Source of the DNA: Escherichia coli
Lineage (GTDB): Bacteria > Pseudomonadota > Gammaproteobacteria > Enterobacterales > Enterobacteriaceae
Length of the DNA stretch: 64,000 bases
Assembly: GCF_030013595.1 (NCBI RefSeq)
Contig: NZ_CP122768.1
Strand: one strand, 5' to 3'
Notes under the pieces: generated by a model
Told to the model about the DNA's origin: nothing
What the model saw: only the letters and a program-made list of their open reading frames with translations
The model's database searches: none
Program-made: the position numbers and the translations under genes
In this document: one piece after another, positions 1 through 64,000 of the stretch
Layout of the letters: each line of letters opens with the position of its first letter
Position numbering within the stretch: the stretch's first letter is position 1

Positions 1-232
1 AGCGGCGGCAAAGTGGCAGCAGCTACAACGCGGAGCCGCAGCGTTCTCCATCACATTGGCACGTGGACGCGCAGAACTCTACCCCGAAATGCATGGCACG
101 GTAACAGGCTTTAAAAGCGAGATTGATAATCAGGACTGGATTATTGCGAAAGCCGAGCACACCATTGATAACAGCGGCTTTACCACGCAGCTTGAGCTTG
201 AGGCAAAAATCCCGGAATGGATAGCAGAATGA
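1..232 (+). CDS. 3' fragment of a phage late/tail gene, probably P2 gpD-like (runs off window start)
   Basis: Open frame from window start to TGA at 230-232 (..FTTQLELEAKIPEWIAE*); plus-strand, immediately upstream of an ogr-like gene as in P2 (D then ogr). Identification from position and weak sequence memory only. Confidence 0.4.
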   Translation, partial: AAAKWQQLQRGAAAFSITLARGRAELYPEMHGTVTGFKSEIDNQDWIIAKAEHTIDNSGFTTQLELEAKIPEWIAE

Positions 233-396
233 GACTCTTAAATGTATTAGTCCAGACACGTACTAGCGGGCTAAACGGCACAGTCTTATCTGACCATCTG
301 CCCCTGACACAGAGCAGACGGTCCTTGATCTTACCCACTAATAATGGACGCGCGACTAATATAATTTATTGCTTTTTATTTATACCTCACTGAGAT

Positions 397-1032
397 TTAG
401 CGAGCTAATATATTCAAAGAATTTAACAATTGAGTGTCGAGTGTTTCAGTTGCAGGAATCGGTAATCCATTCGCAATGCGGTAATTTTTCACAGACAGCC
501 TTGTGGATGGCCCCATTATGCCGTCAATATTTCCGTTATAAAATCCCCTGTCCAGCAATGCGAACTGAACTCGCATAATCAATCGCTTACGTTTCTCTGC
601 ATCAGAAGCAAGCCCATTACTCGTACGGTTAACCTCTGAAGTTCCAACAGAACTCGTGTTAGTGGTTCTATTATTATCGTTAGAACGAAGTGCACGCACC
701 GAGGAAGAGGACGATGAGGAACTTGCACCTGAACTTGAAGAACCAGATGAACTTGGTGAGCTGTATGTTTTTGGATAATAGGGGGTACTTCCACCATAGT
801 ATCCACCACCTGATGAGGATCTATGAGAGCTATGGCTCCTATGAGAACTATGGCTTCGATGCCCTGCGATATAAAATGGGACTTCCGTGTTAAGTGGAGC
901 TATCACTAAATCATGCTCATTAAGAGTCATACCAGGTAAATCACTCGCTCCTGTAGATGAATCGCTTGCCCATACAGAATTGTTGAGAGCCAAAAATCCC
1001 GGAAGTAGAGCAGCAAAATTAAACTTTTTCAT
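397..1032 (-). CDS. hxsA: HxsA-type His-Xaa-Ser repeat protein (signal peptide, tandem H-x-S triplets, Ser/Gly/Tyr-rich tract, C-terminal peptidoglycan-binding domain)
   Basis: Translation from MKKFNFAALLPGFLALNNSVWA (Sec-like signal) contains HRSHSSHRSHSSHRS, then SSPSSSGSSSSGASSSSSSSS, then a PG_binding_1-like C-terminus (LLDRGFYNGNIDGIMGPSTRLSVKNYRIANGL). Start ATG overlaps upstream gene stop (ATGA). Confidence 0.8.
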   Translation of the reverse strand: MKKFNFAALLPGFLALNNSVWASDSSTGASDLPGMTLNEHDLVIAPLNTEVPFYIAGHRSHSSHRSHSSHRSSSGGGYYGGSTPYYPKTYSSPSSSGSSSSGASSSSSSSSVRALRSNDNNRTTNTSSVGTSEVNRTSNGLASDAEKRKRLIMRVQFALLDRGFYNGNIDGIMGPSTRLSVKNYRIANGLPIPATETLDTQLLNSLNILAR

Positions 1033-2141
1033 AAAATTGGTCTCGGTGATTGATGAAAACGGCCTTTTGAGGAACTGAAATAGCCAGCACAGGAAGGCTT
1101 CTGAGTACATTCATCACATTCTTTTGGATAGTAATTTTTCCAATCAGAGATCGACTGAACAGCAAGCTCCCTAGCCCTTTCAGGAAGATAACACAAAGGA
1201 TAATTAAAAATTGTCAGAGGTATGCCTGACCTGTATGCAGCGTCTATGGCAGAGATTATTTTCTCACTATAACTACTGTGATCAATGAAGATGGTGGACC
1301 AGTTTTTTCGTGCCCAACCGATAGGCTCCAACCCCATAAGGGAAATCTGATTGATGTTGGAGAACACACGGCCAGCGAATTCTACGATATCATCCAATTC
1401 GGTATAGTTAGCCAGTGTAGGAATAACTCTAAGTTCGATATTAATCCCCAAGTTTCCTGCATTGATTAACCCTTTAACCGTTTCATTAAATGCGCCATCA
1501 CTCCCTACCAGATGATCATGCACAAGTGGTCTTGATGAGTAGAGCGGGATACCAAAGGTGATTTTGATCTTTTTGCTTCGCTTTGCCATTTCCTGTGTAA
1601 AGTTGGTATCAGCAAATTTGCGTCCGTTTGTTAAAACATGTAAAGCAGTATCTGGTGAATTCTCGATGATAAAATCAATGAAGTGAAGGAAGTCATCCCC
1701 ATATAGCAAAGGTTCACCACCGCTGACCCCAACAACTCCGTTCAAGCCAAATGAAGCTATAGCAAGAGCTGATTGGGTAAGTAGCCAGTCATCATTTATT
1801 TTCTTTGGTGGCTGCGAACAAAACAGACACAAGTTATTGCAGCGTTCCGTAACTAAGACAGTATTATGATTGGCTTTGCGTGACAGAATAACGCGTATCA
1901 TATTGCCATTGTTGATTATCCCAATATCTCCATCTTCAATTGACTCAAATAATTCAGTGCTAATAACAGAGAAATCAAAGCATGGTGGAATGGCATCATT
2001 ATTGCCTTCAGCAACTACTAGCAAATTGGGCAAAAAGAATAAAGGGTTCACTGGTTTTTGTTTGCATAACCGATAGAACCCCGTGGGCACGTTCTCTGTA
2101 GAAGCAAAATGAAAGATATCGTTCCTGATAACCTCAGACAT
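1029..2141 (-). CDS. Radical SAM maturase of the His-Xaa-Ser system (HxsB/HxsC-type; which of the two is not resolved)
   Basis: 370 aa ORF with CNNLCLFC (CxxxCxxC radical SAM cluster) and a C-terminal Cys-rich region (CDECTQKPSCAGY); sits between the other rSAM gene and hxsA with overlapping stop/start codons. Confidence 0.8.
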   Translation of the reverse strand: MSEVIRNDIFHFASTENVPTGFYRLCKQKPVNPLFFLPNLLVVAEGNNDAIPPCFDFSVISTELFESIEDGDIGIINNGNMIRVILSRKANHNTVLVTERCNNLCLFCSQPPKKINDDWLLTQSALAIASFGLNGVVGVSGGEPLLYGDDFLHFIDFIIENSPDTALHVLTNGRKFADTNFTQEMAKRSKKIKITFGIPLYSSRPLVHDHLVGSDGAFNETVKGLINAGNLGINIELRVIPTLANYTELDDIVEFAGRVFSNINQISLMGLEPIGWARKNWSTIFIDHSSYSEKIISAIDAAYRSGIPLTIFNYPLCYLPERARELAVQSISDWKNYYPKECDECTQKPSCAGYFSSSKGRFHQSPRPIL

Positions 2142-3522
2142 ATGCCCATCCTTTTAGCATCTCAGCCTTCGAACCACCCTCTGAGATGCAGTTCATCAGA
2201 TACCTGAACATCCCCTTGTGATATTGACAAAACGTTGAACGACTCCTATCACCGACAGGCTCACCCTGTACACTTATGTTCTGGCATGGATCTGAACCAC
2301 AAAATGGTTGATATGCACATGTATCACAACCTGGCAGAGCAAAATTGAACGATGAACTCAATACTGCGTTATAGTAAGGACTATCAGAAAATGATAGCGT
2401 CTTAACTTCACCCGCACTGAACTCCGTTTCAGGATTCACCTTCTGCAACATACGGCTCTCATCGCTACCATATACTCGACCGTCATAATTGAAAAGAATA
2501 CTGTTAAGCACGACTCCACTTGGAGACTTTAAATCCGCATAACCACTAAAACCGGGATTGAAGATCCTTTTCAGATGAATGGAGGCCGAATGTTCCACAA
2601 CCCTTATCCCTTCATTATTAATCTTAAGGATTTCATCTATCAACGAGGCATAGAAGCTGAAGTATTCGTCCATAGAAAAGGTGAAAGAAGCTTTTTGTGC
2701 AAACCCATAGGGACTAACAGGTCGGATAAACATGTCCTTGAGACCAAGAGACAAGTGAGCCTGAACAATCGATTCAGGACGTCTGATAAGCTCTTTAGTA
2801 ACTGTAGTAACCGTTGCAACGCGGCCAGCACCTAAAGAGTGTTTGATAGCCTCTACCCCTGACACTGTTCTACTGTACGCAAGCCCACGACCAAGAATTC
2901 GATTACTGTTGTGAACAACTTCCTCACCATCAAGCGACACAGAGAACGTTATGTTCCGGTCTCTCGACCATTCAATCATATCCTCATTCAAGACAGACAG
3001 ACTTGATGCCACCACCATCTCAAAATTGGTTCTTCCCAGCGTTTCAGCACATTGATCATAGATGCTCTGAATTAAATCAAACCGCAAGAGAGGCTCCCCA
3101 CCCTGTATCTCTATTTTGTAAGGTGGCGTTGATAGTTTTTTAATAGCCGAAATAATATCGGGGATGAGCTCAGGATTTAGGTCGTAACCTGAGGCATTAA
3201 CAGAAGCTCTACTAACCTGGCAATACTTGCATGTATGGTCACAACGTAATGTGGGTACAATCATGAAAATTGGCCTGACAGCCAGTTCATTCATCAATCG
3301 TTTTGCAAAAGCAGAACTTAAAGCATAGGGAGTTATAGCAGATGAGCTTTCACTGGTTATGAAAAGCTTACTTTCTAGCACGTTTGATTGCTCCGAACTA
3401 ATTCGCTCATCAGAAAGATCAATAAGGTCTTGCTCACCAATGAAATGATGAAAACCTGCAAGGTTGCTTATAAACACCTGTCCATTAGGCAATCTGTCAA
3501 AATTAAATGGCATCAATTCCAT
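2134..3522 (-). CDS. Radical SAM/SPASM-type maturase of the His-Xaa-Ser system (HxsB/HxsC-type)
   Basis: 462 aa ORF with CDHTCKYC radical SAM motif and C-terminal auxiliary-cluster cysteines (CDTCAYQPFCGSDPCQ...FCQ); stop overlaps next gene start by 8 nt; start overlaps hxsD stop (TAATG). Confidence 0.8.
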   Translation of the reverse strand: MELMPFNFDRLPNGQVFISNLAGFHHFIGEQDLIDLSDERISSEQSNVLESKLFITSESSSAITPYALSSAFAKRLMNELAVRPIFMIVPTLRCDHTCKYCQVSRASVNASGYDLNPELIPDIISAIKKLSTPPYKIEIQGGEPLLRFDLIQSIYDQCAETLGRTNFEMVVASSLSVLNEDMIEWSRDRNITFSVSLDGEEVVHNSNRILGRGLAYSRTVSGVEAIKHSLGAGRVATVTTVTKELIRRPESIVQAHLSLGLKDMFIRPVSPYGFAQKASFTFSMDEYFSFYASLIDEILKINNEGIRVVEHSASIHLKRIFNPGFSGYADLKSPSGVVLNSILFNYDGRVYGSDESRMLQKVNPETEFSAGEVKTLSFSDSPYYNAVLSSSFNFALPGCDTCAYQPFCGSDPCQNISVQGEPVGDRSRSTFCQYHKGMFRYLMNCISEGGSKAEMLKGWAYV

Positions 3523-3836
3523 TATGAAAGCCTCTCATCAACACTGCGAAGCACTTTATGGACAATAGAGTCTCTCAACGCCCCTGTTTTATGCTGTAGC
3601 TTTTCTCGCAAAGAGTAATCATTAAGCAGCCTATCGAATTCATAAAGGAATTTGGGATTATCGTTTTCAAAAGAGATTATCCAGTGGGAAACGTCTTCAT
3701 GGAGTTTCCATCGAGTAAGCGGAGTCATCCAATATAGACTATTGCGTATAACCCATTCAGAATATAGTTCTTTCTCAAACACTCTTTCGCTCATTGCAAT
3801 TATCTTCCAATACAAATATTCATGATCAGCAACCAC
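3522..3836 (-). CDS. hxsD: HxsD-type small protein carrying the LLNDYxLRE signature
   Basis: 104 aa ORF containing FDRLLNDYSLREKLQ; first gene of the four-gene minus-strand operon. True start may be an internal Met (MSERVF). Confidence 0.75.
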   Translation of the reverse strand: MVADHEYLYWKIIAMSERVFEKELYSEWVIRNSLYWMTPLTRWKLHEDVSHWIISFENDNPKFLYEFDRLLNDYSLREKLQHKTGALRDSIVHKVLRSVDERLS

Positions 3837-3871
3837 TTTAAAGCGGATTTTTCCTATGGCAACAATAATAT

Positions 3872-3974
3872 AACATATCCATAGATATGTTACAGATGCC
3901 TTGTTTCCCGTTGACTAATACATCACAACGTTAGTAATGGCTATCACAATTGTGAACTTCCACTTTTCACACAA
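3872..3974. promoter_or_regulatory. Divergent hxsD/ogr control region with two dyad-symmetric elements
   Basis: AACATAT-N6-ATATGTT palindrome at 3872-3891 and TGTGAA-N9-TTCACA dyad at 3954-3974, both in the 210-bp gap between divergent hxsD and ogr starts. Confidence 0.3.
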
Positions 3975-4046
3975 GACAAGCTGTTAATTGGAATCTGTAT
4001 CAGTACAACTTAGAATATCGGAAGCACCACAGTAAGGGAGGTCGCT

Positions 4047-4307
4047 ATGTTCCGTTGTCCGCTTTGTGGCGCATCCGCCCGAATCCGCACCAGTCGTCCG
4101 GAAAATGATTCAAACACCGTGCGGCAAAAGTATTACCAATGTAACAACCTAGAATGCGGCGTATGCTTCTCAACACTGGAAGCTTTCCATAAATTCACAT
4201 CAAAACACGCCTCCGGCGCTCACTCTTCAGAAGGTATCCCGTGGCATGAACTGCCAGCTTCACACAAAGGAAACAATCAGATGAGTTTGCCCTTACCTCA
4301 AAATTAA
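4047..4307 (+). CDS. ogr: Ogr/Delta-family zinc-finger late-gene transcription activator
   Basis: MFRCPLCGASARIRTSR...YYQCNNLECGVCF matches the P2 Ogr pattern (MFHCPLC..ARTSR...YHQCQNVNCSATF); C-terminally extended relative to P2 Ogr. Confidence 0.75.
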   Translation: MFRCPLCGASARIRTSRPENDSNTVRQKYYQCNNLECGVCFSTLEAFHKFTSKHASGAHSSEGIPWHELPASHKGNNQMSLPLPQN

Positions 4308-4367
4308 CAGGCAGAATTGCCGGAGTAACAAAAAAGAGATAGATTACGCGCGGGTGCCTTTCGGCTG

Positions 4368-4631
4368 ATGGTCGGAGGGAATACCCGAAGGCCAGATGTG
4401 GAAAGGCCCCGGAAAACATTTCTGTTTAACCGAGGCCCTAACCGCATTACCTTGACAAGTGAAAGGTTAGCGCCTCTCCGGAAAAGGAGCAAGTGCTATG
4501 TCGCAAAAATCGCTTACGGCCATCATGTTCTGCGTGACGGCAATCCTCATCATCTGGATGTTGCACGGTTCGCTGTGCGAAATACGGATGAGATTCTGGG
4601 GAGCGGAGTTTGCGGCGTTCTTACAGTGTAA
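4368..4631 (+). CDS. mok-like reading frame overlapping hok (translational coupling frame of a hok/sok locus)
   Basis: 87-codon ORF in a different frame that starts upstream of and overlaps the hok-like frame, the arrangement typical of mok. Confidence 0.4.
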   Translation: MVGGNTRRPDVERPRKTFLFNRGPNRITLTSERLAPLRKRSKCYVAKIAYGHHVLRDGNPHHLDVARFAVRNTDEILGSGVCGVLTV

Positions 4632-4638
4632 GCAGTAA
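4498..4638 (+). CDS. hok: Hok/Gef-family type I toxin, 46 aa
   Basis: ATG at 4498 preceded by GGAGCA; peptide MSQKSLTAIMFCVTAILIIWMLHGSLCEIRMRFWGAEFAAFLQCKQ has one hydrophobic helix and the Hok-type C-x-T...SLCEIR motif; the 5' element GGGTGCCTT (4352-4360) is complementary to AAGGCACCC (4695-4703), resembling tac/fbi pairing. Confidence 0.7.
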   Translation: MSQKSLTAIMFCVTAILIIWMLHGSLCEIRMRFWGAEFAAFLQCKQ

Positions 4639-4724
4639 GGAAACCGCGACGGGGGAGCAATCCCCCGTCAATCGGTTGCCAGGGTAAGGTCGATAAGGCA
4701 CCCTATCTCACAGACATGAACAAC

Positions 4725-4760
4725 AAACCCGCAACGTAAAAACTGCGGGTTTTCTTTTTG
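4725..4760 (+). terminator. Rho-independent terminator downstream of hok
   Basis: aaacccgcaacgtaaaaactgcggguuu hairpin followed by a T-run. Confidence 0.6.
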
Positions 4761-4902
4761 GTGTCCTTACTGACTTGAAACGGTGATCAGACTATAAGAC
4801 AAAGCCCACAATGTAGCGGGCTTACTCCCCTCTCCCTCCACTGAATGTGGACACATGGTGGAACGAAGATATATAAAACATTATAAATCAATCGGTTACT
4901 GA

Positions 4903-4928
4903 AAGAAAAAAGGCCGCAGAGCGGCCTT
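4903..4928 (-). terminator. Rho-independent terminator ending the minus-strand lambdoid gene set
   Basis: aggccgcagagcggcct hairpin with an A-run on plus strand (T-run on minus strand) immediately 3' of the ORF ending at 4949. Confidence 0.55.
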
Positions 4929-4948
4929 TATGGTTTATTGACAATTGA

Positions 4949-5164
4949 TTAAGACGTGTGGCACTTATTGGCACACCAATAGCAACCATTCACCCGGGAA
5001 TATCCTTTGGCCTTTGCCTCTGTTACCGCCGAAGAACAATCACTATAGTAACCAAGGTAATCGCGGTTAGCTACAGCAGGAAGATATGAACATTCCTCAG
5101 CATGCACCTCATGATCGCCATTGCTCTGAGCATTTTTGTTCACGTAATAGTGTTTAAAAACCAT
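4949..5164 (-). CDS. Hypothetical small Cys-rich phage protein
   Basis: 71 aa ORF, terminator immediately downstream; no family recognised. Confidence 0.4.
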   Translation of the reverse strand: MVFKHYYVNKNAQSNGDHEVHAEECSYLPAVANRDYLGYYSDCSSAVTEAKAKGYSRVNGCYWCANKCHTS

Positions 5165-5287
5165 TGTATAACTCCATGTTGACGCTGATATTCAGCATTA
5201 ACATGCTATATCACCAATTACACAAACATAAGCTTGTTATTTCAATTAGTTGATAACGATCACCACTGAACTTTGGCCTTGCGAAAT

Positions 5288-5497
5288 TCAAATGTTTTTC
5301 TGACTATTATTGGGCCGATAAACAGATATTATTTGAGCGTTTTGGTTCATTACATAAGCAATATCTCCATCTTTCAGAATGACTTTCCCATCCTTTCCCG
5401 ATACGGCAATACTCCGCTGCTCAGGATGATAGCCAATGCTACGCCCGCAATGGATCTCTTCCCCACCATTTTGAGACATGACTTTTACAGTTAACAT
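5288..5497 (-). CDS. Hypothetical small phage protein
   Basis: 69 aa ORF; no family recognised. Confidence 0.35.
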   Translation of the reverse strand: MLTVKVMSQNGGEEIHCGRSIGYHPEQRSIAVSGKDGKVILKDGDIAYVMNQNAQIISVYRPNNSQKNI

Positions 5498-5584
5498 TTT
5501 TCTGCTCCTATTTAGATGCCCTTTCCATCCGGGCCACTGTTCAAAGTAAATTTAGATTCAACAATATTCTGCTCTTACAGGCGA

Positions 5585-5767
5585 TCAGTTCTGCATACAC
5601 TGCCGAACACCGTCGACAATTTCACAGACCTGAGAAGCTGTATCGAAAAGCTGGCGCGCCTTATCCAGGCTGACGCATCCCACCAGGAAAAAAGGCACCA
5701 GTATCGCTACCAGTGCCCATTTCGCCGCCGTTCGCGGCATTCTGTGTGTCCAGTGTTTTCGCTTCAT
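5585..5767 (-). CDS. Small predicted lipoprotein (possible o-spanin or exclusion lipoprotein)
   Basis: MKRKHW... with hydrophobic signal and lipobox LVGC; lies downstream of the lysis cassette. Confidence 0.4.
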   Translation of the reverse strand: MKRKHWTHRMPRTAAKWALVAILVPFFLVGCVSLDKARQLFDTASQVCEIVDGVRQCMQN

Positions 5768-6266
5768 CTCACTATCCACCAATCAATCCGGATAAGCTCA
5801 ATACTCGCCAGGCGGTGGAAATGAAAATGGCAACCAACATTGCTGAAAATGAAAGGCCAACAACCACACAGAGAATTCGCGCCAGTTTTATAATGCTATC
5901 TGACATATTTACCCCTGCCCCACTTACGATTTCACAGCAATGAGCAATTTTGCCATCCCATACAGCATCGGAGACACAGCGATACCGACCGCCACCCACT
6001 TAATGGCAAAAGCCACCGCTCTGCTGATGTCATCAGTTACAGGCGCTTTCAATTCAAGGCCGTTTTTCATAGTCAACCTCAACAGAATTAGTTTATACTT
6101 CCTCATGTTCTCCTTTGCCTTACCCAAGGCCAGAAACAGAAAACCCCGGACTGTTACCGCAGCCGGGGTTTTTGCTATCTGATGCTATGCCCCTTACTTT
6201 CGCTCATCGTAGCCCCAGAAAAGAGCCTGCATGAGTTGAGGGTGTTCAGCACTTCAGTGTCAGTTT

Positions 6267-6812
6267 TTAAACCACCACGCGCTCTTTCATCCAGCCATAG
6301 ACAAACGACTCATTGGCCTCGCGTTTCTCTGCCAGCTCCAGATAACGCTCGCCCTGCGTACAGTTCAGGGCTTTCACCAGTACCAGTTCACCATCCCTGC
6401 TGCGATTTTTCAGATATGCCCGTAATGCATTAAGAGTACGCGGCCCGATGCGTCCATCAGCATCCATATCCGGATAGAGTTTCCCGCGCAGGTTGAAAAC
6501 GTTCAGCCAGCGCTGAAGCATTCTGGACGCCACAGTTGGCCCCATGTTCACGCCCGTATCGCACAACTCTGCGGCAATATCCGGAGACAGGTCCTCAACC
6601 TGGTCGAATCGTGGTCCGTACCAGTAGTCCGCCTCGAGTATTTCCAGCGCCTGCCCACGCGTCAGGTCACGCATATCGCCCTGATAACCGTGTGCACGGG
6701 CAACTTTTTCAGTGATGCCCCATTTAGTCGGACCACCTTTATCATCCGGGTGATTGACGTAACCGCCCTCTTTTCCCAGAATTTCGTCAAAAATTTCATC
6801 TTTCGACTTCAT
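6267..6812 (-). CDS. Endolysin, GH108-like muramidase with peptidoglycan-binding region
   Basis: MKSKDEIFDEILGKEGGYVNHPDDKGGPTKWGITE N-terminus typical of GH108 lysozyme-like phage proteins; follows two holin-like membrane genes. Confidence 0.65.
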   Translation of the reverse strand: MKSKDEIFDEILGKEGGYVNHPDDKGGPTKWGITEKVARAHGYQGDMRDLTRGQALEILEADYWYGPRFDQVEDLSPDIAAELCDTGVNMGPTVASRMLQRWLNVFNLRGKLYPDMDADGRIGPRTLNALRAYLKNRSRDGELVLVKALNCTQGERYLELAEKREANESFVYGWMKERVVV

Positions 6813-6813
6813 A

Positions 6814-7104
6814 TCAGCGCCTTCGTAATACAAGGATTTTTGATACGTTCCCGCGTGCTCGTATCACCAGCACGCAGAACACCAGGTTAATCAGGACGAC
6901 CAGCCAGTTACCGGGAGGAAAGCGACCACACAGATAACAAAGCGGCGCAAAGGCATAAAGCAGCATCAGCAGCCAGGCCAGCCACGACATCAGCGGTTTA
7001 TGTCTCGACTCACCACGACGATAAAAAAAGAGCGTCAGCACGATAACCGTGCTTAACACCACATTCAGTAATCCGGGAAGGTTACTTAACATTACCGCCT
7101 CCAC
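6814..7104 (-). CDS. Small multi-pass membrane protein, holin/antiholin-like
   Basis: 96 aa, strongly hydrophobic segments, wedged between holin-like gene and endolysin. Confidence 0.45.
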   Translation of the reverse strand: MEAVMLSNLPGLLNVVLSTVIVLTLFFYRRGESRHKPLMSWLAWLLMLLYAFAPLCYLCGRFPPGNWLVVLINLVFCVLVIRARGNVSKILVLRRR

Positions 7105-7471
7105 CCCGCAGACGGGAGAACAGCCCGGATACCAGCGATGCGATATCCTGCTGGTGGATGAATGAGAGAATCTTCACCGACACCACCGATACCAGTACCG
7201 CACAAAGCGCGTCGAGAGATGTGCTGTGGAGATTCAATTTTTCGACCAGCCAGGACGCAAGGACATCCGCCCCCAGCACGCCAACAATGAACGACACCAG
7301 AAAATGCGCCGCCACACGCCAGACAGAAATCACCTGTGGCATCGTGGCCACAAACAACGCCCCGGCAAACGCGCCAAACACAATCCCGAAATCCGTCCCG
7401 GTAAACAGCCCGAATACCGTCGCCCCGCCGAGCGCCACAGCAGTGCTGGAACCGGATAAGGGTTCAGACAT
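7082..7471 (-). CDS. Holin-like membrane protein
   Basis: Start MSEPLSG at 7471 with GGAGAA RBS; Gly/Ala-rich transmembrane segments; first gene of the lysis cassette. Confidence 0.5.
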   Translation of the reverse strand: MSEPLSGSSTAVALGGATVFGLFTGTDFGIVFGAFAGALFVATMPQVISVWRVAAHFLVSFIVGVLGADVLASWLVEKLNLHSTSLDALCAVLVSVVSVKILSFIHQQDIASLVSGLFSRLRGGGGNVK

Positions 7472-7670
7472 ATTTATTCTCCTGTAAATAAAAAGGACCA
7501 TCAGCGGCCCCGTAACTGACATTTTATTAACGTTTGAAGATATGGATATTTATCAGGGTTTACCGTTTTCTGAACCCTGGATATGTTAAGCATTCAGCCC
7601 GCCAGTGGTGGGACGCTGGCTCATCATAGAGAAAGAGGGATGGCTGATTACCTCTGATCAGGGAAATCAC

Positions 7671-7940
7671 ATGCAGTTTTTACATAAAAGAATGCATTTA
7701 AATGCAGGAGATACGGTAGTGGTTGACTGCTCTCATCAGTGCAATATTTTGCTGATGACAGATACAAACTTTAATAACTACCGCAACGCAAGAAGCTTTC
7801 ATCATCACGGTGGTGGCGGTTTTTTTCAGAGATTACCGGCCCACCTTCATGTACCGCATTCAGGTTACTGGAATATTACAATTGATTTAGGAGGCGGAAG
7901 TGCAGCTATTCGGCACTCCATTTCCGTCATCCCAGCATAG
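7671..7940 (+). CDS. Hypothetical phage protein, antisense to the late operon
   Basis: ATG at 7671 with AGGGA RBS (the listed ORF begins at a GTG at 7605); hairpin plus T-run downstream at about 8196-8235. Confidence 0.4.
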   Translation: MQFLHKRMHLNAGDTVVVDCSHQCNILLMTDTNFNNYRNARSFHHHGGGGFFQRLPAHLHVPHSGYWNITIDLGGGSAAIRHSISVIPA

Positions 7941-8298
7941 CAACTCGCCTTTAGCCTGAGTAAATGCGTCCTCAAGGACGGCAACGAGTCGCAGTTGCGT
8001 GCCGTCCTTTACACAGCGTGTGCAGGCAATACCTTCAGAACTTTCATTATGCCGAGCTCATACAATTTCACCATTTTGTTCAACTACAACGCTCATAATT
8101 TTCTTACACTTTTTTAATAAACCACACCAATAACAACCATCACCGATACCTTTTGTATGCTGTTATTTTGCATTACGGTGTAACGGCAAGAGCCCCCTCC
8201 CCGCCCTGAAAGGCTCTGTGTTTTTGATGTGCGCCTGATGTGGCTCAGATACAAAAAAGCTCGCAGTAGCGAGCTAACAGAAAATATGAAGCATGTTT

Positions 8299-8577
8299 TT
8301 ATCCACGAAGTATGACGTTGAATTCATCCATACCGACACGGCTGGCTATCTCGTTGTATTCCTCAACAAGAGCCAGCAATTCTGAATTAGCAGCCATGAA
8401 CTCTTCAAAAACCTTATGGATGGCATCACTGTTTAATAAAACAATGTTCTTTCCTGAAAGGCGATCAGGGGTAGAAAATATAACTGTCAAACGACTAAAG
8501 GCCCTGGCTCGTTCAGCATTAACATCCTCAATACGCTGCAACAAGCTGGAGCACCTGGAAATATCATCAATATTCAC
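8299..8577 (-). CDS. Hypothetical protein (cargo between Q and lysis genes)
   Basis: 92 aa ORF followed by a minus-strand hairpin terminator (gctcgcagtagcgagc with T-run) near 8254-8280. Confidence 0.4.
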   Translation of the reverse strand: MNIDDISRCSSLLQRIEDVNAERARAFSRLTVIFSTPDRLSGKNIVLLNSDAIHKVFEEFMAANSELLALVEEYNEIASRVGMDEFNVILRG

Positions 8578-9095
8578 TCTACTCCTGCCATCTGGATGAT
8601 AATCATTTCACGGAGAGAAGCACTCAGAAGTACCACTGAAGTATAGCTGGTGACCAGCTACTTACACATCTATTGCCATCCTGCTGATGATAAGTCGACA
8701 TTAGCCCTTCTGTCTATAAACGAAACAAAGGATAAGTTCAGGTTTTAAACACACTGCCAGGATAAAGTATTGTATACAGTATAGAAGAGCGTTATTGAAT
8801 GACATAAAAAACCAGACCTAATCCCTTATCCGGAAGATATATCAAATAAACGGGGAAAATGTATTAAGATGGCGTTCCTATTCTCTCCATCCCTGATGTC
8901 CACGTAACTCGTTATAGAATCAGAACGCCATCTGAATACACACAAAAAAGCTGACTTCACACCCTCCAGATGTGTGAACGCAGTGCCCGACCACGTGCTT
9001 TCGCAACCAGCACAAATCATTTTAAAGCATCGAAAAACGATCAGAATATATCAGAACTTCCTAGCATCCTGCTTGGCTTAGATATTAATCGAGGA

Positions 9096-10181
9096 TTAGC
9101 TCCTGTTCTTATCTAATTGTGCATTTCGCAATTTATCGTTCAGCACCAATATTTCACCAACTGTTTGTTCAAAACGCCCGGACTCAAGTTCAACCCCAAT
9201 CGTGCGACGCCCCAATCCCATTGCTGCTTTTATTGTTGCCCCCGATCCCATAAAAAAATCCGCAACCACATCCCCCGGACGACTGCTGGCAGAAATTATC
9301 TGACGCAACATATCCGCCGGTTTTTCGCAGGGATGCTTACCCGGATAATACTGCACGGGCTTATGCGTCCAGACGTCCGTATAAGGAACGGCGGCCGATA
9401 CAGAAAAATAACGCCGCAGAGATTTGTATTCCTCAAGCAGACTGGCATATTGCCGGTTCAGTTCACTGTATGTGCTGACCAGTTGCTGGTGTGGCGTTGC
9501 CAGCTCCCCACGCTGGTGCTTTTCTTCTGCAACACACGCGAACAGCGCCTGCAGTTTTCTGTAATCAGCTTCGTTCGGTAACTGCCACTGACAGGTACCA
9601 AACCAGTGCGACACCATGTTTTTCTTTCCGGTGGCTTCCGCTATCTGTTTGGACGTTATCCCCAGTGATTCACGCGCATCACGGAAGTAAGAAATCAGCG
9701 GGGCCATGACGTGTTGTTTAAGCTCGCGCTCCTTTGCCGCATAGCCATCATTTTTTGGCTGGTATGGCCCCTGATAATGTTCGGCAAACAGAATGCGCTC
9801 TGTTGCCGGGAAATACGCCCGCAGGCTTTCTTTGTTGCACCCGTTCCAGCGTCCGGATGGCTTCGCCCAGATAATGTGGTTCAGCACATTAAAGCGCTCA
9901 CGCATCATGATTTCGGTGTCAGATGCCAGGCGATGACCACAGAACAGGTAGAGACTTCCGGCAGGTTTCAGTACCCGCCAGAACTGAGCCAGACACTGAT
10001 CCAGCCATTTCAGGTAATCATCGTCGCCCTTCCACTGGTTATCCCAGCCCTCGGGCTTCACTTTAAAGTATGGCGGGTCTGTGACTATCAGATCGACAGA
10101 GTTTTCCGGTAAGGTCTGGATAAATTCCAGGCAATCAGCGTTGATTAACTCACAACTGGATATTTTTACAGTATCAACCAT
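9096..10181 (-). CDS. Orphan DNA N6-adenine (or N4-cytosine) methyltransferase, beta class
   Basis: LIVTDPPYF (motif IV) precedes DFFMGSGATIKAA (motif I); no adjacent restriction endonuclease gene. Confidence 0.75.
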   Translation of the reverse strand: MVDTVKISSCELINADCLEFIQTLPENSVDLIVTDPPYFKVKPEGWDNQWKGDDDYLKWLDQCLAQFWRVLKPAGSLYLFCGHRLASDTEIMMRERFNVLNHIIWAKPSGRWNGCNKESLRAYFPATERILFAEHYQGPYQPKNDGYAAKERELKQHVMAPLISYFRDARESLGITSKQIAEATGKKNMVSHWFGTCQWQLPNEADYRKLQALFACVAEEKHQRGELATPHQQLVSTYSELNRQYASLLEEYKSLRRYFSVSAAVPYTDVWTHKPVQYYPGKHPCEKPADMLRQIISASSRPGDVVADFFMGSGATIKAAMGLGRRTIGVELESGRFEQTVGEILVLNDKLRNAQLDKNRS

Positions 10182-10331
10182 AGATCAATAAGCACTTCTC
10201 TGATAGGCTCATACCGCTTTTGCGCAAAGCAGATGGGCCTGAGGTTTGCTTGTGACCCTAACGCATGAGCAGATGGCTGGCAGGTGCCGCTAACACCCAC
10301 CAGCCGCCCATTACCACAAATGAAAAAACCT

Positions 10332-10529
10332 TCACTGCGGAAGGCGTCTGTAACAACCGAACTGATAATCTGCCAGACCCGCCATAACAAGCTGGGTCAG
10401 TATTAACTGACAGCGTTCGCGTGAAAGGTAAGTATTCTGCGCAATTTCCCCAACTGTTGCCGGTTCAGTGACGCTTAATTCATTAAACACCACTCTGGCT
10501 GTTTCGGTCATATCCTGCTGTTTTAGCAT
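10332..10529 (-). CDS. Small hypothetical protein, possibly DNA-binding
   Basis: 65 aa ORF upstream of the methyltransferase. Confidence 0.3.
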   Translation of the reverse strand: MLKQQDMTETARVVFNELSVTEPATVGEIAQNTYLSRERCQLILTQLVMAGLADYQFGCYRRLPQ

Positions 10530-10702
10530 GTCTTTTTCTCTTTATTGGTTAACGTGACATACCAATAACTCTTGTCGAAAAAGCCAGCAAGCTGAAAGAC
10601 CGGTATTAATAACCACCTGCACATTTTATGTACCGAACCATTTTTCTGGCATAAAAAACCTCTCAATGGCGGGCGGTAAAAATCTTTGTTACTCAAGAAA
10701 TT

Positions 10703-11416
10703 TTAACGCACTCTGACTGTATTAATTTCAAAATCATTAATATTTCCGCTATTAAATATAACGAATTTCTTACCCCCACTCCTGTATGATTTCGATAACA
10801 CCAGACGATCATCATAACGCGCAATAATGTAATACCATACATTCTCATAGTGGATCGCCTGATATTCCCTCTTAAACTGTGGTTTGTACCAACCGGCAAT
10901 AAGAGAGAATGCCCAGAAATAAATCATAAACCCAGCCATCATGAACTCAATTCGGTGATGACGAATAAAAGACATTTCCGAAAAACATTTGACTGAAACA
11001 AGTCTTCTTCCAAACCTGACAAAAAGCGTGATTGTAAAGGCAGCAAGAATGCAGAAAATCAGTACATCTGGCTCAACATGCTGATGGATTACCGAAAACT
11101 CCAGAACAGGTGGAATAAAAAGCAGCAATATCGCGAGAAAAAGCCGGATAAAACTCAAATTTTGTATATTGCGCTTTTGTTTTATGCCCAAAAAGAAAAC
11201 AATACCAACTCCCCATCCAATAAGGAATATAACGATAACTGTCACAGCATAAAACAAACTTCGTGCTACATCATCGACACCAGCCCCGACAACCCACCAT
11301 GGAAAGCCATAGTAAAATGAAGTACCCCATCCATAGAAATAAGCGCTTCCCCATCCTAGACAGCCCATATAAGCAACAAAAAGTGAAGAGTTTCTGAGCA
11401 GAGCACTGTCATCCAT
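10703..11416 (-). CDS. Multi-pass membrane protein of unknown function (first gene after pR'/tR')
   Basis: 237 aa with about four hydrophobic helices and an approx 50 aa soluble C-terminus; lies in a visibly AT-rich segment. Confidence 0.5.
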   Translation of the reverse strand: MDDSALLRNSSLFVAYMGCLGWGSAYFYGWGTSFYYGFPWWVVGAGVDDVARSLFYAVTVIVIFLIGWGVGIVFFLGIKQKRNIQNLSFIRLFLAILLLFIPPVLEFSVIHQHVEPDVLIFCILAAFTITLFVRFGRRLVSVKCFSEMSFIRHHRIEFMMAGFMIYFWAFSLIAGWYKPQFKREYQAIHYENVWYYIIARYDDRLVLSKSYRSGGKKFVIFNSGNINDFEINTVRVR

Positions 11417-11554
11417 AGTAACACCATTAACAACTCAAAAATATCAACACATATTACATAACAAATTGGATTCCATGCAGTCAAGGGGCGTCATTGATGG
11501 AGAAAGTATTGGCACAATCATCATCACGTTTAATGTCTATGCCATTTTTTTGGG

Positions 11555-11583
11555 GATAAAAAAACCCGCTCGGTCACGGGTTT
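11555..11583 (-). terminator. tR'-like Rho-independent terminator
   Basis: aaacccgtgaccgagcggguuu hairpin followed by T-run on the minus strand, about 50 nt downstream of the putative pR'. Confidence 0.55.
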
Positions 11584-11637
11584 TACTAGCTTTGCCATCA
11601 CGTATAAAAACGGCAAAATATCAGATTCACACGAAAT

Positions 11638-11666
11638 ATATGCCTTTTTATCTACTTTTGCAATAC
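11638..11666 (-). promoter_or_regulatory. pR'-like late promoter immediately downstream of Q
   Basis: Minus-strand TTGCAA, 17 nt spacer, TATATT; positioned between Q stop (11671) and the terminator. Confidence 0.45.
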
Positions 11667-11670
11667 TTTG

Positions 11671-12342
11671 CTATGAAAATGCCGCCTTTTGTTTTGAACG
11701 TGTTCCCTCCACCAACAATAAAGCTTCACCATCCAGCCGATGAAAAATGTGTTTCATTGCAACCCAGTGACCAGTAAATGTCTTGGACCAGTTTTTGGTT
11801 GTTACTCCCACCAGTAACGCCAGTTCCTGGTATTCGTAACCTTCCCCACCAAAAAGCTCAGCTTTTACCGCCTGCGCCGCCAACCAGATCAACGTCTTCA
11901 GGCGCACCAGAGTTTTTCCTGCAATTTTTCTGGTACCGGATTGAGCATTAAATTCAGTCCACGCCCACTGCGTTATCGCGATCTGATGCTCCCAGCAAAT
12001 GCTACCGCTGTAACACCACAGCAGCCAGGCTTTATGATGTTCTTCAAGAGACAGAACGGCGCGTCGCCATGATGATGTCGAAAACTCAACCGGACTGACC
12101 AGGGCAATTGATGAACCTTTCACCAGCGATTGCTTTCCCGGGATCGGTGGATTATCCAGCGTTACTATTTTTCCAGTGACCTTATCGCGGTACCGGATTT
12201 TTTTACGTCTGTAACGCCCTGTATTGAACATGGCATTCTCCTGCCAGGCTTCAAGCTGACCTTTTGTTGCTCCACTCAAATCAGCGGTGGCGATCATGAG
12301 CTGCTCACGCACAAACTGTAAATACTGGTTATTCATGCGCAC
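11671..12342 (-). CDS. Probable late antiterminator (Q-like)
   Basis: 223 aa ORF directly upstream of a promoter/terminator pair and downstream of rusA, the canonical Q position; family assignment by context only. Confidence 0.45.
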   Translation of the reverse strand: MRMNNQYLQFVREQLMIATADLSGATKGQLEAWQENAMFNTGRYRRKKIRYRDKVTGKIVTLDNPPIPGKQSLVKGSSIALVSPVEFSTSSWRRAVLSLEEHHKAWLLWCYSGSICWEHQIAITQWAWTEFNAQSGTRKIAGKTLVRLKTLIWLAAQAVKAELFGGEGYEYQELALLVGVTTKNWSKTFTGHWVAMKHIFHRLDGEALLLVEGTRSKQKAAFS

Positions 12343-12692
12343 TCCAGTTCTGTGATTTTTATCCCCAGCCGACCACCGGGAACAACCTGACCGCGCATAA
12401 TATTAACTTCATCAAACTGCTCATCGTCGATAAGCAGTCCCGCATGTGTCAGCGCATCCAGTGGTGCCTTCAGGATATTGTCCAGGTCGCGGCGGCGCTT
12501 ATCCGGTGGCTCTGCAATAATTTTTATTGCCAGCCTTCCGGACAGGTTTAATTTCAGTCGCTGCTGGCGAACAATAAGCGCCACATCACGGCGATAACGC
12601 TCACCGGCTTTTGATACAAAATATGTGCTGCCACGACGTCGCCAGTAGGTGTTCACCGTTGGCGGGTAAGGCAAAACAAATTCTATCCCCAT
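12333..12692 (-). CDS. rusA: RusA-family Holliday junction resolvase
   Basis: 119 aa; PYPPTVNTYWRRRG...RRRDLDNILKAPLDALTHAGLLIDD matches RusA conserved motifs. Confidence 0.85.
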   Translation of the reverse strand: MGIEFVLPYPPTVNTYWRRRGSTYFVSKAGERYRRDVALIVRQQRLKLNLSGRLAIKIIAEPPDKRRRDLDNILKAPLDALTHAGLLIDDEQFDEVNIMRGQVVPGGRLGIKITELECA

Positions 12693-12704
12693 CAGTAACC
12701 TCTT

Positions 12705-13754
12705 TTATCCGAGTACGCCTGTTGCAAAGGCGTGATCAAGAAAACGAAAAATTAAATCAACCTGAGAACCATGTTTTTCTTCGAATGCCTGCGGATCCGC
12801 ATGAAGCTCGTTGTGATGCTCCCGACACAGCGGCAACGTAAAAATATCGTGGGCCTTTGTTCCCATCCCTCCCTGACCGTGACCAATCAGGTGATGGGGA
12901 TCGTCGGCTGGCTTACCACAACACGCACACGGCTGTGTCTTCACCCAGCGTGTGTATTTCTCATTTACCCAACGGCGACGTTTAGGTCGCTTCATGAAAG
13001 ATTCCGGAGACTCAGGATCAACGGCAATGCTGACCACCGTCTTTTCCTGTGGTGTGTTCTGTTGCTGGTGGACGTGAGGCAACGGCGCAAGATTTTTTGT
13101 GCGCTGCTTCAGTATGCTGGTGGCGGTCTGCTCTCCCGGTACGATGTCGCTTTCGCGGTAAACCGTGCGGATTTTTTCCGCACGTAATCCCAGAGAACGA
13201 CGTAATACTGCCTCCGGTAGCGCGTCCGCCACCTGATTGCAGACCGCCCACCAGGATAATTCAGCCAGCGATAATTCCCGTTCCTGTGCACCACTTATTG
13301 CGTGACGTATGACGTCAATCATCCAGGCTGTCAGATTTTGTTGAGCAAGCTGCCCGAGTGATTCGGATGTCTGGTCGCGCAGCTGGTTGTCGCAGTGCCA
13401 GCACAACAACATTGCGCCGGTACCGTAACGATGTATGACGGTTTCACTGTGGTGATAGTCTCCATGAGGCCACTGGCAGGATTTAACATGACGCAGGAGC
13501 CAGTCAGACAGTGCGCCAGCGCCGCCAGCAGCACGAATCACACGCTCATCGCTGAAAAACGGCAGCAATGTTTTATCTTCCGCCAGCGGCTGGCGAACGG
13601 CAGGAACGACTCCGGACGGCATACCGCGCATGTTTTTCGGTTCCGGCTCCACCAGCACCCTGCCGTTATGGAATACCTGCATGGATTCACGCCCCGGCTT
13701 AAGGACCACCAGCCCGAGTTCCGGTACCGGAACAGGTCGAAGTAATACCCGCAC
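12705..13754 (-). CDS. DUF968-like lambdoid nin-region protein with C-terminal Cys/His cluster
   Basis: 349 aa; C-terminus CACCGKPADDPHHL...CREHHNELH; family assignment from memory of YdfU-like prophage proteins. Confidence 0.5.
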   Translation of the reverse strand: MRVLLRPVPVPELGLVVLKPGRESMQVFHNGRVLVEPEPKNMRGMPSGVVPAVRQPLAEDKTLLPFFSDERVIRAAGGAGALSDWLLRHVKSCQWPHGDYHHSETVIHRYGTGAMLLCWHCDNQLRDQTSESLGQLAQQNLTAWMIDVIRHAISGAQERELSLAELSWWAVCNQVADALPEAVLRRSLGLRAEKIRTVYRESDIVPGEQTATSILKQRTKNLAPLPHVHQQQNTPQEKTVVSIAVDPESPESFMKRPKRRRWVNEKYTRWVKTQPCACCGKPADDPHHLIGHGQGGMGTKAHDIFTLPLCREHHNELHADPQAFEEKHGSQVDLIFRFLDHAFATGVLG

Positions 13755-13755
13755 G

Positions 13756-14028
13756 TTACCTCCAGATGCGTTGCTGGAATGTGCGGGACGGACGCGGCGG
13801 GCGTTCGGAATAAGGGAGCCTGACGTAGATTATCCAGTGATGGTAGTCGAGGCTAAGGGCTTTCTTAAACTCATACCCACGTCTGCGGTAGTTATGAATC
13901 AGCCATTCGGCCTGTTCTTCAGTGCAGGGATCGTGCTGATACCAGTCATATTTGAATGTGTGAGAACACCGCCCTTGCCTGCTGGCAGGGGCGGTATCAG
14001 AATTGTGATGTTTGGTATTGTGCGCCAT
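13756..14028 (-). CDS. Hypothetical nin-region protein
   Basis: ORF; likely start MAHNTKHH. Confidence 0.35.
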   Translation of the reverse strand: MAHNTKHHNSDTAPASRQGRCSHTFKYDWYQHDPCTEEQAEWLIHNYRRRGYEFKKALSLDYHHWIIYVRLPYSERPPRPSRTFQQRIWR

Positions 14029-14163
14029 CGGTTTTCTCTGCTGGCGCAGCAGGTGCCAGTTGTTCAAGCTGGCGTGCGGCAATATTGTCTCTGATTTCTG
14101 TTGTCGTCAACAGGCAACGTGCTATCATCGAATGGTGTTCTATCCTACTCCGTGAGGTTTACC

Positions 14164-14421
14164 ATGCGTACAACCCAACAATTCAGCATTACATTAACTA
14201 ACGAAATGGCTGACATGGTGCGCGCCCGTGTGGCTTCCGGTGCCTATGCTTCAGAAAGCGAGGTCATTCGTGAAGGGCTTCGCGCACTGAATGAGCGCGA
14301 TAAAGCAATCGAAGCGTGGTTAACGCATTCAGCCGCCCCCTCTCTTGATTCTATCCGCGAAACCCCAAACAACGGACGCTCCATTTCACAGGTTCGCGCC
14401 GCGATTCGATCCGGGAAGTAA
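14164..14421 (+). CDS. parD: ParD-family antitoxin (ribbon-helix-helix)
   Basis: 85 aa; MRTTQQFSITLTNEMADMVRARVASGAYASESEVIREGLRAL typical ParD; immediately upstream of a ParE-like gene. Confidence 0.8.
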   Translation: MRTTQQFSITLTNEMADMVRARVASGAYASESEVIREGLRALNERDKAIEAWLTHSAAPSLDSIRETPNNGRSISQVRAAIRSGK

Positions 14422-14426
14422 TCTGC

Positions 14427-14726
14427 ATGACATATGAAGTCATCATTACTCCTGAGGCCGAACAACAAATAATCAACCTGCACAGGTATATAACGGAGAA
14501 AGCAGGGAACGTCATTGCTGACAATTATGCCAATGCGCTTCTTGATTATCTTGATGGGTTTTCTACATTCCCGCATCGGGGCAATAAACGCGATGATATT
14601 CGCCAGGGGATGCGGGTAACTCATTTCCGCCACAGAACGATTATTGCTTTTGCCGTTGATAGCAGAAAAGTCTTTATTGTCGGTATCTATCATGGTGGGC
14701 AAAGTTATGAAACCGATTTCTTATAA
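14427..14726 (+). CDS. parE: ParE/RelE-family toxin
   Basis: 99 aa; starts 6 nt after parD stop; a hairpin terminator follows. Confidence 0.75.
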   Translation: MTYEVIITPEAEQQIINLHRYITEKAGNVIADNYANALLDYLDGFSTFPHRGNKRDDIRQGMRVTHFRHRTIIAFAVDSRKVFIVGIYHGGQSYETDFL

Positions 14727-14807
14727 ACTTTTACCCACATCATTCCGGTGTTAGAATTAACCGTCCGCCCCCTCTCTTACTGGCGGATTCGTAGGCTATA
14801 TAAATCA

Positions 14808-14845
14808 AAGATCCCGGCTCATGTTTGTGTCGGGATCTTTTTTCG
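14808..14845 (+). terminator. Rho-independent terminator after parDE
   Basis: gatcccgg..ccgggatc hairpin followed by TTTTTT. Confidence 0.6.
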
Positions 14846-14850
14846 GCGAT

Positions 14851-14934
14851 TTATCCCCAGCGGCAAATCGAATACACCACCAGCGCCACCGCCATCGCAA
14901 TTCCTACCGTTGTGAATGCTTCAGGCCAGGTCAT
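14851..14934 (-). CDS. Possible 27-aa hydrophobic peptide translationally coupled to the upstream gene
   Basis: ATG overlaps stop of the 114-aa gene (ATGA); peptide [27 protein letters not shown]. Below the ORF-track length cutoff, so speculative. Confidence 0.25.
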
Positions 14935-15275
14935 CGTAAAATATCCTCCACGCTTATCAGTCCGTTCCGCTCCAGATAACTCATCGCCTTATCCGGTAAT
15001 TTGCAGTCTGGCTTCGCTTTCCTCAGTTGCCAGGTTAACTGCTTTACCAGCATGGTTAACTCATCGACCAGACGCTGATATCCCACTGGTTTGTATTCAT
15101 GCAATTTACCGGCTGGCTCTGCTGCCAGCGATACCAGTGCGATTTCCAGAACAGCAATATCCATCTTATATGTGCGGATGATGTCATGGTCGATTGTGCC
15201 CGGTATGCACAGTCTCTGTGCTTCAATAGTCTCCTCTGCGTGAGCTATTAACTGCTCTCTGGTAAAAGTCGTCAT
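14931..15275 (-). CDS. Hypothetical phage protein
   Basis: 114 aa ORF overlapping the HNH gene stop by 4 nt. Confidence 0.4.
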
Positions 15276-15637
15276 GCCGTAGCCCCTTCTTGATATTTTT
15301 CAAACCAGAACACAACTGGGTCAGATTTCATTTCAACCAATCCCATACGAACCAGCGCTTTGCCTTTCCCGGACGCAAGGAATTCACGACGACCATCACT
15401 GATAATTCGCCGATAATCTTCCAGACTACTGCAATGCTTGTGCAGATTGCATGGGTGGCATGCCGGAACCATGTTGGATATATCGTCACGTTCCTGGTGA
15501 AGCATATTTCCATCAAAACGAATGACCGGTTTTACATGGTCTGCATGCCACTTTTCGCCAAGTTCGCAGCCGCAATAAGCACAGCGACCGCCGAACTTCA
15601 TGCGCAGCTCTGCACGTTGTTTTTTCGTCAGTGCCAT
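15272..15637 (-). CDS. HNH endonuclease
   Basis: Start MALTKKQ with AGGAAA RBS; CAYCGC...HADHVKP...N...[11 protein letters not shown] Cys/His-Asn-His motifs. Confidence 0.7.
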
Positions 15638-15638
15638 A

Positions 15639-15857
15639 TCAGCTTTCCTTATACGGATTAATTTTATTGTGCAGTGTGTTGAACGACGCCCACACCACGT
15701 CGTTATACAATTCAATAACTGGCTCAATTATTTTCACGATAAACCAGACCAGTAATAGCGGGGATATCGGTATCATCAACACGATAAATATAATGAGAAA
15801 CAAAAATTCTGTCGCTCTACTTTTTCTCGGATATTCTTTTCTGAATAATGTAGTCAT
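15639..15857 (-). CDS. Small membrane protein
   Basis: 72 aa with one long hydrophobic segment. Confidence 0.35.
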   Translation of the reverse strand: MTTLFRKEYPRKSRATEFLFLIIFIVLMIPISPLLLVWFIVKIIEPVIELYNDVVWASFNTLHNKINPYKES

Positions 15858-15889
15858 TTCTTACCGCCCTTTCGGGCGGCCTCCTGACA

Positions 15890-16102
15890 TTAATCATTGT
15901 GATAACTCATAGTTTCATTTGCAGCATCAACTGGATCAACATCCCACCAGCAATAATTTTGGTCGAGTCCTTCAGGTGTCCACGGCTCTAATTCATTTTT
16001 TACCGCATTCTCGTCACCAGTAATTTTAAAAATCTGCTCAGAAAATTTCCTCACCCACTCGTTATATTTTTCCGCATTAATGGTTTTCTGTGTATTTAAC
16101 AT
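15890..16102 (-). CDS. Hypothetical phage protein
   Basis: 70 aa ORF. Confidence 0.3.
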   Translation of the reverse strand: MLNTQKTINAEKYNEWVRKFSEQIFKITGDENAVKNELEPWTPEGLDQNYCWWDVDPVDAANETMSYHND

Positions 16103-16152
16103 AGATATGCCTCCAGTTAAGGATTTGATTTTATTTACAGTGCTAAATTTAA

Positions 16153-16509
16153 TTATTCAGTTCTGGATTTTGTCGCCCTGCGTATCCGCGCTTTCGCGTT
16201 ACGCTCAATCTGAATTAACTTTTCTATATTTTTCCGTCTTTCCTGTTCCTCCTGGCGCAATAGCCTTACATCATCTGCCAGTCTGGTTTCTCTTTTCGCC
16301 ACAGAGAGCATCCAGTCAAACGGCTCCACAACTGCACCGCAGATTTTACAGCGGACCTGACGCTCTTTTTCGTCAACCCGAACAGAGGCGTGATGACAAT
16401 ATGCTCTTTCCGATGGCTCATAAAGAAAATTAACCTGATTACGTGGGTCATCCTCTTTTACCGGAAATAAAACGATATTGCTTAACTCATCTTCTGGTTT
16501 TATTTCCAT
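16153..16509 (-). CDS. Hypothetical phage protein with Cys pair (possible zinc ribbon)
   Basis: Start MEIKPE with GGAGAAG RBS; CKICG motif. Confidence 0.4.
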   Translation of the reverse strand: MEIKPEDELSNIVLFPVKEDDPRNQVNFLYEPSERAYCHHASVRVDEKERQVRCKICGAVVEPFDWMLSVAKRETRLADDVRLLRQEEQERRKNIEKLIQIERNAKARIRRATKSRTE

Positions 16510-16566
16510 GCTCTTCTCCTTTGATGTGAATGCCAGCGGTAATTGAAGCCTGATAGCTAATTTCAT

Positions 16567-16989
16567 TCACAGTATCGCCTCCTGAAATTTACCCTGATAG
16601 AAAGCCAGTACACGCTGCATAGCTGCGCTCTTCCGGCACTCGCTACAGATTATGTTCTGACGCCTGTCGTAGCGGCGTATTTCTCCGTCTGGTAATGACC
16701 AGATAAGGTCCGGATCAACCACAGATGTTTTCTTCAGATTTGCCCTTGAGAGTTTTTTGCGGGCATTTTGCCAGTCCTTACGCGCCTGCGCTGACGGGAA
16801 TAACCCGTAACCAGAGTTGTATACATCGCCGCTGGCAACCAGCTCTCTTGCGAGAACGCTCATCAGATATCTTGTTGCCCCAGTTTTAGCTTCCAGTTGT
16901 CGTAACGTCTCTCGCCCGCTCTGGCGTACGAGATCAACAATCTGCCCTTTAATTTTTTCCCGCTCTTCCTGTGTAAATACTTTTGCCAT
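16567..16989 (-). CDS. Hypothetical phage protein
   Basis: Start MAKVFTQ with GGAGGG RBS. Confidence 0.4.
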   Translation of the reverse strand: MAKVFTQEEREKIKGQIVDLVRQSGRETLRQLEAKTGATRYLMSVLARELVASGDVYNSGYGLFPSAQARKDWQNARKKLSRANLKKTSVVDPDLIWSLPDGEIRRYDRRQNIICSECRKSAAMQRVLAFYQGKFQEAIL

Positions 16990-17005
16990 AAGCCCTCCCC
17001 TGGAA

Positions 17006-17731
17006 TCACTTTTCCGACACAATACGACTGGAGGAATCAACAATCTGTCGGACAATATCCCGGTGCTTGTTCAGCTCCCGCAGCGCGGCGCAGACTCGCT
17101 CCCACTTCTGGACATGACTTTTCGCCCGGCGCAGTTCGCGGTTTGCCATATGCAGCGATGGTAAAATCAGGCCATTCGCTCGCGTTTCAGTGAACGATGG
17201 CAGTGACTGCACAAGGTCCGCCACAGTTTCTGTTTTAATTTCCTCCTGTGTTGCCGCTTCCTGTACTGGTAACGCAACACCGGCTGGCTGAGGAAAGGCT
17301 TTACCAGATGTTTTCGCTACCGATACAACTTTCGGCTCTGCTGGTAAATTACCGTCCGGCAGGCAGTAACGAAATTTACCGTTCTGATTTACGCGAATCA
17401 GACGACCTTTGCTGATGGCCATAGCCAGCGATGAGTTCACCCTGCGGGAAGTAATTCTGAATATCAGTGCAAGTTCATCAGCCGCTTTAGGGCCATGCTG
17501 TTCAATCGCCTCGATCAGCATTTGCGCTGTCACTTTAGAAGCCTGTGCCACAGATGCGTTTTCGTCGGTTTGAGTCAACCACCACATCGGGCCCTTGTTA
17601 TCAGCTTCCCCGCGACGCTTCAGTTTCCACAGCTCGTTAATCGCCTCATCCCGGGTCATTCCCAGACGTGCTGCCACTTCCTGGGAAGAGGCTTTTCCCA
17701 TTGCTTTCAGTGCGTCAAAAACGGTCTCCAT
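17006..17731 (-). CDS. Hypothetical phage protein (nin/replication region)
   Basis: Start METVFD with GGGAGG RBS; 241 aa. Confidence 0.4.
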   Translation of the reverse strand: METVFDALKAMGKASSQEVAARLGMTRDEAINELWKLKRRGEADNKGPMWWLTQTDENASVAQASKVTAQMLIEAIEQHGPKAADELALIFRITSRRVNSSLAMAISKGRLIRVNQNGKFRYCLPDGNLPAEPKVVSVAKTSGKAFPQPAGVALPVQEAATQEEIKTETVADLVQSLPSFTETRANGLILPSLHMANRELRRAKSHVQKWERVCAALRELNKHRDIVRQIVDSSSRIVSEK

Positions 17732-17765
17732 TAAAATTTCCTCCCGGTAAAAATTACTTCTCAAC

Positions 17766-18431
17766 TCAAACAAAACCAGCCGCTTTCCGGCGTTCATATT
17801 CCTGTTTCAGCAACTCAATTGGCGTTGGTCCCGACGGGTGTTTGGGTGCCGCCAGTTGTCGCCGGACTGGCGGAATGCTCAGGCCATTACCAACATGCTT
17901 TGCCCATTTCGTCAGTTGCCATTCTGCAAGCCGTTTTAACTCCCCTTCGGTCATCTGGCGCTCAATCCCCTTTGAACGCATCTCGAGGCAAATGTGATAC
18001 AGCACAGGCTGAGACCACGGGTACTTATCACTTCCGTCGTATCGCCAGGACTCATTGCGCCAGCGGCGGTACTCCTCCATCACAGCATCCACCGTCAGAC
18101 CAAATGGATTGGCTCCGCTTTCCGAAATCAGCGCCACAAACTCAGCCAGGTCCGGAGGCCATGTTTCACCCGCCCGGCAGCGGTCCATGCACTGGCGGCA
18201 GACCTGCCGGATTTGCTGCTCAGTCATCGCGCCAATCTGTGCAATCCAGAGCTTCGAAGGTGCGGCCCCGTTCTTCTGGGTCCAGCGGTTCGAATAAACC
18301 TCCCCCATGAGTTCCCACAGCTTCCAGGCCGTTTCCGTCGCTGATAAATCCGTTTTCACGTTCCCACTGCTCACGTGCTGCCCGAATTTCCTGAACTGCT
18401 CGTGATGCGGTGCCACCTGGTGCTGCTGCAT
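17766..18431 (-). CDS. Replication protein P-like (helicase loader)
   Basis: C-terminal region resembles lambda P (YPWSQPVLYHICLEMR.. vs YPWKSNAHYWLVTNLY..); strong RBS AAGGGGG before ATG at 18431; start overlaps the O-like frame by about 210 nt, so start or O end is uncertain. Confidence 0.55.
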   Translation of the reverse strand: MQQHQVAPHHEQFRKFGQHVSSGNVKTDLSATETAWKLWELMGEVYSNRWTQKNGAAPSKLWIAQIGAMTEQQIRQVCRQCMDRCRAGETWPPDLAEFVALISESGANPFGLTVDAVMEEYRRWRNESWRYDGSDKYPWSQPVLYHICLEMRSKGIERQMTEGELKRLAEWQLTKWAKHVGNGLSIPPVRRQLAAPKHPSGPTPIELLKQEYERRKAAGFV

Positions 18432-19245
18432 GGTTTACCCCCTTGCTGACTGGTTTAACCTGCGCCCTGACGTGATTTACGTGACGGGCGAATTTCTGCT
18501 CCCACTGAATCTGCGTGAACACTTTCCCCTCCGCTGCCCAGTAGTCCCGGAAGGCTGCAAATTCAGCTGGTGTAAATTCCGGCTCAGGCAGAGCCACTCC
18601 CCACAGAGCAGCCCGTCGTCGAAAATCCGGCGACGGATGCCAGCCATCGGTCATCGGAAATTTCCCGATGGGTTCGCTCATGCCGTCCAGATATTCGGGC
18701 TCCGGTGTCTGCGATGGCGTACCGTTCGACTCACTGGTCGTAGCTCTCTCGCGCACGCGCGCGTTATGTGTGGGGTTTAATTCTTTATCTGTATCTTTAT
18801 CTGTCGTGACTCGTCGTGACATGTCGTGACATATGCGTGACTCGTCGTGACACCCCTCATTCTGTTTTCGTAATTTTTCCCTCTCGCGCTGCGCTCTCTT
18901 GCGCTCTGCCGGGGATTTCGCGGTTTGTGAAACGTTGCCATTGTCCTCTTTCAGTACCTGGCGTTTTTCCCATCCAGTGATTAAATCACCATCAAGTACC
19001 CGCCCCTGCATCGTCTGCAAAATTGAATCAATTACCTCTTCTGTCACGTCGAGCGCACTTGCCAAATCTTCTGTCGTGACATCAATGTGACCTCGCGTGA
19101 CATTTCGTGACGCGCTCACCAGGAGGTGGATATACACTGCCATCACTGTTGCAATTGGCTGCCCTGACACCCTGGCAATTGTTCGCCACTTAGGGTCATT
19201 TGGCATGTCATGCCATAATCTGAGCCAAGCGTTAGCCATACTCAC
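18220..19245 (-). CDS. Replication initiator O-like protein containing the origin iterons
   Basis: 341 aa ORF directly upstream of P-like gene; two clusters of GTCGTGAC-type direct repeats inside the coding sequence, as with ori in lambda O. Confidence 0.55.
   Translation of the reverse strand: MSMANAWLRLWHDMPNDPKWRTIARVSGQPIATVMAVYIHLLVSASRNVTRGHIDVTTEDLASALDVTEEVIDSILQTMQGRVLDGDLITGWEKRQVLKEDNGNVSQTAKSPAERKRAQREREKLRKQNEGCHDESRICHDMSRRVTTDKDTDKELNPTHNARVRERATTSESNGTPSQTPEPEYLDGMSEPIGKFPMTDGWHPSPDFRRRAALWGVALPEPEFTPAEFAAFRDYWAAEGKVFTQIQWEQKFARHVNHVRAQVKPVSKGVNHAAAPGGTASRAVQEIRAAREQWERENGFISDGNGLEAVGTHGGGLFEPLDPEERGRTFEALDCTDWRDD
18801..18852. repeat. Iteron cluster 1 (putative replication origin)
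   Basis: Five tandem approx 10-bp units ending in CGTGAC, preceded by an AT-rich tract. Confidence 0.6.
19070..19113. repeat. Iteron cluster 2
   Basis: Four further GTGAC-containing repeats. Confidence 0.45.
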
Positions 19246-19310
19246 CTCTTCTGATACCGAATCTTTTTACTCACGAGTTGCCGGAAGTGATTCGATATGG
19301 CTATTGTCAG

Positions 19311-19736
19311 TCAATGTACTGCCACAGCATTTCCTGCCGGGCCACCACGGTTCATCTGATTGAAACCGGCGATTGCCACTGCGACAAAATCATCAGCGTC
19401 TCTCACCAGTCGCTCCCGCGTCTCCACCAGCTCCCGAAAATAAGCTGAACTGTGGCTGCGCATTCTGGCCACCAGCAAAGGTGGCATTGCCTTTTCGATC
19501 GCTGGTAACAACGTCTGAATTTTTTCAACTGCATCAGGGGTGTCTTTCTCTACCCAGCGGAAAATTTTCTGGGTATTGCGAGCCAGGGCTTCCGGATGGC
19601 TATCGTCATACAGTTCAGGAAACGTCATACCCAACTCAAAATAAGCCTGGGTTATTCCAGCTGCTGGAACTTTTTCGCCATCAGGACGCGCCCAGGCATT
19701 CATCGCCATGCGGATGTGTTCATGCTTGATTTTCAT
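19311..19736 (-). CDS. YdaT-like protein (CII-position gene downstream of cro)
   Basis: 141 aa ORF in the position and size of Rac ydaT. Confidence 0.4.
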   Translation of the reverse strand: MKIKHEHIRMAMNAWARPDGEKVPAAGITQAYFELGMTFPELYDDSHPEALARNTQKIFRWVEKDTPDAVEKIQTLLPAIEKAMPPLLVARMRSHSSAYFRELVETRERLVRDADDFVAVAIAGFNQMNRGGPAGNAVAVH

Positions 19737-19758
19737 GAATCATTTGCCTCTTGATGTT

Positions 19759-20055
19759 TCAGGTATGATCAAATGAGGATTTGTTACTGTCATTTAGTTG
19801 CTTCACTGACATATTCTGCGAACAACATGCCGAACGTCGTAAATATGACCAGTCAATATCAGGACGAAGTTCTTCGCACAGAACCTCACCTCTTGTTGCA
19901 CGTTCAATTGCTGGACATCTCTCGGCAGGCAATTGACGTACCCCTTTGATCCATTGATTTACGCTTGGAGGTGATACACCTAAAAGCCTAGCCATTGCTG
20001 ATTGCCCACCGACAACAGCACAAGCTTGCTTGAATGAATAGTTCTCTTTTTTCAT
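19759..20055 (-). CDS. Cro-like HTH regulator (YdaS-like)
   Basis: 98 aa; divergent from repressor gene across an operator-rich gap; GGAG RBS. Confidence 0.6.
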   Translation of the reverse strand: MKKENYSFKQACAVVGGQSAMARLLGVSPPSVNQWIKGVRQLPAERCPAIERATRGEVLCEELRPDIDWSYLRRSACCSQNMSVKQLNDSNKSSFDHT

Positions 20056-20084
20056 CGAATGAACTCCAAAAACACACAGAAATA

Positions 20085-20150
20085 TTAGGCGACGCCTAAC
20101 ACAAATGTCAATAGGCTGTGCCTAATGCGATAAAGGTAGGAATTGCCTAA
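20085..20150. promoter_or_regulatory. OR-like operator cluster with divergent promoters
   Basis: Three sites matching TTAGGC-N3-GCCTAA (20085-20099 perfect palindrome; 20111-20125; 20137-20150); minus-strand TTGACA/TAATAT promoter candidate overlaps them. Confidence 0.55.
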
Positions 20151-20178
20151 TACAATGAGCATAGGAGAATATTAAGCA

Positions 20179-20655
20179 ATGCTTAGTGGTAAAGACTTAG
20201 GCCGAGCGATAGAGCAGGCCATTAACAAAAAAATCGCATCGGGATCCGTCAAATCAAAGGCGGAGGTCGCACGCCACTTCAAAGTCCAACCACCATCAAT
20301 TTATGACTGGATTAAGAAAGGCTCTATAAGTAAAGATAAACTTCCAGAATTATGGCGTTTCTTTTCTGATGTTGTTGGTCCAGAGCATTGGGGGCTTAAC
20401 GAATACCCCATACCAACCCCCACCAATTCAGATACAAAAAGTGAACTTTTAGATATAAACAACCTTTATCAAGCAGCCTCTGATGAAATAAGAGCGATTG
20501 TAGCTTTCCTGTTATCTGGAAATGCTACAGAACCAGATTGGGTTGACCACGATGTTCGCGCCTACATAGCAGCGATGGAAATGAAAGTGGGTAAGTATCT
20601 GAAAGCTCTAGAATCTGAACGGAAAAGCCAGAACATCACAAAAACTGGAACTTAA
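20179..20655 (+). CDS. Prophage repressor (CI-like, no peptidase domain; RacR-like size)
   Basis: 158 aa with N-terminal HTH-like region; flanked on both sides by the same operator motif. Confidence 0.55.
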   Translation: MLSGKDLGRAIEQAINKKIASGSVKSKAEVARHFKVQPPSIYDWIKKGSISKDKLPELWRFFSDVVGPEHWGLNEYPIPTPTNSDTKSELLDINNLYQAASDEIRAIVAFLLSGNATEPDWVDHDVRAYIAAMEMKVGKYLKALESERKSQNITKTGT

Positions 20656-20750
20656 ACTTATATGGTCTGACGGAAAACTCCTGGATTCCGTTATTTAACC
20701 CCCCATCACTTTCTGCTGTCGCCATCACCTATTAGGTTACGATCAAAACA

Positions 20751-20793
20751 TTAGGCATAGCCTATTGACAATCAATTAGGCATTACCTATAGT
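20751..20793 (+). promoter_or_regulatory. OL/PL-like: two operator sites overlapping a near-consensus sigma70 promoter
   Basis: TTAGGCATAGCCTAT and TTAGGCATTACCTAT; TTGACA (20765-20770), 17 nt spacer, TATAGT (20788-20793). Confidence 0.6.
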
Positions 20794-20892
20794 TCCAGCA
20801 TACCACCCACCCCGCCCCACAGAACGCAGGGCAATACTTCGAGTTACCAGGCAGTGGTCAGGGGTTAAGTAGCCAGCCCGAGGCGTAAGAAC

Positions 20893-21126
20893 ATGACGGC
20901 AGGGTTCAACTTTAACTATGCAGCAGGTTTTTGTTCCGCCACCCCGGCGTTAAGGGGAAATGAGGTCAGCATGGATACTATCGATCTTGGCAACAGCGAA
21001 TCTCTGGTATGTGGCGTGTTCCCCAACCAGGACGGCACGTTCACTGCGATGACGTATACCAAAAGCAAAACGTTTAAAACCGAATCTGGCGCGCGTCGCT
21101 GGCTGGAAAGAAACTCAGGTGAGTGA
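20893..21126 (+). CDS. Hypothetical early-left protein (start uncertain)
   Basis: ORF; alternative ATG at 20971. Confidence 0.3.
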   Translation: MTAGFNFNYAAGFCSATPALRGNEVSMDTIDLGNSESLVCGVFPNQDGTFTAMTYTKSKTFKTESGARRWLERNSGE

Positions 21127-21127
21127 T

Positions 21128-21259
21128 ATGGATTTCGACACAATCATGGAAAAGGCTTACGAAGAATACTTCGAAGGCCTTGCCGAAGGCGAAGAAGCTC
21201 TCAGCTTCAGTGAGTTTAAACAGGCGCTTTCCAGCTCGGCAAAATCTAACGGCTGATAA
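21128..21259 (+). CDS. Small acidic hypothetical protein, 43 aa
   Basis: ATG with AGGTGAG RBS; below ORF-track cutoff. Confidence 0.3.
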
Positions 21260-21285
21260 GCGAAGCAGCACCGCGAGGAATCAGT

Positions 21286-21504
21286 ATGCAGAAACGAGAA
21301 CCCGTCATCATCGCGCCAGACTATACCGATGATGAACTTTATGAGTGGATGCGCCAGAAAATTAATGCAGCGCAGGATCTGAAATGGGCCAATGAAGCCA
21401 GGGCTAAGCAGGCTGAAAATCTGTCCGCTCTGGAGCAGGATATCACCAGGCTGGAAAAAGCAGCGGCATTAAGCATTGCCAGAATGATTTCATACCCGCG
21501 TTAA
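21286..21504 (+). CDS. Hypothetical early-left protein
   Basis: 72 aa ORF with GAGGA RBS. Confidence 0.4.
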   Translation: MQKREPVIIAPDYTDDELYEWMRQKINAAQDLKWANEARAKQAENLSALEQDITRLEKAAALSIARMISYPR

Positions 21505-21639
21505 TAGCTAACCAACGAAGCTAAGGTTGGTAATTAAGGAGTTCTCCACGGGTCAGGTGGAGTGCGTGCGCCGGACACGGGTGAGCATCCGGTACGTTCT
21601 TTAAAAATCTGGATAGTCCCAACTTATTTAAACGGTTAA

Positions 21640-22071
21640 TTATCTTGAGTTCATCCAGAACTTATTATTGCAAGCGAGGCAAAAAGTACGAAAATGAGCA
21701 TCAAAGCGCATTATTTCCATTGGCTGAAGTACAGATATTACCTTTTTTCCAAAACATTGTGGGCAAAGATACACAGTTATCTCAGTATCGCCTATAAATT
21801 GCTTCTTGGAATATACAAGGGTTCCAGAATCAAGCTTGTTAAGCTTGTAACCTTCCGCCTGTCGCTGAAAATCTTCTGTCTCTGCAATTTTTGCTTTGAG
21901 ATGCATTATCTCTTCATCACGAAAGCGGATCGCATCGCAAAGAGAGAAGCATTCCGCCTGAAGCGTGATTAGTTTGTTCTGAAGTTCAATAGTTGCGGCT
22001 TTAACTTCTGCATCCGTTTTTGCGTCATTAATAACCTTAGCGAGACCAGCTGTCTCCTTTATCGCAGCCAT
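21640..22071 (-). CDS. Coiled-coil protein with C-terminal zinc-ribbon, encoded antisense to the early-left operon
   Basis: Probable start MAAIKETAG; CPQCFGK...CLACNNKF motifs; AT-rich segment. Confidence 0.4.
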   Translation of the reverse strand: MAAIKETAGLAKVINDAKTDAEVKAATIELQNKLITLQAECFSLCDAIRFRDEEIMHLKAKIAETEDFQRQAEGYKLNKLDSGTLVYSKKQFIGDTEITVYLCPQCFGKKVISVLQPMEIMRFDAHFRTFCLACNNKFWMNSR

Positions 22072-22411
22072 AGCCGCTGACAGTTCTGCTATCACGTTGA
22101 GTACTCTTCTCGTTGTTGGGGATATCCGGATTATACAAATTTCTTGTTGTTGGGGAATAACAGGAACCACCTCGCCTGACGTGGTTAAAAGCAGGCACAC
22201 AACGCGAAAGCGTACGGCGAGGTAGCTGGTTCATAGATAGCCTGTCGTTAAATTTTCGTCGACCGTGCACTTCCGGTTGTGGCAATCCGCGAAATGGCGC
22301 GGCGGTAAGTATGGCTGGGTTATCCTTACCCCATTAGTGGCACCGGGTTGTCAGGTTGACCATACGCTTAAGTGACAACCCCGCTGCAACAACCCATGTT
22401 GATTACCTTTT

Positions 22412-22622
22412 GGCGGGTATCCGTTTTTTGTTTTCCCTTGTGATACCCGCCCTTTTTAAAGTGAATTTTGTGATGCGGTGAATGCGGCTCAGCGCACGCG
22501 GAACAGTTAAAAAGGCCAGTTGACTTCCGTATTGGTTCTTATGGGTGGGTTCTCTGTATCCGGCGTTAATTATTAACTGGTTAACGTCACCTGGAGGCAC
22601 CAGGCACCGCATCACAAAATTC
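22412..22622 (+). promoter_or_regulatory. Nested inverted repeats in a 570-bp non-coding gap
   Basis: 10-bp perfect IR GGCGGGTATC/GATACCCGCC (22412-22421, 22442-22451) followed by T-run; 18-bp perfect IR GAATTTTGTGATGCGGTG (22463-22480) and its reverse complement (22605-22622). Confidence 0.4.
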
Positions 22623-22640
22623 ATTGTTGAGGATGCGATA

Positions 22641-22823
22641 ATGGAAACGTTATTACCAAACGTCAATACGTCTGAAGGTTGTTTTGAAATTGGTGTCAGA
22701 ATCAGTAACCCTGTATTTACTGAAGATGCCATTAATAAGAGAAAACACGAACGGGAGCTATTAAATCAAATATGCATTGTTTCAATGCTGGCCCGTTTAC
22801 GCCTGATGCAAAAAGGACGATGA
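22641..22823 (+). CDS. Small hypothetical protein
   Basis: METLLP start with GAGGA RBS. Confidence 0.3.
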   Translation: METLLPNVNTSEGCFEIGVRISNPVFTEDAINKRKHERELLNQICIVSMLARLRLMQKGR

Positions 22824-23029
22824 CAATGAATACAGTATTTGCACTCGTTCTGACGGTTTTTCTTAATACAGGCGAGCCAGTCGATCTTGTTATTGGTATA
22901 CATGACTCAATGAAAGAATGCATGGCTGCCGCAGCGGAACAGAAAATTCCCGGCAACTGTTATCCGGTTGATAAAGTTATTCGCATGGACAATAACGAAA
23001 TCCCGGCAGGACTTAAAACAGCACCGTAA
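22820..23029 (+). CDS. Small hypothetical protein with N-terminal hydrophobic segment
   Basis: ORF; AAGGA RBS. Confidence 0.35.
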   Translation: MTMNTVFALVLTVFLNTGEPVDLVIGIHDSMKECMAAAAEQKIPGNCYPVDKVIRMDNNEIPAGLKTAP

Positions 23030-23109
23030 TTAATATCCGGTTTCATTTTTATATGCCAGCAATGGCAGGGATTTGTTCACCCTTAAATCTGTAATGAGGT
23101 TAAAACAAA

Positions 23110-25581
23110 ATGAGTAAAGTCTTTATTTGCGCCGCCATTCCGGACGAACAGGCAATAAAGGAAGAAGGTGCAGTCGCTGTAGCCACTGCCATTGAAGCCG
23201 GCGACGAACGCCGCGCCCGAGCCAAATTTACCTGGCAATTCCTGGAGCAATATCCGGCTGCTCAGGACTGCGCTTATAAATTTCTTGTTTGCGAGGATAA
23301 ACCCGGCATGCCCCGCCCTGCCATCGACTCCTGGGATACCGAATATATGCAGGAAAACTGCTGGGATGAGGAATCCGCTTCCTTTATTCCGGTCGAACCA
23401 GAATCCGATCCGATGAACGTCAATTTTGACAAGCTGTCCCCTGAAGTACAGAACGCGGTCCTGGTTAAGTTCGACACATGTGAAAACATCACCGTTGATA
23501 TGGTTATTAGCGCACAGGAATTGTTGCAGGAAGACATGGCAACATTCGACGGACATATCGTTGAAGCGTTGATGAAAATGCCAGAAGTTAACGCCATGTA
23601 TCCGGAGCTTAAGTTGCACGCCATTGGGTGGGTTAAGCATAAATGTATTCCTGGTGCTAAATGGCCCGAAATTCAGGCAGAGATGCGCATCTGGAAAAAA
23701 CGTCGCGAAGGTGAACGCAAGGAAACCGGAAAATACACGTCTGTTGTTGATCTCGCCCGCGCCAGAGCCAATCAACAGTACACTGACAATTCAACAGGAA
23801 AAATCAGCCCGGTCATTGCTGCCACTCATCGCGAATACAAGCAGACATGGAAAACACTGGATGACGAACTGGCCTACGCTCTCTGGCCTGGTGATGTGGA
23901 TGCCGGAAACATTGACGGCAGCATCCATCGCTGGGCAAAAAATGAAGTTATCGACAACGACCGCGAAGACTGGAAGCGTATCTCGGCATCAATGCGCAAA
24001 CAGCCTGATGCCCTTCGCTACGACCGCCAGACTATTTTTGGCCTTGTCCGTGAACGTCCGATCGACATTCACAAAGACCCTGTGGCACTGAACAAATACA
24101 TTACTGAATACCTGACTACAAAGGGCGTGTTTGAAGATGAAGGAAGAAATCAGAGCGCAACTGATACTCTCTCGTCGCCAGTACCAGAAACTGATGCAGT
24201 GGAAACGGCAATTCCGGACAACGAAAAAACCGAATGCAAAGTGGAAGTCGAACCATCTGTAGAGCGTGAGGGGCCGTTCTACTTCCTCTTCACCGACAAG
24301 GATGGCGAAAAATATGGTCGCGCAAACAAACTTTCTGGTCTGAATAAGGCGCTGACTGCAGGGGCTACTGAAATCACGAAAGAAGAATATTTTGCCCGTA
24401 AAAACGGTACATACTCAGGTTCACAACAAAATACTGGTGCATCTGACACGACCGCACAACCAGAGCCGGTAAAAGTTACCGCTGACGAAGTAAACAAAAT
24501 TATGCAGGCAGCCAATATCAGCCAGCCTGACGCCGATAAGTTGCTTGCTGTATCACGTGGTGAATTTGTTGCAGGGATTAGCGACCCGAATGATCCGAAA
24601 TGGGTGAAGGGGATTGAAACCCGCGATTCAGTGAATCAGAACCAGCAAGAAACGGAACAGAACGACCAGAAAGCGGAACAAAACAGCCCAAATGCGTTAC
24701 AAAACGAGCCAGAAACGAAACAACCTGAGCCAGTAGCGCAACAGGAAGCGGAAAAAGTCTGCACCGCCTGCGGTCAGACCGGCGGCGGCAACTGCCCTGA
24801 TTGTGGTGCGGTGATGGGCGACGCAACATACCAGGAAACATTCGATGACAAGAACCAGGTTGAAGTTCAGGAAGACGATTCGGAGAAAATGGAAGGCGCT
24901 GAACATCCACACAAAGAGAATGCTGGCAGCGCTCAGGATCACGCCAGCGATAGTGAAACTGGCGAGACGGCAGATCCCTTAATTACGGTGAACGGTCATC
25001 ACGTTATCACATCCACCAGCAGGACGTGTGACCATCTAATGATCGACCTTGAAACCATGGGAAAAAATCCTGATGCCCCGATTATCTCAATAGGTGCAAT
25101 ATTTTTCGATCCGCAAACCGGAGATATGGGACCGGAATTTAGTAAGACTATCGATCTGGAAACTGCTGGCGGAGTCATTGATCGGGACACCATTAAATGG
25201 TGGCTTAAGCAATCACGCGAAGCGCAATCTGCCATTATGACCGATGAAATCCCGTTAGATGATGCACTGTTACAATTGCGGGAATTTATCGACGAAAACT
25301 CCGGTGAATTTTTTGTTCAGGTCTGGGGAAATGGAGCCAACTTCGACAACACGATTTTGCGCCGTTCATACGAACGGCAGGGGATCCCCTGCCCGTGGCG
25401 TTACTACAACGATCGCGATGTACGCACAATCGTTGAGCTGGGGAAAGCCATAGACTTCGATGCCAGAACGGCTATTCCATTCGAAGGTGAGCGCCATAAT
25501 GCACTTGATGACGCCCGTTACCAGGCAAAATACGTTTCAGCAATCTGGCAAAAACTGATCCCGAATCCGGTTGATTTTTAA
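23110..25581 (+). CDS. Large protein with C-terminal DnaQ-like DEDDh 3'-5' exonuclease domain (RecE-position gene)
   Basis: 823 aa; C-terminus has LMIDLETMG (Exo I), WGNGANFDNTIL (Exo II), HNALDDARYQAKY (Exo III); long acidic/Gln-rich linker. Confidence 0.6.
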   Translation: MSKVFICAAIPDEQAIKEEGAVAVATAIEAGDERRARAKFTWQFLEQYPAAQDCAYKFLVCEDKPGMPRPAIDSWDTEYMQENCWDEESASFIPVEPESDPMNVNFDKLSPEVQNAVLVKFDTCENITVDMVISAQELLQEDMATFDGHIVEALMKMPEVNAMYPELKLHAIGWVKHKCIPGAKWPEIQAEMRIWKKRREGERKETGKYTSVVDLARARANQQYTDNSTGKISPVIAATHREYKQTWKTLDDELAYALWPGDVDAGNIDGSIHRWAKNEVIDNDREDWKRISASMRKQPDALRYDRQTIFGLVRERPIDIHKDPVALNKYITEYLTTKGVFEDEGRNQSATDTLSSPVPETDAVETAIPDNEKTECKVEVEPSVEREGPFYFLFTDKDGEKYGRANKLSGLNKALTAGATEITKEEYFARKNGTYSGSQQNTGASDTTAQPEPVKVTADEVNKIMQAANISQPDADKLLAVSRGEFVAGISDPNDPKWVKGIETRDSVNQNQQETEQNDQKAEQNSPNALQNEPETKQPEPVAQQEAEKVCTACGQTGGGNCPDCGAVMGDATYQETFDDKNQVEVQEDDSEKMEGAEHPHKENAGSAQDHASDSETGETADPLITVNGHHVITSTSRTCDHLMIDLETMGKNPDAPIISIGAIFFDPQTGDMGPEFSKTIDLETAGGVIDRDTIKWWLKQSREAQSAIMTDEIPLDDALLQLREFIDENSGEFFVQVWGNGANFDNTILRRSYERQGIPCPWRYYNDRDVRTIVELGKAIDFDARTAIPFEGERHNALDDARYQAKYVSAIWQKLIPNPVDF

Positions 25582-25647
25582 TGTTCAACCCTGATCGCCG
25601 TCCCCGAATTATATTGGCGGCGGTCATGCTGTAAGGCACGTGACCAC

Positions 25648-25899
25648 ATGTACGAATTAACTCTATCGCCAGCAGAGATTCAAGAGATCACGAAATACGA
25701 GCGATACACAAAACAGCAACACCAGTTAAGGCTGCACGGTATCCCATTTGTAATCGGTCCTAAAAACGAACCAATAGTTCTTCGCAGGGATATTCCACAC
25801 GGACTGACTACGATGCCAAAAGCACCTGAACTGGTTTCCGCTGAACCCGATTTTGAGGCGCTGAACAATGGGAAGACCAAGAAAAAACAAAAAAGATAA
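25648..25899 (+). CDS. Probable excisionase / small recombination directionality protein
   Basis: 83 aa ORF overlapping the integrase start by 32 nt; assignment by position. Confidence 0.4.
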   Translation: MYELTLSPAEIQEITKYERYTKQQHQLRLHGIPFVIGPKNEPIVLRRDIPHGLTTMPKAPELVSAEPDFEALNNGKTKKKQKR

Positions 25900-26887
25900 T
25901 GCACTACCACCGCGTGTTAGATCGAATGGTTACAGTTACGTATGGAAACCCGAAGGAAGCACAAGAACTATAGGGCTCGGAAGAGTGCGGGAAACCAGCG
26001 TAGCTAAAGTCTGGCAAAATTATGAGCTGGAAAAAGCAAAACTCCACAACATAATGACAGTAGCTAAATTATGGCACATGTTTATGGACTCCCCTGCATT
26101 TACAGAACTGGCCCCCCGAACCCAAAAAGATTATCGGCAACATCAAAGGGCATTGTTGGCAGTATTCGGAAAAGTGCTTGCTGATAATGTAAAAATTGAA
26201 CAGGTAAGAATTTTCATGGATAAGCGAGGACTTGAGAGCAAGACCCAAGCAAACCATGAACTGGCAAGTCTGAGCCGTGTATACGGATGGGGATATGAGC
26301 GTGGGTATGTGAAAAATAATCCATGCAAAGGAGTCAGAAAATTCACACTTAAAGCCCGTACTGTTTACATCACCGATGAACAGTATGCTGCAATATATGC
26401 GGAAGCAATTCCACAGTTACGTATTGCAATGGAGATATCCTATCTTTGTGCGGCAAGGCTCGGTGATGTACTCGAGCTGAAATGGCAGGATATTATGGAG
26501 AAAGGGATTTACATTGAGCAAAACAAGACCGGCACTAAACAAATCAAGGAATGGTCTCCGCGATTACGTACGGCGATCCAGTTAGCCCGAAATGTATCTT
26601 CCGGCACATGCGAGTATGTGATCAACACAACCAAAGGCGGGAAGGTAATAGCCAAGACGCTGAACAACTGGTGGAATCAGGCTAAACGTGCAGCCGAGCA
26701 AAAAGCCGGCGTTCCGTTTGGGTGCAACTTCCATGACATAAAAGCCAAAGGGATTTCAGATTACGAAGGCAGCAGTCGCGACAAACAAATTTTCAGTGGA
26801 CACAAAACAGAAAATCAGGTGTTGATTTACGATCGTAAAACCAAAATAACACCAACACTGGATTTGCCGCTTGTGGTCAGTAAGTAG
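25868..26887 (+). CDS. Tyrosine-type site-specific integrase
   Basis: 339 aa; catalytic-region motifs (LCAARLGD, HDIKAKG, LIYDRK); adjacent to tRNA-derived att. Confidence 0.85.
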   Translation: MGRPRKNKKDNALPPRVRSNGYSYVWKPEGSTRTIGLGRVRETSVAKVWQNYELEKAKLHNIMTVAKLWHMFMDSPAFTELAPRTQKDYRQHQRALLAVFGKVLADNVKIEQVRIFMDKRGLESKTQANHELASLSRVYGWGYERGYVKNNPCKGVRKFTLKARTVYITDEQYAAIYAEAIPQLRIAMEISYLCAARLGDVLELKWQDIMEKGIYIEQNKTGTKQIKEWSPRLRTAIQLARNVSSGTCEYVINTTKGGKVIAKTLNNWWNQAKRAAEQKAGVPFGCNFHDIKAKGISDYEGSSRDKQIFSGHKTENQVLIYDRKTKITPTLDLPLVVSK

Positions 26888-27028
26888 GCAATACAGAAAA
26901 TTTTCTGGCAAAAAGACTTGGTATATTAACTCTGAATAACTCCCTAATATATTGATTTTTCTTGGTGTCAAGTCTGATTAACTTTTCGGATATTTTCCGT
27001 ATTATACTGATTTTTCTTTATTTTTCTT

Positions 27029-27088
27029 CGGTCTTGAAAACCGGCGACCCGAAAGGGTTCCAGAGTTCGAATCTCTGCGCTTCCGCCA
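27029..27088 (+). repeat. att core: truncated 3' 60 nt of tRNA-Ser (serT) ending in CCA; not a functional tRNA
   Basis: ggtcttgaaaaccggcgacccgaaagggttccagagttcgaatctctgcgcttccgcca matches anticodon stem to acceptor 3' end; the 5' 28 nt are replaced by AT-rich phage sequence. Confidence 0.8.
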
Positions 27089-27294
27089 AATAAGATAAGG
27101 GGTTAGCTAAATGCTACCCCCTTTTTCTTTTGCCTGTCGAAATTCTCAGGGCGTTATATTTGCTTAATGACCTGATAATCCGCTGTTAAACCTGTTCCAG
27201 ATCAAATGCGTAAAGATGGGTAAAACTTCTGGGTGCCCTTACGCATTATCATTATGCTGCTTAATTAATTACATCTGTCATAGAGAGTGACTCA

Positions 27295-27954
27295 ATGGAT
27301 CGTATTGTTAGTTCTTCACATGACCGTACATCGCTGCTTAGCACCCATAAGGTGCTGCGTAATACCTATTTTCTGCTGAGCCTGACGCTGGCCTTTTCTG
27401 CGATTACCGCAACTGCCAGTACGGTGCTGATGCTGCCATCTCCGGGTCTGATTCTGACGCTGGTGGGTATGTATGGTTTGATGTTCCTGACCTATAAAAC
27501 GGCGAATAAGCCGACCGGGATTATCTCCGCATTCGCCTTTACCGGTTTTCTGGGTTATATCCTCGGACCAATTCTGAATACCTATCTGTCTGCCGGAATG
27601 GGTGACGTAATCGCTATGGCACTGGGCGGAACGGCGTTAGTGTTCTTCTGCTGCTCTGCATATGTGCTGACCACCCGCAAAGATATGTCGTTCCTCGGCG
27701 GTATGCTGATGGCGGGTATTGTGGTGGTGCTGATTGGTATGGTTGCTAATATCTTCCTGCAACTGCCTGCTCTGCATCTGGCGATCAGCGCGGTCTTCAT
27801 TCTGATCTCCTCTGGCGCTATTTTGTTTGAAACCAGCAACATCATTCATGGCGGTGAAACGAACTATATTCGTGCCACGGTTAGCCTGTATGTTTCGCTG
27901 TACAACATCTTCGTCAGCCTGCTGAGCATTCTGGGCTTCGCCAGCCGCGATTAA
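27295..27954 (+). CDS. yccA: YccA, FtsH modulator (Bax inhibitor-1 family membrane protein)
   Basis: 219 aa; sequence and synteny match E. coli yccA. Confidence 0.9.
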
Positions 27955-28044
27955 TCTCGCCCAGGGTTACTTACCGAGCCTCGCTTTATGCGGGGCTTTG
28001 TTTTTTGTTACACTGCCGCCAGTCTGATTAAGGTAGTAATAATT

Positions 28045-28374
28045 ATGCTGATCTTCGAAGGTAAAGAGATAGAAACGGATACCGAAGGCTATCTCAAAGA
28101 AAGCAGCCAGTGGAGTGAGCCGCTGGCGGTGGTGATTGCAGAGAACGAAGGGATTACGCTGTCGCCAGAACACTGGGAAGTGGTGCGTTTTGTGCGTGAT
28201 TTCTATCTGGAATTCAATACTTCTCCGGCGATTCGTATGCTGGTAAAAGCGATGGCGAATAAATTTGGCGAAGAAAAAGGTAACAGCCGCTATTTATACC
28301 GACTGTTTCCGAAAGGTCCGGCTAAGCAAGCCACCAAAATTGCTGGCCTGCCAAAACCGGTAAAATGTATTTAA
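28045..28374 (+). CDS. tusE: Sulfur transfer protein TusE
   Basis: 109 aa from [12 protein letters not shown]. Confidence 0.9.
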
Positions 28375-28649
28375 CGGATACGAAAATCGGTTAATTCCCC
28401 CGAGGGATGATGCGGCTCGCTGAGCACCCGTTCTACACGCGCAGAACGCGGGCCGCCACTCTTTAACCACTGCATTAATTTTTCTACCTGCCCTTCTTCA
28501 CCGCAGGCAACCACTTCCACGCTGCCATCGTCAAGATTTTTGGCGTACCCGGCTAATCCCAGTTTTTTCGCTTCGTACTGCGTGGTATAGCGAAATCCAA
28601 CGCCCTGAACTCGCCCGTAAACCCAGGCAATTATGCAGACTTTCGACAT
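28371..28649 (-). CDS. yccX: Acylphosphatase
   Basis: 92 aa from [21 protein letters not shown]. Confidence 0.9.
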
Positions 28650-28743
28650 TGCTGCTCTCCTTATCCTTAATGGACGCGTTGCAAATCCATGGAAAACTCC
28701 GGACAATGACGCCCATTTCTTTGCATCGACAGAAAAGTAAATT

Positions 28744-29934
28744 ATGAGTGTACGTTTAGTGTTAGCCAAAGGGCGCGAAAAATCATTACTTCGTCGCCAT
28801 CCGTGGATCTTTTCCGGGGCCGTTGCCCGCATGGAAGGTAAAGCCAGCCTCGGTGAAACCATCGATATTGTTGATCATCAGGGAAAATGGTTAGCACGCG
28901 GCGCTTATTCGCCAGCTTCGCAAATCCGGGCGCGCGTCTGGACGTTTGACCCGAATGAATCTATCGACATTGCTTTTTTTTCCCGCCGTTTGCAACAAGC
29001 ACAAAAATGGCGTGACTGGCTGGCGCAAAAAGATGGCCTCGACAGTTATCGTTTAATCGCCGGAGAATCTGATGGCCTGCCGGGTATTACTATCGATCGT
29101 TTCGGTAATTTTCTGGTGCTGCAACTACTGAGTGCTGGCGCAGAATATCAGCGCGCGGCATTAATTAGCGCCCTGCAAACGCTGTACCCGGAATGTGCGA
29201 TTTACGATCGCAGCGATGTTGCGGTACGTAAAAAAGAAGGGATGGAGCTGACCCAGGGCCCCGTCACCGGCGAGTTGCCGCCTGCCCTGCTGCCGATTGA
29301 AGAACACGGCATGAAGCTGCTGGTGGATATTCAACACGGACACAAAACGGGCTACTACTTGGATCAGCGTGATAGCCGCCTGGCTACCCGCCGCTACGTT
29401 GAAAATAAACGCGTACTGAACTGTTTCTCCTATACCGGTGGTTTCGCCGTATCGGCACTGATGGGCGGTTGCAGCCAGGTTGTCAGCGTTGATACCTCCC
29501 AGGAAGCCCTGGATATTGCACGGCAGAACGTTGAGCTGAACAAACTGGATCTGAGCAAGGCTGAGTTTGTCCGTGATGATGTCTTTAAATTGCTGCGTAC
29601 CTATCGCGATCGCGGTGAAAAATTTGACGTTATCGTGATGGACCCGCCGAAGTTTGTTGAGAATAAAAGCCAGTTGATGGGCGCGTGTCGTGGTTATAAA
29701 GACATCAACATGCTGGCGATTCAGTTGCTGAATGAAGGCGGTATTCTCCTGACTTTCTCCTGTTCCGGTCTGATGACCAGCGATTTATTTCAGAAAATCA
29801 TCGCGGATGCCGCAATTGATGCCGGTCGTGATGTACAATTTATAGAGCAGTTCCGTCAGGCAGCCGATCATCCGGTGATCGCTACCTATCCGGAAGGGCT
29901 ATATCTGAAAGGGTTTGCCTGTCGCGTCATGTAA
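28744..29934 (+). CDS. rlmI: 23S rRNA m5C1962 methyltransferase RlmI
   Basis: 396 aa; synteny. Confidence 0.9.
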
Positions 29935-30309
<375 letters not shown>

Positions 30310-30321
30310 TCCCTGAACAAA

Positions 30322-30356
30322 TCCCCGGAAGGTTTTTGCCTTCCGGGGATTTTTTA
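30322..30356 (+). terminator. Rho-independent terminator after hspQ
   Basis: ccccggaagg..ccttccgggg hairpin followed by T-run. Confidence 0.6.
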
Positions 30357-30767
30357 TTTGGCCAGGCCCAGGCGAGGGATCTCAATAGCCGGGCAGCGAT
30401 CCATCACTACATTTAACCCGGCATCCCGTGCCAGTACTGCCGCTTGCTCATTAATCACCCCCAGTTGCATCCAGAGGGTTTTCGCGCCAATGGCAATAGC
30501 TTCCTGCGCTACGCCCCACGCCGCTTCTGAATTCCGGAAAACATCGACCATATCGACTTTTTCAGGAACTTCTGCCAGCGTGCCATACCCCTGCTGGCCC
30601 AGCAGTGTTTTGCCGGCAACTTTTGGCGAAACCGGAATGACGTGATACCCCTGGTCGAGTAGATATTTCATCACACGATAGCTGGGACGATCGGGTTTGT
30701 CGCTTGCCCCCACCAGCGCAATGGTGTGAGTGGACGTTAAAATGCCTGCAATATCGGTTTCTTTCAT
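30354..30767 (-). CDS. yccU: CoA-binding protein YccU
   Basis: 137 aa from [22 protein letters not shown]. Confidence 0.9.
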
Positions 30768-30939
30768 TATTTCCTCCAGACTGTTTAACAAAGTGTACGA
30801 CAAAGCCGACATGCCAACCATGCAGCTAATACGAATGAATGAGAGCAAAAGCGGGAAATATGTCTATATGTTAGTAAGTATGATTAAAGAAAAATTTTGA
30901 CACATTATTATTCGGGCGGTCTTTTGACAGGAGCTACCT

Positions 30940-31602
30940 ATGAAAACCGGCATCGTGACCACCTTGATTGCATTATGTTTGCCGGTATCCGTTTTTGCCA
31001 CCACGCTGCGGCTTTCAACCGATGTCGATCTTCTGGTACTCGACGGCAAGAAGGTTTCCAGCTCTCTGCTGCGCGGTGCGGACAGCATTGAACTGGATAA
31101 CGGACCGCATCAGTTAGTGTTTCGCGTTGAGAAGACGATTCATCTTTCCAATAGTGAAGAACGGCTGTATATCTCCCCACCGCTGGTGGTCAGTTTTAAT
31201 ACCCAGCTCATCAACCAGGTCAATTTTCGCCTGCCTCGCCTGGAGAATGAGCGGGAAGCTAACCATTTTGATGCCGCGCCGCGCCTTGAATTGTTGGATG
31301 GCGATGCGACGCCGATTCCGGTAAAGCTGGATATTCTCGCCATTACCTCAACGGCAAAAACGATTGATTATGAGGTCGAGGTTGAACGCTATAACAAATC
31401 CGCGAAACGCGCTTCACTACCGCAATTTGCCACGATGATGGCAGATGACAGTACGCTGCTTTCGGGTGTTTCCGAGCTGGATGCTATTCCACCGCAGTCT
31501 CAGGTGCTCACAGAACAACGGCTGAAGTATTGGTTTAAACTGGCTGACCCACAAACGCGAAATACTTTTCTGCAATGGGCGGAAAAACAACCATCTTCCT
31601 GA
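30940..31602 (+). CDS. yccT: Periplasmic protein YccT
   Basis: 220 aa with signal peptide; synteny. Confidence 0.85.
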
Positions 31603-31698
31603 GATTTTTGTGCCTGTGCGCAGGCTTTTTCGGTCTTTATCTTGCAGCGATAAGTGCTTACAGTAATCTGTAGGAAAGTTAACTACGGATGTAACATT

Positions 31699-32157
31699 AT
31701 GGAACTGACGACACGCACTTTACCTGCGCGGAAACATATTGCGCTGGTGGCACACGATCACTGCAAACAAATGCTGATGAGCTGGGTGGAACGACATCAA
31801 CCGTTACTGGAACAACACGTACTGTATGCAACAGGCACTACCGGTAACTTGATTTCCCGTGCAACCGGCATGAACGTCAACGCGATGTTGAGTGGCCCAA
31901 TGGGGGGTGACCAGCAGGTTGGCGCATTGATCTCAGAAGGGAAAATTGATGTATTGATTTTCTTCTGGGACCCACTAAATGCCGTTCCGCACGATCCTGA
32001 CGTGAAAGCCTTGCTGCGTCTGGCGACGGTATGGAACATTCCGGTTGCCACCAACGTGGCAACGGCAGACTTCATTATCCAGTCGCCGCATTTCAACGAC
32101 GCGGTCGATATTCTGATCCCCGATTATCAGCGTTATCTCGCGGACCGTCTGAAGTAA
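31699..32157 (+). CDS. mgsA: Methylglyoxal synthase
   Basis: 152 aa from [21 protein letters not shown]. Confidence 0.95.
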
Positions 32158-32162
32158 TATTG

Positions 32163-32190
32163 CACAGGTGGCAAACGCCACCTGTTTCTT
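32163..32190. terminator. Hairpin terminator between convergent mgsA and helD
   Basis: caggtggcaaacgccacctg followed by T-run. Confidence 0.5.
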
Positions 32191-34243
32191 ACGGTTTTCT
32201 CGCCACCGGCACATCCAGATTTTTCAGTATTTCCACAAAGGGAGAGGGATTCTCTTTGTTAAACAGTGCCCATACCCGATGGCGTGCCCGGGTCAGCGCC
32301 ACGTACATTAACCGCCGTTCTTCAGCGTCCGGGAAATCCTCAACCGGTGGCAGTAGCGCCTCTTCCATAATCGACTCCCGCGCCGCAGCCGGAAAACCAT
32401 CACTCCCCTCCTGCAAGCCAACGATGATGACGTAATCCGCCTGTTGCCCTTTGCTGGCATGAATGGTCATAAAGTCGATTTGCAACTTCGGCCAGCGTGT
32501 TGCCGCTTTTTCCAGGCTGGCAGGCCTCATGTGATGGTAACGCGCCAGGATCAGAATGCGCTCTTCCGGTTTGGCATAACCAGAGAGCTTATCCAGCAAA
32601 GCGTCAAGATGGCTCTCATCCAATAACGTGACGGCTTTTTTGTCTCCATTGGTTAAGCTGTTTAGCGGCTTTTTCAGCTGGCCTGGGTTCTGCTGAATAA
32701 ACCGGTTTGCCACCTCACCGATACGACTGTTAAAACGGTAAGTCGTGTCTAAATCGCAGCGATCACCTTCACCAAAGTTTTCATGGAAAGCGGTGGTGAG
32801 CGACATTTGCGCACCGCTGAAGCGATAAATCGCCTGCCAGTCATCACCAACGGCGAACAACGTCGTCTGACTGTTTTGCTTGCGTAATGCCGCTAACAAC
32901 GCTGCGCGCTGCGGCGAGATATCCTGAAATTCATCAACCAGAATATGCTTCCACGGGCTGATAAAGCGACCTTTCTCCAGAATCACAATCGCCTGGTGAA
33001 TAAGGCCCGAAAAATCGACAGCGTTTTCTGCCTTCAGCGCACCTTTCCAGGCTTTTAATAACGGGGCCATCAACTTGATACGTTTACTGAACAGATCGCG
33101 AATCTCTTCGGGTGCACTGGCAATCATTTCTGCCTGTGCACCACCGTGCATCCGCATCAGACTTACCCAACGATCGAGGCGTGAGGCAAGACGACGCTGT
33201 AATTTTTCATCATCCCAGAAGTTACCTTCTGGCACTGACCACTGCATTTCTTCCGTCAGCCATTGCCGCCAGCCCTTCGCCTGCGCTTTCTTTTCGCTGC
33301 ATTGCTTGCGCCACTCAGCAATAAAGAGTTCATGACGGGCAGCGGTATCATTTTCCAGTTTGCTGACTATCGGAACTTTTTTGCTGCCCTGCTGAATAAT
33401 ATGCAGCGCCAGCGCATGAAACGTGCGTGCGGTAATGTCTTCGGTATGTAGCCGTTCGCGAATACGCTCGTCCATCTCTTCAGCGGCTTTGCGACCAAAC
33501 GCCAGCAATAAAATTTGCTCAGGGGACGCTTCACCACGCGCCAGCAACCAGCCTGCACGGGCCACCAGCACCGACGTTTTTCCGCTTCCTGCACCAGCCA
33601 GCACTAACAAAGAATGCTCGCCATTAACGACTGCCCGGGCCTGCGCCGGATTCAGCGGTGAAGACTCGACCTGGCGGAAAAAATCCGCATACTCGGTAAG
33701 CATGGCTTCGGTATACGCCTGATTATGCTGCAACCGAGCGCTTTCAATATCTTTCAACCAGGCCTGACATTTACGCCACGCCTCACGGCAGTTATCGAAT
33801 TCTTCCAGTCGGTTAACCGGCAACGGCAACGCCGACAAAGCCTGGCGGATTTGTTGCTGCACGCCAGAGGTTTGCTCACGCGTCAGCCATTTATTTTCTC
33901 CAGTACGCGTGGCAATCAAATCCAGTTGCTGGCGTAAAACACCAGACGCAATTTCGCTCATCTCGCCACTCCACCGCCGCCAGTGAGCATCAAGATGATG
34001 GTAAAAACGCTGCGTCTCGCCCCATTCGGTGCCGTGCAGACGCACCACTTTTTCGTCCGGCAGTACAAACTCCAGCTCGCCCCATACCAGACCGCGCTTA
34101 CAGTGAATCGCCAGTAATTGATTGAAAGGAATAAGGTATTCGTGGCGATCGCCGGAGACTTTAATCCCGGCATTGAGGATCACCGCCCGATCGTAAGGGT
34201 GCTGTGCCAGACGTTTTCCAAGCGTTGTCGCTTTCAGTTCCAT
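32189..34243 (-). CDS. helD: DNA helicase IV
   Basis: 684 aa from MELKATTLGKRLAQHPYDR; Walker A GAGSGKT. Confidence 0.95.
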   Translation of the reverse strand: MELKATTLGKRLAQHPYDRAVILNAGIKVSGDRHEYLIPFNQLLAIHCKRGLVWGELEFVLPDEKVVRLHGTEWGETQRFYHHLDAHWRRWSGEMSEIASGVLRQQLDLIATRTGENKWLTREQTSGVQQQIRQALSALPLPVNRLEEFDNCREAWRKCQAWLKDIESARLQHNQAYTEAMLTEYADFFRQVESSPLNPAQARAVVNGEHSLLVLAGAGSGKTSVLVARAGWLLARGEASPEQILLLAFGRKAAEEMDERIRERLHTEDITARTFHALALHIIQQGSKKVPIVSKLENDTAARHELFIAEWRKQCSEKKAQAKGWRQWLTEEMQWSVPEGNFWDDEKLQRRLASRLDRWVSLMRMHGGAQAEMIASAPEEIRDLFSKRIKLMAPLLKAWKGALKAENAVDFSGLIHQAIVILEKGRFISPWKHILVDEFQDISPQRAALLAALRKQNSQTTLFAVGDDWQAIYRFSGAQMSLTTAFHENFGEGDRCDLDTTYRFNSRIGEVANRFIQQNPGQLKKPLNSLTNGDKKAVTLLDESHLDALLDKLSGYAKPEERILILARYHHMRPASLEKAATRWPKLQIDFMTIHASKGQQADYVIIVGLQEGSDGFPAAARESIMEEALLPPVEDFPDAEERRLMYVALTRARHRVWALFNKENPSPFVEILKNLDVPVARKP

Positions 34244-34365
34244 GACTCTGTAGATCCACACGAAATGATTTCTTATCAGTGTAACCGTCAGAGAAAACGT
34301 GCTCCAGCCCAAAAAAACGTTACAATTGCCGCCCATTACTGAAAACCACAGTAAAGCGAGGTTTT

Positions 34366-34812
34366 ATGCGTACCGTTTTGAACATTCTGAACTTTGTGCT
34401 TGGCGGATTTGCCACCACTCTGGGCTGGCTGTTGGCGACTCTGGTCAGTATTGTGCTGATTTTTACCTTACCGCTGACACGATCCTGCTGGGAGATCACT
34501 AAACTGTCTCTGGTGCCTTATGGCAATGAAGCTATTCATGTCGATGAACTGAACCCGGCTGGCAAAAATGTGCTGCTGAATACTGGCGGTACGGTATTGA
34601 ATATTTTCTGGCTGATTTTCTTTGGCTGGTGGTTATGCCTGATGCACATTGCAACGGGCATCGCACAATGTATTTCCATCATTGGCATTCCTGTCGGCAT
34701 TGCGAACTTTAAAATTGCCGCTATTGCACTATGGCCGGTCGGTCGTCGCGTGGTATCGGTAGAAACAGCGCAAGCTGCGCGTGAAGCCAATGCACGTCGT
34801 CGTTTTGAATAA
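34366..34812 (+). CDS. yccF: Inner membrane protein YccF
   Basis: 148 aa; synteny. Confidence 0.9.
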   Translation: MRTVLNILNFVLGGFATTLGWLLATLVSIVLIFTLPLTRSCWEITKLSLVPYGNEAIHVDELNPAGKNVLLNTGGTVLNIFWLIFFGWWLCLMHIATGIAQCISIIGIPVGIANFKIAAIALWPVGRRVVSVETAQAAREANARRRFE

Positions 34813-34830
34813 TCCACTAATATGGCCTTT

Positions 34831-36984
34831 ATGCTAAGTCCTTTGCTCAAACGCTATACCTGGAACAGCGCCTGGCTGTATTACGCGCGTATTTTTATTG
34901 CGCTTTGTGGAACCACAGCGTTTCCGTGGTGGCTGGGTGATGTAAAACTGACGATTCCGCTGACGCTGGGGATGGTGGCAGCGGCGCTGACCGATCTCGA
35001 TGACCGACTGGCGGGACGTTTGCGTAACCTCATCATTACGCTGTTCTGCTTTTTTATCGCCTCGGCCTCAGTAGAACTGCTGTTTCCCTGGCCCTGGCTA
35101 TTTGCGATTGGCTTAACGCTCTCAACCAGCGGCTTCATTTTGCTCGGCGGTCTGGGTCAACGCTATGCAACAATTGCCTTCGGTGCGTTACTGATCGCCA
35201 TTTACACTATGTTGGGGACGTCACTGTATGAGCACTGGTATCAGCAGCCGATGTATCTGCTGGCCGGTGCCGTCTGGTACAACGTCCTGACACTTATTGG
35301 TCATCTACTGTTCCCGGTCCGCCCGCTGCAGGACAACCTGGCGCGTTGCTATGAACAACTGGCGCGTTACCTTGAGCTCAAGTCGCGCATGTTTGATCCT
35401 GATATTGAAGATGAAAGCCAGGCACCGCTGTACGATTTGGCTCTCGCCAACGGTCAGCTGATGGCGACATTGAATCAGACGAAACTCTCGCTGCTGACCC
35501 GCTTACGTGGCGATCGTGGTCAACGGGGAACGCGTCGCACGCTGCATTATTACTTCGTCGCGCAGGATATTCACGAGCGTGCCAGCTCTTCTCATATTCA
35601 GTATCAAACATTGCGTGAACATTTTCGCCACAGCGACGTGCTGTTCCGTTTTCAGCGGCTGATGTCGATGCAGGGCCAGGCGTGCCAGCAACTGTCACGC
35701 TGTATTTTGTTGCGTCAGCCTTATCAACATGATCCGCATTTCGAGCGCGCTTTTACGCATATTGATGCTGCGCTGGAGCGGATGCGCGATAACGGCGCAC
35801 CTGCCGATTTACTCAAAACACTGGGATTTTTGCTGAACAATTTACGCGCCATTGATGCCCAACTGGCAACAATTGAATCAGAACAGGCCCAGGCACTGCC
35901 CCATAATAATGACGAAAATGAGCTCGCTGATGACAGCCCGCACGGATTGAGTGATATCTGGCTGCGTCTTAGCCGTCACTTCACGCCGGAATCCGCCCTC
36001 TTCCGTCATGCGGTAAGAATGTCGCTGGTGTTGTGCTTCGGCTACGCCATCATTCAGATAACCGGAATGCATCACGGGTATTGGATCTTGCTGACAAGTT
36101 TGTTTGTCTGCCAGCCAAACTATAACGCCACGCGCCACCGCCTGAAGTTAAGGATTATTGGTACGCTGGTAGGTATCGCCATTGGCATTCCTGTGCTGTG
36201 GTTTGTACCGTCACTGGAAGGGCAACTGGTGCTACTGGTTATTACCGGCGTGCTCTTTTTTGCCTTCCGTAACGTGCAATACGCCCATGCAACGATGTTC
36301 ATCACACTTTTGGTGCTACTTTGTTTTAACTTGCTGGGTGAAGGTTTTGAAGTGGCGTTACCTCGCGTAATCGATACGCTGATTGGTTGTGCCATTGCGT
36401 GGGCGGCGGTGAGCTACATCTGGCCTGACTGGAAGTTTCGCAATCTGCCGCGCATGCTCGAACGTGCCACCGAGGCCAACTGTCGCTATCTCGATGCCAT
36501 ACTGGAGCAATACCATCAGGGGCGTGATAACCGTCTGGCGTATCGTATTGCCCGCCGCGATGCACACAACCGTGATGCTGAACTGGCGTCGGTGGTATCA
36601 AATATGTCCAGCGAGCCGAACGTTACCCCGCAAATTCGCGAGGCCGCGTTTCGGTTGCTGTGCCTTAACCATACGTTTACCAGCTATATCTCAGCCCTCG
36701 GTGCTCACCGGGAGCAGTTAACTAATCCTGAAATTCTGGCGTTTCTTGATGACGCAGTTTGCTATGTTGATGACGCGCTACATCATCAACCTGCTGATGA
36801 AGAACGCGTCAATCAGGCATTAGCTGACCTGAAACAGCGGATGCAGCAACTTGAACCGCGGGCAGACAGCAAAGAACCTCTGGTCGTACAACAAGTCGGG
36901 TTATTGATTGCATTACTGCCAGAGATTGGTCGTCTGCAACGCCAGATTACTCAAGTTCCGCAGGAAACTCCTGTTTCGGCGTAA
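34831..36984 (+). CDS. yccS: Inner membrane protein YccS
   Basis: 717 aa from MLSPLLKRY (an in-frame ATG 9 nt upstream also exists). Confidence 0.9.
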   Translation: MLSPLLKRYTWNSAWLYYARIFIALCGTTAFPWWLGDVKLTIPLTLGMVAAALTDLDDRLAGRLRNLIITLFCFFIASASVELLFPWPWLFAIGLTLSTSGFILLGGLGQRYATIAFGALLIAIYTMLGTSLYEHWYQQPMYLLAGAVWYNVLTLIGHLLFPVRPLQDNLARCYEQLARYLELKSRMFDPDIEDESQAPLYDLALANGQLMATLNQTKLSLLTRLRGDRGQRGTRRTLHYYFVAQDIHERASSSHIQYQTLREHFRHSDVLFRFQRLMSMQGQACQQLSRCILLRQPYQHDPHFERAFTHIDAALERMRDNGAPADLLKTLGFLLNNLRAIDAQLATIESEQAQALPHNNDENELADDSPHGLSDIWLRLSRHFTPESALFRHAVRMSLVLCFGYAIIQITGMHHGYWILLTSLFVCQPNYNATRHRLKLRIIGTLVGIAIGIPVLWFVPSLEGQLVLLVITGVLFFAFRNVQYAHATMFITLLVLLCFNLLGEGFEVALPRVIDTLIGCAIAWAAVSYIWPDWKFRNLPRMLERATEANCRYLDAILEQYHQGRDNRLAYRIARRDAHNRDAELASVVSNMSSEPNVTPQIREAAFRLLCLNHTFTSYISALGAHREQLTNPEILAFLDDAVCYVDDALHHQPADEERVNQALADLKQRMQQLEPRADSKEPLVVQQVGLLIALLPEIGRLQRQITQVPQETPVSA

Positions 36985-37576
36985 GAGAGTCAGCCCATTC
37001 TGCAAGCTCCTGGCGGCGTGCCACCGGGAGCGCAGCTTCATGAATGCCGATAATGGCCCCTTCAAGCATAAACAGAATCTTTTCTGTCACCAGACTGTTT
37101 TGCTGCCGCAGTCGCAACCAACACATTTTTGCCCCAAGTATACGTAACGCCCGTACATCCTTAATCCCCACCTCCCCGAGAATCGCTTCCAGATGAAAAG
37201 ACATATTGGGCAAATCTTTCAGTCTTTCCCGGGTATTGCGCGTGCTTTTCTCTTTCAGCGCTGCATCGAGAGAATATTTCGACAGACGCACCAGCTTCAG
37301 TTGATTTCGCCATAGACTTTCATCAACCCGATAGTAATTGAGGGTAACGGATCGGCCACACTTTTTATATGTCAGCCAGACAGGCGGATGTTTTACACAG
37401 TACTGTGCACTTTGCTCACAAGCCCGAAGATACAACTCACCATCAGAAACCATCGCAAACACCGTGTCATCAACGGTCAGGCTGTAACTACCAAACAATG
37501 ATCGGTATTCAATTGTGCCCAACGTTGCCAGGTATTCTTGTGATTTATAGATCCGCTTATAGGAGAGGCTTTTCAT
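36947..37576 (-). CDS. sxy: Competence regulator Sxy/TfoX
   Basis: 209 aa; 3' end overlaps the convergent yccS 3' end. Confidence 0.9.
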   Translation of the reverse strand: MKSLSYKRIYKSQEYLATLGTIEYRSLFGSYSLTVDDTVFAMVSDGELYLRACEQSAQYCVKHPPVWLTYKKCGRSVTLNYYRVDESLWRNQLKLVRLSKYSLDAALKEKSTRNTRERLKDLPNMSFHLEAILGEVGIKDVRALRILGAKMCWLRLRQQNSLVTEKILFMLEGAIIGIHEAALPVARRQELAEWADSLTPKQEFPAELE

Positions 37577-37752
37577 AAAATTCCTTTTAAAATCATAACA
37601 TAAAAGAATGATTCACATTAACGGATCCGTTAACTACGAAAATAGGCAACTTATTCTTAAGGGGCAAGATTAATTTATGTTTTCCCGTCACCAACGACAA
37701 AATTTGCGAGGCTCTTTCCGAAAATAGGGTTGATCTTTGTTGTCACTGGATG

Positions 37753-37772
37753 TACTGTACATCCATACAGTA
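37753..37772. promoter_or_regulatory. LexA box (SOS operator) of sulA
   Basis: TACTGTACATCCATACAGTA about 20 bp upstream of the sulA start. Confidence 0.9.
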
Positions 37773-37794
37773 ACTCACAGGGGCTGGATTGATT

Positions 37795-38304
37795 ATGTAC
37801 ACTTCAGGCTATGCACATCGTTCTTCGTCGTTCTCATCCGCAGCAAGTAAAATTGCGCGTGTCTCTACGGAAAACACTACAGCCGGGCTTATCAGTGAAG
37901 TTGTCTATCGCGAAGATCAGCCCATGATGACGCAACTTCTACTGTTGCCATTGTTACAGCAACTCGGTCAGCAATCGCGCTGGCAACTCTGGTTAACACC
38001 GCAACAAAAACTGAGTCGCGAATGGGTTCAGGCATCTGGGCTACCCTTAACGAAAGTAATGCAGATTAGCCAGCTCTCCCCTTGCCACACCGTGGAGTCA
38101 ATGGTTCGCGCTTTACGCACGGGCAATTACAGCGTGGTGATCGGTTGGTTGGCAGATGATTTGACTGAAGAAGAGCATGCTGAACTTGTTGATGCGGCAA
38201 ATGAAGGTAACGCTATGGGGTTTATTATGCGTCCGGTAAGTGCATCCTCTCACGCCACGAGACAACTTTCCGGGCTAAAAATTCACTCTAATTTGTATCA
38301 TTAA
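37795..38304 (+). CDS. sulA: SOS cell division inhibitor SulA
   Basis: 169 aa from [23 protein letters not shown]. Confidence 0.95.
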
Positions 38305-38659
38305 GTAAATTTAGGATTAATCCTGGAACTTTTTTTGTCGCCCAGCCAATGCTTTCAGTCGTGACTAATTTTCCTTGCGGAGGCTTGTCTGAAGCGGTTT
38401 CCGCGATTTTCTTCTGTAAATTGTCGCTGACAAAAAAGATTAAACGTACCTTATACAAGACTTTTTTTTCATATGCCTGACGGAGTTCACACTTGTAAGT
38501 TTTCAACTACGTTGTAGACTTTACATCGCCAGGGGTGCTCGGCATAAGCCGAAGATATCGGTAGAGTTAATATTGAGCAGATCCCCGGTGAAGGATTTAA
38601 CCGTGTTATCTCGTTGGAGATATTCATGGCGTATTTTGGATGATAACGAGGCGCAAAAA

Positions 38660-39700
38660 ATGAAAAAGACAGCTATCGCGATTGCAGTGGCACTGGCTGG
38701 TTTCGCTACCGTAGCGCAGGCCGCTCCGAAAGATAACACCTGGTACACTGGTGCTAAACTGGGCTGGTCCCAGTACCATGACACTGGTTTCATCAACAAC
38801 AATGGTCCGACCCATGAAAACCAACTGGGCGCTGGTGCTTTTGGTGGTTACCAGGTTAACCCGTATGTTGGCTTTGAAATGGGTTATGACTGGTTAGGTC
38901 GTATGCCATACAAAGGCAGCGTTGAAAACGGTGCATATAAAGCTCAGGGCGTTCAGCTGACCGCTAAACTGGGTTACCCAATCACTGACGATCTGGACGT
39001 ATACACTCGTCTGGGTGGTATGGTATGGCGTGCAGACACTAAATCCAACTTTGATGGTAAAAACCACGATACCGGCGTTTCTCCGGTCTTCGCTGGCGGT
39101 GTTGAGTATGCGATCACTCCTGAAATCGCTACCCGTCTGGAATACCAGTGGACCAACAACATCGGTGACGCACACACCATCGGTACTCGTCCGGACAACG
39201 GCATGCTGAGCCTGGGTGTTTCCTACCGTTTCGGTCAGGGCGAAGCAGCTCCAGTAGTTGCTCCGGCTCCAGCTCCGGCACCGGAAGTACAGACCAAGCA
39301 CTTCACTCTGAAGTCTGACGTTCTGTTCACCTTCAACAAAGCAACCCTGAAACCGGAAGGTCAGGCTGCTCTGGATCAGCTGTACAGCCAGCTGAGCAAC
39401 CTGGATCCGAAAGACGGTTCCGTAGTTGTTCTGGGTTACACCGACCGCATCGGTTCTGACGCTTACAACCAGGGTCTGTCCGAGCGCCGTGCTCAGTCTG
39501 TTGTTGATTACCTGATCTCTAAAGGTATCCCGGCAGACAAAATCTCCGCACGTGGTATGGGCGAATCCAACCCGGTTACTGGCAACACCTGTGACAACGT
39601 GAAACAGCGTGCTGCACTGATCGACTGCCTGGCTCCGGATCGTCGCGTAGAGATCGAAGTTAAAGGTATCAAAGACGTTGTAACTCAGCCGCAGGCTTAA
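38660..39700 (+). CDS. ompA: Outer membrane protein A
   Basis: 346 aa from [21 protein letters not shown]; [10 protein letters not shown] hinge; C-terminal OmpA domain. Confidence 0.97.
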
Positions 39701-39713
39701 GTTCTCGTCTGGT

Positions 39714-39743
39714 AAAAAACCCCGCAGCTGCGGGGTTTTTTTT
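39714..39743 (+). terminator. ompA Rho-independent terminator
   Basis: ccccgcagctgcgggg hairpin followed by eight T. Confidence 0.8.
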
Positions 39744-39775
39744 CGCCTTTAGTAAATTGAAGTGACTTTTGACAG

Positions 39776-40228
39776 TTATTCCTTACCCAGCAATGCCTGC
39801 AGATCCTGCTTCAAAGAAGACATTTTATTCGCGTATTTCTCTTTGTTTTCCGCATCTTCAATCAGCTGAACAATCGTTTCAGAAAGCGTTTTACCGCGAC
39901 GCTGCGCAAGACCAGCCAGACGTTGCCAGACAATAAATTCCAGATCGATCGATTTTTTGCGCGTATGCTGGTGTTCCGCATTAAAATGGCGCTTCCGTCT
40001 GGCCCGAATGGTTTGCTTCATGCGATTGACCAGTTCCGGATTCATATGCTTGTCAATCCAGCCATTTACCAGCACGGGTTCATTTTCCAGCGAGAGCAAC
40101 ACATCGACGGCTTCCTGGGCGGCACTGGCTTCTATGTAACGGGTGATTAACTCCCCTTCGCGGTGCTTCTTCACCAGATACTTCCATTTCCAACCGCTTT
40201 CAAGATTTTCAAGTTGTTGATATTTCAT
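39776..40228 (-). CDS. matP: Macrodomain Ter protein MatP
   Basis: 150 aa from [26 protein letters not shown]. Confidence 0.95.
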
Positions 40229-40413
40229 AGCGATCTCAATGTTACCGTGTAACTCTTTACAGAATATCAGCTTTTTGGGCCAGTGAAGAAAAGAATCTCC
40301 ATCCTGTGAGCTTTAACGCCCATGCCAGGAGTATTGTCGGTGCTTTCTACGTGTGCTGTAGTGCCGGTTACGGTATAATCGCGGCTTTGACAACAGACTA
40401 AAAAACATCAACT

Positions 40414-42174
40414 TTGACCATTACGAAACTTGCATGGCGTGACCTGGTTCCTGATACCGATAGCTATCAGGAAATATTTGCTCAGCCACATTTGATTGAC
40501 GAAAACGATCCTTTATTCAGTGATACTCAACCGCGACTGCAATTTGCGCTGGAGCAGTTGCTGCATACGCGAGCATCCTCCTCTTTTATGCTGGCGAAGG
40601 CCCCGGAAGAGTCTGAGTATCTGAATCTTATTGCCGATGCCGCGCGTGCGCTACAAAGCGATGCAGGCCAACTGGTGGGCGGTCACTATGAGGTTTCCGG
40701 GCACACCATCCGCTTACGTAACGCAGTGAGTGCAGATGATAATTTTGCGACTTTAACGCAAGTTGTCGCTGCCGACTGGGTAGAAGCGGAACAACTCTTT
40801 GGCTGCCTGCGCCAGTTTAATGGCGACATTACCCTGCAGCCAGGTCTGGTGCATCAGGCAAATGGCGGTATTCTCATCATCTCTTTGCGTACACTGCTGG
40901 CGCAACCTCTGCTGTGGATGCGGCTGAAAAATATCGTTAACCGCGAGCGTTTTGACTGGGTTGCGTTTGATGAGTCGCGCCCTCTCCCCGTCTCTGTGCC
41001 TTCGATGCCATTGAAGCTGAAAGTCATTCTGGTAGGCGAACGCGAATCATTGGCTGATTTCCAGGAGATGGAGCCAGAGCTTTCAGAGCAGGCTATTTAT
41101 AGCGAATTTGAAGATACTCTGCAGATTGTCGATGCGGAGTCAGTAAGCCAGTGGTGTCGCTGGGTAACATTGACCGCCAGACATAATCACTTACCTGCAC
41201 CGGGAGCGGATGCCTGGCCGGTACTTATCCGCGAAGCAGCCCGCTACACCGGTGAACAAGAAACACTTCCGCTTAGCCCGCAGTGGATCCTCCGCCAGTG
41301 TAAAGAGGTCGCCTCCCTGTGCGATGGCGACACCTTCTCCGGCGAGCAGCTAAACTTAATGCTACAGCAGCGTGAATGGCGCGAAGGTTTCCTCGCTGAA
41401 CGCATGCAGGATGAGATTCTTCAGGAGCAAATCCTGATTGAAACCGAAGGCGAACGCATCGGGCAAATTAACGCCCTTTCGGTCATTGAATTTCCGGGTC
41501 ATCCACGCGCTTTTGGCGAACCTTCTCGCATTAGCTGCGTTGTGCATATTGGCGATGGTGAATTCACCGACATCGAACGCAAAGCGGAGCTTGGCGGCAA
41601 TATCCATGCGAAAGGGATGATGATCATGCAGGCGTTCCTGATGTCGGAACTACAGCTTGAGCAACAGATCCCCTTCTCAGCATCGCTGACATTTGAGCAG
41701 TCATACAGTGAAGTGGATGGCGATAGCGCCTCGATGGCTGAACTCTGCGCCCTGATAAGCGCCCTCGCCGATGTGCCGGTGAATCAGAGTATCGCTATCA
41801 CAGGTTCAGTCGATCAGTTCGGTCGTGCCCAGCCGGTCGGTGGTTTAAATGAGAAAATCGAAGGCTTCTTTGCTATTTGCCAGCAACGTGAGTTAACCGG
41901 GAAACAAGGTGTCATTATCCCCACTGCTAACATTCGCCATTTAAGTCTTCACAGTGAACTGGTGAAAGCGGTAGAAGAAGGCAAATTCACCATCTGGGCA
42001 GTAGACGATGTGACTGACGCACTGCCGTTATTATTAAATCTGGTGTGGGATGGCGAAGGCCAAACGACGCTGATGCAAACCATCCAGGAACGTATCGCGC
42101 AAGCATCGCAACAGGAAGGACGTCACCGTTTTCCATGGCCATTACGTTGGCTGAACTGGTTTATTCCGAACTGA
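40414..42174 (+). CDS. ycbZ: Lon-like protease homologue YcbZ (LonH)
   Basis: 586 aa; synteny between matP and fabA. Confidence 0.9.
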
Positions 42175-42242
42175 TCGGACTTGTTCAGCGTACACGTGTT
42201 AGCTATCCTGCGTGCTTCAATAAAATAAGGCTTACAGAGAAC

Positions 42243-42761
42243 ATGGTAGATAAACGCGAATCCTATACAAAAGAAGACCTTCTTGCCTCTGGTCGCGGTG
42301 AACTGTTTGGCGCTAAAGGCCCGCAATTGCCAGCACCGAACATGCTGATGATGGACCGTGTGGTCAAAATGACCGAAACGGGTGGTAACTTCGACAAAGG
42401 GTATGTTGAAGCAGAACTGGATATCAATCCGGATCTGTGGTTCTTCGGATGCCACTTCATTGGCGATCCGGTTATGCCAGGATGCCTGGGCCTGGACGCA
42501 ATGTGGCAGCTGGTAGGGTTCTACCTCGGCTGGCTGGGCGGCGAAGGTAAAGGCCGCGCGCTGGGCGTTGGCGAAGTGAAATTCACTGGTCAGGTACTGC
42601 CGACAGCGAAAAAAGTGACCTACCGTATTCACTTTAAACGCATTGTTAATCGTCGTCTGATTATGGGTCTGGCAGATGGCGAAGTGCTGGTTGATGGTCG
42701 TCTGATCTATACCGCCAGCGACCTGAAAGTCGGTCTGTTCCAGGATACGTCTGCCTTCTGA
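42243..42761 (+). CDS. fabA: 3-hydroxydecanoyl-ACP dehydratase/isomerase
   Basis: 172 aa from [23 protein letters not shown]. Confidence 0.95.
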
Positions 42762-42787
42762 TTATAATCAGACAGTGTATCAAAAGG

Positions 42788-42820
42788 CGAAACCTCCGCA
42801 ATGCGGAGGTTTCTTTTTAA
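42788..42820. terminator. Bidirectional hairpin terminator between fabA and rmf
   Basis: cctccgcaatgcggagg flanked by A-run and T-run. Confidence 0.7.
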
Positions 42821-42830
42821 AGAGACAGAA

Positions 42831-42998
42831 TCAGGCCATTACTACCCTGTCCGCCATGGCTTCTCGCCAGCCTCCCAGCCATTGTGACCTTTGATTCAGC
42901 GTCTGATAGGGACACATTTCTTTTGAGCGTCCGGCGATGCCGGCCTGATAACCACGTTGATGTGCCCGTTCCAGGCGATCTCGTTTTTGTCTCTTCAT
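42831..42998 (-). CDS. rmf: Ribosome modulation factor
   Basis: 55 aa MKRQKRDRLERAHQRGYQAGIAGRSKEMCPYQTLNQRSQWLGGWREAMADRVVMA read from the minus strand; absent from the ORF track because under 60 aa. Confidence 0.9.
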   Translation of the reverse strand: MKRQKRDRLERAHQRGYQAGIAGRSKEMCPYQTLNQRSQWLGGWREAMADRVVMA

Positions 42999-43253
42999 GC
43001 CTCGTTTCCCTCATACTGGTTTCTGGTGGAAAAGAAAACAGTGATTACTAAATGTGCAATCACAGTTAAGCAATACCGCGAATCATAACTGCCGTCAATG
43101 CGCAAAATTCACGCCACGGTCATATTTGTGAGCTACACGGGCATGTCGGTTGTACAAAAAATGTGAAGAGGAACAACTTTTTCCGCAAGTTAGAAACAAA
43201 AAAACCGCCTCAGGCAACATACCGGAGACGGTTATATTTACAAATCTTTATGA

Positions 43254-43817
43254 TTACGGTAGACGCTTTATCTCTTGCGCAATAGAAGCGGCTTCCTGAC
43301 TCCAGACACTGGCCAGCACTTTAACCATTTCATCGTAACCATCCTGAGTTTGCACCCCTTCCAGACGGAACGGACGTTTGATCAGTTGTCCCTGGTGGTT
43401 CAACAGCCACTCACCACTGACAATGACCTTGCCATCATATCGCCCGTTAAACTCCGTTACGGTAACATTGAGCGTGTCCTGGGCGCTTCCCAGAGGCTGG
43501 GATGCAACCACCCAGCCGGGCAGTTGCGTGCTCAGGTTGGCAACCAGAGTGTTGCGCAACTGTTGATCCAACGGGCTGGCCCACAAGTTGTTGTTGGCAA
43601 TCACATACTTCACATCACTGGTTTGATAAACCACACCATTTCCGGCCAGATAGTCAGGAACAGCGACCTGCTCTACCCATAACAGGCGATTACCCTGGCT
43701 GGCGGTACTTTGTGTACCGCTCTGCACCACAGGTAACTGGTAATAGTTTTTATTTATTTCGCCGGAGCTGCATCCGGCCAGCCACAGTGCTGCAATCGTC
43801 ACTAGCCACTTTTTCAT
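43254..43817 (-). CDS. pqiC: Paraquat-inducible lipoprotein PqiC (YmbA)
   Basis: 187 aa with lipobox LAGC; synteny. Confidence 0.9.
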   Translation of the reverse strand: MKKWLVTIAALWLAGCSSGEINKNYYQLPVVQSGTQSTASQGNRLLWVEQVAVPDYLAGNGVVYQTSDVKYVIANNNLWASPLDQQLRNTLVANLSTQLPGWVVASQPLGSAQDTLNVTVTEFNGRYDGKVIVSGEWLLNHQGQLIKRPFRLEGVQTQDGYDEMVKVLASVWSQEAASIAQEIKRLP

Positions 43818-45454
43818 TGTTTCGCCCTCTTCGGCTCTGGATCTTTTTTGTCCTTCGCTTCAAATACCAGCGCGTTACTCTTCTCATTGAGCGTTTTCAG
43901 CACCGGTTGCAGTTCTCGCAACACCTGATCAAGGCGCTGCATATCCGCCACCATCTTGTTGTAGGCTGCTGAGCCAGGCTGGAAGCCCTGCATACTGCGA
44001 TTCAATTCACGCAACGTTGACTGCATATCCGTCGGTAACTGCTGCATCGACTGGCTGGCGAGGATCTTGTTCATGCTATCCAGCGTCGTTTGCAGGTTTT
44101 TCATTGTGCGCTGACTTTCAGAAAGCGTACTGGTTGCCTGTTCAATCATCGGATTCAATGGCAGTTTGTTGATCTTATCCAACGCTTCCATCAGTCGTTG
44201 CTGGATTTGCGCCAGACCGCCGCTAACGGTCGGGATAATCTGATAACCATTAAATTCACGAATACCGGTTATTGCAGGCGTATTTGGATAGAAATCGAGA
44301 TCAACATACAGTGCGCCAGTGACCAGGTTTCCGGTTTTCAGCGATCCGCGTAAACCACGTTTCAACAATTCGCCAAGGTGCTCAACAACATCCGCATTTT
44401 CGCCAAGCTGCATTTTCAGCCGCTCTGGCTCGATACGAATCAGTACCGGAATACGGTAATCATCGTTAAATGTCTGACGCATATTCGGCGCAAAGAATGG
44501 CACTTTGCTTACGGTACCCAGGCGAATACCCCGGAATTCTACCGGAGCTCCCGGTTGCAGACCGCGTACCGAATCTTTAAAGAACATCAGATAATCAATG
44601 TGATCGGTGTACAACGAATCCTGAATGCTCTTCTGATCATCATACAAAACGAAAGCTGTTTTCGGTGCCACTGGCTGCCCTAAATCCAGACCTTCCGGCA
44701 CATCAAAGCTGACACCGCCACTAAGCAGCGTTGTCAATGAGCCCATCTCCACACGCATTCCCGCTGACGTCAAATCAACCGCAATGCCACTATCTTTCCA
44801 GAAGCGAACATTGCTGGTCACCAGACGGTCATAAGGTGCATTGATGAACAGTTGATAGCTGATATTGCGTTTTTGCGTATCGAAGGTGCTGGTTTCAACC
44901 GAACCTACCCGATAGCCACGGAACAGCACGGGATCTCCTGGCGAGAGCTGCCCGGCTTTTTTGCTATCGAGAATCACACGGATACCTTTCGCATCAGGCG
45001 GGGCCAACGGTGGCGAGTCCAGCAAATCGTATTTATCCATTTTGCTGCCTTTCGCGCCTGGCTGCAGTTCGATATAAACCCCAGACAGCAGCGTTCCCAG
45101 GCCGCTAATCCCTTCTCGACCAATCTGCGGTTTCACCACCCAAAAGACGGTATCTTTATGCAGCAATTTTTCCATACCGGAATTCAGCCGCGCTTTGATT
45201 TCAACGTGCGTCAAATCATCAGCCAGTGTGGCGCTTTCAACCACGCCGACGTCAACGCTACGGCTTTTAATGGTGGTTTTACCACCTTCTATTCCTTCCG
45301 CATTCGCGGTGATCAGGGTCACTTCCGGCCCCTGATGGCTGTAATGATAAAATAGAACCCAGGCCCCAATGAGCGCCGTGACGATAGGAAATATCCACAC
45401 GGGAGACCAGTTCTTCACTTTCTGGATTTTGGCTTCCCCATTATTAGATTCCAT
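43814..45454 (-). CDS. pqiB: Paraquat-inducible protein B (MCE-domain)
   Basis: 546 aa from MESNNGEAKIQKVKNWSPVW. Confidence 0.9.
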   Translation of the reverse strand: MESNNGEAKIQKVKNWSPVWIFPIVTALIGAWVLFYHYSHQGPEVTLITANAEGIEGGKTTIKSRSVDVGVVESATLADDLTHVEIKARLNSGMEKLLHKDTVFWVVKPQIGREGISGLGTLLSGVYIELQPGAKGSKMDKYDLLDSPPLAPPDAKGIRVILDSKKAGQLSPGDPVLFRGYRVGSVETSTFDTQKRNISYQLFINAPYDRLVTSNVRFWKDSGIAVDLTSAGMRVEMGSLTTLLSGGVSFDVPEGLDLGQPVAPKTAFVLYDDQKSIQDSLYTDHIDYLMFFKDSVRGLQPGAPVEFRGIRLGTVSKVPFFAPNMRQTFNDDYRIPVLIRIEPERLKMQLGENADVVEHLGELLKRGLRGSLKTGNLVTGALYVDLDFYPNTPAITGIREFNGYQIIPTVSGGLAQIQQRLMEALDKINKLPLNPMIEQATSTLSESQRTMKNLQTTLDSMNKILASQSMQQLPTDMQSTLRELNRSMQGFQPGSAAYNKMVADMQRLDQVLRELQPVLKTLNEKSNALVFEAKDKKDPEPKRAKQ

Positions 45455-45458
45455 ACTG

Positions 45459-46712
45459 TCAGGACTCCTCATGCTCTGATTCAGGTTGACGATCCCACGA
45501 CAAACGCGGGTCAAACGTCATAGCAGAAAACATTGTCATTATGACGACTAAAGCAAACATTAATGCACCCATTGCCGGATAAATACTCATTAAACCTCCC
45601 ATACGCACCAGCGCCGAGAGCACCGCGATAACGAAAACGTCAATCATCGACCAGCGGCCTACAAACTCAACAACTTCATAAATCAAATGCATTCTTTCAC
45701 TGTCGCGCTTGCCATGCCCTTTGGCATCCCAACACAGCCACGCGATGGCGATCATCTTTAACGTTGGCACCATAATACTGGCAAGAAAGATCACCGCAGC
45801 GACGGGATAAGAGCCTTCGCTCCATAACAGGATGACCCCAGCGAGAATCGTCGACGGCATCTTCGAGCCTAATAAATCCGTCACCATGATGGGCAAAATA
45901 TTAGCCGGAAGATACAGCATGATGGACGTAACAAGCAGCGCGAGTGTCCATTGCAGGCTGTTTCTACGTCGAACGTACCCTTTGGTACTACAGCGCGGGC
46001 ATACGGGTTCGTCAGCAGGAAGGATTGCCGTACAACAGGAGCACGAACGCAGCCCCTGACGTATCCCCGTGACGCCTGGTTTTAGCGGCTGGTGCAGTTC
46101 TGGCATCGGGGCGATATCGTCCCATAACCAGCGACGATCAACGCACTGAAAGGCGCGCAGTTGCAGGACACAAAATAAACACCAGGGGAGAAAGCTGCTG
46201 CCGACACCAATGCTGCCGTAGGCCATCAGTTTAACGAAACTGACCAGCACACCCGCGAGGAAAATCTCCGCCATTCCCCAGGTTTTGAGTTGAAAAAGCA
46301 CCCGTGCCAGTTGCTCTTTTAAACGGACCGGTAATTCCGCGCGATTCACCAGTAACAGAATGGTTATCAGACAAAACGCGGGAACCAGTTGCACAAACAA
46401 CAGGAAAAAGGTGCCGAGGCTGGCGTAGTCCTCAGAAAAAAGCACGCCGGGAATTTCCAGTAATGTAATTTCACTGGTGACTCCCGCAACGTTCATATTC
46501 ACAAAAGGAAACAAGTTGGACAGCAACAGCATGAACAGTGCAGCCAACGCATAGGCGGTGGGACGCTGCCGAGGGGCATCCCACGCCACGGTTAACGTTG
46601 TGCCACACCGGGGACATGCCGCTTTCTGACCATGCTCAAGGCGCGGTAACGCCACCAGCATGTCACACTGCGAGCACAGGATGTGCTTCGCGGCATGATG
46701 ATGTTCGCACAT
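45459..46712 (-). CDS. pqiA: Paraquat-inducible protein A
   Basis: 417 aa membrane protein with paired CxxC motifs; synteny. Confidence 0.9.
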   Translation of the reverse strand: MCEHHHAAKHILCSQCDMLVALPRLEHGQKAACPRCGTTLTVAWDAPRQRPTAYALAALFMLLLSNLFPFVNMNVAGVTSEITLLEIPGVLFSEDYASLGTFFLLFVQLVPAFCLITILLLVNRAELPVRLKEQLARVLFQLKTWGMAEIFLAGVLVSFVKLMAYGSIGVGSSFLPWCLFCVLQLRAFQCVDRRWLWDDIAPMPELHQPLKPGVTGIRQGLRSCSCCTAILPADEPVCPRCSTKGYVRRRNSLQWTLALLVTSIMLYLPANILPIMVTDLLGSKMPSTILAGVILLWSEGSYPVAAVIFLASIMVPTLKMIAIAWLCWDAKGHGKRDSERMHLIYEVVEFVGRWSMIDVFVIAVLSALVRMGGLMSIYPAMGALMFALVVIMTMFSAMTFDPRLSWDRQPESEHEES

Positions 46713-46841
46713 TGGTACTCCTTAATGATGCGCTATTTTACAGATGACGAACAAAGTGTTGGTTTTCATGCCTGATAAACCCAGTTCATCAGGCAATTTT
46801 ACCGTTGTCAGCTGTCTCTGTTTAAATCGACTATTTTGCGA

Positions 46842-48749
46842 TCAGCCACCATTTTTTAACGCTTCAAGATACTCCCAGCGTTCAAAGGCTTGCTCCAGCT
46901 CCTGCTCTGCAGCAGCCATATCGGCGAGCACTTTTTGCGTCTGCTCATGGGGCTGAGTGAAGAAGGAAGCATCCGCCACCTGCGTCTGTAGGGCTTCCAG
47001 CTTCGCCTCCAGATCTTCGAGCAATTGCGGTAGCTGCTCCAGTTCGCGCTGCAATTTATAGCTTAGTTTGCTACTGCTGCGTTTTACAGTTTCTGCTTTT
47101 GGCGCGGCGGCTTCTTCGATTTTTTTCACCGCAGGCTGTTTGAGCGCCACATACTGTTCTTGCTGACCACGGGCATCATGATAACCGCCGACATAACGAC
47201 CAATTTTTCCGCCGCCTTCGAAGATCCAGCATTCTGTAACGGTGTTATCGACAAACTGACGATCGTGGCTCACCAGCAATACCGTGCCCTGGTAGCTGTC
47301 GATCAGTTCTTCCAGCAGTTCCAGCGTTTCAACATCAAGATCGTTGGTCGGTTCGTCAAGAATCAATAAGTTGCTTGGTTTGAGGAACAAACGCGCCAAT
47401 AACAAGCGGTTACGCTCACCGCCAGAAAGCGCACGTACCGGCGTCATCGCCCGTTTCGGATGGAACAGGAAGTCCTGCAAATAGCCCAAAACATGGCGTG
47501 GCTTGCCGTTAACCATCACCTCTTGCTTACCTTCAGCAAGGTTATCCATCACCGTTTTATCGGGATCCAATTCCGCACGGTGCTGATCGAAATAAGCCAC
47601 TTCCAGTTTGGTGCCAACGTGAATACGCCCGCTGTCCGCCTGAAGCTGACCGAGCATCAGTTTCAGCAGCGTGGTTTTGCCGCATCCATTCGGACCAATC
47701 AGGGCAATTTTGTCGCCACGTAGAACCTGGGCAGAAAAATCTTTCACCAGTTGCTTACCGTCGACCTGGTAGCAAACGTCTTCCATTTCGAAAACGATCT
47801 TACCGGAGCGGCTGGCCTCTTCCACCTGCATCTTTGCGGTACCCATCACTTCGCGACGTTCGCCACGCTCGCGACGCATTGCTTTCAGGGCGCGTACGCG
47901 GCCTTCATTACGGGTACGGCGTGCTTTGATCCCCTGGCGGATCCACACCTCTTCCTGCGCCAGTTTGCGATCGAACTCGGCATTTTGTAGTTCTTCCACA
48001 CGCAGAGCTTCTTCTTTTTCCAGCAGGTACTGGTCGTAATTCCCTGGATAGGTCACAAGTTTGCCGCGATCGAGATCAACAATGCGCGTCGCCATATTGC
48101 GGATAAACGAACGGTCGTGGGAGATGAAAATTATCGTCCCATTGAAGGTTTTAAGGAATCCTTCCAGCCAGTCGATGGTTTCGATATCCAGGTGGTTAGT
48201 CGGTTCGTCGAGCAGCAATACGCGCGGATTGCTCACCAGCGCGCGTCCTAATGCCGCTTTACGCAACCAGCCGCCGGAAAGCGACGACAGCGCAACGTTA
48301 GGATCTAACCCCAGTTGCGCCAGCACTTCGTTAATGCGGTTTTCCAGCTGCCACAGGTTGTGGTGATCCAACTGTTCCTGAACCTTCGCCAGTTCGTTGA
48401 GATTTTTCTCGCTCGGGTCGTTCATCACCAGGCGCGAAATATCGTGATAGCGTTTCAGGTATTCCGCTTGTTCTTCAATGCCTTCGGCAACGAAATCATA
48501 AACACTCCCCTCAACGTTACGCGGCGGATCCTGTTGCAGACGAGCTACAATCAAATCTTGCTCGTAAATAATGCGACCGTCATCCAGCCCTTGTTCACGG
48601 TTGAGGATTTTCATTAACGTCGATTTGCCTGCGCCGTTGCGGCCCACCAGACAAACACGTTCGTTATCTTCGATATGCAGTTCTGCGTTATCGAGAAGCG
48701 GCGCGTCGCTGAACGACAGCCATGCGCCATGCATACTGATTAATGACAT
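46842..48749 (-). CDS. uup: ABC-F ATPase Uup
   Basis: 635 aa; two ABC cassettes (GRNGAGKST, GPNGCGKTT). Confidence 0.95.
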   Translation of the reverse strand: MSLISMHGAWLSFSDAPLLDNAELHIEDNERVCLVGRNGAGKSTLMKILNREQGLDDGRIIYEQDLIVARLQQDPPRNVEGSVYDFVAEGIEEQAEYLKRYHDISRLVMNDPSEKNLNELAKVQEQLDHHNLWQLENRINEVLAQLGLDPNVALSSLSGGWLRKAALGRALVSNPRVLLLDEPTNHLDIETIDWLEGFLKTFNGTIIFISHDRSFIRNMATRIVDLDRGKLVTYPGNYDQYLLEKEEALRVEELQNAEFDRKLAQEEVWIRQGIKARRTRNEGRVRALKAMRRERGERREVMGTAKMQVEEASRSGKIVFEMEDVCYQVDGKQLVKDFSAQVLRGDKIALIGPNGCGKTTLLKLMLGQLQADSGRIHVGTKLEVAYFDQHRAELDPDKTVMDNLAEGKQEVMVNGKPRHVLGYLQDFLFHPKRAMTPVRALSGGERNRLLLARLFLKPSNLLILDEPTNDLDVETLELLEELIDSYQGTVLLVSHDRQFVDNTVTECWIFEGGGKIGRYVGGYHDARGQQEQYVALKQPAVKKIEEAAAPKAETVKRSSSKLSYKLQRELEQLPQLLEDLEAKLEALQTQVADASFFTQPHEQTQKVLADMAAAEQELEQAFERWEYLEALKNGG

Positions 48750-48760
48750 TACTATTCCTT

Positions 48761-50869
48761 TCAGGCTGCGGTAATCAGCCAGCAGTTGTGGATCTGGCGG
48801 TTACGGGCGAAATCCTGGGAGAGCGTTTTTTGCGTAATTTCTTGTGCTTTCAGTCCCAGTTTTGCCAGGCCGTCGAGATCCATACGGAAGCCACGTTTGT
48901 TGTTCGAGAACATGATCGTCCCACCTGCACGCAGCAGACGTTTCAAATCTTTCATCAGCGCCAGATGATCGCGCTGAACATCAAACGCATCTTCCATTCG
49001 TTTTGAGTTAGAGAAGGTTGGCGGATCGATAAAGATCAGATCGAACTGTTCATTTGCCTCACGCAGCCACGCCAGGCAATCGGCTTGAATCAGGCGATGC
49101 GCACGCCCGGTTAGGCCATTCAGACGCAGGTTGCGTTCTGCCCACTCCAGATAAGTACGTGACATATCCACGGTGGTGGTGCTGCGTGCACCGCCTAATC
49201 CCGCATGCACGGTGGCGCTGCCGGTATAAGAGAACAGGTTGAGGAAATCTTTGCCTTTGCTCATCTGACCGAGCATACGACGGGCGATACGGTGATCGAG
49301 GAACAGACCGGTATCGAGGTAATCCGTCAGGTTCACCCACAAGTGAGCGTTATATTCGGTGACTTCGAGAAACTCGCCCTTCTCGCCCAGTTTCTGGTAC
49401 TGATTTTTGCCCTTCTGGCGTTCGCGGGTTTTCAGTACCAGTTTGTTTGGCGCAATCCCCAGTACCGAAATGGTTGCAGCGATAATATCGAACAGACGCT
49501 GACGCGCTTTGTGCGCATCAATAGTTTTTGGCGGCGCATACTCCTGCACCACCACCCAGTCGGCATAACGGTCAACTGCAACGTTGTATTCCGGTAGATC
49601 GGCGTCGTACAGGCGGTAGCATTCAATGCCTTCCTGACGCGCCCACTTCTCGAATTTTTTGAGGTTCTTACGCAGACGGTTGGCGTAGTCTTCTGCCACC
49701 ATTGCCGGTTTGCTGTCTGGTGTGCTTTCGGCAACGTGGTAATTTTTCTGCACGCAGTCTAATGGACCGTTTTTCGCTTTGTACTGTTTGTCTGCACGCA
49801 ACTGCAGGCAACTTAACAGATCCGGCGAGGCACTAAACAAAGAGAGATTCCAGCCACCGAACTGGTTTTTCATGATTCGGCCCAGCAGACTATGCAGCGC
49901 AATCAGCGCCGGTTCGCTGTCCAGACGTTCACCGTATGGCGGGTTGCTCAACACTGTACCGTACGGCCCTTTCGGCAGCGGATTGGTCAGTTGCGCGACA
50001 TCTTTCACCTCAAAGGTGATCAGTTCACCAATCCCCGCAAGACGGGCGTTAGTGCGCGCACGTTGAATCACCCGTGCGTCGCTGTCCGAACCGTAAAAAT
50101 GAGAGCTATACTCAGCCAGGCCTTTACGGGCGCGGGTTTGCGCTTCTGCTTTCACTTCCTGCCAGATGGCTTCATCATGCTGTGCCCAGCCGCTAAAGCC
50201 CCAACGTCCACGGTGCAAGCCTGGTGCGCGATCGGTCGCCAGCATCGCCGCTTCAATCAACAACGTACCGGAACCACACATCGGATCGAGCAGCGGTGTT
50301 CCTGGCTGCCAGCCGGATCGCATAACAATCGCGGCGGCCAGGGTTTCTTTGATCGGCGCAATACCAGCACGATCGCGATAGCCACGCAGATGTAAACCAT
50401 CACCACTGAGATCAAGGGCGATACTGGCGGTTTCTTTATGCAGCCAGACGTTAACGCGAATATCCGGCGCATCGCGATCAACATTTGGACGCGGCAGATT
50501 TTTCCGCGTGAAAGCATCGACAATCGCGTCTTTCACTTTCATCGCACCGTACTGACTGTTGCGGATGGTGTCATTCAAACCACTGAAGTGGACAGCGAAG
50601 GTCGCGCCAGGATTAAACATCTCTGTCCAGTTGATCGCCTGAACACCGAGATAGAGGTCTAAATCGCTGTAAACCTTACACTCGCCCAGCGGCAACATAA
50701 TACGCGAGGCCAGGCGGCTCCACATCAGGCTCTGGTAAACAAGCCGTGTGTCGCCCTTGAAATGGACCCCACCCTGAACCACCTGGCATTCAACGGCCTC
50801 CAGGTTTTCCAGTTCAGTTTTTAACAGCTCTTCCAGCCCACGGGCCGTACTGGCAAACAGAGAATTCAT
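48761..50869 (-). CDS. rlmL: Bifunctional 23S rRNA methyltransferase RlmKL
   Basis: 702 aa; synteny. Confidence 0.95.
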
Positions 50870-51112
50870 ATCGTCACTTTTACTCTAAGAGCCTACCGCA
50901 GTAGGCGTAATTGTTGCAGTCAGTCTGGACATGGACAGCGCGGAGAAACCGGAGCGTACACAAGTACGTGAGGATTTCGAGCACTTCCCTGGGCCAAACT
51001 GACAAATAAAATAGCCTAATGGGACAGGCGCTAAGAAAATTGTTGCGCATTATAGCTAATAAGCGCGTCATGTCATAAAGTTGAGGGCTTATTTTCATTT
51101 GAGGACCGCACC

Positions 51113-52222
51113 GTGGCGACATTAACCCGGCTTTTTATTCATCCTGTTAAATCGATGCGCGGCATTGGTCTTACACATGTTCTGGCAGATGTCAGTGGTC
51201 TGGCCTTCGATCGCATCTTTATGATCACGGAACCTGACGGTACGTTTATTACCGCTCGCCAGTTTCCCCAGATGGTACGGTTTACTCCTTCACCTGTGCA
51301 TGATGGCTTGCATCTCACCGCACCAGATGGCAGTAGCGCATATGTTCGTTTTGCTGATTTCGCCACACAAGACGCACCAACCGAAGTTTGGGGCACACAT
51401 TTTACCGCGCGAATTGCACCAGACGCGATCAACAAATGGCTAAGTGAATTTTTCTCCCGCGAAGTGCAGTTGCGCTGGGTGGGGCCACAAATGACGAGGC
51501 GCGTGAAACGCCACAACACTGTACCCCTGTCATTTGCTGATGGCTATCCTTACCTTCTTGCTAACGAAGCCTCGTTACGTGATCTCCAACAACGTTGTCC
51601 GGCCAGTGTAAAAATGGAGCAATTCCGCCCCAATCTGGTGGTTTCCGGCGCGTCAGCCTGGGAAGAAGATAGCTGGAAAGTGATTCGCATTGGTGATGTG
51701 GTATTTGATGTGGTTAAACCTTGTAGCCGCTGTATTTTCACCACCGTCAGCCCAGAAAAAGGGCAAAAACATCCGGCAGGCGAACCATTAAAAACATTGC
51801 AATCTTTCCGCACTGCCCAGGATAACGGCGATGTCGATTTTGGTCAGAATTTAATTGCCCGTAATAGCGGCGTAATTCGCGTTGGCGATGAGGTGGAAAT
51901 TCTGGCAACGGCTCCGGCTAAAATTTACGGCGCAGCCGCCGCTGATGATACCGTCAACATCACGCAACAACCGGACGCAAATGTAGATATTGACTGGCAG
52001 GGACAGGCATTTCGTGGAAATAACCAGCAGGTGTTGCTGGAGCAATTAGAAAATCAGGGAATTCGTATCCCTTATTCTTGCCGCGCGGGCATTTGTGGAA
52101 GTTGCCGTGTTCAGCTTTTAGAAGGCGAAGTCACGCCGCTGAAAAAATCAGCAATGGGCGATGATGGCACCATTCTTTGCTGTAGCTGTGTACCGAAGAC
52201 TGCGCTTAAGCTGACGCGTTAG
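51113..52222 (+). CDS. ycbX: MOSC/2Fe-2S ferredoxin-domain protein YcbX
   Basis: 369 aa; C-terminal CRAGICGSC ferredoxin motif. Confidence 0.9.
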
Positions 52223-52761
52223 ACTGCCTGTTCGAGGCTGAAGCTGTCAACATTAACCTGCGGTTTCAGCCTGTCGTTCATGATTTTGATGGCGTCGCCC
52301 AGCTGCATCGCGCGACCCGCAATAACAACGCAGGGTTGTGCCAGCAGGCATAGTGCGGCATTTTCGCCAGATTCAACGACCAGCAAATTGACTTGCTCGT
52401 GAGTGTCGCTCAACCAAACGCAGGCCGCATCGCCCGGCATGGGCACCCACATTTCACCATGGGAAACAAAATGCCAGCTTTTCGGCATTTGCGGTTTGAG
52501 ATAACGAATTGCTACCAGCGCATTAAGCACCAGTTCGGCTTTTTGTTCTTTAGATAAATTAAAATCGCGGCATTTTTCTTCAAATGAGAAATAGAGCGCG
52601 GCGTCGTCAACGCAAAAGCCTGCGGGAGAAAAGGCATCTGGAGTCAACATTTTGCGCGCAAAACGTGAGCGAAATAGCATACCATTGGCTAAATCGAGCA
52701 TCATTCGATCGTGCTCTTCATCGTAATACCAACGCCAGTTATCGTCTGGTTTAATTCGCAT
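52219..52761 (-). CDS. zapC: Cell division protein ZapC
   Basis: 180 aa from [21 protein letters not shown]. Confidence 0.9.
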
Positions 52762-52934
52762 TTGCCTCCCCCCTACCCTATAAAACCGCAGCAACACAAT
52801 CCATTGTCGCTTCGCTTAATAACCTCAACAATAAAAGTACAAAATGTCTAAATAAGCAACAGCGATGAATATAAAACAACCAGGGCTTAAAATAAAGCCC
52901 TGATTATCTTATAAAGAGGAATTCGAAGAAATAA

Positions 52935-53945
52935 TTAGATATGGGTAACGATTTCTTTAATCAGCGGCGGACCTTTAAAAATAAAACCAGAATAAATTTG
53001 CACCAGTGAGGCCCCCGCAGCAATCTTTTCACGCGCAGCGATAACCGAGTCAATGCCGCCAACACCGATGATCGGTAAGCGACCGTTTAATTCCTGTGAC
53101 AAGCGGCGAATAATTTCTGTGCTTTTTAACTGAAGCGGACGACCACTTAAGCCACCGGTTTGATCACAATTTTTCATTCCCTGAACCAGAGAACGATCGA
53201 GCGTGGTATTGGTTGCAATAACGCCATCAATATTATGGCGAACTAAACTATCGGCAACCTGGATCAATTCTTCTTCAGAAAGATCCGGCGCGATCTTCAC
53301 TGCGATCGGCACATATTTATGGTGCATCGCTTGCAAATCATTTTGCTTATTTTTAATCGCGGTTAAGAGATCATCCAGCGCTTCGCCATATTGCAGTGTG
53401 CGTAGTCCTGGGGTATTCGGCGATGAAATATTGATGGCGATATATCCCGCATAAGCATAGATTTTTTCCATACAAATCAGATAGTCATCTTTACCCTGCT
53501 CCACCGGCGTATCTTTATTTTTGCCGATGTTAATACCCAGGACGCCATCATAATGGGCTTTTTTTACGTTCTCTACGAGGTTATCAACGCCAAGATTATT
53601 AAAGCCCATACGGTTGATCAAACCTTCGGCATCTACCAGACGAAAGAGACGCGGCTTGTCATTACCTGGCTGTGGACGTGGCGTGACGGTACCGATCTCG
53701 ATCGATCCAAATCCCATCGCGCCTAACGCGTCAATGCACTCCCCGTCTTTATCAAGACCGGCTGCCAGACCAAGCGGATTTTTAAACGTCAGGCCCATGC
53801 AGTTAACAGGTTTCGCAGGCACTTTCTGCCGCACCAGTGCTTCAAACGGCGTTCCTGTAATACGGCGTAATTGCTGAAAAGTAAACTCATGAGCACGCTC
53901 TGGATCGAGCTGGAAAAGGGCTTTACGAACGAAGGGGTAGTACAT
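52935..53945 (-). CDS. pyrD: Dihydroorotate dehydrogenase (quinone)
   Basis: 336 aa from [21 protein letters not shown]. Confidence 0.95.
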
Positions 53946-54181
53946 GAACTCTCCTGGATTCCCGGTGTGCAAACCGGGGGCGTATTATGTGCGAGTTCGG
54001 ACCAAAAGGGAATTGACCTGTGGCAATAAATAGCAAACGTTTTCTTATTGCGCTTTTTTTATGCTTTTTTTGGCTTTTCTTCCTCAGATAAATCATTTCG
54101 ACTCGCGGACGCCCTCTGTCAGACTGACCGAATTGTTATCAATGTTAACAAAACAAGAACAATTGGTTATAAGGAGAGAGT

Positions 54182-54757
54182 ATGCGTGTCATCACCCTGG
54201 CGGGTAGTCCTCGCTTTCCTTCTCGTTCCAGCTCCTTGCTGGAATATGCGCGGGAAAAACTAAATGGCCTGGATGTAGAGGTTTATCACTGGAATCTGCA
54301 AAACTTCGCCCCGGAAGATCTACTTTATGCTCGTTTCGATAGTCCGGCACTCAAAACCTTCACCGAACAGCTGCAACAGGCCGATGGGCTGATTGTCGCC
54401 ACGCCTGTGTATAAAGCCGCCTATTCCGGTGCGCTGAAAACCCTGCTCGACCTACTGCCAGAACGTGCGTTGCAAGGCAAAGTGGTGCTACCGCTGGCGA
54501 CGGGCGGTACGGTGGCCCATCTGCTGGCGGTCGATTATGCCCTTAAGCCAGTTTTAAGTGCGCTGAAAGCCCAGGAGATCCTGCACGGCGTGTTTGCCGA
54601 TGACTCACAGGTGATTGATTACCACCACAAGCCGCAGTTCACGCCAAATCTGCAAACCCGTCTTGATACCGCGCTGGAAACTTTCTGGCAGGCGCTGCAC
54701 CGCCGCGATATTCAGGTTCCCGATCTTCTGTCTCTGCGAGGTAATGCCCATGCGTAA
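54182..54757 (+). CDS. ssuE: NADPH-dependent FMN reductase SsuE
   Basis: 191 aa; first gene of ssuEADCB. Confidence 0.95.
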   Translation: MRVITLAGSPRFPSRSSSLLEYAREKLNGLDVEVYHWNLQNFAPEDLLYARFDSPALKTFTEQLQQADGLIVATPVYKAAYSGALKTLLDLLPERALQGKVVLPLATGGTVAHLLAVDYALKPVLSALKAQEILHGVFADDSQVIDYHHKPQFTPNLQTRLDTALETFWQALHRRDIQVPDLLSLRGNAHA

Positions 54758-55708
54758 CATCATTCAACTGGCGCTGGCGGGATTACTTAGCGTCTCTACG
54801 ATTGCGGTTGCTGCAGAATCCTCTCCTGAAGCGTTACGTATAGGCTATCAGAAAGGCAGTATTGGTATGGTGCTGGCAAAAAGCCACCAGTTACTGGAAA
54901 AACGCTATCCGCAAACCAAAATCTCCTGGGTGGAGTTCCCGGCTGGCCCACAGATGCTGGAGGCGTTAAACGTTGGCAGTATTGATCTCGGCAGTACCGG
55001 GGATATTCCGCCAATCTTTGCCCAGGCTGCCGGGGCTGATTTGGTATACGTGGGCGTCGAGCCGCCGAAGCCCAAAGCCGAAGTGATTCTGGTGGCAGAT
55101 AACAGCCCGATCAAAACCGTAGCCGATCTTAAAGGTCACAAAGTTGCCTTTCAGAAAGGTTCCAGCTCGCACAATCTTTTACTACGCGCACTACGCCAGG
55201 CCGGGCTTAAATTCACGGATATCCAGCCCACTTACCTGACACCTGCCGATGCCCGCGCCGCGTTCCAGCAAGGTAACGTCGACGCCTGGGCTATCTGGGA
55301 TCCCTACTACTCCGCTGCATTATTACAGGGCGGCGTGCGGGTGCTAAAAGACGGCACCGATCTCAATCAGACCGGATCGTTTTATCTGGCTGCCCGTCCG
55401 TATGCAGAAAAAACGGCGCATTTATTCAGCGTGTGCTGGCAACCTTTAGTGAAGCCGATGCGTTAACCCGCAGCCAGCGCGAGCAAAGCATCGCTTTACT
55501 GGCAAAAACAATGGGCTTACCGGCACCGGTGATTGCCTCTTACTTAGATCATCGCCCTCCTACCACCATCAAACCGGTTAACGCCGAGGTTGCCGCCTTA
55601 CAGCAGCAAACGGCAGATCTGTTTTATGAAAACCGTCTGGTGCCGAAAAAAGTCGATATTCGCCAGCGCATCTGGCAGCCCACTCAACTGGAAGGAAAAC
55701 AATTATGA
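54750..55708 (+). pseudogene. ssuA: ssuA (aliphatic sulfonate binding protein) interrupted by an apparent -1 frameshift in an A-run
   Basis: Frame from ATG 54750 stops at 55464-55466 (..PYAEKTAHLFSVCWQPLVKPMR*); homology continues in the +1 frame (LATFSEADALTRSQ.. to 55708). One extra A in the A6 run at 55408-55413 would restore a 319-aa product. Confidence 0.6.
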
Positions 55709-56850
55709 GTCTGAATATGTTCTGGTTTTTACCGACCCACGGTGACGGGCACTATCTGGGAACGGAAGAAGGTTCACGTCCGGTTGATCACGGTTATCTG
55801 CAACAAATTGCGCAAGCGGCGGATCGTCTGGGCTATACCGGTGTGCTGATCCCAACGGGGCGATCGTGTGAAGATGCGTGGCTGGTGGCGGCGTCGATGA
55901 TCCCGGTGACGCAGCGGCTGAAGTTTCTTGTCGCCCTGCGCCCCAGCGTAACCTCACCTACCGTTGCCGCTCGCCAGGCCGCCACGCTTGACCGTCTCTC
56001 AAATGGTCGTGCGTTGTTTAATCTGGTCACAGGCAGCGATCCACAAGAGCTGGCAGGCGACGGCGTGTTCCTTGATCATAGCGAGCGCTACGAAGCCTCG
56101 GCGGAATTTACCCAGGTCTGGCGGCGCTTATTGCTGGGGGAAACCGTCGATTTCAACGGTAAACATATTCATGTGCGGGGAGCCAAACTGCTCTTCCCGC
56201 CGATTCAACAGCCGTATCCTCCGCTTTACTTTGGCGGATCGTCAGACGTCGCCCAGGAGCTGGCGGCAGAACAAGTTGATCTCTACCTCACCTGGGGCGA
56301 ACCGCCGGAACTGGTTAAAGAGAAAATCGAACAAGTGCGGGCGAAAGCTGCCGCGCATGGACGCAAAATTCGTTTCGGTATTCGCCTGCATGTGATTGTT
56401 CGTGAAACTAACGACGAAGCGTGGCAGGCCGCCGAGCGGTTAATCTCGCATCTTGATGATGAGACTATCGCCAAAGCACAGGCCGCATTCGCCCGGACGG
56501 ATTCCGTAGGACAACAGCGGATGGCGGCGTTACATAACGGCAAGCGCGACAATCTGGAGATTAGCCCCAATTTATGGGCGGGCGTTGGCTTAGTGCGCGG
56601 CGGTGCCGGGACGGCGCTGGTGGGCGATGGTCCGACGGTCGCCGCGCGAATCAACGAATACGCTGCACTTGGCATCGACAGTTTTGTGCTTTCGGGCTAC
56701 CCGCATCTGGAAGAAGCGTATCGGGTTGGCGAGTTGCTGTTTCCGCATCTGGATGTTGCCATCCCGGAAATACCCCAGCCACAACCGCTGAATCCGCAAG
56801 GCGAAGCGGTGGCGAATGATTTTATCCCCCGTAAGGTCGCGCAAAGCTAA
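55705..56850 (+). CDS. ssuD: Alkanesulfonate monooxygenase SsuD
   Basis: 381 aa; synteny. Confidence 0.95.
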
Positions 56851-56860
56851 GGAAGAAATA

Positions 56861-57652
56861 ATGGCAACGCCAGTGAAGAAGTGGTTATTGCGCGTTGCCC
56901 CCTGGTTTTTACCGGTGGGCATCGTGACGGTGTGGCAACTAGCCTCCTCAGTTGGCTGGCTGTCGACGCGTATTTTGCCCTCTCCGGAAGGAGTGGTGAC
57001 GGCGTTCTGGACGCTCTCCGCCAGCGGCGAATTGTGGCAGCATCTGGCGATCAGCTCCTGGCGGGCGTTGATTGGCTTTTCAATTGGCGGATCGCTGGGC
57101 TTGATTTTGGGACTGATTAGCGGGCTATCTCGCTGGGGAGAACGGCTGCTGGATACCTCCATTCAAATGTTGCGCAACGTGCCGCATCTGGCGCTGATCC
57201 CGCTGGTGATTTTGTGGTTTGGCATTGATGAATCCGCAAAAATCTTTCTGGTGGCGCTCGGCACGCTATTCCCCATTTATATCAACACCTGGCACGGCAT
57301 CCGTAATATCGATCGCGGTCTGGTGGAAATGGCGCGTAGCTATGGATTATCCGGCATACCGCTGTTTATCCATGTGATCCTGCCTGGTGCCCTGCCCTCC
57401 ATTATGGTCGGCGTGCGTTTTGCGTTGGGCCTGATGTGGCTGACGCTGATTGTTGCCGAAACCATTTCTGCCAATTCCGGCATTGGTTATCTGGCGATGA
57501 ATGCGCGGGAGTTTCTGCAAACGGACGTGGTGGTGGTCGCCATTATTCTTTACGCCCTGCTCGGCAAACTGGCTGACGTCAGCGCACAGCTGTTAGAGCG
57601 CCTCTGGTTGCGCTGGAACCCGGCTTATCATTTGAAGGAGGCCACGGTATGA
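56861..57652 (+). CDS. ssuC: Alkanesulfonate ABC permease SsuC
   Basis: 263 aa from [15 protein letters not shown]. Confidence 0.95.
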
Positions 57653-58416
57653 ATACTGCTCGTCTGAACCAGGGCACGCCATTGTTGCTCAATGCAGTAA
57701 GCAAACATTACGCGGAAAATATCGTTCTGAACCAACTGGATTTACATATTCCGGCTGGTCAGTTTGTGGCGGTGGTGGGCCGCAGCGGTGGTGGCAAAAG
57801 TACCCTGCTGCGCCTGCTGGCAGGTCTGGAAACGCCAACCGCTGGCGATGTGTTAGCGGGTTCCACACCGCTGGCTCAGATTCAGGAAGACACGCGAATG
57901 ATGTTTCAGGATGCGCGTCTGCTGCCGTGGAAATCGGTGATTGATAACGTTGGGTTAGGCCTTAAAGGCCAGTGGCGCGATGCCGCGCGTCGGGCGTTGG
58001 CTGCAGTAGGACTGGAGAATCGCGCAGGGGAATGGCCTGCCGCACTTTCAGGCGGGCAGAAACAGCGAGTGGCGCTGGCAAGAGCGTTGATTCATCGACC
58101 GGGTTTATTGTTGCTTGATGAACCGCTCGGGGCGCTGGACGCCTTAACGCGACTCGAGATGCAGGATTTGATTGTGTCACTTTGGCAGGAGCACGGCTTT
58201 ACCGTACTGTTGGTGACGCATGATGTTAGCGAAGCGGTGGCAATGGCTGACCGGGTGTTGTTAATTGAAGAGGGAAAAATTGGTCTGGATTTGACGGTGG
58301 ATATCCCCCGTCCGCGCCGGTTAGGGTCGGTGCGATTAGCGGAGCTGGAAGCGGAAGTGTTGCAACGGGTGATGCAGCGTGGTGAATCTGAAACTCGCCT
58401 GAGAAAACAGGGGTAA
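57649..58416 (+). CDS. ssuB: Alkanesulfonate ABC ATPase SsuB
   Basis: 255 aa; Walker [10 protein letters not shown]. Confidence 0.95.
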
Positions 58417-58420
58417 ATTC

Positions 58421-58460
58421 CCGAATGGCGGCGCTATTGCCGCCATTCGGTTATTTTTTA
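58421..58460. terminator. Bidirectional terminator between ssuB and pepN
   Basis: ccgaatggcggc..gccgccattcgg hairpin followed by T-run. Confidence 0.7.
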
Positions 58461-61070
58461 AGCCAGTGCTTTGGTGATCTTCTCGTACAGATCGCCAGAG
58501 AGATTTTCCAGCCCTTTCAACTGCTCCAGCGCCGCGCGCATTTTCTCCTGACGTTTGGCATCGTAACGTTTCAGGCGAATCAGCGGTTCAATCAGACGTG
58601 AAGCCACCTGCGGGTTACGGCTGTTGAGGTCGGTAAGCATTTCCACCAGGAACTGGTAACCGCTGCCATCTTCAGCATGAAACGCTGCCGGGTTGCTGCC
58701 CGCAAATGCGCCAATCAACGAACGAATACGGTTCGGGTTGCTCATGGTAAATGAGCGATGCTGCAACAGGCCGCGCACCGTCTCCAGCACATTCGCCGCC
58801 GGGCTGGTGGCTTGCAGGATAAACCATTTATCCATCACCAGACCGTCCTGATGCCACTTGTCGTCGTACTCCTGCATCAGCGCGTCACGGCAAGGCAGCT
58901 GTGCGGCAACCGCCGCAGAAAGCGCCGCCAGCGCATCAGTCATATTGTTTGCTTCGTGGAACTGCTTGCTCACCAGCACATCAGCCAGATGCGTTTCACC
59001 AAAAGCGAGGAAGCGCAGGCAGGCATTTCGCAGAGTGCGTTTTGCAATATCGTCATGCTCAACACGGTACTCGCTCTGGTAATTCGCGTTGTAAATAGCC
59101 AGTAGCTCATCCGCCAGTTCAGTCGCCAGAGTACGAGTGAGTGCTTCGCGTACTTCAGCAATAGCAATCGGGTCGATGATATCGAACAGTTCTGCCATTT
59201 CATTGACGGAAGGCAGCGTCAGGATTTCTGCCGCCAGTGCCGGATCAATCTTCTCATCAAGCAGTACCGCGCGGAAAGCATCAGCCACATGCACCGGCAG
59301 AGACAGCGGCTGACCTTGCTGATGACGCGCGACGTTCAGCTTGATGTAGGTTGCCTGCAGGCTTTGCGCCGCATCCCAGCGGGAGAAATCATTACGCGCA
59401 TGGCGCATCAGGAAGGTCAGTTGCTGATCGCTCCACTTATATTCCAGTTTCACTGGCGCAGAGAATTCGCACAGCAGCGCAGGCACCGGCTGGAAGTAGA
59501 CATTATCAAAGACAAAGGTCTGTTCCGCCTGGGTGACGTTCAGCACCGAATTCACCGGGTGACCGCCTTTCTGCAACGGGATCACTTTGCCTTCGTTATC
59601 ATACAGTTCGATGGCAAACGGAATATGCAGCGGCTGTTTTTCTGCCTGATCCGGCGTAGCAGGCGTACGCTGGCTGATGGTCAGGGTGTACTGCTCGGTT
59701 TCCGGATTGTAGTCATCTTTGACGGTCACAACCGGCGTACCGGACTGGCTGTACCAACGGCGGAAATGGGAGAGATCGACATTTGACGCATCTTCCATTG
59801 CCTGAACAAAATCGTCGCAGGTTGCCGCGCTGCCATCATGGCGCTCGAAATAAAGCTGCATCCCTTTCTGGAAGTTTTCTTCGCCCAGCAGGGTGTGGAT
59901 CATGCGAATCACTTCCGCGCCCTTCTCGTAAACGGTCAGGGTGTAGAAGTTGTTCATCTCAATGACCATATCCGGGCGGATCGGGTGCGCCATCGGGCTG
60001 GCGTCTTCCGCAAACTGCAATCCGCGCATGGTGCGCACGTTGTTGATACGGTTTACCGCGCGGGAACCAAGGTCAGAGCTGAATTCCTGATCGCGGAAGA
60101 CGGTTAAACCTTCTTTCAGGCTGAGCTGGAACCAGTCGCGGCAGGTCACACGGTTACCGGTCCAGTTGTGGAAATATTCGTGACCAATAACACGCTCAAT
60201 ATCGAGGTAATCTTTATCGGTGGCGGTGTCGGTACGGGCCAGCACATATTTGGAGTTAAAGATATTCAGACCTTTATTCTCCATTGCGCCCATATTAAAG
60301 AAATCCACCGCGACGATCATATAGATGTCGAGGTCATACTCCAGGCCGAAGCGTTCTTCATCCCATTTCATGGAGTTTTTCAGCGAGGTCATCGCCCACG
60401 GCGCACGATCAAGGTTGCCGCGATCGACGTACAGCTCCAGCGCAACTTCGCGACCAGAACGCGTGGTGAAGGTGTCGCGCAGCACGTCGAAGTCGCCTGC
60501 CACCAGCGCAAACAGGTAGCACGGTTTAGGGAACGGGTCCTGCCACTGTACCCAGTGACGTCCGTTTTCCAGTTCGCCTTGCGCAACGCGGTTACCGTTG
60601 GAAAGAAGGAAGGGATATTTGGTTTTATCGGCAATAATTTTGGTGGTAAAACGCGCCAGCACGTCCGGGCGGTCGAGATAATACGTAATATGGCGGAAAC
60701 CTTCGGCTTCACACTGGGTGCAAAGCGCATCGCCTGACTGATAAAGCCCTTCCAGCGCGGTATTCGTCGCCGGGCTAATTTCATTAACGATCTTAAGCGT
60801 AAAACGCTCCGGCAAATTACTGATGACCAGTGCGCCCTCTTCTTCTTTCCAGGCGGTCCACGGCTCATCATTAATATGAACAGAAACCAGTTTAAGATCT
60901 TCGCCATCAAGACGAAGCGGAGCATCTGATGCACCATGACGGACAGCCTGGCTGACCGCGGTAACGACCGTCTTTTGCGCGTCCAGGTCAAAGGTCAAGT
61001 CAATATCAGTAATCTGGTAATCCGGCGCACGATAATCGTGACGGTATTTGGCTTGTGGCTGTTGAGTCAT
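58458..61070 (-). CDS. pepN: Aminopeptidase N
   Basis: 870 aa; HEYFHNWTGN zinc-binding motif. Confidence 0.97.
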   Translation of the reverse strand: MTQQPQAKYRHDYRAPDYQITDIDLTFDLDAQKTVVTAVSQAVRHGASDAPLRLDGEDLKLVSVHINDEPWTAWKEEEGALVISNLPERFTLKIVNEISPATNTALEGLYQSGDALCTQCEAEGFRHITYYLDRPDVLARFTTKIIADKTKYPFLLSNGNRVAQGELENGRHWVQWQDPFPKPCYLFALVAGDFDVLRDTFTTRSGREVALELYVDRGNLDRAPWAMTSLKNSMKWDEERFGLEYDLDIYMIVAVDFFNMGAMENKGLNIFNSKYVLARTDTATDKDYLDIERVIGHEYFHNWTGNRVTCRDWFQLSLKEGLTVFRDQEFSSDLGSRAVNRINNVRTMRGLQFAEDASPMAHPIRPDMVIEMNNFYTLTVYEKGAEVIRMIHTLLGEENFQKGMQLYFERHDGSAATCDDFVQAMEDASNVDLSHFRRWYSQSGTPVVTVKDDYNPETEQYTLTISQRTPATPDQAEKQPLHIPFAIELYDNEGKVIPLQKGGHPVNSVLNVTQAEQTFVFDNVYFQPVPALLCEFSAPVKLEYKWSDQQLTFLMRHARNDFSRWDAAQSLQATYIKLNVARHQQGQPLSLPVHVADAFRAVLLDEKIDPALAAEILTLPSVNEMAELFDIIDPIAIAEVREALTRTLATELADELLAIYNANYQSEYRVEHDDIAKRTLRNACLRFLAFGETHLADVLVSKQFHEANNMTDALAALSAAVAAQLPCRDALMQEYDDKWHQDGLVMDKWFILQATSPAANVLETVRGLLQHRSFTMSNPNRIRSLIGAFAGSNPAAFHAEDGSGYQFLVEMLTDLNSRNPQVASRLIEPLIRLKRYDAKRQEKMRAALEQLKGLENLSGDLYEKITKALA

Positions 61071-61335
61071 AAATAACCTTTAGCATCTTTTATAGAGTCT
61101 GGTGTTCAGTCTATTCCTGTTGCGTAAATCGCGCTATGCAGAATCTTCATCTTTTCAGGTACAAACGCCTTTATTGCTACATTTTTATAACATACACCGC
61201 GTAATGCCATCGACCAGAAAGGTGGCATATGGTGTGATCGGGGTTCAATAAATTGCGAAACAAGGTATACTCCAGCAGTTCCTGAAGATGTTTATTGTAC
61301 TAAACGCTCCTGTACGAGGACGCTACTGCGCACCT

Positions 61336-62538
61336 ATGACACAATTCGCTTCTCCTGTTCTGCACTCGTTGCTGGATACAGATGCTTATAAGTTGCATAT
61401 GCAGCAAGCCGTGTTTCATCACTATTACGATGTGCATGTCGCGGCGGAGTTTCGTTGCCGAGGTGACGATCTGCTGGGTATTTATGCCGATGCTATTCGT
61501 GAACAGGTTCAGGCGATGCAGCACCTGCGCCTGCAGGATGATGAATATCAATGGCTCTCAGCCCTGCCTTTCTTTAAGGCCGACTATCTTAACTGGCTAC
61601 GCGAGTTCCGCTTTAACCCGGAACAAGTCACCGTGTCCAACGATAATGGCAAGCTGGATATTCGTTTAAGCGGCCCGTGGCGTGAAGTCATCCTCTGGGA
61701 AGTTCCTTTGCTGGCGGTTATCAGTGAAATGGTACATCGCTATCGCTCACCGCAGGCCGACGTTGCGCAAGCCCTCGACACGCTGGAAAGCAAATTAGCC
61801 GATTTCTCGGCATTAACCGCCGGTCTTGATATGTCGCGCTTCCATCTGATGGATTTTGGCACCCGCCGACGTTTTTCTCGTGAAGTACAAGAAACCATCG
61901 TGAAACGTCTCCAACAGGAATCCTGGTTCGTGGGCACCAGCAACTACGATCTGGCGCGTCGGCTTTCCCTCACGCCGATGGGAACACAGGCACACGAATG
62001 GTTCCAGGCGCATCAGCAAATCAGCCCGGATCTAGCCAACAGCCAGCGAGCTGCACTTGCTGCCTGGCTGGAAGAATATCCCGACCAACTTGGCATTGCA
62101 TTAACCGACTGCATCACTATGGATGCTTTCCTGCGTGATTTCGGTATCGAGTTCGCCAGTCGCTATCAGGGCCTGCGTCATGACTCCGGCGACCCGGTTG
62201 AATGGGGTGAAAAAGCCATTGCACATTATGAGAAGCTGGGAATTGATCCACAGAGTAAAACGCTGGTTTTCTCTGACAATCTGGATTTACGCAAAGCGGT
62301 TGAGCTATACCGCCATTTCTCTTCCCGCGTGCAATTAAGTTTTGGTATTGGGACTCGCCTGACCTGCGATATCCCCCAGGTAAAACCCCTGAATATTGTC
62401 ATTAAGTTGGTTGAGTGTAACGGTAAACCGGTGGCGAAACTTTCTGACAGCCCTGGCAAAACTATCTGCCACGATAAAGCGTTTGTTCGGGCGCTGCGTA
62501 AAGCGTTCGACCTTCCGCATATTAAAAAAGCCAGTTAA
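61336..62538 (+). CDS. pncB: Nicotinate phosphoribosyltransferase
   Basis: 400 aa from [24 protein letters not shown]. Confidence 0.95.
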
Positions 62539-62544
62539 TATCAT

Positions 62545-62574
62545 CAGGGAGCTAATCGGCTCCCTTTTTTTACC
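62545..62574 (+). terminator. pncB Rho-independent terminator
   Basis: gggagctaatcggctccc followed by seven T. Confidence 0.7.
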
Positions 62575-62707
62575 TTTAATTCCGAAATCTTTCGCTGCAT
62601 TTGCGAATTCTGCTTGTCTGATTGCAGATGCCAGGTAACATAGGTATCCCCCCCATTTACGGGTGGACAAGTGTTTATTTTTTCCGACTATTAACAGAGA
62701 GAATATT

Positions 62708-64000
62708 ATGAGCGTTGTGCCTGTAGCCGACGTACTCCAGGGCCGCGTAGCCGTTGACAGCGAAGTCACCGTACGCGGATGGGTACGTACCCGCCGAGAT
62801 TCAAAAGCTGGCATCTCCTTCCTCGCCGTTTATGACGGTTCCTGCTTTGATCCTGTACAGGCTGTCATCAATAATTCTCTGCCCAATTACAATGAAGACG
62901 TCTTGCGTCTGACCACCGGTTGCTCGGTCATTGTGACGGGTAAAGTCGTGGCATCGCCGGGCCAGGGGCAACAATTTGAAATTCAGGCCAGCAAGGTTGA
63001 AGTTGCTGGTTGGGTTGAAGATCCAGACACTTACCCGATGGCGGCAAAACGCCACAGCATTGAGTATCTGCGTGAAGTCGCTCACCTGCGTCCGCGCACA
63101 AACCTGATTGGTGCCGTCGCGCGCGTTCGCCATACGCTGGCGCAGGCGCTGCATCGCTTCTTTAACGAGCAGGGATTCTTCTGGGTTTCAACGCCACTGA
63201 TTACTGCGTCTGATACCGAAGGGGCTGGCGAAATGTTCCGCGTTTCTACGCTGGATCTGGAAAACCTGCCGCGTAACGATCAGGGCAAAGTGGATTTCGA
63301 CAAAGACTTCTTTGGTAAAGAGTCTTTCCTGACCGTATCTGGCCAGTTGAACGGCGAAACCTACGCTTGCGCATTGTCCAAAATTTATACCTTCGGCCCG
63401 ACTTTCCGTGCTGAAAACTCCAACACCAGCCGTCACCTGGCGGAATTCTGGATGCTGGAGCCGGAAGTGGCGTTTGCTAACCTGAACGATATCGCGGGTC
63501 TGGCTGAAGCCATGCTGAAATATGTCTTCAAAGCGGTTCTCGAAGAACGCGCTGACGACATGAAATTCTTCGCTGAACGCGTAGATAAAGATGCCGTTTC
63601 ACGTCTGGAACGCTTCATTGAAGCCGATTTTGCGCAGGTGGATTACACCGACGCAGTGACTATTCTCGAAAACTGCGGCAGGAAGTTTGAAAACCCAGTT
63701 TACTGGGGCGTTGATCTCTCTTCTGAGCATGAGCGTTATCTGGCGGAAGAACACTTTAAAGCACCGGTAGTGGTTAAAAACTATCCGAAAGATATTAAAG
63801 CGTTCTATATGCGCCTTAACGAAGACGGTAAAACCGTTGCGGCTATGGACGTTCTGGCTCCGGGCATCGGTGAGATCATTGGTGGCTCCCAGCGTGAAGA
63901 ACGTCTGGACGTGCTGGACGAGCGTATGCTGGAAATGGGCCTGAATAAAGAAGATTACTGGTGGTATCGCGATCTGCGTCGCTACGGTACTGTTCCGCAT
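62708..64000 (+). CDS. asnS: Asparaginyl-tRNA synthetase (3' end beyond window)
   Basis: Open frame from ATG 62708 to window end, [31 protein letters not shown]...; not in ORF track because it is unterminated. Confidence 0.95.

Follow-up and report, generated by a model that had tools for sequence, protein, structure and literature searches.

A TfpB/STM1630-family membrane-protein gene, possibly carried as an accessory cassette, at the start of the late region of an Escherichia coli lambdoid prophage

What does an AT-rich membrane-protein gene do at the very start of the late region of a lambdoid prophage? This question is raised by a locus within a 64,000-nucleotide stretch of Escherichia coli contig NZ_CP122768.1 (assembly GCF_030013595.1), referred to here as the window. 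A first-pass annotation, made from the letters of the window and a list of its open reading frames, had placed the gene directly after a pR'/tR' pair and recognised no family for its product, which was proposed as a candidate for superinfection exclusion, abortive infection or lysis timing. Here we report that the product is, with little room for doubt, an inner-membrane protein of the TfpB/STM1630 family with a predicted architecture of five transmembrane (TM) helices and a C-terminal beta domain, and we weigh the functions that have been or may be proposed for it.

The open reading frame (ORF) occupies positions 10703-11416 on the minus strand, begins with ATG and has no in-frame start further upstream. 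ORF calling, the GC profile and hydropathy analysis confirmed the description of the locus as an AT-rich gene for a 237-aa membrane protein. Its GC content is 39.1% (GC3 36.6%) against 49.4% for the window, and it lies in a low-GC dip extending from about 10450 to 11650, with flanks of about 50% GC on either side. Comparison with four E. coli alleles gave dN/dS values of 0.13-0.20 overall and of 0.02-0.08 for residues 1-57, with no sign of diversifying selection among these alleles; the ORF is a real gene, and purifying selection acts on it. Copies 99.9% identical to it are annotated in RefSeq as hypothetical proteins. A search for a second family copy within the window found none, and the other 237-aa ORF of the window (397-1110) is unrelated.

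The statement that the protein belongs to no recognisable family proved wrong. The protein matches the PHROG 1521 profile (E 9.6e-85, residues 17-237 aligned with positions 1-221 of the 222-position profile), which is annotated as 'unknown function', and BLASTP aligned it over its full length with TfpB of Moraxella bovis (30% identity over 233 aa, E 1e-27). The Pfam family PF27470, named "TfpB" in the domain look-up, is precomputed for 104/104 homologues, one of which is 98% identical to the window protein, whose own membership is therefore by proxy. Searches of NCBIfam and Pfam-A with the window protein itself gave no usable match, the Pfam-A copy being older than PF27470, and no similarity to any enzyme family was found in Pfam or NCBIfam. 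The family is thus already catalogued in Pfam and PHROG and is of unknown function. It includes STM1630 of Salmonella Typhimurium (homologue P0069, 238 aa, 48% identical to the window protein) and gp68 of phage 434 (CPT_434_68, 'putative membrane protein', 56% identical), and RefSeq applies the label 'STM1630 family protein' to E. coli copies that are 83% identical. Homologue P0069 was equated with STM1630 by means of a published deletion primer, which encodes the N-terminal peptide NSSMLLAYLGGLGWG, and by the SseJ-type effector gene that adjoins the Salmonella copy.

Members of the family share the motif A-Y-x-Y-G-W-[GA]...Y-[YH]-G-[FY]-[PS]-W-W...A-R-S-L and a C-terminal Y-Y-x-L, the latter at residues 195-198 of the window protein. 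In alignments A2, A3 and A4, the positions of both the signature of the window protein, AY.YGWG..YYGFPWW......ARSL at residues 25-54, and the C-terminal Y-Y-x-L are invariant or nearly so, and the family motif is specific, retrieving 20 loci from 100,044 genomes. A nucleotide search of 50,697 phage records gave no match, and at the protein level phage matches were found only in phages 434 and 2B8.

The topology and structure predictions that the first-pass annotation had called for were carried out, and they modified its picture of about four TM helices followed by a soluble C-terminal domain. The Kyte-Doolittle scale gives four strong TM segments (residues 53-77, 88-107, 117-135 and 156-176), and both the Wimley-White octanol scale and an AlphaFold2 (AF2) model add an N-terminal, aromatic/Gly-rich helix at about 10-36, so that the earlier count was one too low. 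In the AF2 model the helices span approximately residues 10-36, 47-78, 88-111, 116-138 and 155-181, and the C-terminal domain, which was correctly anticipated, is a small, five-stranded, all-beta unit of about 55 aa (residues ~184-235). The model has a pLDDT of 82 and a pTM of 0.75; with enterobacterial sequences alone as input the pLDDT was 61, and the addition of distant homologues raised it to 82. Foldseek aligned it with AFDB models of the Escherichia albertii, Salmonella and Neisseria members at TM-scores of 0.84-0.95, and nothing similar was found among solved and viral structures. Hydropathy and positive-inside charge counts are consistent with this architecture, and the model points to a topology that is probably N-in/C-out. 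Loops 78-87 and 138-155, which are positively charged, would then lie on the cytoplasmic side, and the invariant, aromatic/Gly-rich face formed by TM1, the following loop and TM2 (Y26, W30, Y35-Y36, P39-W40-W41 and R52-S53) would face the periplasm together with the beta domain.

The surroundings of the gene are those of a lambdoid late region. The late antiterminator gene Q lies upstream (11671-12342, minus strand; PHROG 304, E 2e-104), and its product is 76% identical by BLASTP to Q of phage 434, which is annotated as Q82-like in the 434 record. Just past the Q stop codon, a pR'-like sigma-70 promoter candidate, TTGCAA-17-TATATT (11635-11663, minus strand; promoter scan score 9/12), is conserved as a site in phage 434, which has the same type of Q. 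RNA folding detected a tR'-like, intrinsic-terminator-like hairpin, AAAACCCGU-GACCGA-GCGGGUUUU, followed by a U-run (11557-11584, minus strand), the counterpart of which is an annotated terminator in phage 434. The hairpin is kept in 6/6 aligned loci and forms the 5' edge of the conserved cassette, since the sequence upstream of it diverges with the type of Q. From the hairpin to the start codon runs an AT-rich leader of about 140 nt (11417-11556, minus strand), which travels with the gene in the alignment of loci. It contains a block, CTTGACT (11484-11479)-18 nt-TGtTATGTA (11463-11455), that six loci have in common, among them phage 434 and an island remnant lacking Q; this block is a possible weak extended -10 promoter, although it falls under the threshold of the promoter scan. 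An Rfam scan of the leader gave no match. The 3' edge of the shared cassette lies about 20 nt past the stop codon (10683-10702, minus strand) in the downstream alignment of six loci, beyond which the loci diverge into a small ORF (PHROG 331) and a DNA methyltransferase gene in the window, or into tRNA genes elsewhere. A terminator downstream of the ORF was sought, and none found there was convincing.

The gene is the first ORF, about 250 nt after Q, in 5/5 sampled intact E. coli prophage contexts as well as in phage 434, which supports its assignment to the position directly after pR'/tR' as the first late ORF and shows that this position is conserved. Phage 434 gp68 likewise follows a Q82-like Q, a terminator and the conserved leader, but the downstream genes of phage 434 (TciB, a small membrane protein and a SASA esterase) differ from those of the window. 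The cassette is also found behind two unrelated Q proteins and in Q-less prophage remnants beside iroBC. In the HK97/HK022 literature, a moron is an accessory insert whose base composition sets it apart from the rest of the phage genome; the locus has the corresponding marks, namely a deviant GC content, cassette edges defined by alignment, presence behind unrelated Q types and absence from phage 434B. The best reading of the terminator, the ~140-nt leader and the ORF is a compact, AT-rich moron cassette of ~900 bp that opens the late region of a lambdoid prophage. It resembles the morons known between Q and the lysis genes of lambdoid phages (stx, nmpC, tRNAs, nanS-p, iss/bor) in being a compositionally distinct insert that is present or absent among relatives; their products are unrelated to the window protein, however, and the window cassette opens with a terminator and does not form a clear promoter-gene-terminator unit.

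Homologues occur in four bacterial families. The distribution of the family is patchy, and some genomes carry multiple copies. In E. coli, it is found in prophages or prophage remnants of about 8% of complete genomes, and many of the copies in iro islands are 5'-truncated pseudogenes. All members recovered outside the enterobacteria belong to Moraxella, Neisseriaceae or Pasteurellaceae, and a profile search of a 5.8-billion-protein set with alignment A2 detected no further lineages. The family gene is a stand-alone chromosomal one, away from any lysis context, in Pasteurellaceae, Neisseriaceae, Moraxella and Salmonella. Its neighbours in Pasteurellaceae, in Neisseriaceae and on metagenomic contigs are unrelated housekeeping genes, so the search of non-enterobacterial neighbourhoods revealed no conserved partner gene of the family. 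In Aggregatibacter actinomycetemcomitans, copies adjoin the rmlB and WbaP genes, a polysaccharide neighbourhood seen in that one species.

In M. bovis, M. lacunata and M. equi, tfpB lies between or beside pilin genes and a piv-like recombinase ORF. The M. bovis ORF, TfpB of the type IV pilin gene inversion region, is located between two inverted pilin gene halves. Moraxella TfpB and the window protein share full-length homology, the same length class, the signature AY.YGWG..YYG[FY]PWW..ARSL and a C-terminal beta domain with Y-Y-x-L; what differs is the genomic setting, a pilin locus in the one case and a lambdoid late region in the other. Truncated forms of tfpB are present in M. lacunata and M. 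equi; together with the pseudogenes of the iro islands, this indicates that host-side selection on the family is not universal.

Salmonella STM1630 has the same architecture as the window protein and is likewise an AT-rich, horizontally acquired accessory gene, but it is fixed in the chromosome between the effector genes steB and sseJ and has its own promoter, whereas the window gene lies behind a phage late terminator. H-NS binds STM1630, whose expression was observed in SPI-2-inducing medium and in macrophages (PMC6785131). Attenuation of STM1630 mutants in calves and chicks was reported by an earlier signature-tagged screen, as cited in PMC6785131, and an effect in macrophages was seen in one strain only (PMC6785131). 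A hypermotile phenotype was recorded in one screen and is missing from the confirmed list of the markerless-deletion follow-up. The host-side role that these data suggest for one family member speaks for the accessory reading given below; that the STM1630 phenotypes are weak or inconsistent speaks against it.

We hold with moderate confidence the overall explanation that the locus is an accessory (moron) cassette that opens the prophage late region and encodes a TfpB/STM1630-family envelope protein. Transcription of the ORF, the first late one, would come mainly from read-through of the terminator under Q antitermination, and the leader's own promoter may add weak expression. It counts against this explanation that an ORF behind a terminator is more likely to be expressed late in the lytic cycle, as would suit a phage-serving role, and that the putative leader promoter, on which expression in the lysogen would depend, is below the scan threshold. 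As to mechanism, we tentatively favour an accessory, non-lytic envelope factor that acts by binding. The protein would work alone and non-enzymatically. At the periplasmic leaflet it would bind an envelope component that is membrane-anchored or lipid-linked and thereby alter how the envelope or surface of the induced or lysogenic cell behaves, and it would take no part in lysis or virion production. A non-enzymatic action is suggested by the invariant or near-invariant residues of the family, which are aromatic residues, Gly, Pro, Ser and two Arg and include no Asp, Glu or His; this is weak evidence against an enzyme, as the conserved Tyr, Ser and Arg could be catalytic.

The functions suggested for the gene at the outset gained nothing positive from the searches that bear on them, those of PADLOC and of the holin families being empty, while its position held. 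The first-pass annotation had itself set against these suggestions any clear homology to a characterised holin or antiholin or to a housekeeping transporter. Both were looked for: PHROG, Pfam and NCBIfam contained no holin or antiholin homologue of the protein, and no transporter homology or fold match was found. A membrane protein whose gene precedes the lysis cassette on the late transcript could be a lysis-timing regulator, that is, a holin, an antiholin or a component of lysis inhibition, but not only is a holin-family match absent, the window also has its own lysis genes, two holins (PHROG 198 and 217) and an endolysin at 6267-7522, ~3 kb downstream and behind unrelated genes. Moreover, the family occurs chiefly at non-phage chromosomal sites, and the viable phage 434B lacks the region containing gp68, this segment being replaced by the lysis genes of DLP12, which indicates that the phage 434 homologue is dispensable for plaque formation. 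The stand-alone occurrence of the family outside lysis contexts and the viability of 434B make a role in lysis timing unlikely; we consider it extremely improbable, and an identity as holin or antiholin was rejected. Superinfection exclusion or abortive infection, by which an inner-membrane protein would block DNA entry or abort the infection by other phages, appears unlikely. A multi-pass inner-membrane protein in a prophage accessory slot that acts alone, with no conserved partner gene, would suit this function, and patchy spread, multiple copies and frequent pseudogenes are all common for defence genes. Moraxella tfpB, furthermore, lies in a pilin locus, and certain pilin accessory genes of Pseudomonas guard against pilus-specific phages (PMC11841053). 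Against this stand the PADLOC-DB defence models (2023 library, which covers part of the Sie proteins), of which none matched, the only hit being AbiC at E 0.88 and 7 bits. The slot behind the late-transcript terminator implies low expression in the repressed lysogen, unless the leader promoter works, and many members lie between housekeeping genes and outside defence islands. The classical lambdoid exclusion genes, as in lambda and P22, are located elsewhere, in the immunity or tail regions. Co-regulation of the Salmonella member with SPI-2 virulence genes and the absence of any sign of diversifying selection likewise speak against exclusion.

The family name and the tfpB loci at the pilin genes of the three Moraxella species point to an accessory factor for type IV pilins or pseudopilins, which would bind the hydrophobic N-terminal helix of pilin-like proteins within the inner membrane and modulate the pilus or type II secretion. 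The non-enterobacterial members are confined to Moraxella, Neisseriaceae and Pasteurellaceae, all of which carry type IV pili, and the Gly-rich TM1 with its interfacial conserved Arg could pair with another TM helix. The known proteins TfpX, TfpY, TfpZ and FimB, likewise small and located in the inner membrane, have a C-terminal domain in the periplasm and no domain recognisable as enzymatic; bacterial two-hybrid assays suggest that TfpY interacts with pilins (PMC11841053), which offers an analogy for the possible action of a TfpB-type protein. However, most members lie away from pilin genes, as does the window ORF, near which no pilin gene was found, tfpB is truncated in two of the Moraxella species, and the paper on TfpX/Y/Z and FimB makes no mention of TfpB (PMC11841053). 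These proteins are also set apart by their published description, having three TM helices, a larger beta-alpha-beta periplasmic domain and, for TfpY and FimB, a gene directly downstream of the major pilin, as opposed to five TM helices and a ~55-aa all-beta domain. Identity of the window protein with TfpY/FimB was rejected on this architecture, by comparison of the published description with the AF2 model, and the pilin-factor function as a whole appears improbable. About as improbable is a membrane-embedded enzyme that would bring about lysogenic conversion by modifying LPS, lipid or peptidoglycan. Its appeal comes from the predicted periplasm-facing, aromatic-rich conserved site of a multi-pass protein, from the lipid A deacylase, iss and sialate esterase genes that occupy the Q-to-lysis slot in relatives, and from the rmlB and WbaP neighbours; invariant Asp, Glu or His are absent, though, no enzyme family of Pfam or NCBIfam matched, and the polysaccharide neighbours belong to a single species.

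A bolder proposal, which we regard as quite unlikely, is that the family members are a hitherto unrecognised class of stand-alone inner-membrane gatekeepers. With their invariant aromatic/Gly-rich periplasmic face and their beta domain, they would bind incoming phage components or envelope proteins anchored in the membrane, pilin-like ones included. Lambdoid phages would have captured such a gene as their first late gene, and its product would switch off an envelope machine or keep out competitors during the lytic burst. If true, this would provide one mechanism for Moraxella tfpB, Salmonella STM1630 and phage 434 gp68.

Copies of the gene were already present in RefSeq, and the family in Pfam and PHROG. 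What is added here is that Moraxella tfpB, the SPI-2-co-regulated STM1630 and the first late ORF of phage 434 and E. coli prophages form one family, which moves as a defined cassette of ~900 bp beginning at the late terminator. The gene is now a well-delimited unknown and no surprise; its interest would be higher if its function were exclusion or control of an envelope machine. This unification makes lambda-type genetics, such as the comparison of 434 with 434B and Q-dependent expression, a tractable system for the function of the family. In Shiga-toxin-type prophage architectures, a membrane protein produced as late transcription begins could affect how the envelope behaves during induction.

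The open reading frame (ORF) at 10703-11416 on the minus strand, found exactly where the first-pass annotation had placed it (237 aa, ATG start, with no in-frame start further upstream), very probably encodes an inner-membrane protein of the TfpB/STM1630 family, carried by a moron cassette that heads the late region of a lambda-like prophage. The first-pass annotation recognised no family, but the protein has an end-to-end match to PHROG 1521 (E 1e-84; labelled function unknown), all 104 of 104 homologues from a collection of 5.8 billion proteins have a precomputed match to Pfam PF27470, which is TfpB according to contig annotation look-up, and some E. coli copies, 83% identical, are named 'STM1630 family protein' in RefSeq. 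Since the exact protein is already in RefSeq as a hypothetical protein (99.9% DNA identity) and the family is held by Pfam and PHROGs, TfpB/STM1630 is already known as a sequence family, without known function. It is small, with only 58 representatives at E <= 0.001 among 1.8 billion proteins clustered at 50%, and its members are spread over Enterobacteriaceae, Pasteurellaceae, Neisseriaceae, and Moraxella.

The link to TfpB came from scanning a single genome of each species with a motif, which recovered a Moraxella bovis contig. There the homologue, a 261-aa ORF that aligns over 233 residues with 30% identity (E 1e-27), has the C-terminal half of a pilin gene on either side, the two in inverted orientation. 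The Moraxella lacunata homologue is flanked by a piv-like recombinase ORF and a full pilin gene. The N-terminal peptide of the Salmonella homologue P0069, 48% identical to the window protein, is encoded by the published STM1630 deletion primer, and the Salmonella diarizonae copy adjoins an SseJ-type effector gene; STM1630 itself is situated between steB and sseJ (PMC6785131). In phage 434, the homologue is gp68, a 'putative membrane protein' with 56% identity.

Upstream of the ORF on the same strand are genes for a DUF968/HNH protein, RusA, and the late-gene antiterminator Q (11671-12342, PHROG 304), the latter sharing 76% identity with its phage 434 counterpart, which is annotated as Q82-like in the 434 record. 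Downstream are a small PHROG 331 ORF, a DNA methyltransferase, two holins, and an endolysin, and a near-identical E. coli prophage carries matching annotation. The interval from the Q stop codon to the ORF holds a promoter-like site (TTGCAA-17-TATATT, 11663-11635), a hairpin with a U-run (11584-11557), and a leader of ~140 nt, so that the earlier description of the gene as immediately following pR'/tR' was a fair one for a candidate promoter and a candidate terminator. The leader, which has no Rfam match, contains a conserved element, TTGACT-18-TGtTATGTA, that scores below the consensus-scan threshold and may, judging from its sequence, be a weak promoter. A TTG-start ORF of 103 aa (11466-11777, plus strand), antisense to the leader, the terminator, and the 3' end of Q, is probably spurious.

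Several other features of the window were recorded. The PHROG 331 ORF (65 aa, 10332-10529, minus strand), whose stop codon overlaps a terminator-like hairpin at 10345-10328, and the methyltransferase that comes after it (361 aa, 9096-10181, minus strand) are replaced as a pair by tRNA genes in other prophages. An antitoxin/toxin pair (PHROG 6494 and PHROG 5232; 14101-14726, plus strand) lies opposite in strand to the surrounding minus-strand nin-like region. A protein encoded at 397-1110 (minus strand), also of 237 aa but unrelated to the window protein, contains HRSHSSHRSHSSHRS His-Xaa-Ser repeats, long Ser-rich tracts, and a C-terminal domain; with the adjoining radical-SAM ORFs (1029-2141 and 2134-3522) and a 104-aa ORF, it forms a minus-strand set at 397-3836 that looks like a His-Xaa-Ser repeat/radical-SAM maturase system.

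An alignment of six loci covered the window, phage 434, three further E. coli prophages, and a remnant prophage next to iroBC. Homology starts at the terminator hairpin, spans the leader and the ORF, and ends ~20 nt past the stop codon. The Q proteins of two of these prophages have no detectable similarity to the window Q, and the cassette is followed either by the small ORF and methyltransferase or by tRNA genes and then holins. Terminator, leader, and ORF thus make up a ~900-bp module, which holds the first late-transcript position whatever the Q type. The same hairpin and leader occur at five retrieved loci (L033, L034, L035, L031, and L001), behind two mutually dissimilar Qs and in a Q-less island remnant, with a recombination boundary just upstream of the terminator. 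The module limits match a low-GC stretch (~10450-11650, with flanks of ~50% GC), in agreement with the AT-richness remarked on earlier: the ORF has 39.1% GC (GC3 36.6%), compared with 49.4% for the window as a whole. The cassette is present in 451 of 5,426 complete E. coli genomes, where many copies of 80-90% identity lie in iro islands next to a tRNA-Arg gene and are pseudogenes truncated at the 5' end. Three iro-island copies (L031, L032, and L036; 81-84% DNA identity), which neighbour iroBC, a tRNA-Arg gene, IS elements, a lysis-gene fragment, and iss, are prophage remnants within a pathogenicity island; those of ABU 83972 and ST80 are 5'-truncated pseudogenes, and that of YC21-F17 is intact.

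The topology and structure prediction recommended by the first-pass annotation yielded five predicted transmembrane (TM) helices followed by a beta domain. Its estimate of about four TM helices agrees with the four strong hydrophobic segments on the Kyte-Doolittle scale; it misses a fifth, N-terminal aromatic/Gly-rich segment, which is likewise membrane-partitioning on the Wimley-White octanol scale and helical in the structure model. Derived from an alignment of diverse sequences, the model (pLDDT 82, pTM 0.75) has long helices at residues 3-36, 47-78, 89-111, 116-138, and 155-181, and the C-terminal domain noted earlier takes the form of five beta strands (184-235). As Lys and Arg are concentrated in loops 78-87 and 138-155 and absent from loops 34-49 and 111-116, an N-in, C-out topology is predicted, with the conserved TM1-loop-TM2 segment and the beta domain facing the periplasm. 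Family-wide (near-)invariant positions are aromatic, Gly, Pro, and Ser residues and two Arg (including A25, Y26, Y28, W30, G37, P39, W40, R52, S53, R91, G175, and Y195-Y196).

We tentatively favour an accessory, non-lytic, and non-enzymatic envelope factor, whose target would be a membrane-anchored or lipid-linked component on the periplasmic side, and whose expression would come mainly from Q-dependent read-through of the terminator. This reading and its rivals rest on sequence, model, context, and literature, not on direct functional evidence. A part in lysis timing is very improbable. Homology to a characterised holin/antiholin or a housekeeping transporter, which the first-pass annotation said would overturn its proposal, was absent from sequence and structure searches, and the window's own holins and endolysin are encoded ~3 kb away. 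No profile of NCBIfam, PADLOC, or Pfam (in a copy predating PF27470) matches the protein, no viral predicted structure resembles it, and AFDB50 returned family members (TM-score up to 0.95) and otherwise only uncharacterised proteins of 13-18% identity. An envelope-modifying enzyme is improbable as well; alignments of the whole TfpB family contain no conserved Asp, Glu, or His. In Aggregatibacter actinomycetemcomitans, where two strains have two family copies per genome (L019, L021, L023, L024, and L026), a dTDP-glucose 4,6-dehydratase gene adjoins at least two loci, one of them also near a WbaP-type phosphotransferase gene; this may be coincidental or may point to a connection with polysaccharides. 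A role as an accessory to pilins or pseudopilins, suggested by the Moraxella neighbourhoods, is only slightly less doubtful: the characterised accessory proteins TfpX/Y/Z and FimB combine three TM helices with a larger beta-alpha-beta domain (PMC11841053, which makes no mention of TfpB), a different architecture that leaves analogy only. Moreover, tfpB is cut short by frame disruption to 195-197 aa in M. lacunata (L014, L015) and Moraxella equi (L018), and is thus not essential there.

Superinfection exclusion or abortive infection is unlikely, though less so. Against it stand the position in the late transcript, the lack of matches to defence models, the location of family members among housekeeping genes, and the missing signal of diversifying selection. 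Outside enterobacteria, the flanking genes are unrelated (htpX-like/ABC-F, guaA/sulfate permease, SMC/FtsK, DnaK, UbiX/PurF, rpoH/mqo, and tsaB among them), with no recurring partner. In pairwise comparison with four E. coli alleles, dN/dS is 0.13-0.20 overall, 0.02-0.08 for residues 1-57, and as high as 0.38 in the C-terminal domain; the ORF is under purifying selection and shows no mark of an arms race.

Published work on homologues also bears on the role of the gene. In 434B, a viable clear-plaque derivative of phage 434, DLP12 sequence takes the place of ~5.5 kb that contains Q, the late promoter, and the lysis region (PMC9119081, a genome announcement for phages 21 and 434); gp68 lies inside the annotated region of non-homology, and the 434 homologue is therefore dispensable for plaque formation. 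STM1630 is H-NS bound, expressed in SPI-2-inducing medium and macrophages, and silenced in ST313 by two promoter SNPs; its deletion increased intramacrophage replication in strain 4/74 only (PMC6785131), and a signature-tagged screen, as cited there, reported attenuation of its mutants in calves and chicks. Expression data group STM1630 with SPI-2 and PhoP-type genes. A hypermotile phenotype came up in one screen, but it is missing among the confirmed phenotypes of the markerless-deletion follow-up.

What is added here is a connection among three orphan genes from different research fields, a model of five TM helices and a periplasmic beta domain, and the limits of the mobile cassette together with its constant position behind unrelated Q types.

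Follow-up and report, generated by a model that had tools for sequence, protein, structure and literature searches.

Within the early region of a lambdoid prophage of Escherichia coli two small genes run against all of their neighbours, which raises the question of what kind of module they form, whether they entered the prophage as a unit and what they might do for it. The initial annotation had read them as a ParD-like antitoxin and a ParE-like toxin inserted on the opposite strand with a terminator of their own, which might stabilise the prophage or act in phage defence. The locus was studied in the window, that is, the whole stretch of 64,000 nucleotides that was analysed. The two genes are an ordinary, intact ParD-ParE pair of a known kind that has already been annotated. 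They very probably constitute a canonical two-gene type II operon that forms a 770-bp autonomous cassette (a 'moron') of the lambdoid prophage beside yccA.

Organization of the parDE locus

The features of the locus are, in the order of the window:

14079..14849, no strand: mobile parDE cassette of 770 bp, comprising promoter, palindrome, parD, parE, 3' hairpin and terminator
14098..14113, no strand: perfect 16-bp palindrome CTGTTG-tcgt-CAACAG (6+4+6, 100% complementary), overlapping the -35 hexamer
14101..14128, plus strand: sigma-70-like promoter, TTGTCG (14101-14106), 16 nt, TG-n-TATCAT (14120-14128; extended -10)
14154..14157, plus strand: Shine-Dalgarno GAGG, 6 nt 5' of the parD ATG, as read from the sequence
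14164..14421, plus strand: parD, 85 aa, predicted ribbon-helix-helix (RHH) antitoxin; RefSeq WP_040072796.1 'ParD family antitoxin'
14427..14726, plus strand: parE, 99 aa, toxin assigned to the ParE clade; RefSeq WP_000220601.1 'RelE/ParE family toxin'
14763..14788, plus strand: 3' UTR hairpin GUCCGCC ... GGCGGAU, present in the MFE and centroid folds and lying within the cassette
14807..14843, no strand: intrinsic terminator, stem AAAGATCCCG / CGGGATCTTT, then T6

Both open reading frames lie where the initial annotation had placed them, and the gap between them, given there as 6 nt, is actually 5 nt (tctgc) from the stop codon to the next ATG. The opposite orientation of the pair was borne out as well, the genes that flank it on either side being all on the minus strand. 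The antiterminator Q (11671-12342), RusA, DUF968 and a small hypothetical gene make up one flank; the other comprises a hypothetical gene of 114 aa, an HNH endonuclease, DUF4014, DUF977 and DUF1627, beyond which P-like, O-like, YdaT-like and Cro-like genes follow on the minus strand. A repressor-like gene at 20179-20655 is on the plus strand and the integrase (25868-26887) adjoins yccA. The surroundings were also read from the annotation of near-identical prophages. The host element is a lambdoid prophage integrated beside yccA. Since the neighbours are all on the minus strand, parDE is directed against the Cro-to-Q early operon. This orientation, together with a promoter-like site of its own, makes expression during prophage repression possible.

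The promoter-like site scored 9/12 matches with the TG present. Because three sigma-70-like sites were found in the scanned region versus 2.2 expected, which is not above chance, the support for this promoter comes from its position and its conservation and not from the scan. The palindrome at 14098-14113 is a candidate ParD operator, judging from how RHH antitoxins work. Alignment revealed its core TGTTGTCGTCAACA unchanged in the Stx phage ArgO145 as well as in the orphan-ParD loci of Stx2a phages described below.

That parDE possesses its own terminator was upheld by folding, which yielded a hairpin followed by T6 at 14807-14843. The stem is a G+C-containing one of 10 bp (14807-14816 / 14831-14840) with a loop of ~14 nt, and the T6 lies at 14838-14843. 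The 3' region folds with z = -3.2, better than all 200 shuffles. A consensus terminator scan of 13700-15400 found none; the loop is too long for such a scan, so that this hairpin escaped it and came to light on folding. Since a run of A residues lies to the left of the stem and the minus-strand transcript has the same hairpin followed by UUUGAUUU, the terminator may act bidirectionally. It sits just within the right boundary of the cassette. An Rfam scan of 13600-15400 (E<=1) matched none of the known sRNAs within the cassette's 3' region, and a plant-miRNA match at 13920-13981 was dismissed as chance.

Assignment of the antitoxin and the toxin

The ParD protein exceeded the curated cut-offs of PF03693 (E=1.6e-7; 32.1 bits, cut-off 21) and of TIGR02606 (53.8 bits, cut-off 46.2) and matched phrog_6494 'antitoxin' at E=1.8e-55. 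Among solved structures its best matches are ParD antitoxins (3kxe_C, 7ycv, 7b22, 6x0a and 8c24), and over residues 6-51 it can be aligned with the RHH region in 3kxe_C, 7ycv, 7b22 and 8c24; the RHH of NikR was matched weakly as well. By these alignments ParD carries an N-terminal ribbon-helix-helix domain. The gene is located directly 5' of parE on the same strand, a pairing that is kept in the E. coli loci examined, and the equal length of the longest contig for the ParD and ParE homologues from Salmonella, Erwinia and Enterobacter suggests that these, too, share one contig. An AF2 model of a fused ParD-linker-ParE single chain had a pTM of 0.79, with ParD residues 41-80 at pLDDT 92-97, as would be expected if the C-terminal half of ParD folds onto ParE.

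The ParE protein matched PF05016 over model positions 1-89 of 89 (E=4.5e-10; 40.4 bits, cut-off 23) and phrog_5232 'toxin' (E=2.4e-43), and a search of NCBIfam with ParE returned no matching model. As PF05016 pools ParE with RelE, the clade of the toxin was examined further by profile and fold. A single-sequence phmmer search against the PDB gave one weak match only, to a solved ParE (E=0.011), so that a family profile was needed. The family search covered 1.84 billion representatives and returned 1145 relatives at E<=1e-3, from which an alignment of 85 sequences was built. With this profile ParE toxins were the only PDB matches at E<=1e-5, ranked 6x0a_A (7.7e-12), then 8c24, 7ycs, 3kxe, 5ceg, 6xrw, 5cw7 and 7r5a.

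These data bear on whether the toxin could be a RelE-type ribosome-dependent mRNA endonuclease. Such an enzyme would agree with PF05016 and the PGAP name 'RelE/ParE family', both of which span RelE as well as ParE, and the RelE/StbE structure 7etr was found by the profile at E=1.6e-4. However, the eight ParE structures outrank every RelE in that search. The AF2 model of ParE (pLDDT 91.2, pTM 0.82) has helices at 9-26 and 28-46 and a three-stranded sheet, and thus shows the long two-helix hairpin typical of ParE, an extended element that separates ParE from RelE (PMC10886550). The best 23 Foldseek matches of this model were all of the ParE clade with a TM of 0.72-0.87, whereas RelE, YoeB, HigB and YafQ came below all ParE structures (TM 0.43-0.66, E >= 4e-3). 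Besides, the antitoxin encoded next to it is of the RHH ParD type and exceeds the cut-off of TIGR02606. The RelE-type identity was rejected on these profile and fold matches and is regarded as very unlikely; the comparisons support the placement of the toxin with the ParE toxins and not with the RelE RNases. The identification of the pair as an RHH ParD and a ParE, as initially annotated, is backed by family HMMs, the PDB profile search, and the structure model with its Foldseek matches, to which the limits of the cassette and the purifying selection on the two genes, treated below, can be added.

Sequence identity of the toxin to any characterised ParE is 12-24%. The initial annotation would have been refuted by a loss of conserved toxin residues; all seven near-invariant columns of the 85-sequence alignment (7/7) are present in ParE, a test that is loosely defined for this family. 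In the ParEs studied the C-terminal ~10 residues are required for toxicity (PMC10886550). ParE is full-length at 99 aa, and its residues 5-96 align to 17-106 of 6x0a_A, reaching the end of that chain; the last 9 residues were modelled at low confidence (pLDDT 62). A three-component layout of the PaaR type was considered separately and rejected, as 14079-14849 contains two genes only and the antitoxin has an RHH domain of its own.

Limits, exchange and distribution of the cassette

The proposal that parDE had been inserted was confirmed by comparison with siblings that lack it, their homology to the window breaking off at 14078 and picking up again at 14850. This was seen in the hokD-bearing sibling of strain 300709 (L004), in which the left flank is homologous to 14078 and the right flank from 14850. 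In ArgO145 and the Stx2a phages homology starts at 14081, and the left context is a different one, near int. The two sets of homology breakpoints define 14079-14849 as the cassette unit.

The slot was surveyed in prophages that share the left flank, and its cargo was as follows:

Strain 300709: hokD
Strain XDL: hokD
O157:H7 DEC4E: hokD
SCPM-O-B-9427: hokD
K-12 Qin: rem-hokD-relE-relB
Strain 10: plus-strand RelE/ParE-family toxin and HTH gene (higBA-like pair), beside hokD
OkiPb01697: parDE with one additional ORF and a hok/gef gene

Judged from this small but consistent sample of nine loci, the slot appears to be a general toxin-antitoxin exchange site in related lambdoid prophages. The cassette would then mark a site of recombination, in lambdoid prophages of the Qin/Rac type, at which toxin-antitoxin families replace each other or stack.

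The toxin gene was found in 327 of 5426 complete E. coli genomes (6.0%) and parD in 364 of them; all copies of both genes were chromosomal and none was plasmid-borne. An intact RelE/ParE family toxin CDS was present in the 25 matches listed and in four loci, and in the four annotated loci a ParD gene lies directly upstream of the toxin. The pair has been named by NCBI's pipeline in ~6% of complete E. coli genomes, PHROGs already lists the two families as antitoxin and toxin, and ArgO145 carries the pair in a record that annotates it as such. From this naming and from its presence in ArgO145 it follows that the pair is of a known, annotated kind. A literature search by topic and by RefSeq accession retrieved no experimental study of it, several seeming matches being names of authors or the ParE subunit of topoisomerase IV.

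Many chromosomal toxin-antitoxin loci are attenuated, and parDE might accordingly be a decaying, non-functional remnant that hitch-hikes in prophage DNA. The genome of strain EC556 could be read in this sense: it agrees with the window, at 99.9% identity, over 7125-18693 only, and its prophage is heavily degraded, most late genes and the immunity region being gone. Nevertheless, its parDE cassette is intact. Both open reading frames are full-length in every genome sampled, the toxin match being so in 327/327, and the promoter, palindrome and terminator have been kept in differing genomic contexts. In comparisons with alleles of other E. coli genomes dN/dS was 0.08-0.10 for parE, at a dS of up to 0.45, and 0.06-0.18 for parD. 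A remnant is extremely unlikely in the light of these findings; by sequence comparison, parD and parE are intact and both are under purifying selection.

Related copies of the antitoxin occur apart from the toxin. Matches at 80-90% identity were obtained in 45 phage records, mostly of Stx2a-converting phages, and in all 21 of these records that are listed the match is confined to the initial 341 nt of the query. In addition, 37 E. coli genomes have only a parD copy of ~86% identity. At the two orphan loci examined (L003 and L008) parD is preceded by the same promoter and palindrome as in the cassette and followed by the same 5-nt spacer and a 7-codon parE stub, MAYEVPH* (MTYEV... in the window), 3' of which unrelated DNA with a lipoprotein-like ORF and a HigA-like antitoxin begins. 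The DNA-binding half of the orphan ParD is identical at the protein level (dN = 0 at dS = 0.30), and the toxin-binding half has a dN/dS of 0.31, purifying selection persisting in it. In a 2025 paper, orphan antitoxins of the ParD and HigA types were described from two Stx phages and left unexplained (PMC12502783). If these belong to the same family, the toxin of the cassette may be their ancestral cognate toxin, and the cassette would provide the partner that they are missing.

Proposed role and comparison with known systems

The mode of action proposed here is modelled on other ParDE systems (PMC10886550 and the solved structures). Dimers of ParD would occupy the palindrome that overlaps the -35 hexamer and repress the operon with ParE as co-repressor, and the C-terminal half of ParD would wrap round ParE and neutralise it. 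ParD is expected to be degraded faster than ParE, so that loss or silencing of the cassette would set ParE free. Free ParE would then poison the cell, most likely through gyrase trapped in the cleavage complex, which should lead to SOS induction and filamentation.

By analogy with its family gyrase is the probable target of ParE, a view held with some reserve because ParE2 of the O157 prophage has been reported to lack gyrase inhibition (PMC10886550). The same observation on O157:H7 favours a toxin that has the ParE fold and a target other than gyrase, as does the identity of less than 25% to proven gyrase poisons. Two of the closest structures found point the same way, those of PrpT (7ycs) and PfiT (9w3a). 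Against such a target it can be said that the ParEs of RK2, Vibrio (ParE2), M. tuberculosis, P. aeruginosa and Caulobacter mostly poison gyrase or induce SOS (PMC10886550), and that the best profile matches come from RHH-ParD pairs of precisely this type. A target other than gyrase is accordingly rather doubtful. PrpT reportedly acts in plasmid replication control, and for PfiT, too, effects other than gyrase inhibition have been reported.

The main effect of parDE would most likely be addiction, i.e. the selfish retention of the prophage segment. A precedent is ParE(SO)-CopA(SO), which serves prophage maintenance in CP4So (PMC8706911).

Several toxin-antitoxin systems abort phage infection, and parDE might likewise serve mainly in defence, by abortive infection or superinfection exclusion, being fired when a phage halts host transcription and ParD decays. 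The slot resembles a prophage defence hot spot in that it gathers several toxin-antitoxin types (hokD, relBE and a higBA-like pair), and the orientation and the own promoter of parDE permit expression in the lysogen. The orphan ParD of the Stx2a phages could be a counter-measure, an idea that is raised for its orphan antitoxins in PMC12502783; yet the same paper states that no classic antitoxin has been verified as an anti-defence factor. Neither ParD nor ParE found a match in PADLOC-DB v2 at E <= 0.1. For this reason the exclusion of other phages as a secondary effect of parDE is possible but unsupported. Defence and addiction can coexist and are not mutually exclusive. Altogether, defence as the main function is considered unlikely, and we know of no ParDE pair with demonstrated phage defence. 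Addiction stays the preferred reading. A weaker idea is that, lying antisense within the early operon, the cassette could release its toxin upon prophage induction as a result of transcriptional interference.

A conflict between lambdoid prophages that compete or reside in the same cell can also be envisaged, in which addiction by ParE is countered by Stx2a phages that keep the antitoxin only, as an anti-addiction or anti-defence device. This was suggested by the shared promoter and palindrome, the identical DNA-binding half, the selected toxin-binding half and the parE stub of the orphan loci. It is an improbable, speculative scenario; if true, orphan ParD could neutralise ParE and cross-repress the promoter of a resident parDE. 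More generally, if parDE stabilises prophage DNA or excludes phages, it would help prophage segments to persist in porcine ETEC/STEC and in other E. coli lineages.

The prototype of the RHH-ParD/ParE class is parDE of RK2. Complexes have been solved for the pairs of Caulobacter (ParD1-ParE1; 3KXE), Mesorhizobium (ParDE; 5CEG, 6X0A), M. tuberculosis (ParDE1; 8C24), Vibrio cholerae (ParD2-ParE2; 7R5A) and P. aeruginosa (ParDE; 6XRW). With these solved pairs the prophage parDE has in common the order antitoxin-toxin, the RHH N-terminus and a predicted toxin-binding C-terminal half of the antitoxin, the ParE fold with its long helical hairpin, the promoter palindrome and the sizes of the proteins (85/99 aa). 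Unlike in the solved pairs and RK2, it is located in a lambdoid prophage and not in a plasmid or superintegron, and its toxin is only 12-24% identical to theirs.

A toxin with the ParE fold in a lambdoid E. coli prophage is also known from PaaR2-PaaA2-ParE2 of the cryptic prophage CP-933P of O157:H7 (5CW7, 5CZF; PMC8630535), and the model of ParE matches this ParE2 structurally with a TM of ~0.8. PaaR2-PaaA2-ParE2, however, has three components (PMC8630535): its short antitoxin is devoid of a DNA-binding domain, and PaaR2 is a regulator in its own right besides the toxin. The prophage parDE consists of two genes and has the RHH domain built into the antitoxin. With the profile, ParE2 of CP-933P was matched more weakly (1.3e-5) than the classical ParEs.

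With respect to map position, relBE-hokD of K-12 Qin and the hokD prophages occupy the same slot as parDE, from the replication-side genes to the block of small ORF, DUF968, (RusA) and Q. The toxins of Qin relBE-hokD are unrelated, being an RNase (RelE) and a membrane peptide (Hok), and they are encoded on the strand of the phage operon, whereas parDE is on the opposite strand.

As in the present case, ParE(SO)-CopA(SO) of Shewanella CP4So (PMC8706911) combines a toxin of the ParE superfamily with an adjacent antitoxin in a prophage. The same holds for PfiT-PfiA of Pseudomonas Pf4 (PMC7264888, PMC13048266; 9W3A), whose PfiT is a structural neighbour of ParE. CP4So, a P4-like element, and Pf4, a filamentous phage, differ from the parDE prophage in phage type, antitoxin family and host, but their pairs are the best precedents for prophage maintenance or modulation by such a module.

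Toxin-antitoxin cargo and its flanks

A slot for the exchange of toxin-antitoxin genes lies between the block of small ORFs, DUF968, RusA and Q on one side and the replication-side genes on the other. This was found by comparing window 14079-14849, which holds the parDE cassette, with loci L004, L005, L006 and L010-L013 of related prophages.

Cargo of the slot, with the loci that carry it
hokD alone: 4 loci
rem-hokD-relE-relB: K-12 Qin
RelE/ParE-family toxin on the opposite strand, together with an HTH gene, adjoining hokD: strain 10
parDE stacked with hok/gef: OkiPb01697
parDE alone: the window

The slot toxin of strain 10 (L013 3531-3903) is annotated as two overlapping CDSs of 123 and 258 nt. 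This suggests that it is frameshifted or split, beside an intact HTH partner. To the right of the cassette, a second mosaic joint is present at 14850-14934. Prophages in which parDE has a DUF551 gene on its right-hand side (matches H103 and H140) have sequence in common with the window up to about 14934; the 85 bp 3' of the cassette are therefore a segment exchangeable by itself.

Window 7125-18693 was compared with the same prophage in E. coli EC556 (L009). The latter is heavily degraded: its tail genes survive as fragments, it has lost the immunity region (window 18694-21254), and its O-like gene is cut short. The parDE genes of EC556 are intact and identical to those of the window.

Promoter-like sites and gene calls

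The palindrome that forms the candidate ParD operator contains back-to-back -35-like hexamers. A leftward promoter-like site on the minus strand (TTGACG-18-AATATT, 14081-14110), not above chance, is aimed at the DUF968/RusA/Q genes, and the candidate operator could thus in principle control both directions. Directly 3' of the parE stop a further promoter-like site is found (TTTACC-16-TG-TAGAAT, 14730-14757). Two hairpins come after it, of which the second is the terminator. A transcript of about 80 nt could in principle start from this site; the region concerned (14730-14846) gave no match in Rfam.

The RefSeq hypothetical protein WP_001342258.1 (43 aa, 13997-14128, minus strand) has its start over the parDE promoter, within the cassette, and its ORF runs across the cassette boundary. 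From the same start a different product of 79 aa is obtained in Stx2a phages. The 43-aa ORF is probably not a real gene. In the record of phage ArgO145 (L001 4382-4588) the antitoxin is begun at Met15, giving 68 aa, a start with which the RHH beta-strand would be lost. In bacterial genomes RefSeq uses the 85-aa start, which agrees with the family models, matches to which begin at residues 6-8.

Orphan ParD of Stx2a phages

In Stx2a phages and prophages, ParD is present as an orphan of 85 aa with about 85% amino acid identity (L003 3066-3350; L008 4001-4300), preceded by the same promoter and palindrome as parDE in the window. It is followed by a 7-codon parE stub (MAYEVPH*), after which come a lipoprotein-like ORF and a HigA that is likewise an orphan. 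Its N-terminal half showed a dN of 0, its C-terminal half a dN/dS of 0.31. This variant is the only version in 37 of 5426 E. coli genomes. An orphan ParD has been reported in Stx phages (PMC12502783), and the present observation may explain where it comes from, if both belong to the same family.

Follow-up and report, generated by a model that had tools for sequence, protein, structure and literature searches.

A probable membrane microprotein gene of 27 codons, widespread in enterobacterial phages, at the end of an early gene block of a lambdoid prophage

Introduction

Escherichia coli possesses a number of single-helix inner-membrane proteins, among them YohP (27 aa), KdpF (29 aa), MgtS (31 aa), CydX (37 aa) and AcrZ (49 aa). 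Small proteins of this kind are often encoded at the edge of an operon, are co-translated with larger partners and bind larger membrane proteins. In a stretch of E. coli DNA of 64,000 nucleotides, which as a whole is referred to here as the window, a sequence-only reading had drawn attention to an ATG that overlaps the stop codon of a 114-aa gene and opens a frame for a hydrophobic peptide of 27 residues. Is this small ORF a gene, and if so, what kind of product does it encode? The open frame alone is weak evidence, since the chance that 27 codons remain open after any ATG amounts to (61/64)^27, i.e. about 0.27.

Location, translation signals and predicted helix

The features of the locus are collected in Table 1. 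The small ORF, for which the sequence-only reading had given no strand, is encoded on the minus strand, where the junction reads ...gtGGAGGAtattttacgATGAcctgg... The ATG occupies positions 14934-14932 and the TGA stop codon of the 114-aa ORF positions 14933-14931, a true ATGA overlap exactly as had been claimed and a feature of translationally coupled gene pairs. The Shine-Dalgarno sequence lies 9 nt before the ATG, with a predicted anti-SD duplex energy of -9.3 kcal/mol in the window. Compared with shuffled sequence, the start region has no excess structure (fold z = +0.3 to +1.1), so that nothing hides the ribosome-binding site. The earlier prediction of a single transmembrane helix held as well: the Kyte-Doolittle hydropathy of the peptide peaks at 2.11 (19-residue window) and its GRAVY is 1.09. 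With at most 50 aa and one predicted transmembrane helix, the predicted product would fall into the class of bacterial small membrane proteins.

Table 1. Coordinates of the small ORF and of the features surrounding it in the window
Feature	Position	Strand	Assignment and basis
Small ORF, 27 codons and TAA stop	14851..14934	minus	predicted single-pass membrane microprotein; frame conservation, pN/pS, hydropathy
ATGA, start codon overlapping the stop of the 114-aa gene (junction of presumed translational coupling)	14931..14934	minus	sequence
Shine-Dalgarno GGAGGA, within the last codons of the 114-aa gene	14944..14949	minus	sequence
114-aa gene, phrog_660 C-terminal module, mosaic 'ea'-type early protein	14931..15275	minus	PHROG match
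Bidirectional hairpin terminator	14800..14843	both strands	folding, dG -20.7 kcal/mol, z = -3.2

In an identical RefSeq region, the gene block consists of a replisome organiser, DUF1627, DUF977, three small hypothetical/DUF4014 genes, an HNH endonuclease and the 114-aa hypothetical protein. The unannotated site of the small ORF follows, and then a convergent ParE/ParD pair, DUF968, RusA and antiterminator Q. The small ORF thus closes a gene block that is transcribed towards Q and belongs to the nin-like region of a lambdoid prophage. In our view it is best explained as the final cistron of a transcription unit of the early type (delayed-early, pR/nin-side).

A GC-rich hairpin begins 11 nt past its stop codon (stem at 14808-14839), flanked by a U-rich tail on the minus strand (14807-14800) and a T-run on the plus strand (14838-14843), the latter also terminating the convergent parDE pair. 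This hairpin was revealed by folding and was missed by a consensus terminator scan, which allows loops of 3-8 nt and was probably defeated by a longer one here.

Conservation of the reading frame

The sequence-only reading had named conservation of the frame in related prophages as the check to be made. We sampled viral contigs in three ways, with the first 23 nt, the last 23 nt or the upstream 114-aa protein as anchor. With the 5' anchor (n = 124), all copies encode 27 aa, or 25 aa as a result of in-frame 6-nt deletions, with three exceptions: two copies read through the stop, and another is truncated by the end of its contig. With the 3' anchor (n = 171), three copies are disrupted, and elsewhere the frame opens with ATG, or with GTG in three cases; a few copies again carry in-frame 6-nt deletions. 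When anchored on near-identical upstream genes, the small ORF was found, intact or disrupted, in 79 of 79 informative loci: 72 were intact, one was a read-through and seven (9%) were frameshifted, nonsense or truncated. The length changes that preserve the frame comprise the 6-nt deletions and rare in-frame insertions or duplications. The frame is hence kept at 27 codons in nearly all copies, together with an ATG or GTG start, the Shine-Dalgarno sequence and the position of the stop. The stop codon itself is variable (TAA in 78 versions, TGA in 16).

Variation is found mostly at third codon positions. Among 94 distinct versions of the 84 nt, pN/pS is 0.24 in the frame of the small ORF but 1.16 and 1.56 in the other two frames of the same strand; across the analyses the corresponding ranges were 0.24-0.26 and 1.16-1.97. 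This substitution pattern is that of purifying selection at the codon level. In a profile of 28 variants, M1, P4, A6, G11, A15, Y21 and W26 are invariant and A13 and A17 nearly so; the invariance of G11 and A15 was not imposed by the search filters. What goes beyond chance is that frame, start, stop and ribosome-binding site are kept together over hundreds of copies in differing contexts.

The wobble-aligned antisense frame has a pN/pS of 0.25, equal to that of the sense frame, and therefore pN/pS alone cannot assign the strand. The real gene might accordingly be sought on the plus strand, where an ORF of 118 aa (14825..15181) runs antisense to both the small ORF and the 114-aa gene; its frame is open in 92 of the 94 variants. 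Such a frame is expected, on the other hand, as the shadow of a real gene with which it is wobble-aligned, and the antisense open stretch has neither a conserved start nor a conserved stop. On the 5' side of the small ORF it ends anywhere from 59 nt inside to 376 nt beyond (mostly 22-376 nt beyond), and on the 3' side from -1 to 158 nt beyond. An antisense gene would also have to run through the four unrelated upstream modules described below, and its minus-strand counterpart, the 114-aa gene, has a PHROG match at 8e-43. In the sense frame, amino acids are exchanged for more similar ones than in the antisense frame (mean BLOSUM62 of -0.24 versus -0.71, p = 0.049), and it is only in the sense frame that start, Shine-Dalgarno sequence and stop are conserved. 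Although its pN/pS is the same, we rejected the antisense gene on account of its unconserved ends, and we assign it a next to negligible probability.

Upstream and downstream contexts

The small ORF is preceded by at least four unrelated C-terminal modules of the upstream protein: the type found in the window (80 copies), a DUF551 module ending in ...HWMPLPEPPQEVNQ (48 copies), a coiled-coil module of the 933W L0139 type ending in ...NDLKNIEQEVNR (20 copies) and an EaA module ending in ...GWNACRAAMLKKKGMNQ (3 copies). In all 63 distinct upstream contexts sampled, the start codon overlaps the upstream stop codon as ATGA or GTGA, and nearly all of them provide a GGAGG-type Shine-Dalgarno sequence with anti-SD duplex energies mostly of about -9 to -13 kcal/mol; in four rare contexts the duplex is weaker than -5 kcal/mol. 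Three of the four modules have their last four codons in common, because these codons constitute the ribosome-binding site of the small ORF (GGAGGTGAATCA-ATG). The small ORF, its start and stop and a strong ribosome-binding site (GGAGG) thus behave as a single conserved unit, which follows at least four different upstream gene ends.

Copies are homologous from the ribosome-binding site, which lies within the upstream gene, as far as the stop codon of the small ORF and no further. Beyond it we found more than eight unrelated downstream contexts, including many hairpin terminators, the promoter of hok/sok, which follows directly in about 45% of the sampled copies, and a DUF4222 gene. One upstream gene, 100% identical between copies, is joined via the small ORF to at least three differing downstream contexts.

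An 84-nt block located exactly at a mosaic junction, with differing genes on either side, resembles the boundary sequences that have been proposed for lambdoid phages. The block could hence be conserved as non-coding DNA, either as a recombination 'linker' or as a cis-acting RNA, with the open frame being incidental. This does not agree with the third-position variation and the frame-specific substitutions, nor with the predominance of frame-preserving length changes over the small minority of frameshift and nonsense copies. Start, stop and Shine-Dalgarno sequence are conserved, relatives are recognizable at the protein level with E-values of 1e-5 to 1e-10, and neither an Rfam match between 14000 and 16000 nor unusual RNA structure at the start was seen. 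The non-coding reading is largely refuted, and we regard it as hardly probable.

Many of the independent downstream contexts open with a hairpin terminator no more than about 10-15 nt past the stop. This would also suit a scenario in which the act of translation alone matters, ribosomes being kept on the mRNA up to the terminator or the hok promoter, where they would counteract Rho-dependent polarity or modulate the hairpin. Against this scenario, the amino acid sequence is under purifying selection (pN/pS 0.24) with invariant G11 and A15 and a conserved WPEAF, and the protein motif is kept in distant relatives despite divergence of the DNA. In some contexts, moreover, another gene follows and a terminator is absent. 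A role of translation per se is very unlikely.

Distribution

A query of 103 nt around the small ORF matched 3108 places in 1635 of 5426 complete E. coli genomes (about 30%), with up to seven copies per genome; 164 of these places are on plasmids. By tblastn, the small ORF was detected in 93 phage records, among them 933W, VT2-Sakai, Min27, Stx2 II, ArgO145 and the lytic Avunavirus Av-05, as well as in 181 plasmids of E. coli, Salmonella and other enterobacteria, mostly about 95-100 kb in size and non-mobilisable. It is more aptly regarded as one of the many copies of a very widely distributed phage gene than as something particular to the prophage in the window.

The copies occur in two settings, namely nin-like regions (the window and locus L221) and the exo-xis region on the pL side. 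The latter, in which most copies lie, has the order bet-exo-...-Ea22-DUF551-[small ORF]-DUF4222-xis-int. In 933W the small ORF is unannotated and lies directly after L0139, just before the hokW/sokW locus.

To the taxonomic side, we scanned one genome per species (about 100,000 species) with a relaxed DNA pattern, which yielded only two matches: an Escherichia sp. and a contig of 369 bp assigned to 'Acinetobacter'. As the scan returned no more than these two, the close family appears to be essentially confined to phages of Escherichia, Shigella and Salmonella. The 'Acinetobacter' contig is near-identical to E. coli phage-plasmid DNA and is a probable contaminant. In phage lambda, none of the six frames contains a WP[ED]A-type ORF, and published Ribo-seq data for lambda are consequently uninformative here.

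PGAP (RefSeq) lists the small ORF in none of the records that we examined, so that these annotations lack a gene carried by about 30% of complete E. coli genomes as well as by reference Stx phages. The exo-xis region influences lysogenisation and prophage induction (PMC3824215, PMC7093339), and induction is required for efficient Shiga-toxin expression (PMC4195576), so that an overlooked membrane component could matter there. The small ORF is not among the ORFs listed in the literature on this region, two papers of which, when searched by term, contained no reference to an ORF for a membrane protein; in exo-xis constructs derived from phages that have it, the small ORF may have been deleted or carried along unknowingly. 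While the gene is mechanistically unsurprising, it is common in phages of pathogenic E. coli, and it may serve as a worked example of how ORFs below 30 codons can be validated by comparative genomics alone.

Relatives, fusions and database searches

We searched protein collections with a profile built from the alignment of the 28 variants, headed by a 40-aa read-through variant. In a collection of 5.8 billion proteins, it matched only standalone proteins of 25-59 aa from E. coli, E. albertii, Shigella and Salmonella, which are named 'hypothetical', 'bacteriophage protein', 'putative prophage protein' or, wrongly, 'DUF551 domain-containing protein, partial'. An apparent exact-sequence cluster with 121-aa DUF551 proteins was discarded, as these proteins do not contain the peptide and the link arose from the mislabelled partial entries.

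An exhaustive search of 1.84 billion representatives returned 57 proteins at E<=1e-3. They include diverged microproteins of 30-39 aa with the same pattern (MNITNWPEAFTYIGCAFAIAIIFYSMFRWG, MEISWPEAIMWIGIAFAAALAIYSIMRWGD, MTWPEAFRDVGYALAAAIMIWALLKYAIGKL and MLAQAMGWPDAFALVGGAFATAFIIYAVCKYA). The motif shared by the family is WP[ED]AF-x2-[VI]G-x-A-x-A-x-A, followed by [YW] near position 21 and by [RK] after the helix, and a positive charge is located after the helix in every member. This motif could seed a family model for annotation pipelines. Three of the diverged microproteins were traced to phage-like gene arrays, one of which, with genes for DNA ligase and ThyX, resembles that of a lytic phage. 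In two cases the microprotein gene overlaps both of its neighbours by 4 nt, while in the remaining case the overlap with the upstream gene amounts to 14 nt. The distant relatives lie behind unrelated upstream proteins; for one of these (in L222), which ends in ...LPAPP, an assignment to DUF551 (...LPEPP) had been considered and was dropped, since Pfam did not support it.

No curated family of Pfam, PHROGs or NCBIfam reaches threshold with the peptide. Sub-threshold matches are limited to generic transmembrane ones (DUF883_C, PTR2, KdpF and phrog_4612); the match to phrog_4612, a PHROG of unknown function, has E = 0.019 and 16.3 bits and aligns residues 1-23 with profile positions 33-54 of 57. 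A full-text literature search for the peptide sequence gave no match, nor was there one in the supplements to the Sakai Ribo-seq small-gene paper or to 'The Cryptic Bacterial Microproteome'.

In one lineage the peptide is fused in frame to an Ea22 homologue, represented by two diverged sequences (P0125, 143 aa; P0128, 206 aa) on seven contigs. Both carry the lambda Ea22 segment LETAKSKLNEQREYYEGVISDGSKRI, and the junction reads ...DLPPLESNK-MSWPDAFAIAGVAMSIALIVFAICRWG. The DNA is one open frame, with a GGAG still present ahead of the internal ATG, and the context is DUF4752 - fusion - DUF4222 - xis - int. This arrangement indicates that in the fusion lineage the frame is read as protein, and the fusion hints at a functional link between the peptide and the upstream protein.

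The fusions could also be taken as a sign of programmed -1 frameshifting just before the ATGA, by which the peptide would become the C-terminal transmembrane tail of the upstream protein. With respect to the upstream gene, the small ORF indeed occupies the -1 frame, which stays open for 4-8 codons upstream. Yet neither type of ribosome-binding site contains a slippery heptamer of the form X XXY YYZ, stimulatory RNA structure is missing, and a tail made by frameshifting would have no need of the conserved ATG or GTG and Shine-Dalgarno sequence. Frameshifting is in our judgement a highly improbable explanation.

Proposed mode of action

On these grounds we are confident that the small ORF is a real gene that is translated into a membrane microprotein. 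We propose that translation begins at the ATG of the ATGA overlap, where ribosomes would either reinitiate after terminating at the upstream TGA or bind directly, the Shine-Dalgarno sequence being accessible; the peptide would as a result be made together with the upstream 'ea'-type protein. Its transcripts would be N-antiterminated ones from pL or pR, and it would be made early in the lytic cycle or once the prophage is induced. The 27-residue product would insert into the inner membrane as one helix extending approximately from F7 to C24. Since all family members are positively charged behind the helix, the positive-inside rule would put the basic R25-W-G end in the cytoplasm and the acidic WPEAF end in the periplasm. 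The peptide would then act through helix-helix packing via the small-residue face formed by G11, A13, A15 and A17. The explanation as a whole (a genuine last early gene, coupled to its neighbour, encoding a single inner-membrane helix that packs through small residues) is, as we see it, probable, albeit less firmly so than the existence of the gene.

With what does the helix pack? A tentative answer is the co-translated upstream protein of the Ea22/DUF551/EaA families, for which the peptide could be a membrane anchor or partner. We base this guess on three observations: the small ORF accompanies the upstream gene in 79 of 79 loci, start and stop overlap by 4 nt, and fusions to Ea22 occur naturally. 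A host inner-membrane protein is about equally likely as the partner. Counting against the upstream protein is the position of the distant relatives behind unrelated proteins; in the fusions, furthermore, the Ea22 domain would have to stay cytoplasmic, a topology opposite to that proposed for the free peptide. More speculatively still, the peptide may be the detached membrane anchor of a two-part early unit that recruits mosaic Ea22/DUF551/EaA proteins to the inner membrane. If this were true, the exo-xis/'ea' region of Stx and other lambdoid phages would gain a membrane-bound step.

Comparison with known systems

The product is new, and it represents a microprotein family of a well-known kind that is phage-borne and routinely missed by annotation. 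With YohP, KdpF, CydX, AcrZ and MgtS it has in common a length of at most 50 residues and one hydrophobic helix with short polar ends. It differs from the YohP/KdpF class in being phage-borne and encoded in early lytic operons, and in possessing its own conserved N-terminal motif, WPEAF. With the KdpF model (NCBIfam TIGR02115) the peptide scores 14.7 bits, below the cut-off of 26.85, and is thus not a member.

TisB, DinQ, ShoB and Hok-type toxins are small hydrophobic peptides, too, and the sequence-only reading had suggested, speculatively, a toxin or a regulator, either of which the product may be. In size, hydrophobicity and the single transmembrane helix, the product resembles the type I toxins (Hok/Gef PF01848, TisB, DinQ, ShoB, Ldr, Ibs), many of which reside on prophages. 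It might accordingly be a membrane-damaging peptide of the 'kil' or type I toxin-like sort, which would oligomerise, depolarise or permeabilise the inner membrane, and either aid takeover of the host or kill upon induction. The small-xxx-small face could promote self-association, and many copies adjoin loci of the hokW/sokW type, including the 45% directly upstream of hok/sok; the copy in the window adjoins parDE. These flanking toxin-antitoxin modules vary, however, and are merely juxtaposed. Unlike a type I toxin, the small ORF has no promoter of its own, no long, translation-blocking leader and no antisense RNA gene: conservation is limited to the stretch between ribosome-binding site and stop codon, and the start overlaps the end of the upstream ORF. 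Type I toxins are tightly repressed at the level of translation, whereas here the Shine-Dalgarno sequence is strong, unstructured and accessible; in addition, up to seven copies per genome are tolerated. The peptide did not match Pfam PF01848 (Hok/Gef) at E<=1, and the sole database match named 'Hok' (P0114) turned out to be a deletion chimera that joins residues 1-15 to a Hok C-terminus. No Rfam family was matched between 14000 and 16000 on either strand at E<=1; despite this result, an antisense RNA contained wholly within the 84 nt is possible. All in all, a toxin seems rather unlikely to us.

Through its neighbourhood, most copies of the small ORF are associated with the small early proteins of the exo-xis/'ea' set (Orf60a, Orf61, Orf63, Orf73, Ea8.5 and Ea22). 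[quoted passage not shown] In contrast to the rest of the set, the small ORF encodes the only predicted membrane protein, and it is absent from phage lambda. The copy in the window differs from the exo-xis copies in being located in a nin-like region, between the replication genes and Q.

A terminal helix with a small-residue zipper and a basic end is also found in the C-tail-anchored proteins ElaB, YqjD and YgaM (DUF883_C), whose architecture the fused Ea22::peptide forms would share. Unlike in these proteins, the helix is normally a separate product of 27 aa, and with DUF883_C (Pfam PF19029) it scores 14 bits versus a required 27.

Huber et al. 2019 are said to have dealt with ATGA-overlapping gene pairs that are translationally coupled by termination-reinitiation. 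The small ORF resembles such pairs in its 4-nt overlap and in the Shine-Dalgarno sequence inside the upstream gene, in all contexts sampled. The coupling itself is ordinary, and with an unsequestered start region independent initiation is possible as well.

Conserved intergenic smORF families of the Enterobacteriaceae have been compiled as 'Entero67K' (PMC11188072). The small ORF is like them in being short, hydrophobic, unannotated and under purifying selection, but it overlaps its upstream gene and is not strictly intergenic, and the peptide was not found in those supplementary files of that study that were searched (PMC11188072). Finally, the small ORF differs from holin genes in its location: its surroundings are the interval from the replication genes to Q or, in other phages, the exo-xis region, and not the lysis cassette with endolysin and spanins.

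Modular context of the small ORF

The proteins encoded upstream of the 27-codon small ORF, among them the 114-aa product in the window and those of other copies, are extremely mosaic and range in size from 61 to 317 aa. An N-terminal ...IALASLEAEPVAW motif is common to about 64% of the proteins preceding the small ORF, and these N-termini are joined to varied middle and C-terminal modules (DUF551, KLPDKAM..EDVLR, a coiled coil or EaA), with the joints lying inside the genes. Seven contigs carry a natural fusion in which an Ea22-like protein is joined in frame to the peptide, in two versions that are diverged from each other (P0125, 143 aa; P0128, 206 aa). Both versions belong to a different lambdoid lineage, with DUF4222-xis-int located downstream.

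Rare rearrangements also occur within the peptide. In three database proteins (P0114, P0116 and P0016) the breakpoint lies after peptide residue 15, one resulting in a fusion to a Hok C-terminus, one in a fusion to a RusA C-terminus and one in a 45-nt tandem duplication. In-frame 6-nt deletions of the small ORF likewise map to the GCG/GTG-rich repeat GCGATGGCGGTGGCGCTGGTGGTG, where slippage and deletion may arise easily.

Copies outside lambdoid prophages

Virulent phage Av-05 carries both an EaA-like gene and the small ORF, the latter with 81% amino-acid identity and largely synonymous or conservative changes; evidently, lambdoid 'ea' genes have been transferred into a lytic phage. A diverged 27-aa copy of the peptide is encoded on the 97-kb plasmid pIPCEC31_2 (L206) and about 180 similar plasmids of E. 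coli and Salmonella, which are non-mobilisable and about 95-100 kb in size. Here, a DUF551 gene is followed by the small ORF within an Ea22/PAPS-reductase early-gene block, and these plasmids look like phage-plasmids. A 369-bp contig labelled Acinetobacter idrijaensis (JQCU01000559.1) contains the end of DUF551 and the small ORF, near-identical to the E. coli phage-plasmid DNA of L206, and probably represents an assembly contamination.

Neighbouring and overlapping genes

In phage 933W, as in many other Stx phages, the small ORF stop is followed at once by the hokW/mokW/sokW locus; therefore, read-through from pL would enter hok. A hok promoter-like TAGAAT, judged by eye, is located about 35 nt past the stop.

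In the window, a ParD antitoxin/RelE-ParE toxin pair is convergent with the small-ORF operon. With the small ORF's terminator on one side and DUF968-RusA-Q on the other, the pair resembles an inserted accessory gene (moron). The terminator, a hairpin shown by folding, is bidirectional and common to the pair and the small-ORF operon.

A 'shadow' ORF overlaps both the 114-aa gene and the small ORF in the wobble-aligned antisense frame. Its pN/pS of 0.25 mimics purifying selection, but neither its start nor its stop is conserved across other copies of the locus, a warning against assigning the strand by dN/dS alone. The PGAP annotation includes a 43-aa hypothetical protein whose ORF overlaps the start of the next gene, and omits the 27-aa ORF, although the latter is far better conserved.

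Location of features at the small ORF and its relatives
Feature	Location	Strand	Source or remark
114-aa gene	window 14931-15275	-	
ParD antitoxin/RelE-ParE toxin pair	window 14101-14726	+	gene calls, RefSeq annotation
Hairpin terminator	window 14808-14839		folding
'Shadow' ORF, 118 aa, TTG start	window 14825-15181	+	ORF listing
Hypothetical protein WP_001342258.1, 43 aa	window 13997-14128	-	PGAP annotation
Small ORF copy in phage Av-05	L211 2001-2084 (also L003)		virulent Vequintavirinae (Avunavirus)
Small ORF stop and hok locus, phage 933W	L209 2501-2950 (record 58460-58909)		
Ea22-like protein::peptide, natural in-frame fusions	L216 4001-4432; L219 156-776		P0125, P0128

Follow-up and report, generated by a model that had tools for sequence, protein, structure and literature searches.

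Small HNH endonucleases of bacteriophages have been described in several settings. Those that serve DNA packaging, typified by HK97 gp74, reportedly co-occur with the HK97-type terminase, which combines a Terminase_1 TerL with a P27-family TerS (this is said to be a result of Kala and colleagues from 2014). Free-standing HNH homing endonucleases, including T4 MobE, I-TevIII, and I-HmuI, constitute another group, and minimal HNH domains have been characterized as strand-specific nickases with a specificity of 3-7 bp (Xu and Gupta, 2013; PMC3592412). The “other HNH” genes of RB49 and phi1 were placed among the putative homing endonuclease genes in an earlier count (PMC2993671), which we infer to include the RB49/phi1 member of phrog_2118, the protein family considered here. 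Among lambdoid phages, DUF968 was described as composed of an Orf-like part and an HNH part (PMC4118853), and a survey published in 2025 noted that HNH genes occur sporadically in the early operons of lambdoid phages, outside the recombination modules (PMC12315714). A search of the literature found nothing that links an HNH endonuclease to the nin region or to DUF4014, and no member of phrog_2118 with a demonstrated activity or role.

The gene described here lies in a stretch of 64,000 nucleotides of Escherichia coli DNA (contig NZ_CP122768.1), the whole of which is referred to below as the window. It is predicted to encode a small zinc-finger HNH (His-Me finger) DNA endonuclease of family phrog_2118, and it is located in the nin-equivalent region of a Rac-like lambdoid prophage, an assignment that follows from its position between the genes for replication protein P and antiterminator Q and on the same strand as both (Table 1). 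“Nin region,” the name given to this location in a preliminary description of the sequence, is thus a fair label for the locus.

Table 1. Coordinates in the window of the HNH gene, its parts, and the surrounding prophage features.
Feature	Position	Strand	Basis or remarks
Predicted HNH endonuclease ORF	15272-15637	minus	121 aa plus TGA stop, ATG start; intact; identical to RefSeq WP_001229296.1
Predicted zinc-finger HNH (beta-beta-alpha-metal) catalytic core, residues 17-68	15434-15589	minus	
Conserved C-terminal tail of 15 residues, also a putative mosaic recombination joint	15275-15319	minus	
Nin-equivalent region holding the HNH gene	11671-18431	minus	Annotation of prophages L001 and L003, 99.8-100% identical here; Pfam and PHROG scans
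Replication protein P	17766-18227	minus	Same strand as HNH
Antiterminator Q	11671-12336	minus	Same strand as HNH
DUF4014 protein, 72 aa, upstream neighbor of HNH	15639-15857	minus	Pfam E=6e-24
114-aa hypothetical protein, downstream neighbor of HNH	14931-15275	minus	WP_000206826.1, phrog_660
ParD/ParE toxin-antitoxin pair, directly downstream of the HNH block	14164-14726	plus	RefSeq annotation of identical sequence

The product carries the motifs CAYCGC and HADHVKP, residue N55, and one further motif of 11 residues, all of which had been recognized in the preliminary description, and it matches the Pfam HNH model PF01844 above threshold (28.2 bits against a cut-off of 21.4, E=2.2e-6, residues 19-68). 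The best PHROG is phrog_2118, which is matched over the full length of the protein (E=8.8e-57, residues 1-120); the second best is phrog_1035 (2.8e-12), one of the “endonuclease VII” PHROGs. The features of the HNH superfamily are present, namely the catalytic D-H pair, the structural N, the metal-binding N/H, the [CxxC]2 zinc site, and the beta-beta-alpha fold. In an alignment of 44 diverse members of the family, C19, C22, C60, C63, D33, H34, N55, and N64 are invariant, as are K67, R76, F110, and E113. H68, with which the preliminary description had closed its motif set, varies in the same alignment, so that the motifs stand as described except for this final histidine. A protein search recovered 700 homologues at E<=1e-3. 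Comparisons with relatives at 77-98% nucleotide identity gave pairwise dN/dS values of 0.015-0.18, with synonymous sites saturated. Because the Pfam score is above threshold, the phrog_2118 match is strong, homologues are numerous, and dN/dS is low, the reading frame is a real gene under strong purifying selection, and neither a chance occurrence of motifs nor a decaying fragment.

An AF2 model of the 121-aa protein (pLDDT 91.7) consists of an HNH core and a short helical tail only, with no separate DNA-recognition domain. By sequence, the closest solved structure is that of the Gme HNH nickase (4H9D, E=2e-4), and fold searches with the model returned generic HNH domains. No recognizable added domain or informative fusion was found in the longer relatives among 150 family representatives; two of these, P0137 and P0206, match the profile repeatedly, in four and three stretches, respectively, and resemble repeated HNH modules. 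In HNH enzymology, residues in the positions of D33 and N64 are expected to be metal ligands and that in the position of H34 the general base. By comparison with the superfamily, a structural zinc would be held by C19, C22, C60, and C63, a catalytic divalent metal would be bound by D33 and N64, and the attacking water would be activated by H34, with N55 and N64 completing the HNH motif. The absence of a recognition domain, together with the behavior of characterized minimal HNH nickases (PMC3592412), suggests that duplex DNA would be nicked or cut in a metal-dependent reaction at short, frequent sites. By this analogy, the protein is probably a nickase.

The surroundings of the gene suggest when it might be expressed. 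From P toward Q, the order of genes is P, DUF1627, DUF977, two hypotheticals, DUF4014, HNH, and the 114-aa gene, after which the region continues past the ParDE pair, on the opposite strand, through two small ORFs, DUF968, and RusA to Q. On the minus strand, P is preceded by the racR/ydaS/ydaT immunity genes and then a DnaT-like O analogue, and Q is followed by a methylase, holins, and an endolysin. The TGA stop of the DUF4014 gene lies 1 nt before the ATG of the HNH gene, the Shine-Dalgarno sequence of which (AAGGA, 15646-15650, 8 nt 5' of the ATG) falls within the 3' end of the DUF4014 gene; the HNH stop and the start of the 114-aa gene overlap as ATGA. Candidate promoter and terminator sites in 13700-19400 were no more frequent than in shuffled sequence, providing no sign of a promoter or terminator specific to the HNH gene. 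The gene probably belongs to the same delayed-early rightward transcription unit as the replication genes, and the spacing of stops and starts suggests that its translation is probably coupled to that of both neighbors.

The preliminary description remarked that no packaging genes were in view, and it considered that the nuclease might be the remnant of a packaging module. In that case, it would be a displaced component of the module, a gp74-like terminase cofactor that had lost its terminase. Packaging genes are indeed absent from the window, which could be taken as favoring such a history, but the cause lies entirely in a break in the prophage. DNA searches showed that 4907-25000 is 99.8% identical to an intact lambdoid prophage located beside yccA (L003) and that a second prophage, L001 of strain ETEC1732, matches 14900-16200 with 100% identity. 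The resemblance to L003 ends leftward at 4907, and 1-4935 corresponds to the end of a P2-like prophage that carries hxsABCD, ogr, and hok; in other strains, this end abuts ihfA. The lambdoid and P2-like homologies have 29 bp in common, a terminator-like hairpin, and the break lies ~0.6 kb from the position at which Nu1 starts in the intact sibling. The lambdoid element is therefore truncated or rearranged at about 4907-4935, where it is joined to the P2-like prophage end, and this is the reason that the window contains no packaging genes.

The intact siblings also have this early HNH gene in the nin region; a distance of 9-11 kb separates it from their terminase genes, which belong to two unrelated and complete packaging modules. 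L003 has a lambda-type Nu1/A terminase without an adjacent HNH gene, and L001 has a P27-family TerS and a TerL preceded by their own gp74-like HNH protein of 116 aa. The latter belongs to phrog_144 (2e-40) and has a C-terminal HNH domain (residues 66-112), whereas the nuclease of the window matches phrog_144 at 1.8e-6 only and has an N-terminal HNH domain (residues 19-68); a BLASTP comparison of the two proteins gave E=0.037 over 35 residues. Since the same early nuclease accompanies two unrelated packaging systems, one of which has an HNH protein of its own, its derivation from a packaging module is excluded for practical purposes. That the gene is intact and under selection also argues against a remnant.

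The contexts of relatives were surveyed in the 80 closest viral loci (at least 60% identity), in which genes were called as crude greedy ORFs. A recognized terminase gene adjoined the HNH gene in none of the 80, in a scan that may have missed small terminase subunits of unrecognized types, and the view that the nuclease stands alone, rather than beside a terminase, is borne out on this scale; the close relatives in these loci are not terminase-associated. A phmmer search with the gp74-like HNH protein of L001 found no match in the same loci. Terminase genes were recognized within about 6 kb in 15 loci, at a minimum distance of 3 genes or 1.2 kb. Most of these 15 loci (12) belong to compact temperate phages, in which the early-right operon runs into the gene for a Terminase_2 small subunit; the start of this gene is 1.2-3.9 kb downstream of the HNH gene (<2.1 kb in 11). 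A closer association is seen in Bas79-like siphoviruses, where ~180 bp separates a homologue of 49% identity from the downstream gene for a 147-aa protein, which is followed by a Terminase_3 TerL; the homologue is thus located just upstream of a putative TerS/TerL pair. Both arrangements could be read in favor of packaging, but Terminase_2 and Terminase_3 enzymes package by the headful mechanism and do not belong to the HNH-dependent HK97 class. The Bas79-like arrangement is left as residual evidence that packaging roles should not be denied wholesale to that subclade. For the gene in the window, the sibling prophages, the family assignment, and the context census led to rejection of the remnant explanation, which is largely refuted and to which we attach almost no likelihood.

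The same survey revealed no conserved partner gene. The 80 loci contained 71 distinct neighborhoods of two genes on either side, and no cluster of neighbors was present in more than 21 of them. The commonest immediate neighbor was DUF4014, in 15 loci. A Pfam scan of representatives of 149 neighbor clusters found integrases, DUF551, DnaT, DnaB, Ead/Ea22, YdaS/T, DUF968, and lysis proteins.

A role for the nuclease in recombination or replication is suggested by several genomic contexts. In this explanation, the protein would be an early nuclease, a kind of “mini-Rap,” which nicks or debranches DNA for recombination-dependent replication and acts beside the recombination functions of the nin region, Orf/NinB, Rap/NinG, RusA, and DUF968. 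Among relatives that were looked up individually, those located in the nin region are found in a Klebsiella prophage, three Yersinia prophages, and HK225. In the window, the gene is near DUF968 and RusA, and in the three Yersinia prophages it comes immediately after NinB, the stop of which overlaps its start. Elements from Salmonella and Comamonas carry it near RdgC and an exonuclease. In the T4-like Krischvirus, it directly follows the DNA ligase gene and is kept in all 59 near-full-length matches to the ligase-HNH segment. The eiAU homologue sits between DNA polymerase and helicase, the Sasha homologue follows a primase and a C5 methylase, and that of Caulobacter phage RW is in the early region. 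The phages with relatives in DNA-metabolism clusters are mostly virulent. The long-term and strong purifying selection, a weak match to NinG, and that to the “endonuclease VII” PHROGs mentioned above are also in keeping with a helper function. Against it, the nuclease coexists with NinG in the Klebsiella prophage, and it bears no relation to gp47, the HNH protein of the ES18 recombination module. In addition, homing endonuclease genes also favor DNA-metabolism neighborhoods, so that the association does not discriminate between the two. Membership in the NinG/Rap family (PF05766) was rejected, as the match is restricted to the core and scores 18.2 bits (E=0.0024), under the Pfam cut-off of 25.4. 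Kinship with ES18 gp47 was likewise rejected for lack of similarity, and ES18 gp38, which adjoins DUF4014, is also unrelated. A helper role of this kind is regarded as possible, somewhat on the doubtful side.

Early-left locations near int are found in ArgO145, Comamonas, Aquabacterium, Pantoea, and Bcep176, and the early-left region of ArgO145 carries the same block of toxin-antitoxin, 114-aa, HNH, and DUF4014 genes as the window. In Streptococcus phage Javan133, the homologue is found in a region of early type, where a C5 methylase gene comes directly after it and an integrase is ~2.5 kb away. A further possible explanation is a nuclease for defense, exclusion, or counter-defense, one that would cut competing phage or host DNA, possibly with methylation of the phage DNA as protection. 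This explanation could draw on the accessory location of the gene beside the ParDE toxin-antitoxin pair, the occurrence of methyltransferases within about 3 kb in Sasha, Pantoea, one Salmonella locus (L013), ArgO145, eiAU, Javan133, and Bcep176, and weak PADLOC matches to Septu PtuB (3e-8). However, the PtuB matches are limited to the HNH core (residues 6-79) and the PtuA ATPase is absent; no NCBIfam model was reached (TIGR02646, 21.8 bits against a cut-off of 52); and a methyltransferase homologue occurs within 6 kb in just 7 of the 80 close loci, in none of them fewer than 6 genes away. Furthermore, the gene is in a lytic early operon and not beside the repressor, and it is therefore expected to be silent in the lysogen. 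No neighbor of the HNH gene gave a significant PADLOC match that would identify a defense partner, the only hit being Csx27 for DUF4014 at E=0.004. Assignment to a known defense system, for which the candidates were the weak core matches to PtuB and PDC-M01B, was rejected because a partner gene is missing, and a restriction-like pairing with a methyltransferase was rejected on the basis of the distances just given. A defense function is thus considered improbable.

In eight of the loci examined, homology to the window takes the form of gene-sized islands, in which 95-98% nucleotide identity starts 4-13 bp before the HNH start and ends 5-18 bp after the stop. As homology in several phages is confined to within 4-18 bp of the ends of the reading frame, the HNH gene is a mosaic cassette of one gene that moves between unrelated phage backbones. 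Members of a subfamily with ~61% protein identity share with the window only the first 105-113 nt of the gene (82-94% identity), and two of the loci also share the last ~50 nt; these common ends suggest intragenic recombination joints in this subfamily. The 15 C-terminal residues of the protein, which include the sequence PVVFWFE, are conserved throughout the family, and they also end unrelated “EaA” proteins of 55-61 aa in PhiR49_2 and 689R5, in which DNA homology to the window stops at about 15316-15322. In E. coli 042, PhiR49_2, and 689R5, the same 114-aa gene is preceded by other cassettes, with a 55-aa ORF (read as an ORF only) at the “EaA” position in E. coli 042. A search with the joined flanks found both flanks together in 369 records. 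In the rows inspected, the flanks bracket either the HNH gene (762 bp span) or an alternative cassette of two genes (838 bp span), and an empty slot between DUF4014 and the 114-aa gene was not found among these rows. Mosaicism in units of one gene is characteristic of lambdoid nin and ea genes as a whole and is not specific evidence of mobility driven by a nuclease. Ordinary lambdoid mosaicism would account for the patterns as well as nuclease-driven spread would, and homing is not established.

Taken as a whole, the evidence makes it reasonably likely that the gene encodes a stand-alone, active, early nuclease that does not serve packaging and that acts as an autonomous cassette. Its most likely role, as a weakly held inference, would be that of a free-standing nuclease of homing-endonuclease-like or competition type, one whose nicks in the DNA of the host or of a co-resident phage would promote recombination. 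The cassette behavior, the patchy spread across unrelated types of phage, and the convention under which such genes were listed (PMC2993671) are points for a homing-like role. Points against classical homing are the lack of a domain for recognition of a long target and the presence of the gene at many different insertion sites in place of one cognate site, as well as the fact that no empty allele was seen in the inspected rows and that the gene is fixed in Krischvirus, in all 59 matches. We lean slightly toward the homing-like or competition role over that of a recombination or replication helper, which is nearly as likely.

A broader reading of the family may also be entertained, although it is rather unlikely to be correct. 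The phrog_2118 proteins may be conserved autonomous early nucleases with one job shared across very different phages, including lambdoid prophages, P22-like phages, Krischvirus, and phages of Edwardsiella, Vibrio, Acinetobacter, and Caulobacter, and they may be neither selfish nor concerned with packaging. Candidates for the shared job may be interference of phage against phage, counter-defense, and nick-primed recombination-dependent replication. If this were true, the job would be one that no current annotation captures.

For the window itself, the importance of the gene as a routinely annotated accessory nuclease is small. It was already known as a sequence, WP_001229296.1 being annotated “HNH endonuclease” in the sibling RefSeq genomes; the original observation was correct and the biology is ordinary. 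The useful correction is that an HNH gene situated away from a terminase is not in itself evidence of a decayed packaging module. The family is large and strongly conserved, with 129 clusters at 50% identity at E<=1e-30 and 1416 at E<=1e-10, and a functional study would fill a small gap in the biology of lambdoid and T4-like phages.

Comparison with known systems places the HNH protein of the window as an ordinary member of phrog_2118 that has nothing to distinguish it. According to tblastn, ArgO145 gp11 (YP_009907876.1), from an Stx phage, is 100% identical to it. HK225 gp55, which is 61% identical, is encoded in the nin region beside DUF4014 as well, and the Krischvirus protein (Phi1/RB49 ORF212) is 42% identical over its full length. 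With the terminase-associated HNH proteins of the HK97 gp74 type, the protein shares a small size, a [CxxC]2 zinc site with an HNH core, and probably a similar nicking chemistry. It differs from them in family (phrog_2118 as opposed to phrog_144) and in having its HNH domain at the N-terminus instead of the C-terminus, and its gene is not adjacent to a terminase and coexists with a true gp74-like HNH gene in L001. The family, moreover, co-occurs with lambda Nu1/A, Terminase_2, Terminase_3, and T4-like phages, which is not the HK97-type pattern.

The free-standing HNH homing endonucleases T4 MobE, I-TevIII, and I-HmuI resemble the phrog_2118 family in their HNH core, in being encoded by self-contained genes found in many backbones, and in their occurrence in DNA-metabolism neighborhoods. 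The likeness is limited by the size of the protein, which at 121 aa lacks an extra DNA-binding module, and by features of the family, for which there is no single cognate site, no empty allele was found, and the gene is fixed in Krischvirus. Lambda Rap (NinG) and DUF968, finally, share with the HNH protein a location in the nin region, an HNH-type zinc-finger motif, and the weak similarity to the NinG profile. In contrast to Rap and DUF968, the HNH protein is half the size and falls below the NinG gathering threshold, and it is found together with NinG in Klebsiella and with DUF968 in this window.

The C-terminal 15 residues of the HNH protein also terminate unrelated "EaA" proteins of 55-61 aa in PhiR49_2 and 689R5, where the "EaA" genes precede the same 114-aa gene that follows the HNH ORF. 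Because this tail is common to the HNH protein and to otherwise unrelated proteins, a mosaic joint lies inside the coding sequence. In E. coli 042, the equivalent slot is taken by a 55-aa ORF. In the subfamilies of L084-L105, the first 105-113 nt of the HNH gene (compared with window 15525-15637) are retained at 82-94% nucleotide identity, although protein identity is only ~61%. In L084 and L085 the final ~50 nt are common as well. This sharing among the subfamilies suggests that recombination has occurred within the gene.

Features of the window and of compared loci
Feature	Location	Strand	Remark
His-Xaa-Ser system, complete	window 397-3836		cargo beside ogr, P2-like element
Prophage junction	window 4880-4960, join at 4907-4935		overlap of two homologies
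DUF968 protein, 349 aa	window 12705-13754	-	phrog_96 "HNH endonuclease", E=2e-175
ParD/ParE toxin-antitoxin (TA) pair	window 14164-14726	+
HNH C-terminal 15 residues	window 15275-15319		comparison: L010 2464-2649, L012 3372-3539, L110 1697-1864
Antisense ORF, 123 aa	window 15290-15661	+	overlaps HNH ORF
Terminase_3 large subunit with intein	L098 8750-11281		related viral contig

The antisense ORF, which slightly exceeds the HNH gene in length and led greedy ORF calling astray in related loci, is probably not a gene. Among database relatives, four separate stretches of P0137 (593 aa), which has an N-terminal transposase-type helix-turn-helix domain, and three of P0206 (389 aa) match the HNH family profile, and these matches suggest proteins built of multiple tandem HNH modules. 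The L098 intein, which splits the terminase gene product, contains Hint and LAGLIDADG homing-endonuclease domains.

At the prophage junction, the lambdoid element ends abruptly and is fused to the ogr/hok end of the P2-like prophage, an end that adjoins ihfA in other strains. A 29-bp terminator-like hairpin, AAAAAGGCCGCAGAGCGGCCTTT, is where the lambdoid and P2-like homologies overlap, and the arrangement suggests an inter-prophage rearrangement or inversion, or an assembly join. The His-Xaa-Ser cargo of the P2-like element comprises hxsA, hxsC, hxsB and hxsD (radical-SAM maturase genes).

The nin region that holds the HNH ORF encodes a second HNH-type protein, the DUF968 protein, which combines an Orf-like N-terminus with a CxxC...HH zinc-finger nuclease motif; the RusA gene lies directly downstream of its gene. 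The block consisting of the TA pair, the 114-aa gene, the HNH gene and the DUF4014 gene is also carried by Stx phage ArgO145, in its early-left region.

Follow-up and report, generated by a model that had tools for sequence, protein, structure and literature searches.

In bacteriophage lambda, the replication initiator O and the helicase loader P are encoded one after the other in the early operon, and the two genes overlap by 4 nt (17 nt in lambda-type loci such as L109). The origin lies within the initiator gene, where one array of four 18-bp phased iterons in the region encoding the inter-domain linker is followed by an AT-rich tract, and the C-terminus of the initiator is the part of the protein that goes with the loader type. 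Domains I and II of lambda P correspond to residues 1–29 and about 30–119, respectively (PMC12661323). In the Rac prophage of Escherichia coli K-12, racR, ydaS and ydaT are followed by the initiator gene ydaU, the loader gene ydaV and ydaW (DUF1627). The loader YdaV is a DnaC/IstB-like ATPase and not a P protein, YdaU has neither a DnaT domain nor the C-terminal tail described below, and ydaU and ydaV do not overlap but are 6 nt apart.

The locus analysed here lies in a 64-kb window of E. coli DNA (the whole stretch that was analysed) and combines features of both systems (Table 1). It shares the operon context of K-12 Rac, with an operon consisting of racR-ydaS-ydaT, initiator, P, DUF1627 and DUF977, and it resembles lambda O-P in the order of initiator and loader, in a loader belonging to the lambda P family (by Pfam and by fold), in phased iterons and an AT-rich tract placed within the initiator gene, and in the association of the initiator C-terminus with the loader type. 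It differs from lambda in that its initiator is not homologous to lambda O and has a DnaT-like domain, in that two iteron clusters located 229 bp apart replace the single array, and in that initiator and loader genes share 212 nt in two frames. In our judgement, this is very probably a Rac-like lambdoid prophage replication module with iterons in the initiator gene and a P-type loader, in which both frames of the shared 212 nt are translated.

Table 1. Features of the replication module (positions refer to the 64-kb window).
Feature	Position	Strand	Remarks
Initiator Shine-Dalgarno sequence, AAGAGG	19245..19250	minus	5 nt before ATG 19239
Initiator gene ('O-like', 339 aa)	18220..19239	minus	ORF; PGAP CDS in an identical genome
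Iteron cluster 1, four GTCAC(G) copies, spacing 10, 10 and 11 bp	19076..19111	minus	In N-domain coding sequence
Single inverted iteron core, GTCAC	19043..19047	plus	
Iteron cluster 2, five GTCACG copies, spacing 10, 11, 10 and 10 bp	18806..18851	minus	In inter-domain linker coding sequence
A+T-rich tract (70%), ACAGATAAAGA twice	18770..18805	minus	Directly downstream of cluster 2
DnaT-like ssDNA-binding domain of initiator	18460..18660	minus	Pfam PF17948, 62.9 bits (cutoff 25)
P Shine-Dalgarno sequence, AAGGGGG, within initiator coding sequence	18438..18444	minus	6 nt before ATG 18431
Lambda-P-family helicase-loader gene P, 221 aa	17766..18431	minus	Full length from ATG 18431
Dual-coding overlap, 212 nt	18220..18431	minus	Initiator last 70 codons and stop; P aa 1–70
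Predicted helical part of tail (ASRAVQEIRAAREQWERENG)	18352..18411	minus	AF2 helix, pLDDT 72–87

The longest ORF of the initiator (18220..19245, minus strand) starts from a GTG, but the ATG at 19239 is a better start, as it is preceded by a Shine-Dalgarno sequence, is the start chosen by PGAP, and agrees with the homologues, which begin with MANAWL. From its sequence, the initiator consists of a replisome-organiser-type N-terminal domain (putatively origin binding), a linker, a DnaT-like ssDNA-binding domain, and a 70-aa C-terminal tail. Its PHROG label is 'replication initiation protein' and its Pfam assignment is DnaT; PDB chains of the DnaT C-domain match it with E-values of about 1e-19 to 1e-20 (DnaT chains at 3e-20). 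The protein is not a full-length DnaT equivalog (NCBIfam NF002770, 95 bits against a cutoff of 201), and the C-domain alone aligns. Because it showed no Pfam match to PF04492 (Phage_rep_O) and the best BLASTP E-value against lambda O was 2.4, it was kept out of the lambda O family. The name 'O-like', given to the gene in an earlier note based on the sequence of this region, is therefore apt in a functional sense only: the protein is a functional analogue of lambda O and has no detectable similarity to it in sequence. The DUF1376 N-domain of K-12 YdaU is common to some relatives of the present module, e.g. the Rac-SA53 initiator.

Two groups of repeats, at 18801–18852 and 19070–19113, had been proposed to mark a likely origin, and both the phasing of the copies (four and five) and the comparative data agree with this proposal. 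The 5′ ends of the copies are located at 19111, 19101, 19091 and 19080 in cluster 1 and at 18851, 18841, 18830, 18820 and 18810 in cluster 2. These are the sole sites in the 64-kb window with at least four same-strand copies per 60 bp, and the window contains six exact GTCACGAC octamers, of which five fall in the iteron region. Both cluster positions are kept in relatives, in which the copies vary by whole units (from 4 to 6 in cluster 1 and 4–7 in cluster 2), and the repeat motif changes with the type of N-domain; among homologous N-domains, these two sites are occupied by GTCACG, CGTCACG, GGTAACG or CTACGTA. Both clusters are real. The locus combines at least four helically phased direct repeats, an adjacent A+T-rich tract, and a motif that covaries with the DNA-binding domain of the initiator, which supports a putative origin inside the initiator gene. 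The A+T-rich tract is likely to be the unwinding element.

The loader was assigned to the lambda P family by both sequence and predicted fold, including domain II. Pfam PF06992 matches residues 56–188 (59.2 bits; cutoff, 26) and phrog_109 matches residues 18–220 (E = 6e-63). Its AF2 model matches the DnaB-bound lambda P chains of 9oa1 over 198–220 columns (E-values of 3e-5 to 8e-5, probability 1.0), with a high RMSD (8–9 Å), as expected for flexibly linked domains. Loading of DnaB is predicted on these grounds. Homologues are 215–223 aa long and are conserved from residue 36 onward.

The first ATG of the P frame (18431) is preceded by a strong ribosome-binding site (AAGGGGG, 18444–18438), as the earlier note had observed, and a GGAGG-like motif followed 6–10 nt later by an ATG heads the P ORF in all 22 diverse loci compared. 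RefSeq/GenBank records nevertheless shorten the protein by 41–81 residues, so that it is given as 153, about 180 or 140 aa rather than the full 221; the portion lost corresponds to lambda P domain I together with part of domain II. The start used by PGAP and in the Rac-SA53 record is the ATG at 18227 (Met69), the PPompW annotation likewise uses an internal ATG, and P genes of other genera are annotated from Met42 (18308), yielding about 180 aa. If P truly started at either of these codons, the P frame upstream would be untranslated and the overlap would amount to 8 or 89 nt; the poor conservation of residues 1–28 is in line with such a start. It is nevertheless very unlikely, because residues 36–68 are strongly conserved and rank among the best conserved of the protein, because the fold in the AF2 model starts at about residue 29, upstream of the internal ATGs picked by annotators, and because neither methionine is present in all lineages (Met42 is Leu in the related locus L104, and Met69 is Leu in several lineages). 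Conservation of the P frame over residues 1–35 also exceeds that predicted from the constraint on the initiator (z = 12.8), the 153-aa product would be without domain I and half of domain II of lambda P, and a start at Met42 would leave an overlap of 89 nt anyway. The ATG at 18227, which had been placed 2 nt after the initiator stop when the internal start was first suggested, actually lies 2 nt before it (ATGACTGA), which gives the 8-nt overlap. Translation from the ATG at 18431 is thus the preferred reading.

With this start, the overlap measures 212 nt, close to the approximately 210 nt originally estimated, with the initiator continuing to a TGA at 18222–18220 and P in the +1 frame relative to it. 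The overlap was found to be conserved in all 27 related loci examined, with lengths of 149–230 nt, in about 20 Enterobacterales species, two Vibrio phages and three metagenomic contigs. In 22 of these loci (about 20 species), the same frame relation, Shine-Dalgarno sequence and ATG accompany an overlap of 149–227 nt; Vibrio phages D75 and D173 have the same arrangement with an overlap of 194–212 nt and a P protein that is 31% identical, and the frame relation and Shine-Dalgarno/ATG recur in the three further metagenomic loci. The cross-species diversity was taken from a genome scan, as an alignment-based scan gave only relatives that were 95–100% identical; when the Vibrio and Erwinia P proteins were used as single queries against viral contigs, no matches were obtained. 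Related sequences are present in about half of the complete E. coli genomes (2727 of 5426).

When bacterial genes are annotated with a long same-strand overlap, an error is usually to blame, and among the relatives, one locus (L004) has a frameshifted initiator gene and another (L100) carries an indel in the overlap. The initiator might accordingly have been carried past a true stop near the P start by an indel introduced in sequencing or assembly, or by a recent frameshift. This explanation has practically no chance of being correct and is already refuted by the comparative data: the sequence recurs unchanged in complete genomes that are independent of one another (80% or more of the region is matched by 659 records), and the stop position and the frame are the same in all close relatives and in distant taxa. 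As the stop and frame are shared by identical and diverged genomes, a C-terminal extension of the initiator by frameshift, one of the three alternatives raised in the earlier note, is excluded together with the internal start discussed above, and the remaining one, a genuine overlap, is retained. The note had named conservation of the overlap in related elements as the observation that would speak for a genuine feature and against an error, and this is what was found.

Selection was examined on both frames by sequence comparison. Among 38 close relatives, nucleotide diversity is 0.070 in the initiator-only region and 0.052 in the P-only region, but falls to 0.022 in the first half of the overlap and 0.0088 in the second half, i.e. 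2.4–8 times below either flank. Synonymous variation is depressed in the overlap among these relatives; of the 23 variants in the overlap, 20 leave one of the two proteins unchanged, and no variant introduces a stop codon. The low-diversity zone reaches about 90 nt past the overlap at P wobble sites, and recent shared ancestry may contribute to it. Over larger distances, we measured excess conservation, defined as the identity above that imposed by the other frame. In the initiator frame, this excess is +0.166 (z = 23.5) in the first half and +0.058 (z = 7.7) in the second, compared with +0.012 to +0.051 in controls; in the P frame, it is +0.135 (z = 12.8) and +0.398 (z = 29.8), respectively, compared with +0.03 to +0.05. 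Both frames are thus under selection, to different degrees in the two halves. In the segment encoding the tail helix, the initiator frame dominates the constraint, as its identity is 0.327, where the P protein by itself would lead one to expect 0.161 (z = 23.5).

The second half requires a more cautious description. The excess in the initiator frame is just marginally above controls there, and at deep divergence synonymous-codon identity for P residues 36–70 is not raised (0.435 compared with 0.37–0.47 elsewhere). Inspection of codons and tail variants indicated that the 'EE(W/R)' motif of the tail results from the invariant K-N-G of P combined with the choice of wobble bases, so that much of this motif is regarded as a by-product of P; for this half, we claim the upkeep of an open frame and not selection on individual residues. 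The open frame itself is well conserved: in the second half, it is open in 19 of 19 loci, whereas 29% of control windows are open, and the per-locus probabilities multiply to 10^-8.9.

These features of the second half, together with the prediction by AF2 that most of the tail is disordered, would fit a tail that is translated yet functionless, i.e. neutral read-through tolerated as a disordered extension while selection acts on P only. We consider this unlikely. Given the P protein, the chance that the initiator frame is open over the whole overlap is 0.006–0.13 per locus, but the frame is open in every locus, and the improbability for the second half alone is that given above. Moreover, over the first half of the tail, identity is higher in the initiator frame than in the P frame (0.327 vs. 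0.28), polymorphisms in this half favour initiator wobble positions although such changes always alter the P protein, and the tail is kept on unrelated initiator bodies. From these evolutionary patterns, we infer that both frames are translated and that the tail is functional.

A profile search with the tail identified 74 protein clusters, nearly all of which have the tail at the C-terminus or a few residues from the end. The bodies that bear it carry DnaT, HTH_36, DUF1376, DnaD_N, Phage_rep_O, DUF6291 and other domains. By these sequence comparisons, the tail is a portable C-terminal module that is found on several kinds of initiator body, always with this type of P. When the tail, a GS linker and P were modelled together by AF2 from a locus-paired alignment, a confident P fold and the tail helix were obtained. 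The end of lambda O (...TNTDWIYGVDL) presumably resembles the end of the tail (LDCTDWRDD). The tail may be a loader-docking adaptor by which unrelated initiators recruit this type of P.

Alternatively, the overlap might serve programmed +1 ribosomal frameshifting, by which an initiator-P fusion would be made alongside the separate initiator and P. The +1 position of the P frame, the very high nucleotide conservation of the second half, and a profile (phrog_15931) that spans both proteins as if derived from a fused ORF are compatible with it. However, no slippery or stop-context motif was found to be conserved, the position of the initiator stop differs between lineages, P has its own conserved Shine-Dalgarno sequence and ATG, and a frameshifted database entry such as L100 would account more simply for phrog_15931. 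Conserved RNA structure, including any that would couple P initiation to translation of the initiator, was likewise not found (0 pairs; z = -0.78). Such a frameshift is therefore extremely improbable. No Rfam family was found in 16500–21000, and no internal promoter-like site for P was detected.

For the preferred reading, i.e. two separately initiated proteins encoded in overlapping frames, the following mechanism is proposed. The initiator would bind the two iteron arrays inside its own gene, with unwinding probably occurring at the adjoining AT-rich tract, and P, as a lambda-P-type loader, would deliver host DnaB. Ribosomes translating the initiator would pass the ribosome-binding site and ATG of P and go on to the stop at 18220, while P would be initiated independently at 18431. 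Constraint is divided between the two products. Over the first half of the shared stretch, it falls more heavily on the initiator tail with its short helix, and P encodes a disordered N-terminal segment there, which corresponds to domain I of lambda P. Over the second half, P domain II dominates, and the tail, predicted to be disordered and acidic, has its frame kept open. Ribosome traffic across the P start may also curb synthesis of P, which is toxic in lambda.

It is also possible, although we put this forward tentatively, that the overlap is a portable adaptor-plus-loader cassette, in which a docking tail of about 70 aa is encoded within the 5′ end of P in the other frame. Adaptor and loader would then stay together when mosaic phages recombine: any initiator recombining in frame upstream of P would gain the cognate loader-recruitment peptide, and mosaic exchange could never part the two interacting partners. 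The cassette would be ancient, being common to Enterobacterales prophages and Vibrio phages. A specific short peptide would be indicated as the link between diverse initiators and the P-type loader, and the adaptor idea suggests how modular phage replication systems may hold partner specificity despite rampant recombination.

Out-of-frame overlapping genes are known in phages, including D/E and A/B/K of phiX174 and Rz/Rz1 of lambda. As in those cases, one stretch encodes two proteins, a structured segment lies over a disordered one, and synonymous variation is suppressed, here among close relatives. Unlike them, the genes here overlap at their ends instead of one lying within the other; their products are two essential partners of one machine, and the shared stretch appears to travel as a cassette that is joined to upstream genes unrelated to one another. 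It is rare for two essential genes of a bacterium or phage to share a long stretch out of frame, and such overlaps tend to be dismissed as errors of annotation; the present one adds an example of dual coding with selection on both frames across very distant relatives. No published description of it was found in openly accessible full-text literature, and the general theory of overprinting has been treated elsewhere (PMC8227390, PMC2268670). The virus-derived helicase loaders (VdhL) of Vibrio are encoded beside lambda O-like genes, and the report on them does not mention an overlap (PMC11087808). A search with the Vibrio-phage P protein returned phage or metagenome proteins only, with no named chromosomal VdhL among them. 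In phages D75 and D173, a distant P-like loader likewise lies downstream of a lambda O-like initiator, with the same tail and overlap, and the cassette, if real, may extend to the virus-derived chromosomal loaders of Vibrionaceae.

The replication module in the window belongs to a Rac-like E. coli prophage, shows 100% identity with pig ETEC chromosomes, and contains racR, ydaS, ydaT, the initiator gene, P (a lambda P-family helicase-loader gene), and the DUF1627 and DUF977 genes, in this order. The promoter-like site in front of ydaS is likely to be the PR-type promoter of a ydaS-ydaT-initiator-P operon. ATG 19239 is the likely start of the initiator, because AAGAGG is located 5 nt upstream, homologues begin with MANAWL, and PGAP made this choice in an identical genome. 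The mechanically predicted DUF1627 ORF likewise shares 32 nt with the end of P; this overlap is probably not real, because the PGAP start at ~17731, at the ORF's second Met (MNAG...ILMETVF), agrees with the 726-nt PGAP CDS.

Coordinates of features in the window and in the Vibrio phage loci
Feature	Position	Strand	Remarks
Initiator ORF	19245 (GTG) or 19239 (ATG) to TGA 18222-18220	minus	
P ORF	ATG 18431 to 17766	minus	221 aa; AAGGGGG 6 nt upstream of ATG
Initiator/P common stretch	18220-18431	minus	212 nt; P in phase +1 (one base downstream)
Promoter-like site	20082-20111	minus	TTGACA-18-TAATAT; racR-ydaS intergenic region, upstream of ydaS
DUF1627 mechanical ORF	begins ATG 17797		32-nt overlap with P end; PGAP start at ~17731
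Direct repeat at P start	18424-18460		GGTTAAACCAGTCAGCA / GGGTAAACCATGCAGCA
Iteron cluster 1	19076-19111		inside initiator gene
Iteron cluster 2	18806-18851		inside initiator gene
Alternating G/C stretch	18740-18769		CGCGCGCGTGCGCGAGAGAG
Overlap module, Vibrio phage D75 (L114)	1152-2460		lambda O-like initiator, distant P-like loader, same tail, 194-212 nt overlap
Overlap module, Vibrio phage D173 (L115)	1098-2334		as for D75

In public annotations, an internal ATG is used for P and the overlap is thereby avoided: Met69 in PGAP and Rac-SA53 (153 aa, the form annotated in E. coli), Met82 in PPompW (140 aa), and Met42 in other genera (about 180 aa). An internal start had also been considered in the earlier note, which placed ATG 18227 2 nt after the initiator stop; this ATG is actually located 2 nt before it (ATGACTGA). 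All annotated forms (including that of the related locus L003, 3574-4035) are N-terminally short compared with the conserved 221-aa form. Aligned homologues (22, at 50-80% identity) contradict an internal start: residues 36-68 (AWxLWExMxEIYSxRWxxKNGxxPSxLWIAQIG) are among the best conserved of the protein, and Leu replaces Met42 and Met69 in some lineages. The protein was assigned to the lambda P family by PF06992 (59 bits), the phrog_109 profile covers aa 18-220, and its AF2 model structurally matches the lambda P chains of the DnaB-lambda P complex 9oa1. In this model, aa 1-27 are disordered and the first helix of the fold occupies aa 29-46, which also argues against an internal start and mirrors the published layout of lambda P, where domain I (1-29) is a lasso disordered by itself and domain II spans ~30-119 (PMC12661323). 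The region around the P start contains a direct repeat 20 nt upstream, whose upstream copy lacks the ATG; it may be a small duplication.

Conservation in related elements, proposed earlier as the check on a genuine gene overlap, bears the overlap out. When one genome per species was scanned, 27 loci were recovered; in 22 of them this kind of module is intact (Citrobacter, Klebsiella, Pluralibacter, Phytobacter, Kluyvera, Prodigiosinella, Pectobacterium, Erwinia, Dryocola, Yersinia, Pantoea, Samsonia, Limnobaculum, and E. albertii). In all 22, the P frame is headed by an ATG with GGAGG, GAGG, or GGGGG 6-10 nt before it, and the initiator ORF upstream of it, with the frame relation unchanged, runs on for 149-227 nt before it stops. 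The arrangement is retained in two Vibrio phages, D75 and D173, despite a P identity of only 31%, and in three metagenomic loci reached via the initiator tail (its last 70 codons) alone; in all of these loci, P was once more shortened by gene callers. The loaders of D75 and D173 may be relatives of VdhL, a group of loaders reported as replacements of chromosomal helicase loaders in Vibrionaceae (PMC11087808). In lambda-type loci, by contrast, the overlap is only 4-17 nt, compared with 212 nt here.

Several irregular entries were encountered. In Leclercia adecarboxylata NCTC13032 (L100, ~2600-2690), an indel in the overlap fuses the N-terminal part of P with the frame of the initiator tail; downstream of it is a 153-aa P remnant. 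Either the module has become a pseudogene there or the assembly is wrong. The P encoded on a 560-nt contig assigned to Vibrio sinaloensis (L098) is of the E. coli type (74% aa identity), and 'Actinobacillus phage vB_Apl-pPE4' is 94% identical in DNA to the prophage region of the window (KU052037/PP818812 matches); both host labels look doubtful.

Both reading frames bear signs of selection. When synonymous codons were resampled with the P protein held fixed, the chance of the initiator frame being open over the whole overlap was 0.006-0.13 per locus. In the second half of the overlap (the side of P aa 36-70), all 19 non-redundant loci keep this frame open, versus 29% of equal-sized P-only control windows, and the per-locus probabilities multiply to 10^-8.9. 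Within a set of 38 unique close relatives, diversity was 0.070 in the O-only (initiator-only) region and 0.052 in the P-only region, with peaks at the O and P wobble positions, respectively; it was 0.022 in the first half of the overlap (the side of the P N-terminal segment), being highest at O wobble (P second) positions, and 0.0088 in the second half. A caveat is that low diversity at P wobble sites continues for ~90 nt beyond the overlap. The overlap contains 23 variants, of which 20 are synonymous for one of the two proteins and only three alter both, a class comprising 49% of possible changes; none of the 23 creates a stop. At deep divergence, O-frame identity was 0.327 in the first half versus the 0.161 that the P proteins predict (z = 23.5) and 0.340 versus 0.282 in the second (z = 7.7), with control excesses of 0.012-0.051. 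P-frame identity exceeded the initiator-based prediction by 0.135 (z = 12.8) in the first half and 0.398 (z = 29.8) in the second, with control excesses of 0.03-0.05. A second caveat is that synonymous-codon identity over P aa 36-70 was not raised at this depth. As a third, inspection of codons and tail variants indicated that the EE(W/R) motif of the tail results from P's invariant Lys-Asn-Gly together with the choice of wobble bases. In our reading, selection acts at the protein level on the helical first part of the tail, and in its acidic, disordered second part the frame is retained with few residues constrained beyond the demands of P.

Because no conserved RNA structure was found at the P start, ribosomes probably start P directly at its own SD while those translating the initiator pass through. 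One may speculate that this passage limits P synthesis, since lambda P is known to be toxic (PMC4926192).

The initiator, called 'O-like' in the earlier note, is not a homologue of lambda O in sequence, having neither a Pfam Phage_rep_O match nor similarity to lambda O in direct comparison. PHROGs classify its N-terminal domain as 'replication initiation protein', and this domain weakly matches replisome-organizer and DnaD-like families; aa 194-260 form a DnaT-like ssDNA-binding domain, followed by the 70-residue tail. The gene is mosaic: window positions 19300-18782 are ~95% identical to one phage set (Evi, Tritos), and the remainder matches Rac-SA53 and PPompW. The initiator matches positions 1-347 and P positions 259-482 of phrog_15931 (482 positions, 'unknown function'); this profile seems to derive from an ORF that was fused or frameshifted, and so to mix two proteins. 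One RefSeq homologue of the initiator (L005, E. coli 08-00022, 1561-2595) is labelled 'pyocin large subunit'.

The two repeat clusters in the initiator gene, previously suggested to mark an origin, were confirmed and are statistically unusual. Relatives with the same N-domain contain both at the same positions, with copy numbers differing by complete units of 10-11 bp. In the window, cluster 1 consists of four copies, versus six in most relatives (the loci L004, L005, L070, and others), a difference due to an in-frame 21-nt indel that alters an N-domain loop; cluster 2 has 4-7 copies in relatives (L070 contains six and seven copies in clusters 1 and 2, respectively). More distant N-domain homologues carry CGTCACG, GGTAACG, or CTACGTA at the same two positions, and unrelated N-domain types carry unrelated repeats. 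As in ori-lambda, the repeats of cluster 2 are in the part coding for the linker, with an AT-rich tract after them. The retained positions, the association of motif with N-domain, and this tract support a putative origin inside the initiator gene. The alternating G/C stretch directly after the tract contains short GC hairpins and was detected by a terminator scan on the plus strand.

The gene families and the putative iteron origin are ordinary. No description of a conserved 150-230 nt dual-coding junction with a portable tail was found in the searchable literature; both appear to be undescribed, and both are contradicted by current annotation. This P type is preceded by initiators of several mutually non-aligning body types, including DnaT-domain proteins with various N-domains and one protein (L106) carrying the lambda O C-domain, all ending in the same tail. 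A tail profile searched against 1.84 billion representative proteins yielded 74 clusters, with nearly all matches at or a few residues from the C-terminus of proteins of ~290-430 aa. Full-length tail proteins contain DnaT (20 of 48), HTH_36 (9), DUF1376 (7), and DnaD_N (3), as well as Phage_rep_O, DUF6291, Phg_2220_C, HNH, and other domains. By these comparisons, the tail goes with P rather than with the initiator. We infer that the tail may be the element by which diverse initiators recruit this P type, and that its location inside the 5' end of P would keep the partners linked through mosaic recombination, because the same tail occurs on unrelated bodies, whereas YdaU of the K-12 Rac prophage, which shares its N-domain with the Rac-SA53 initiator, has neither tail nor overlap and is paired with the DnaC-like YdaV instead of P.
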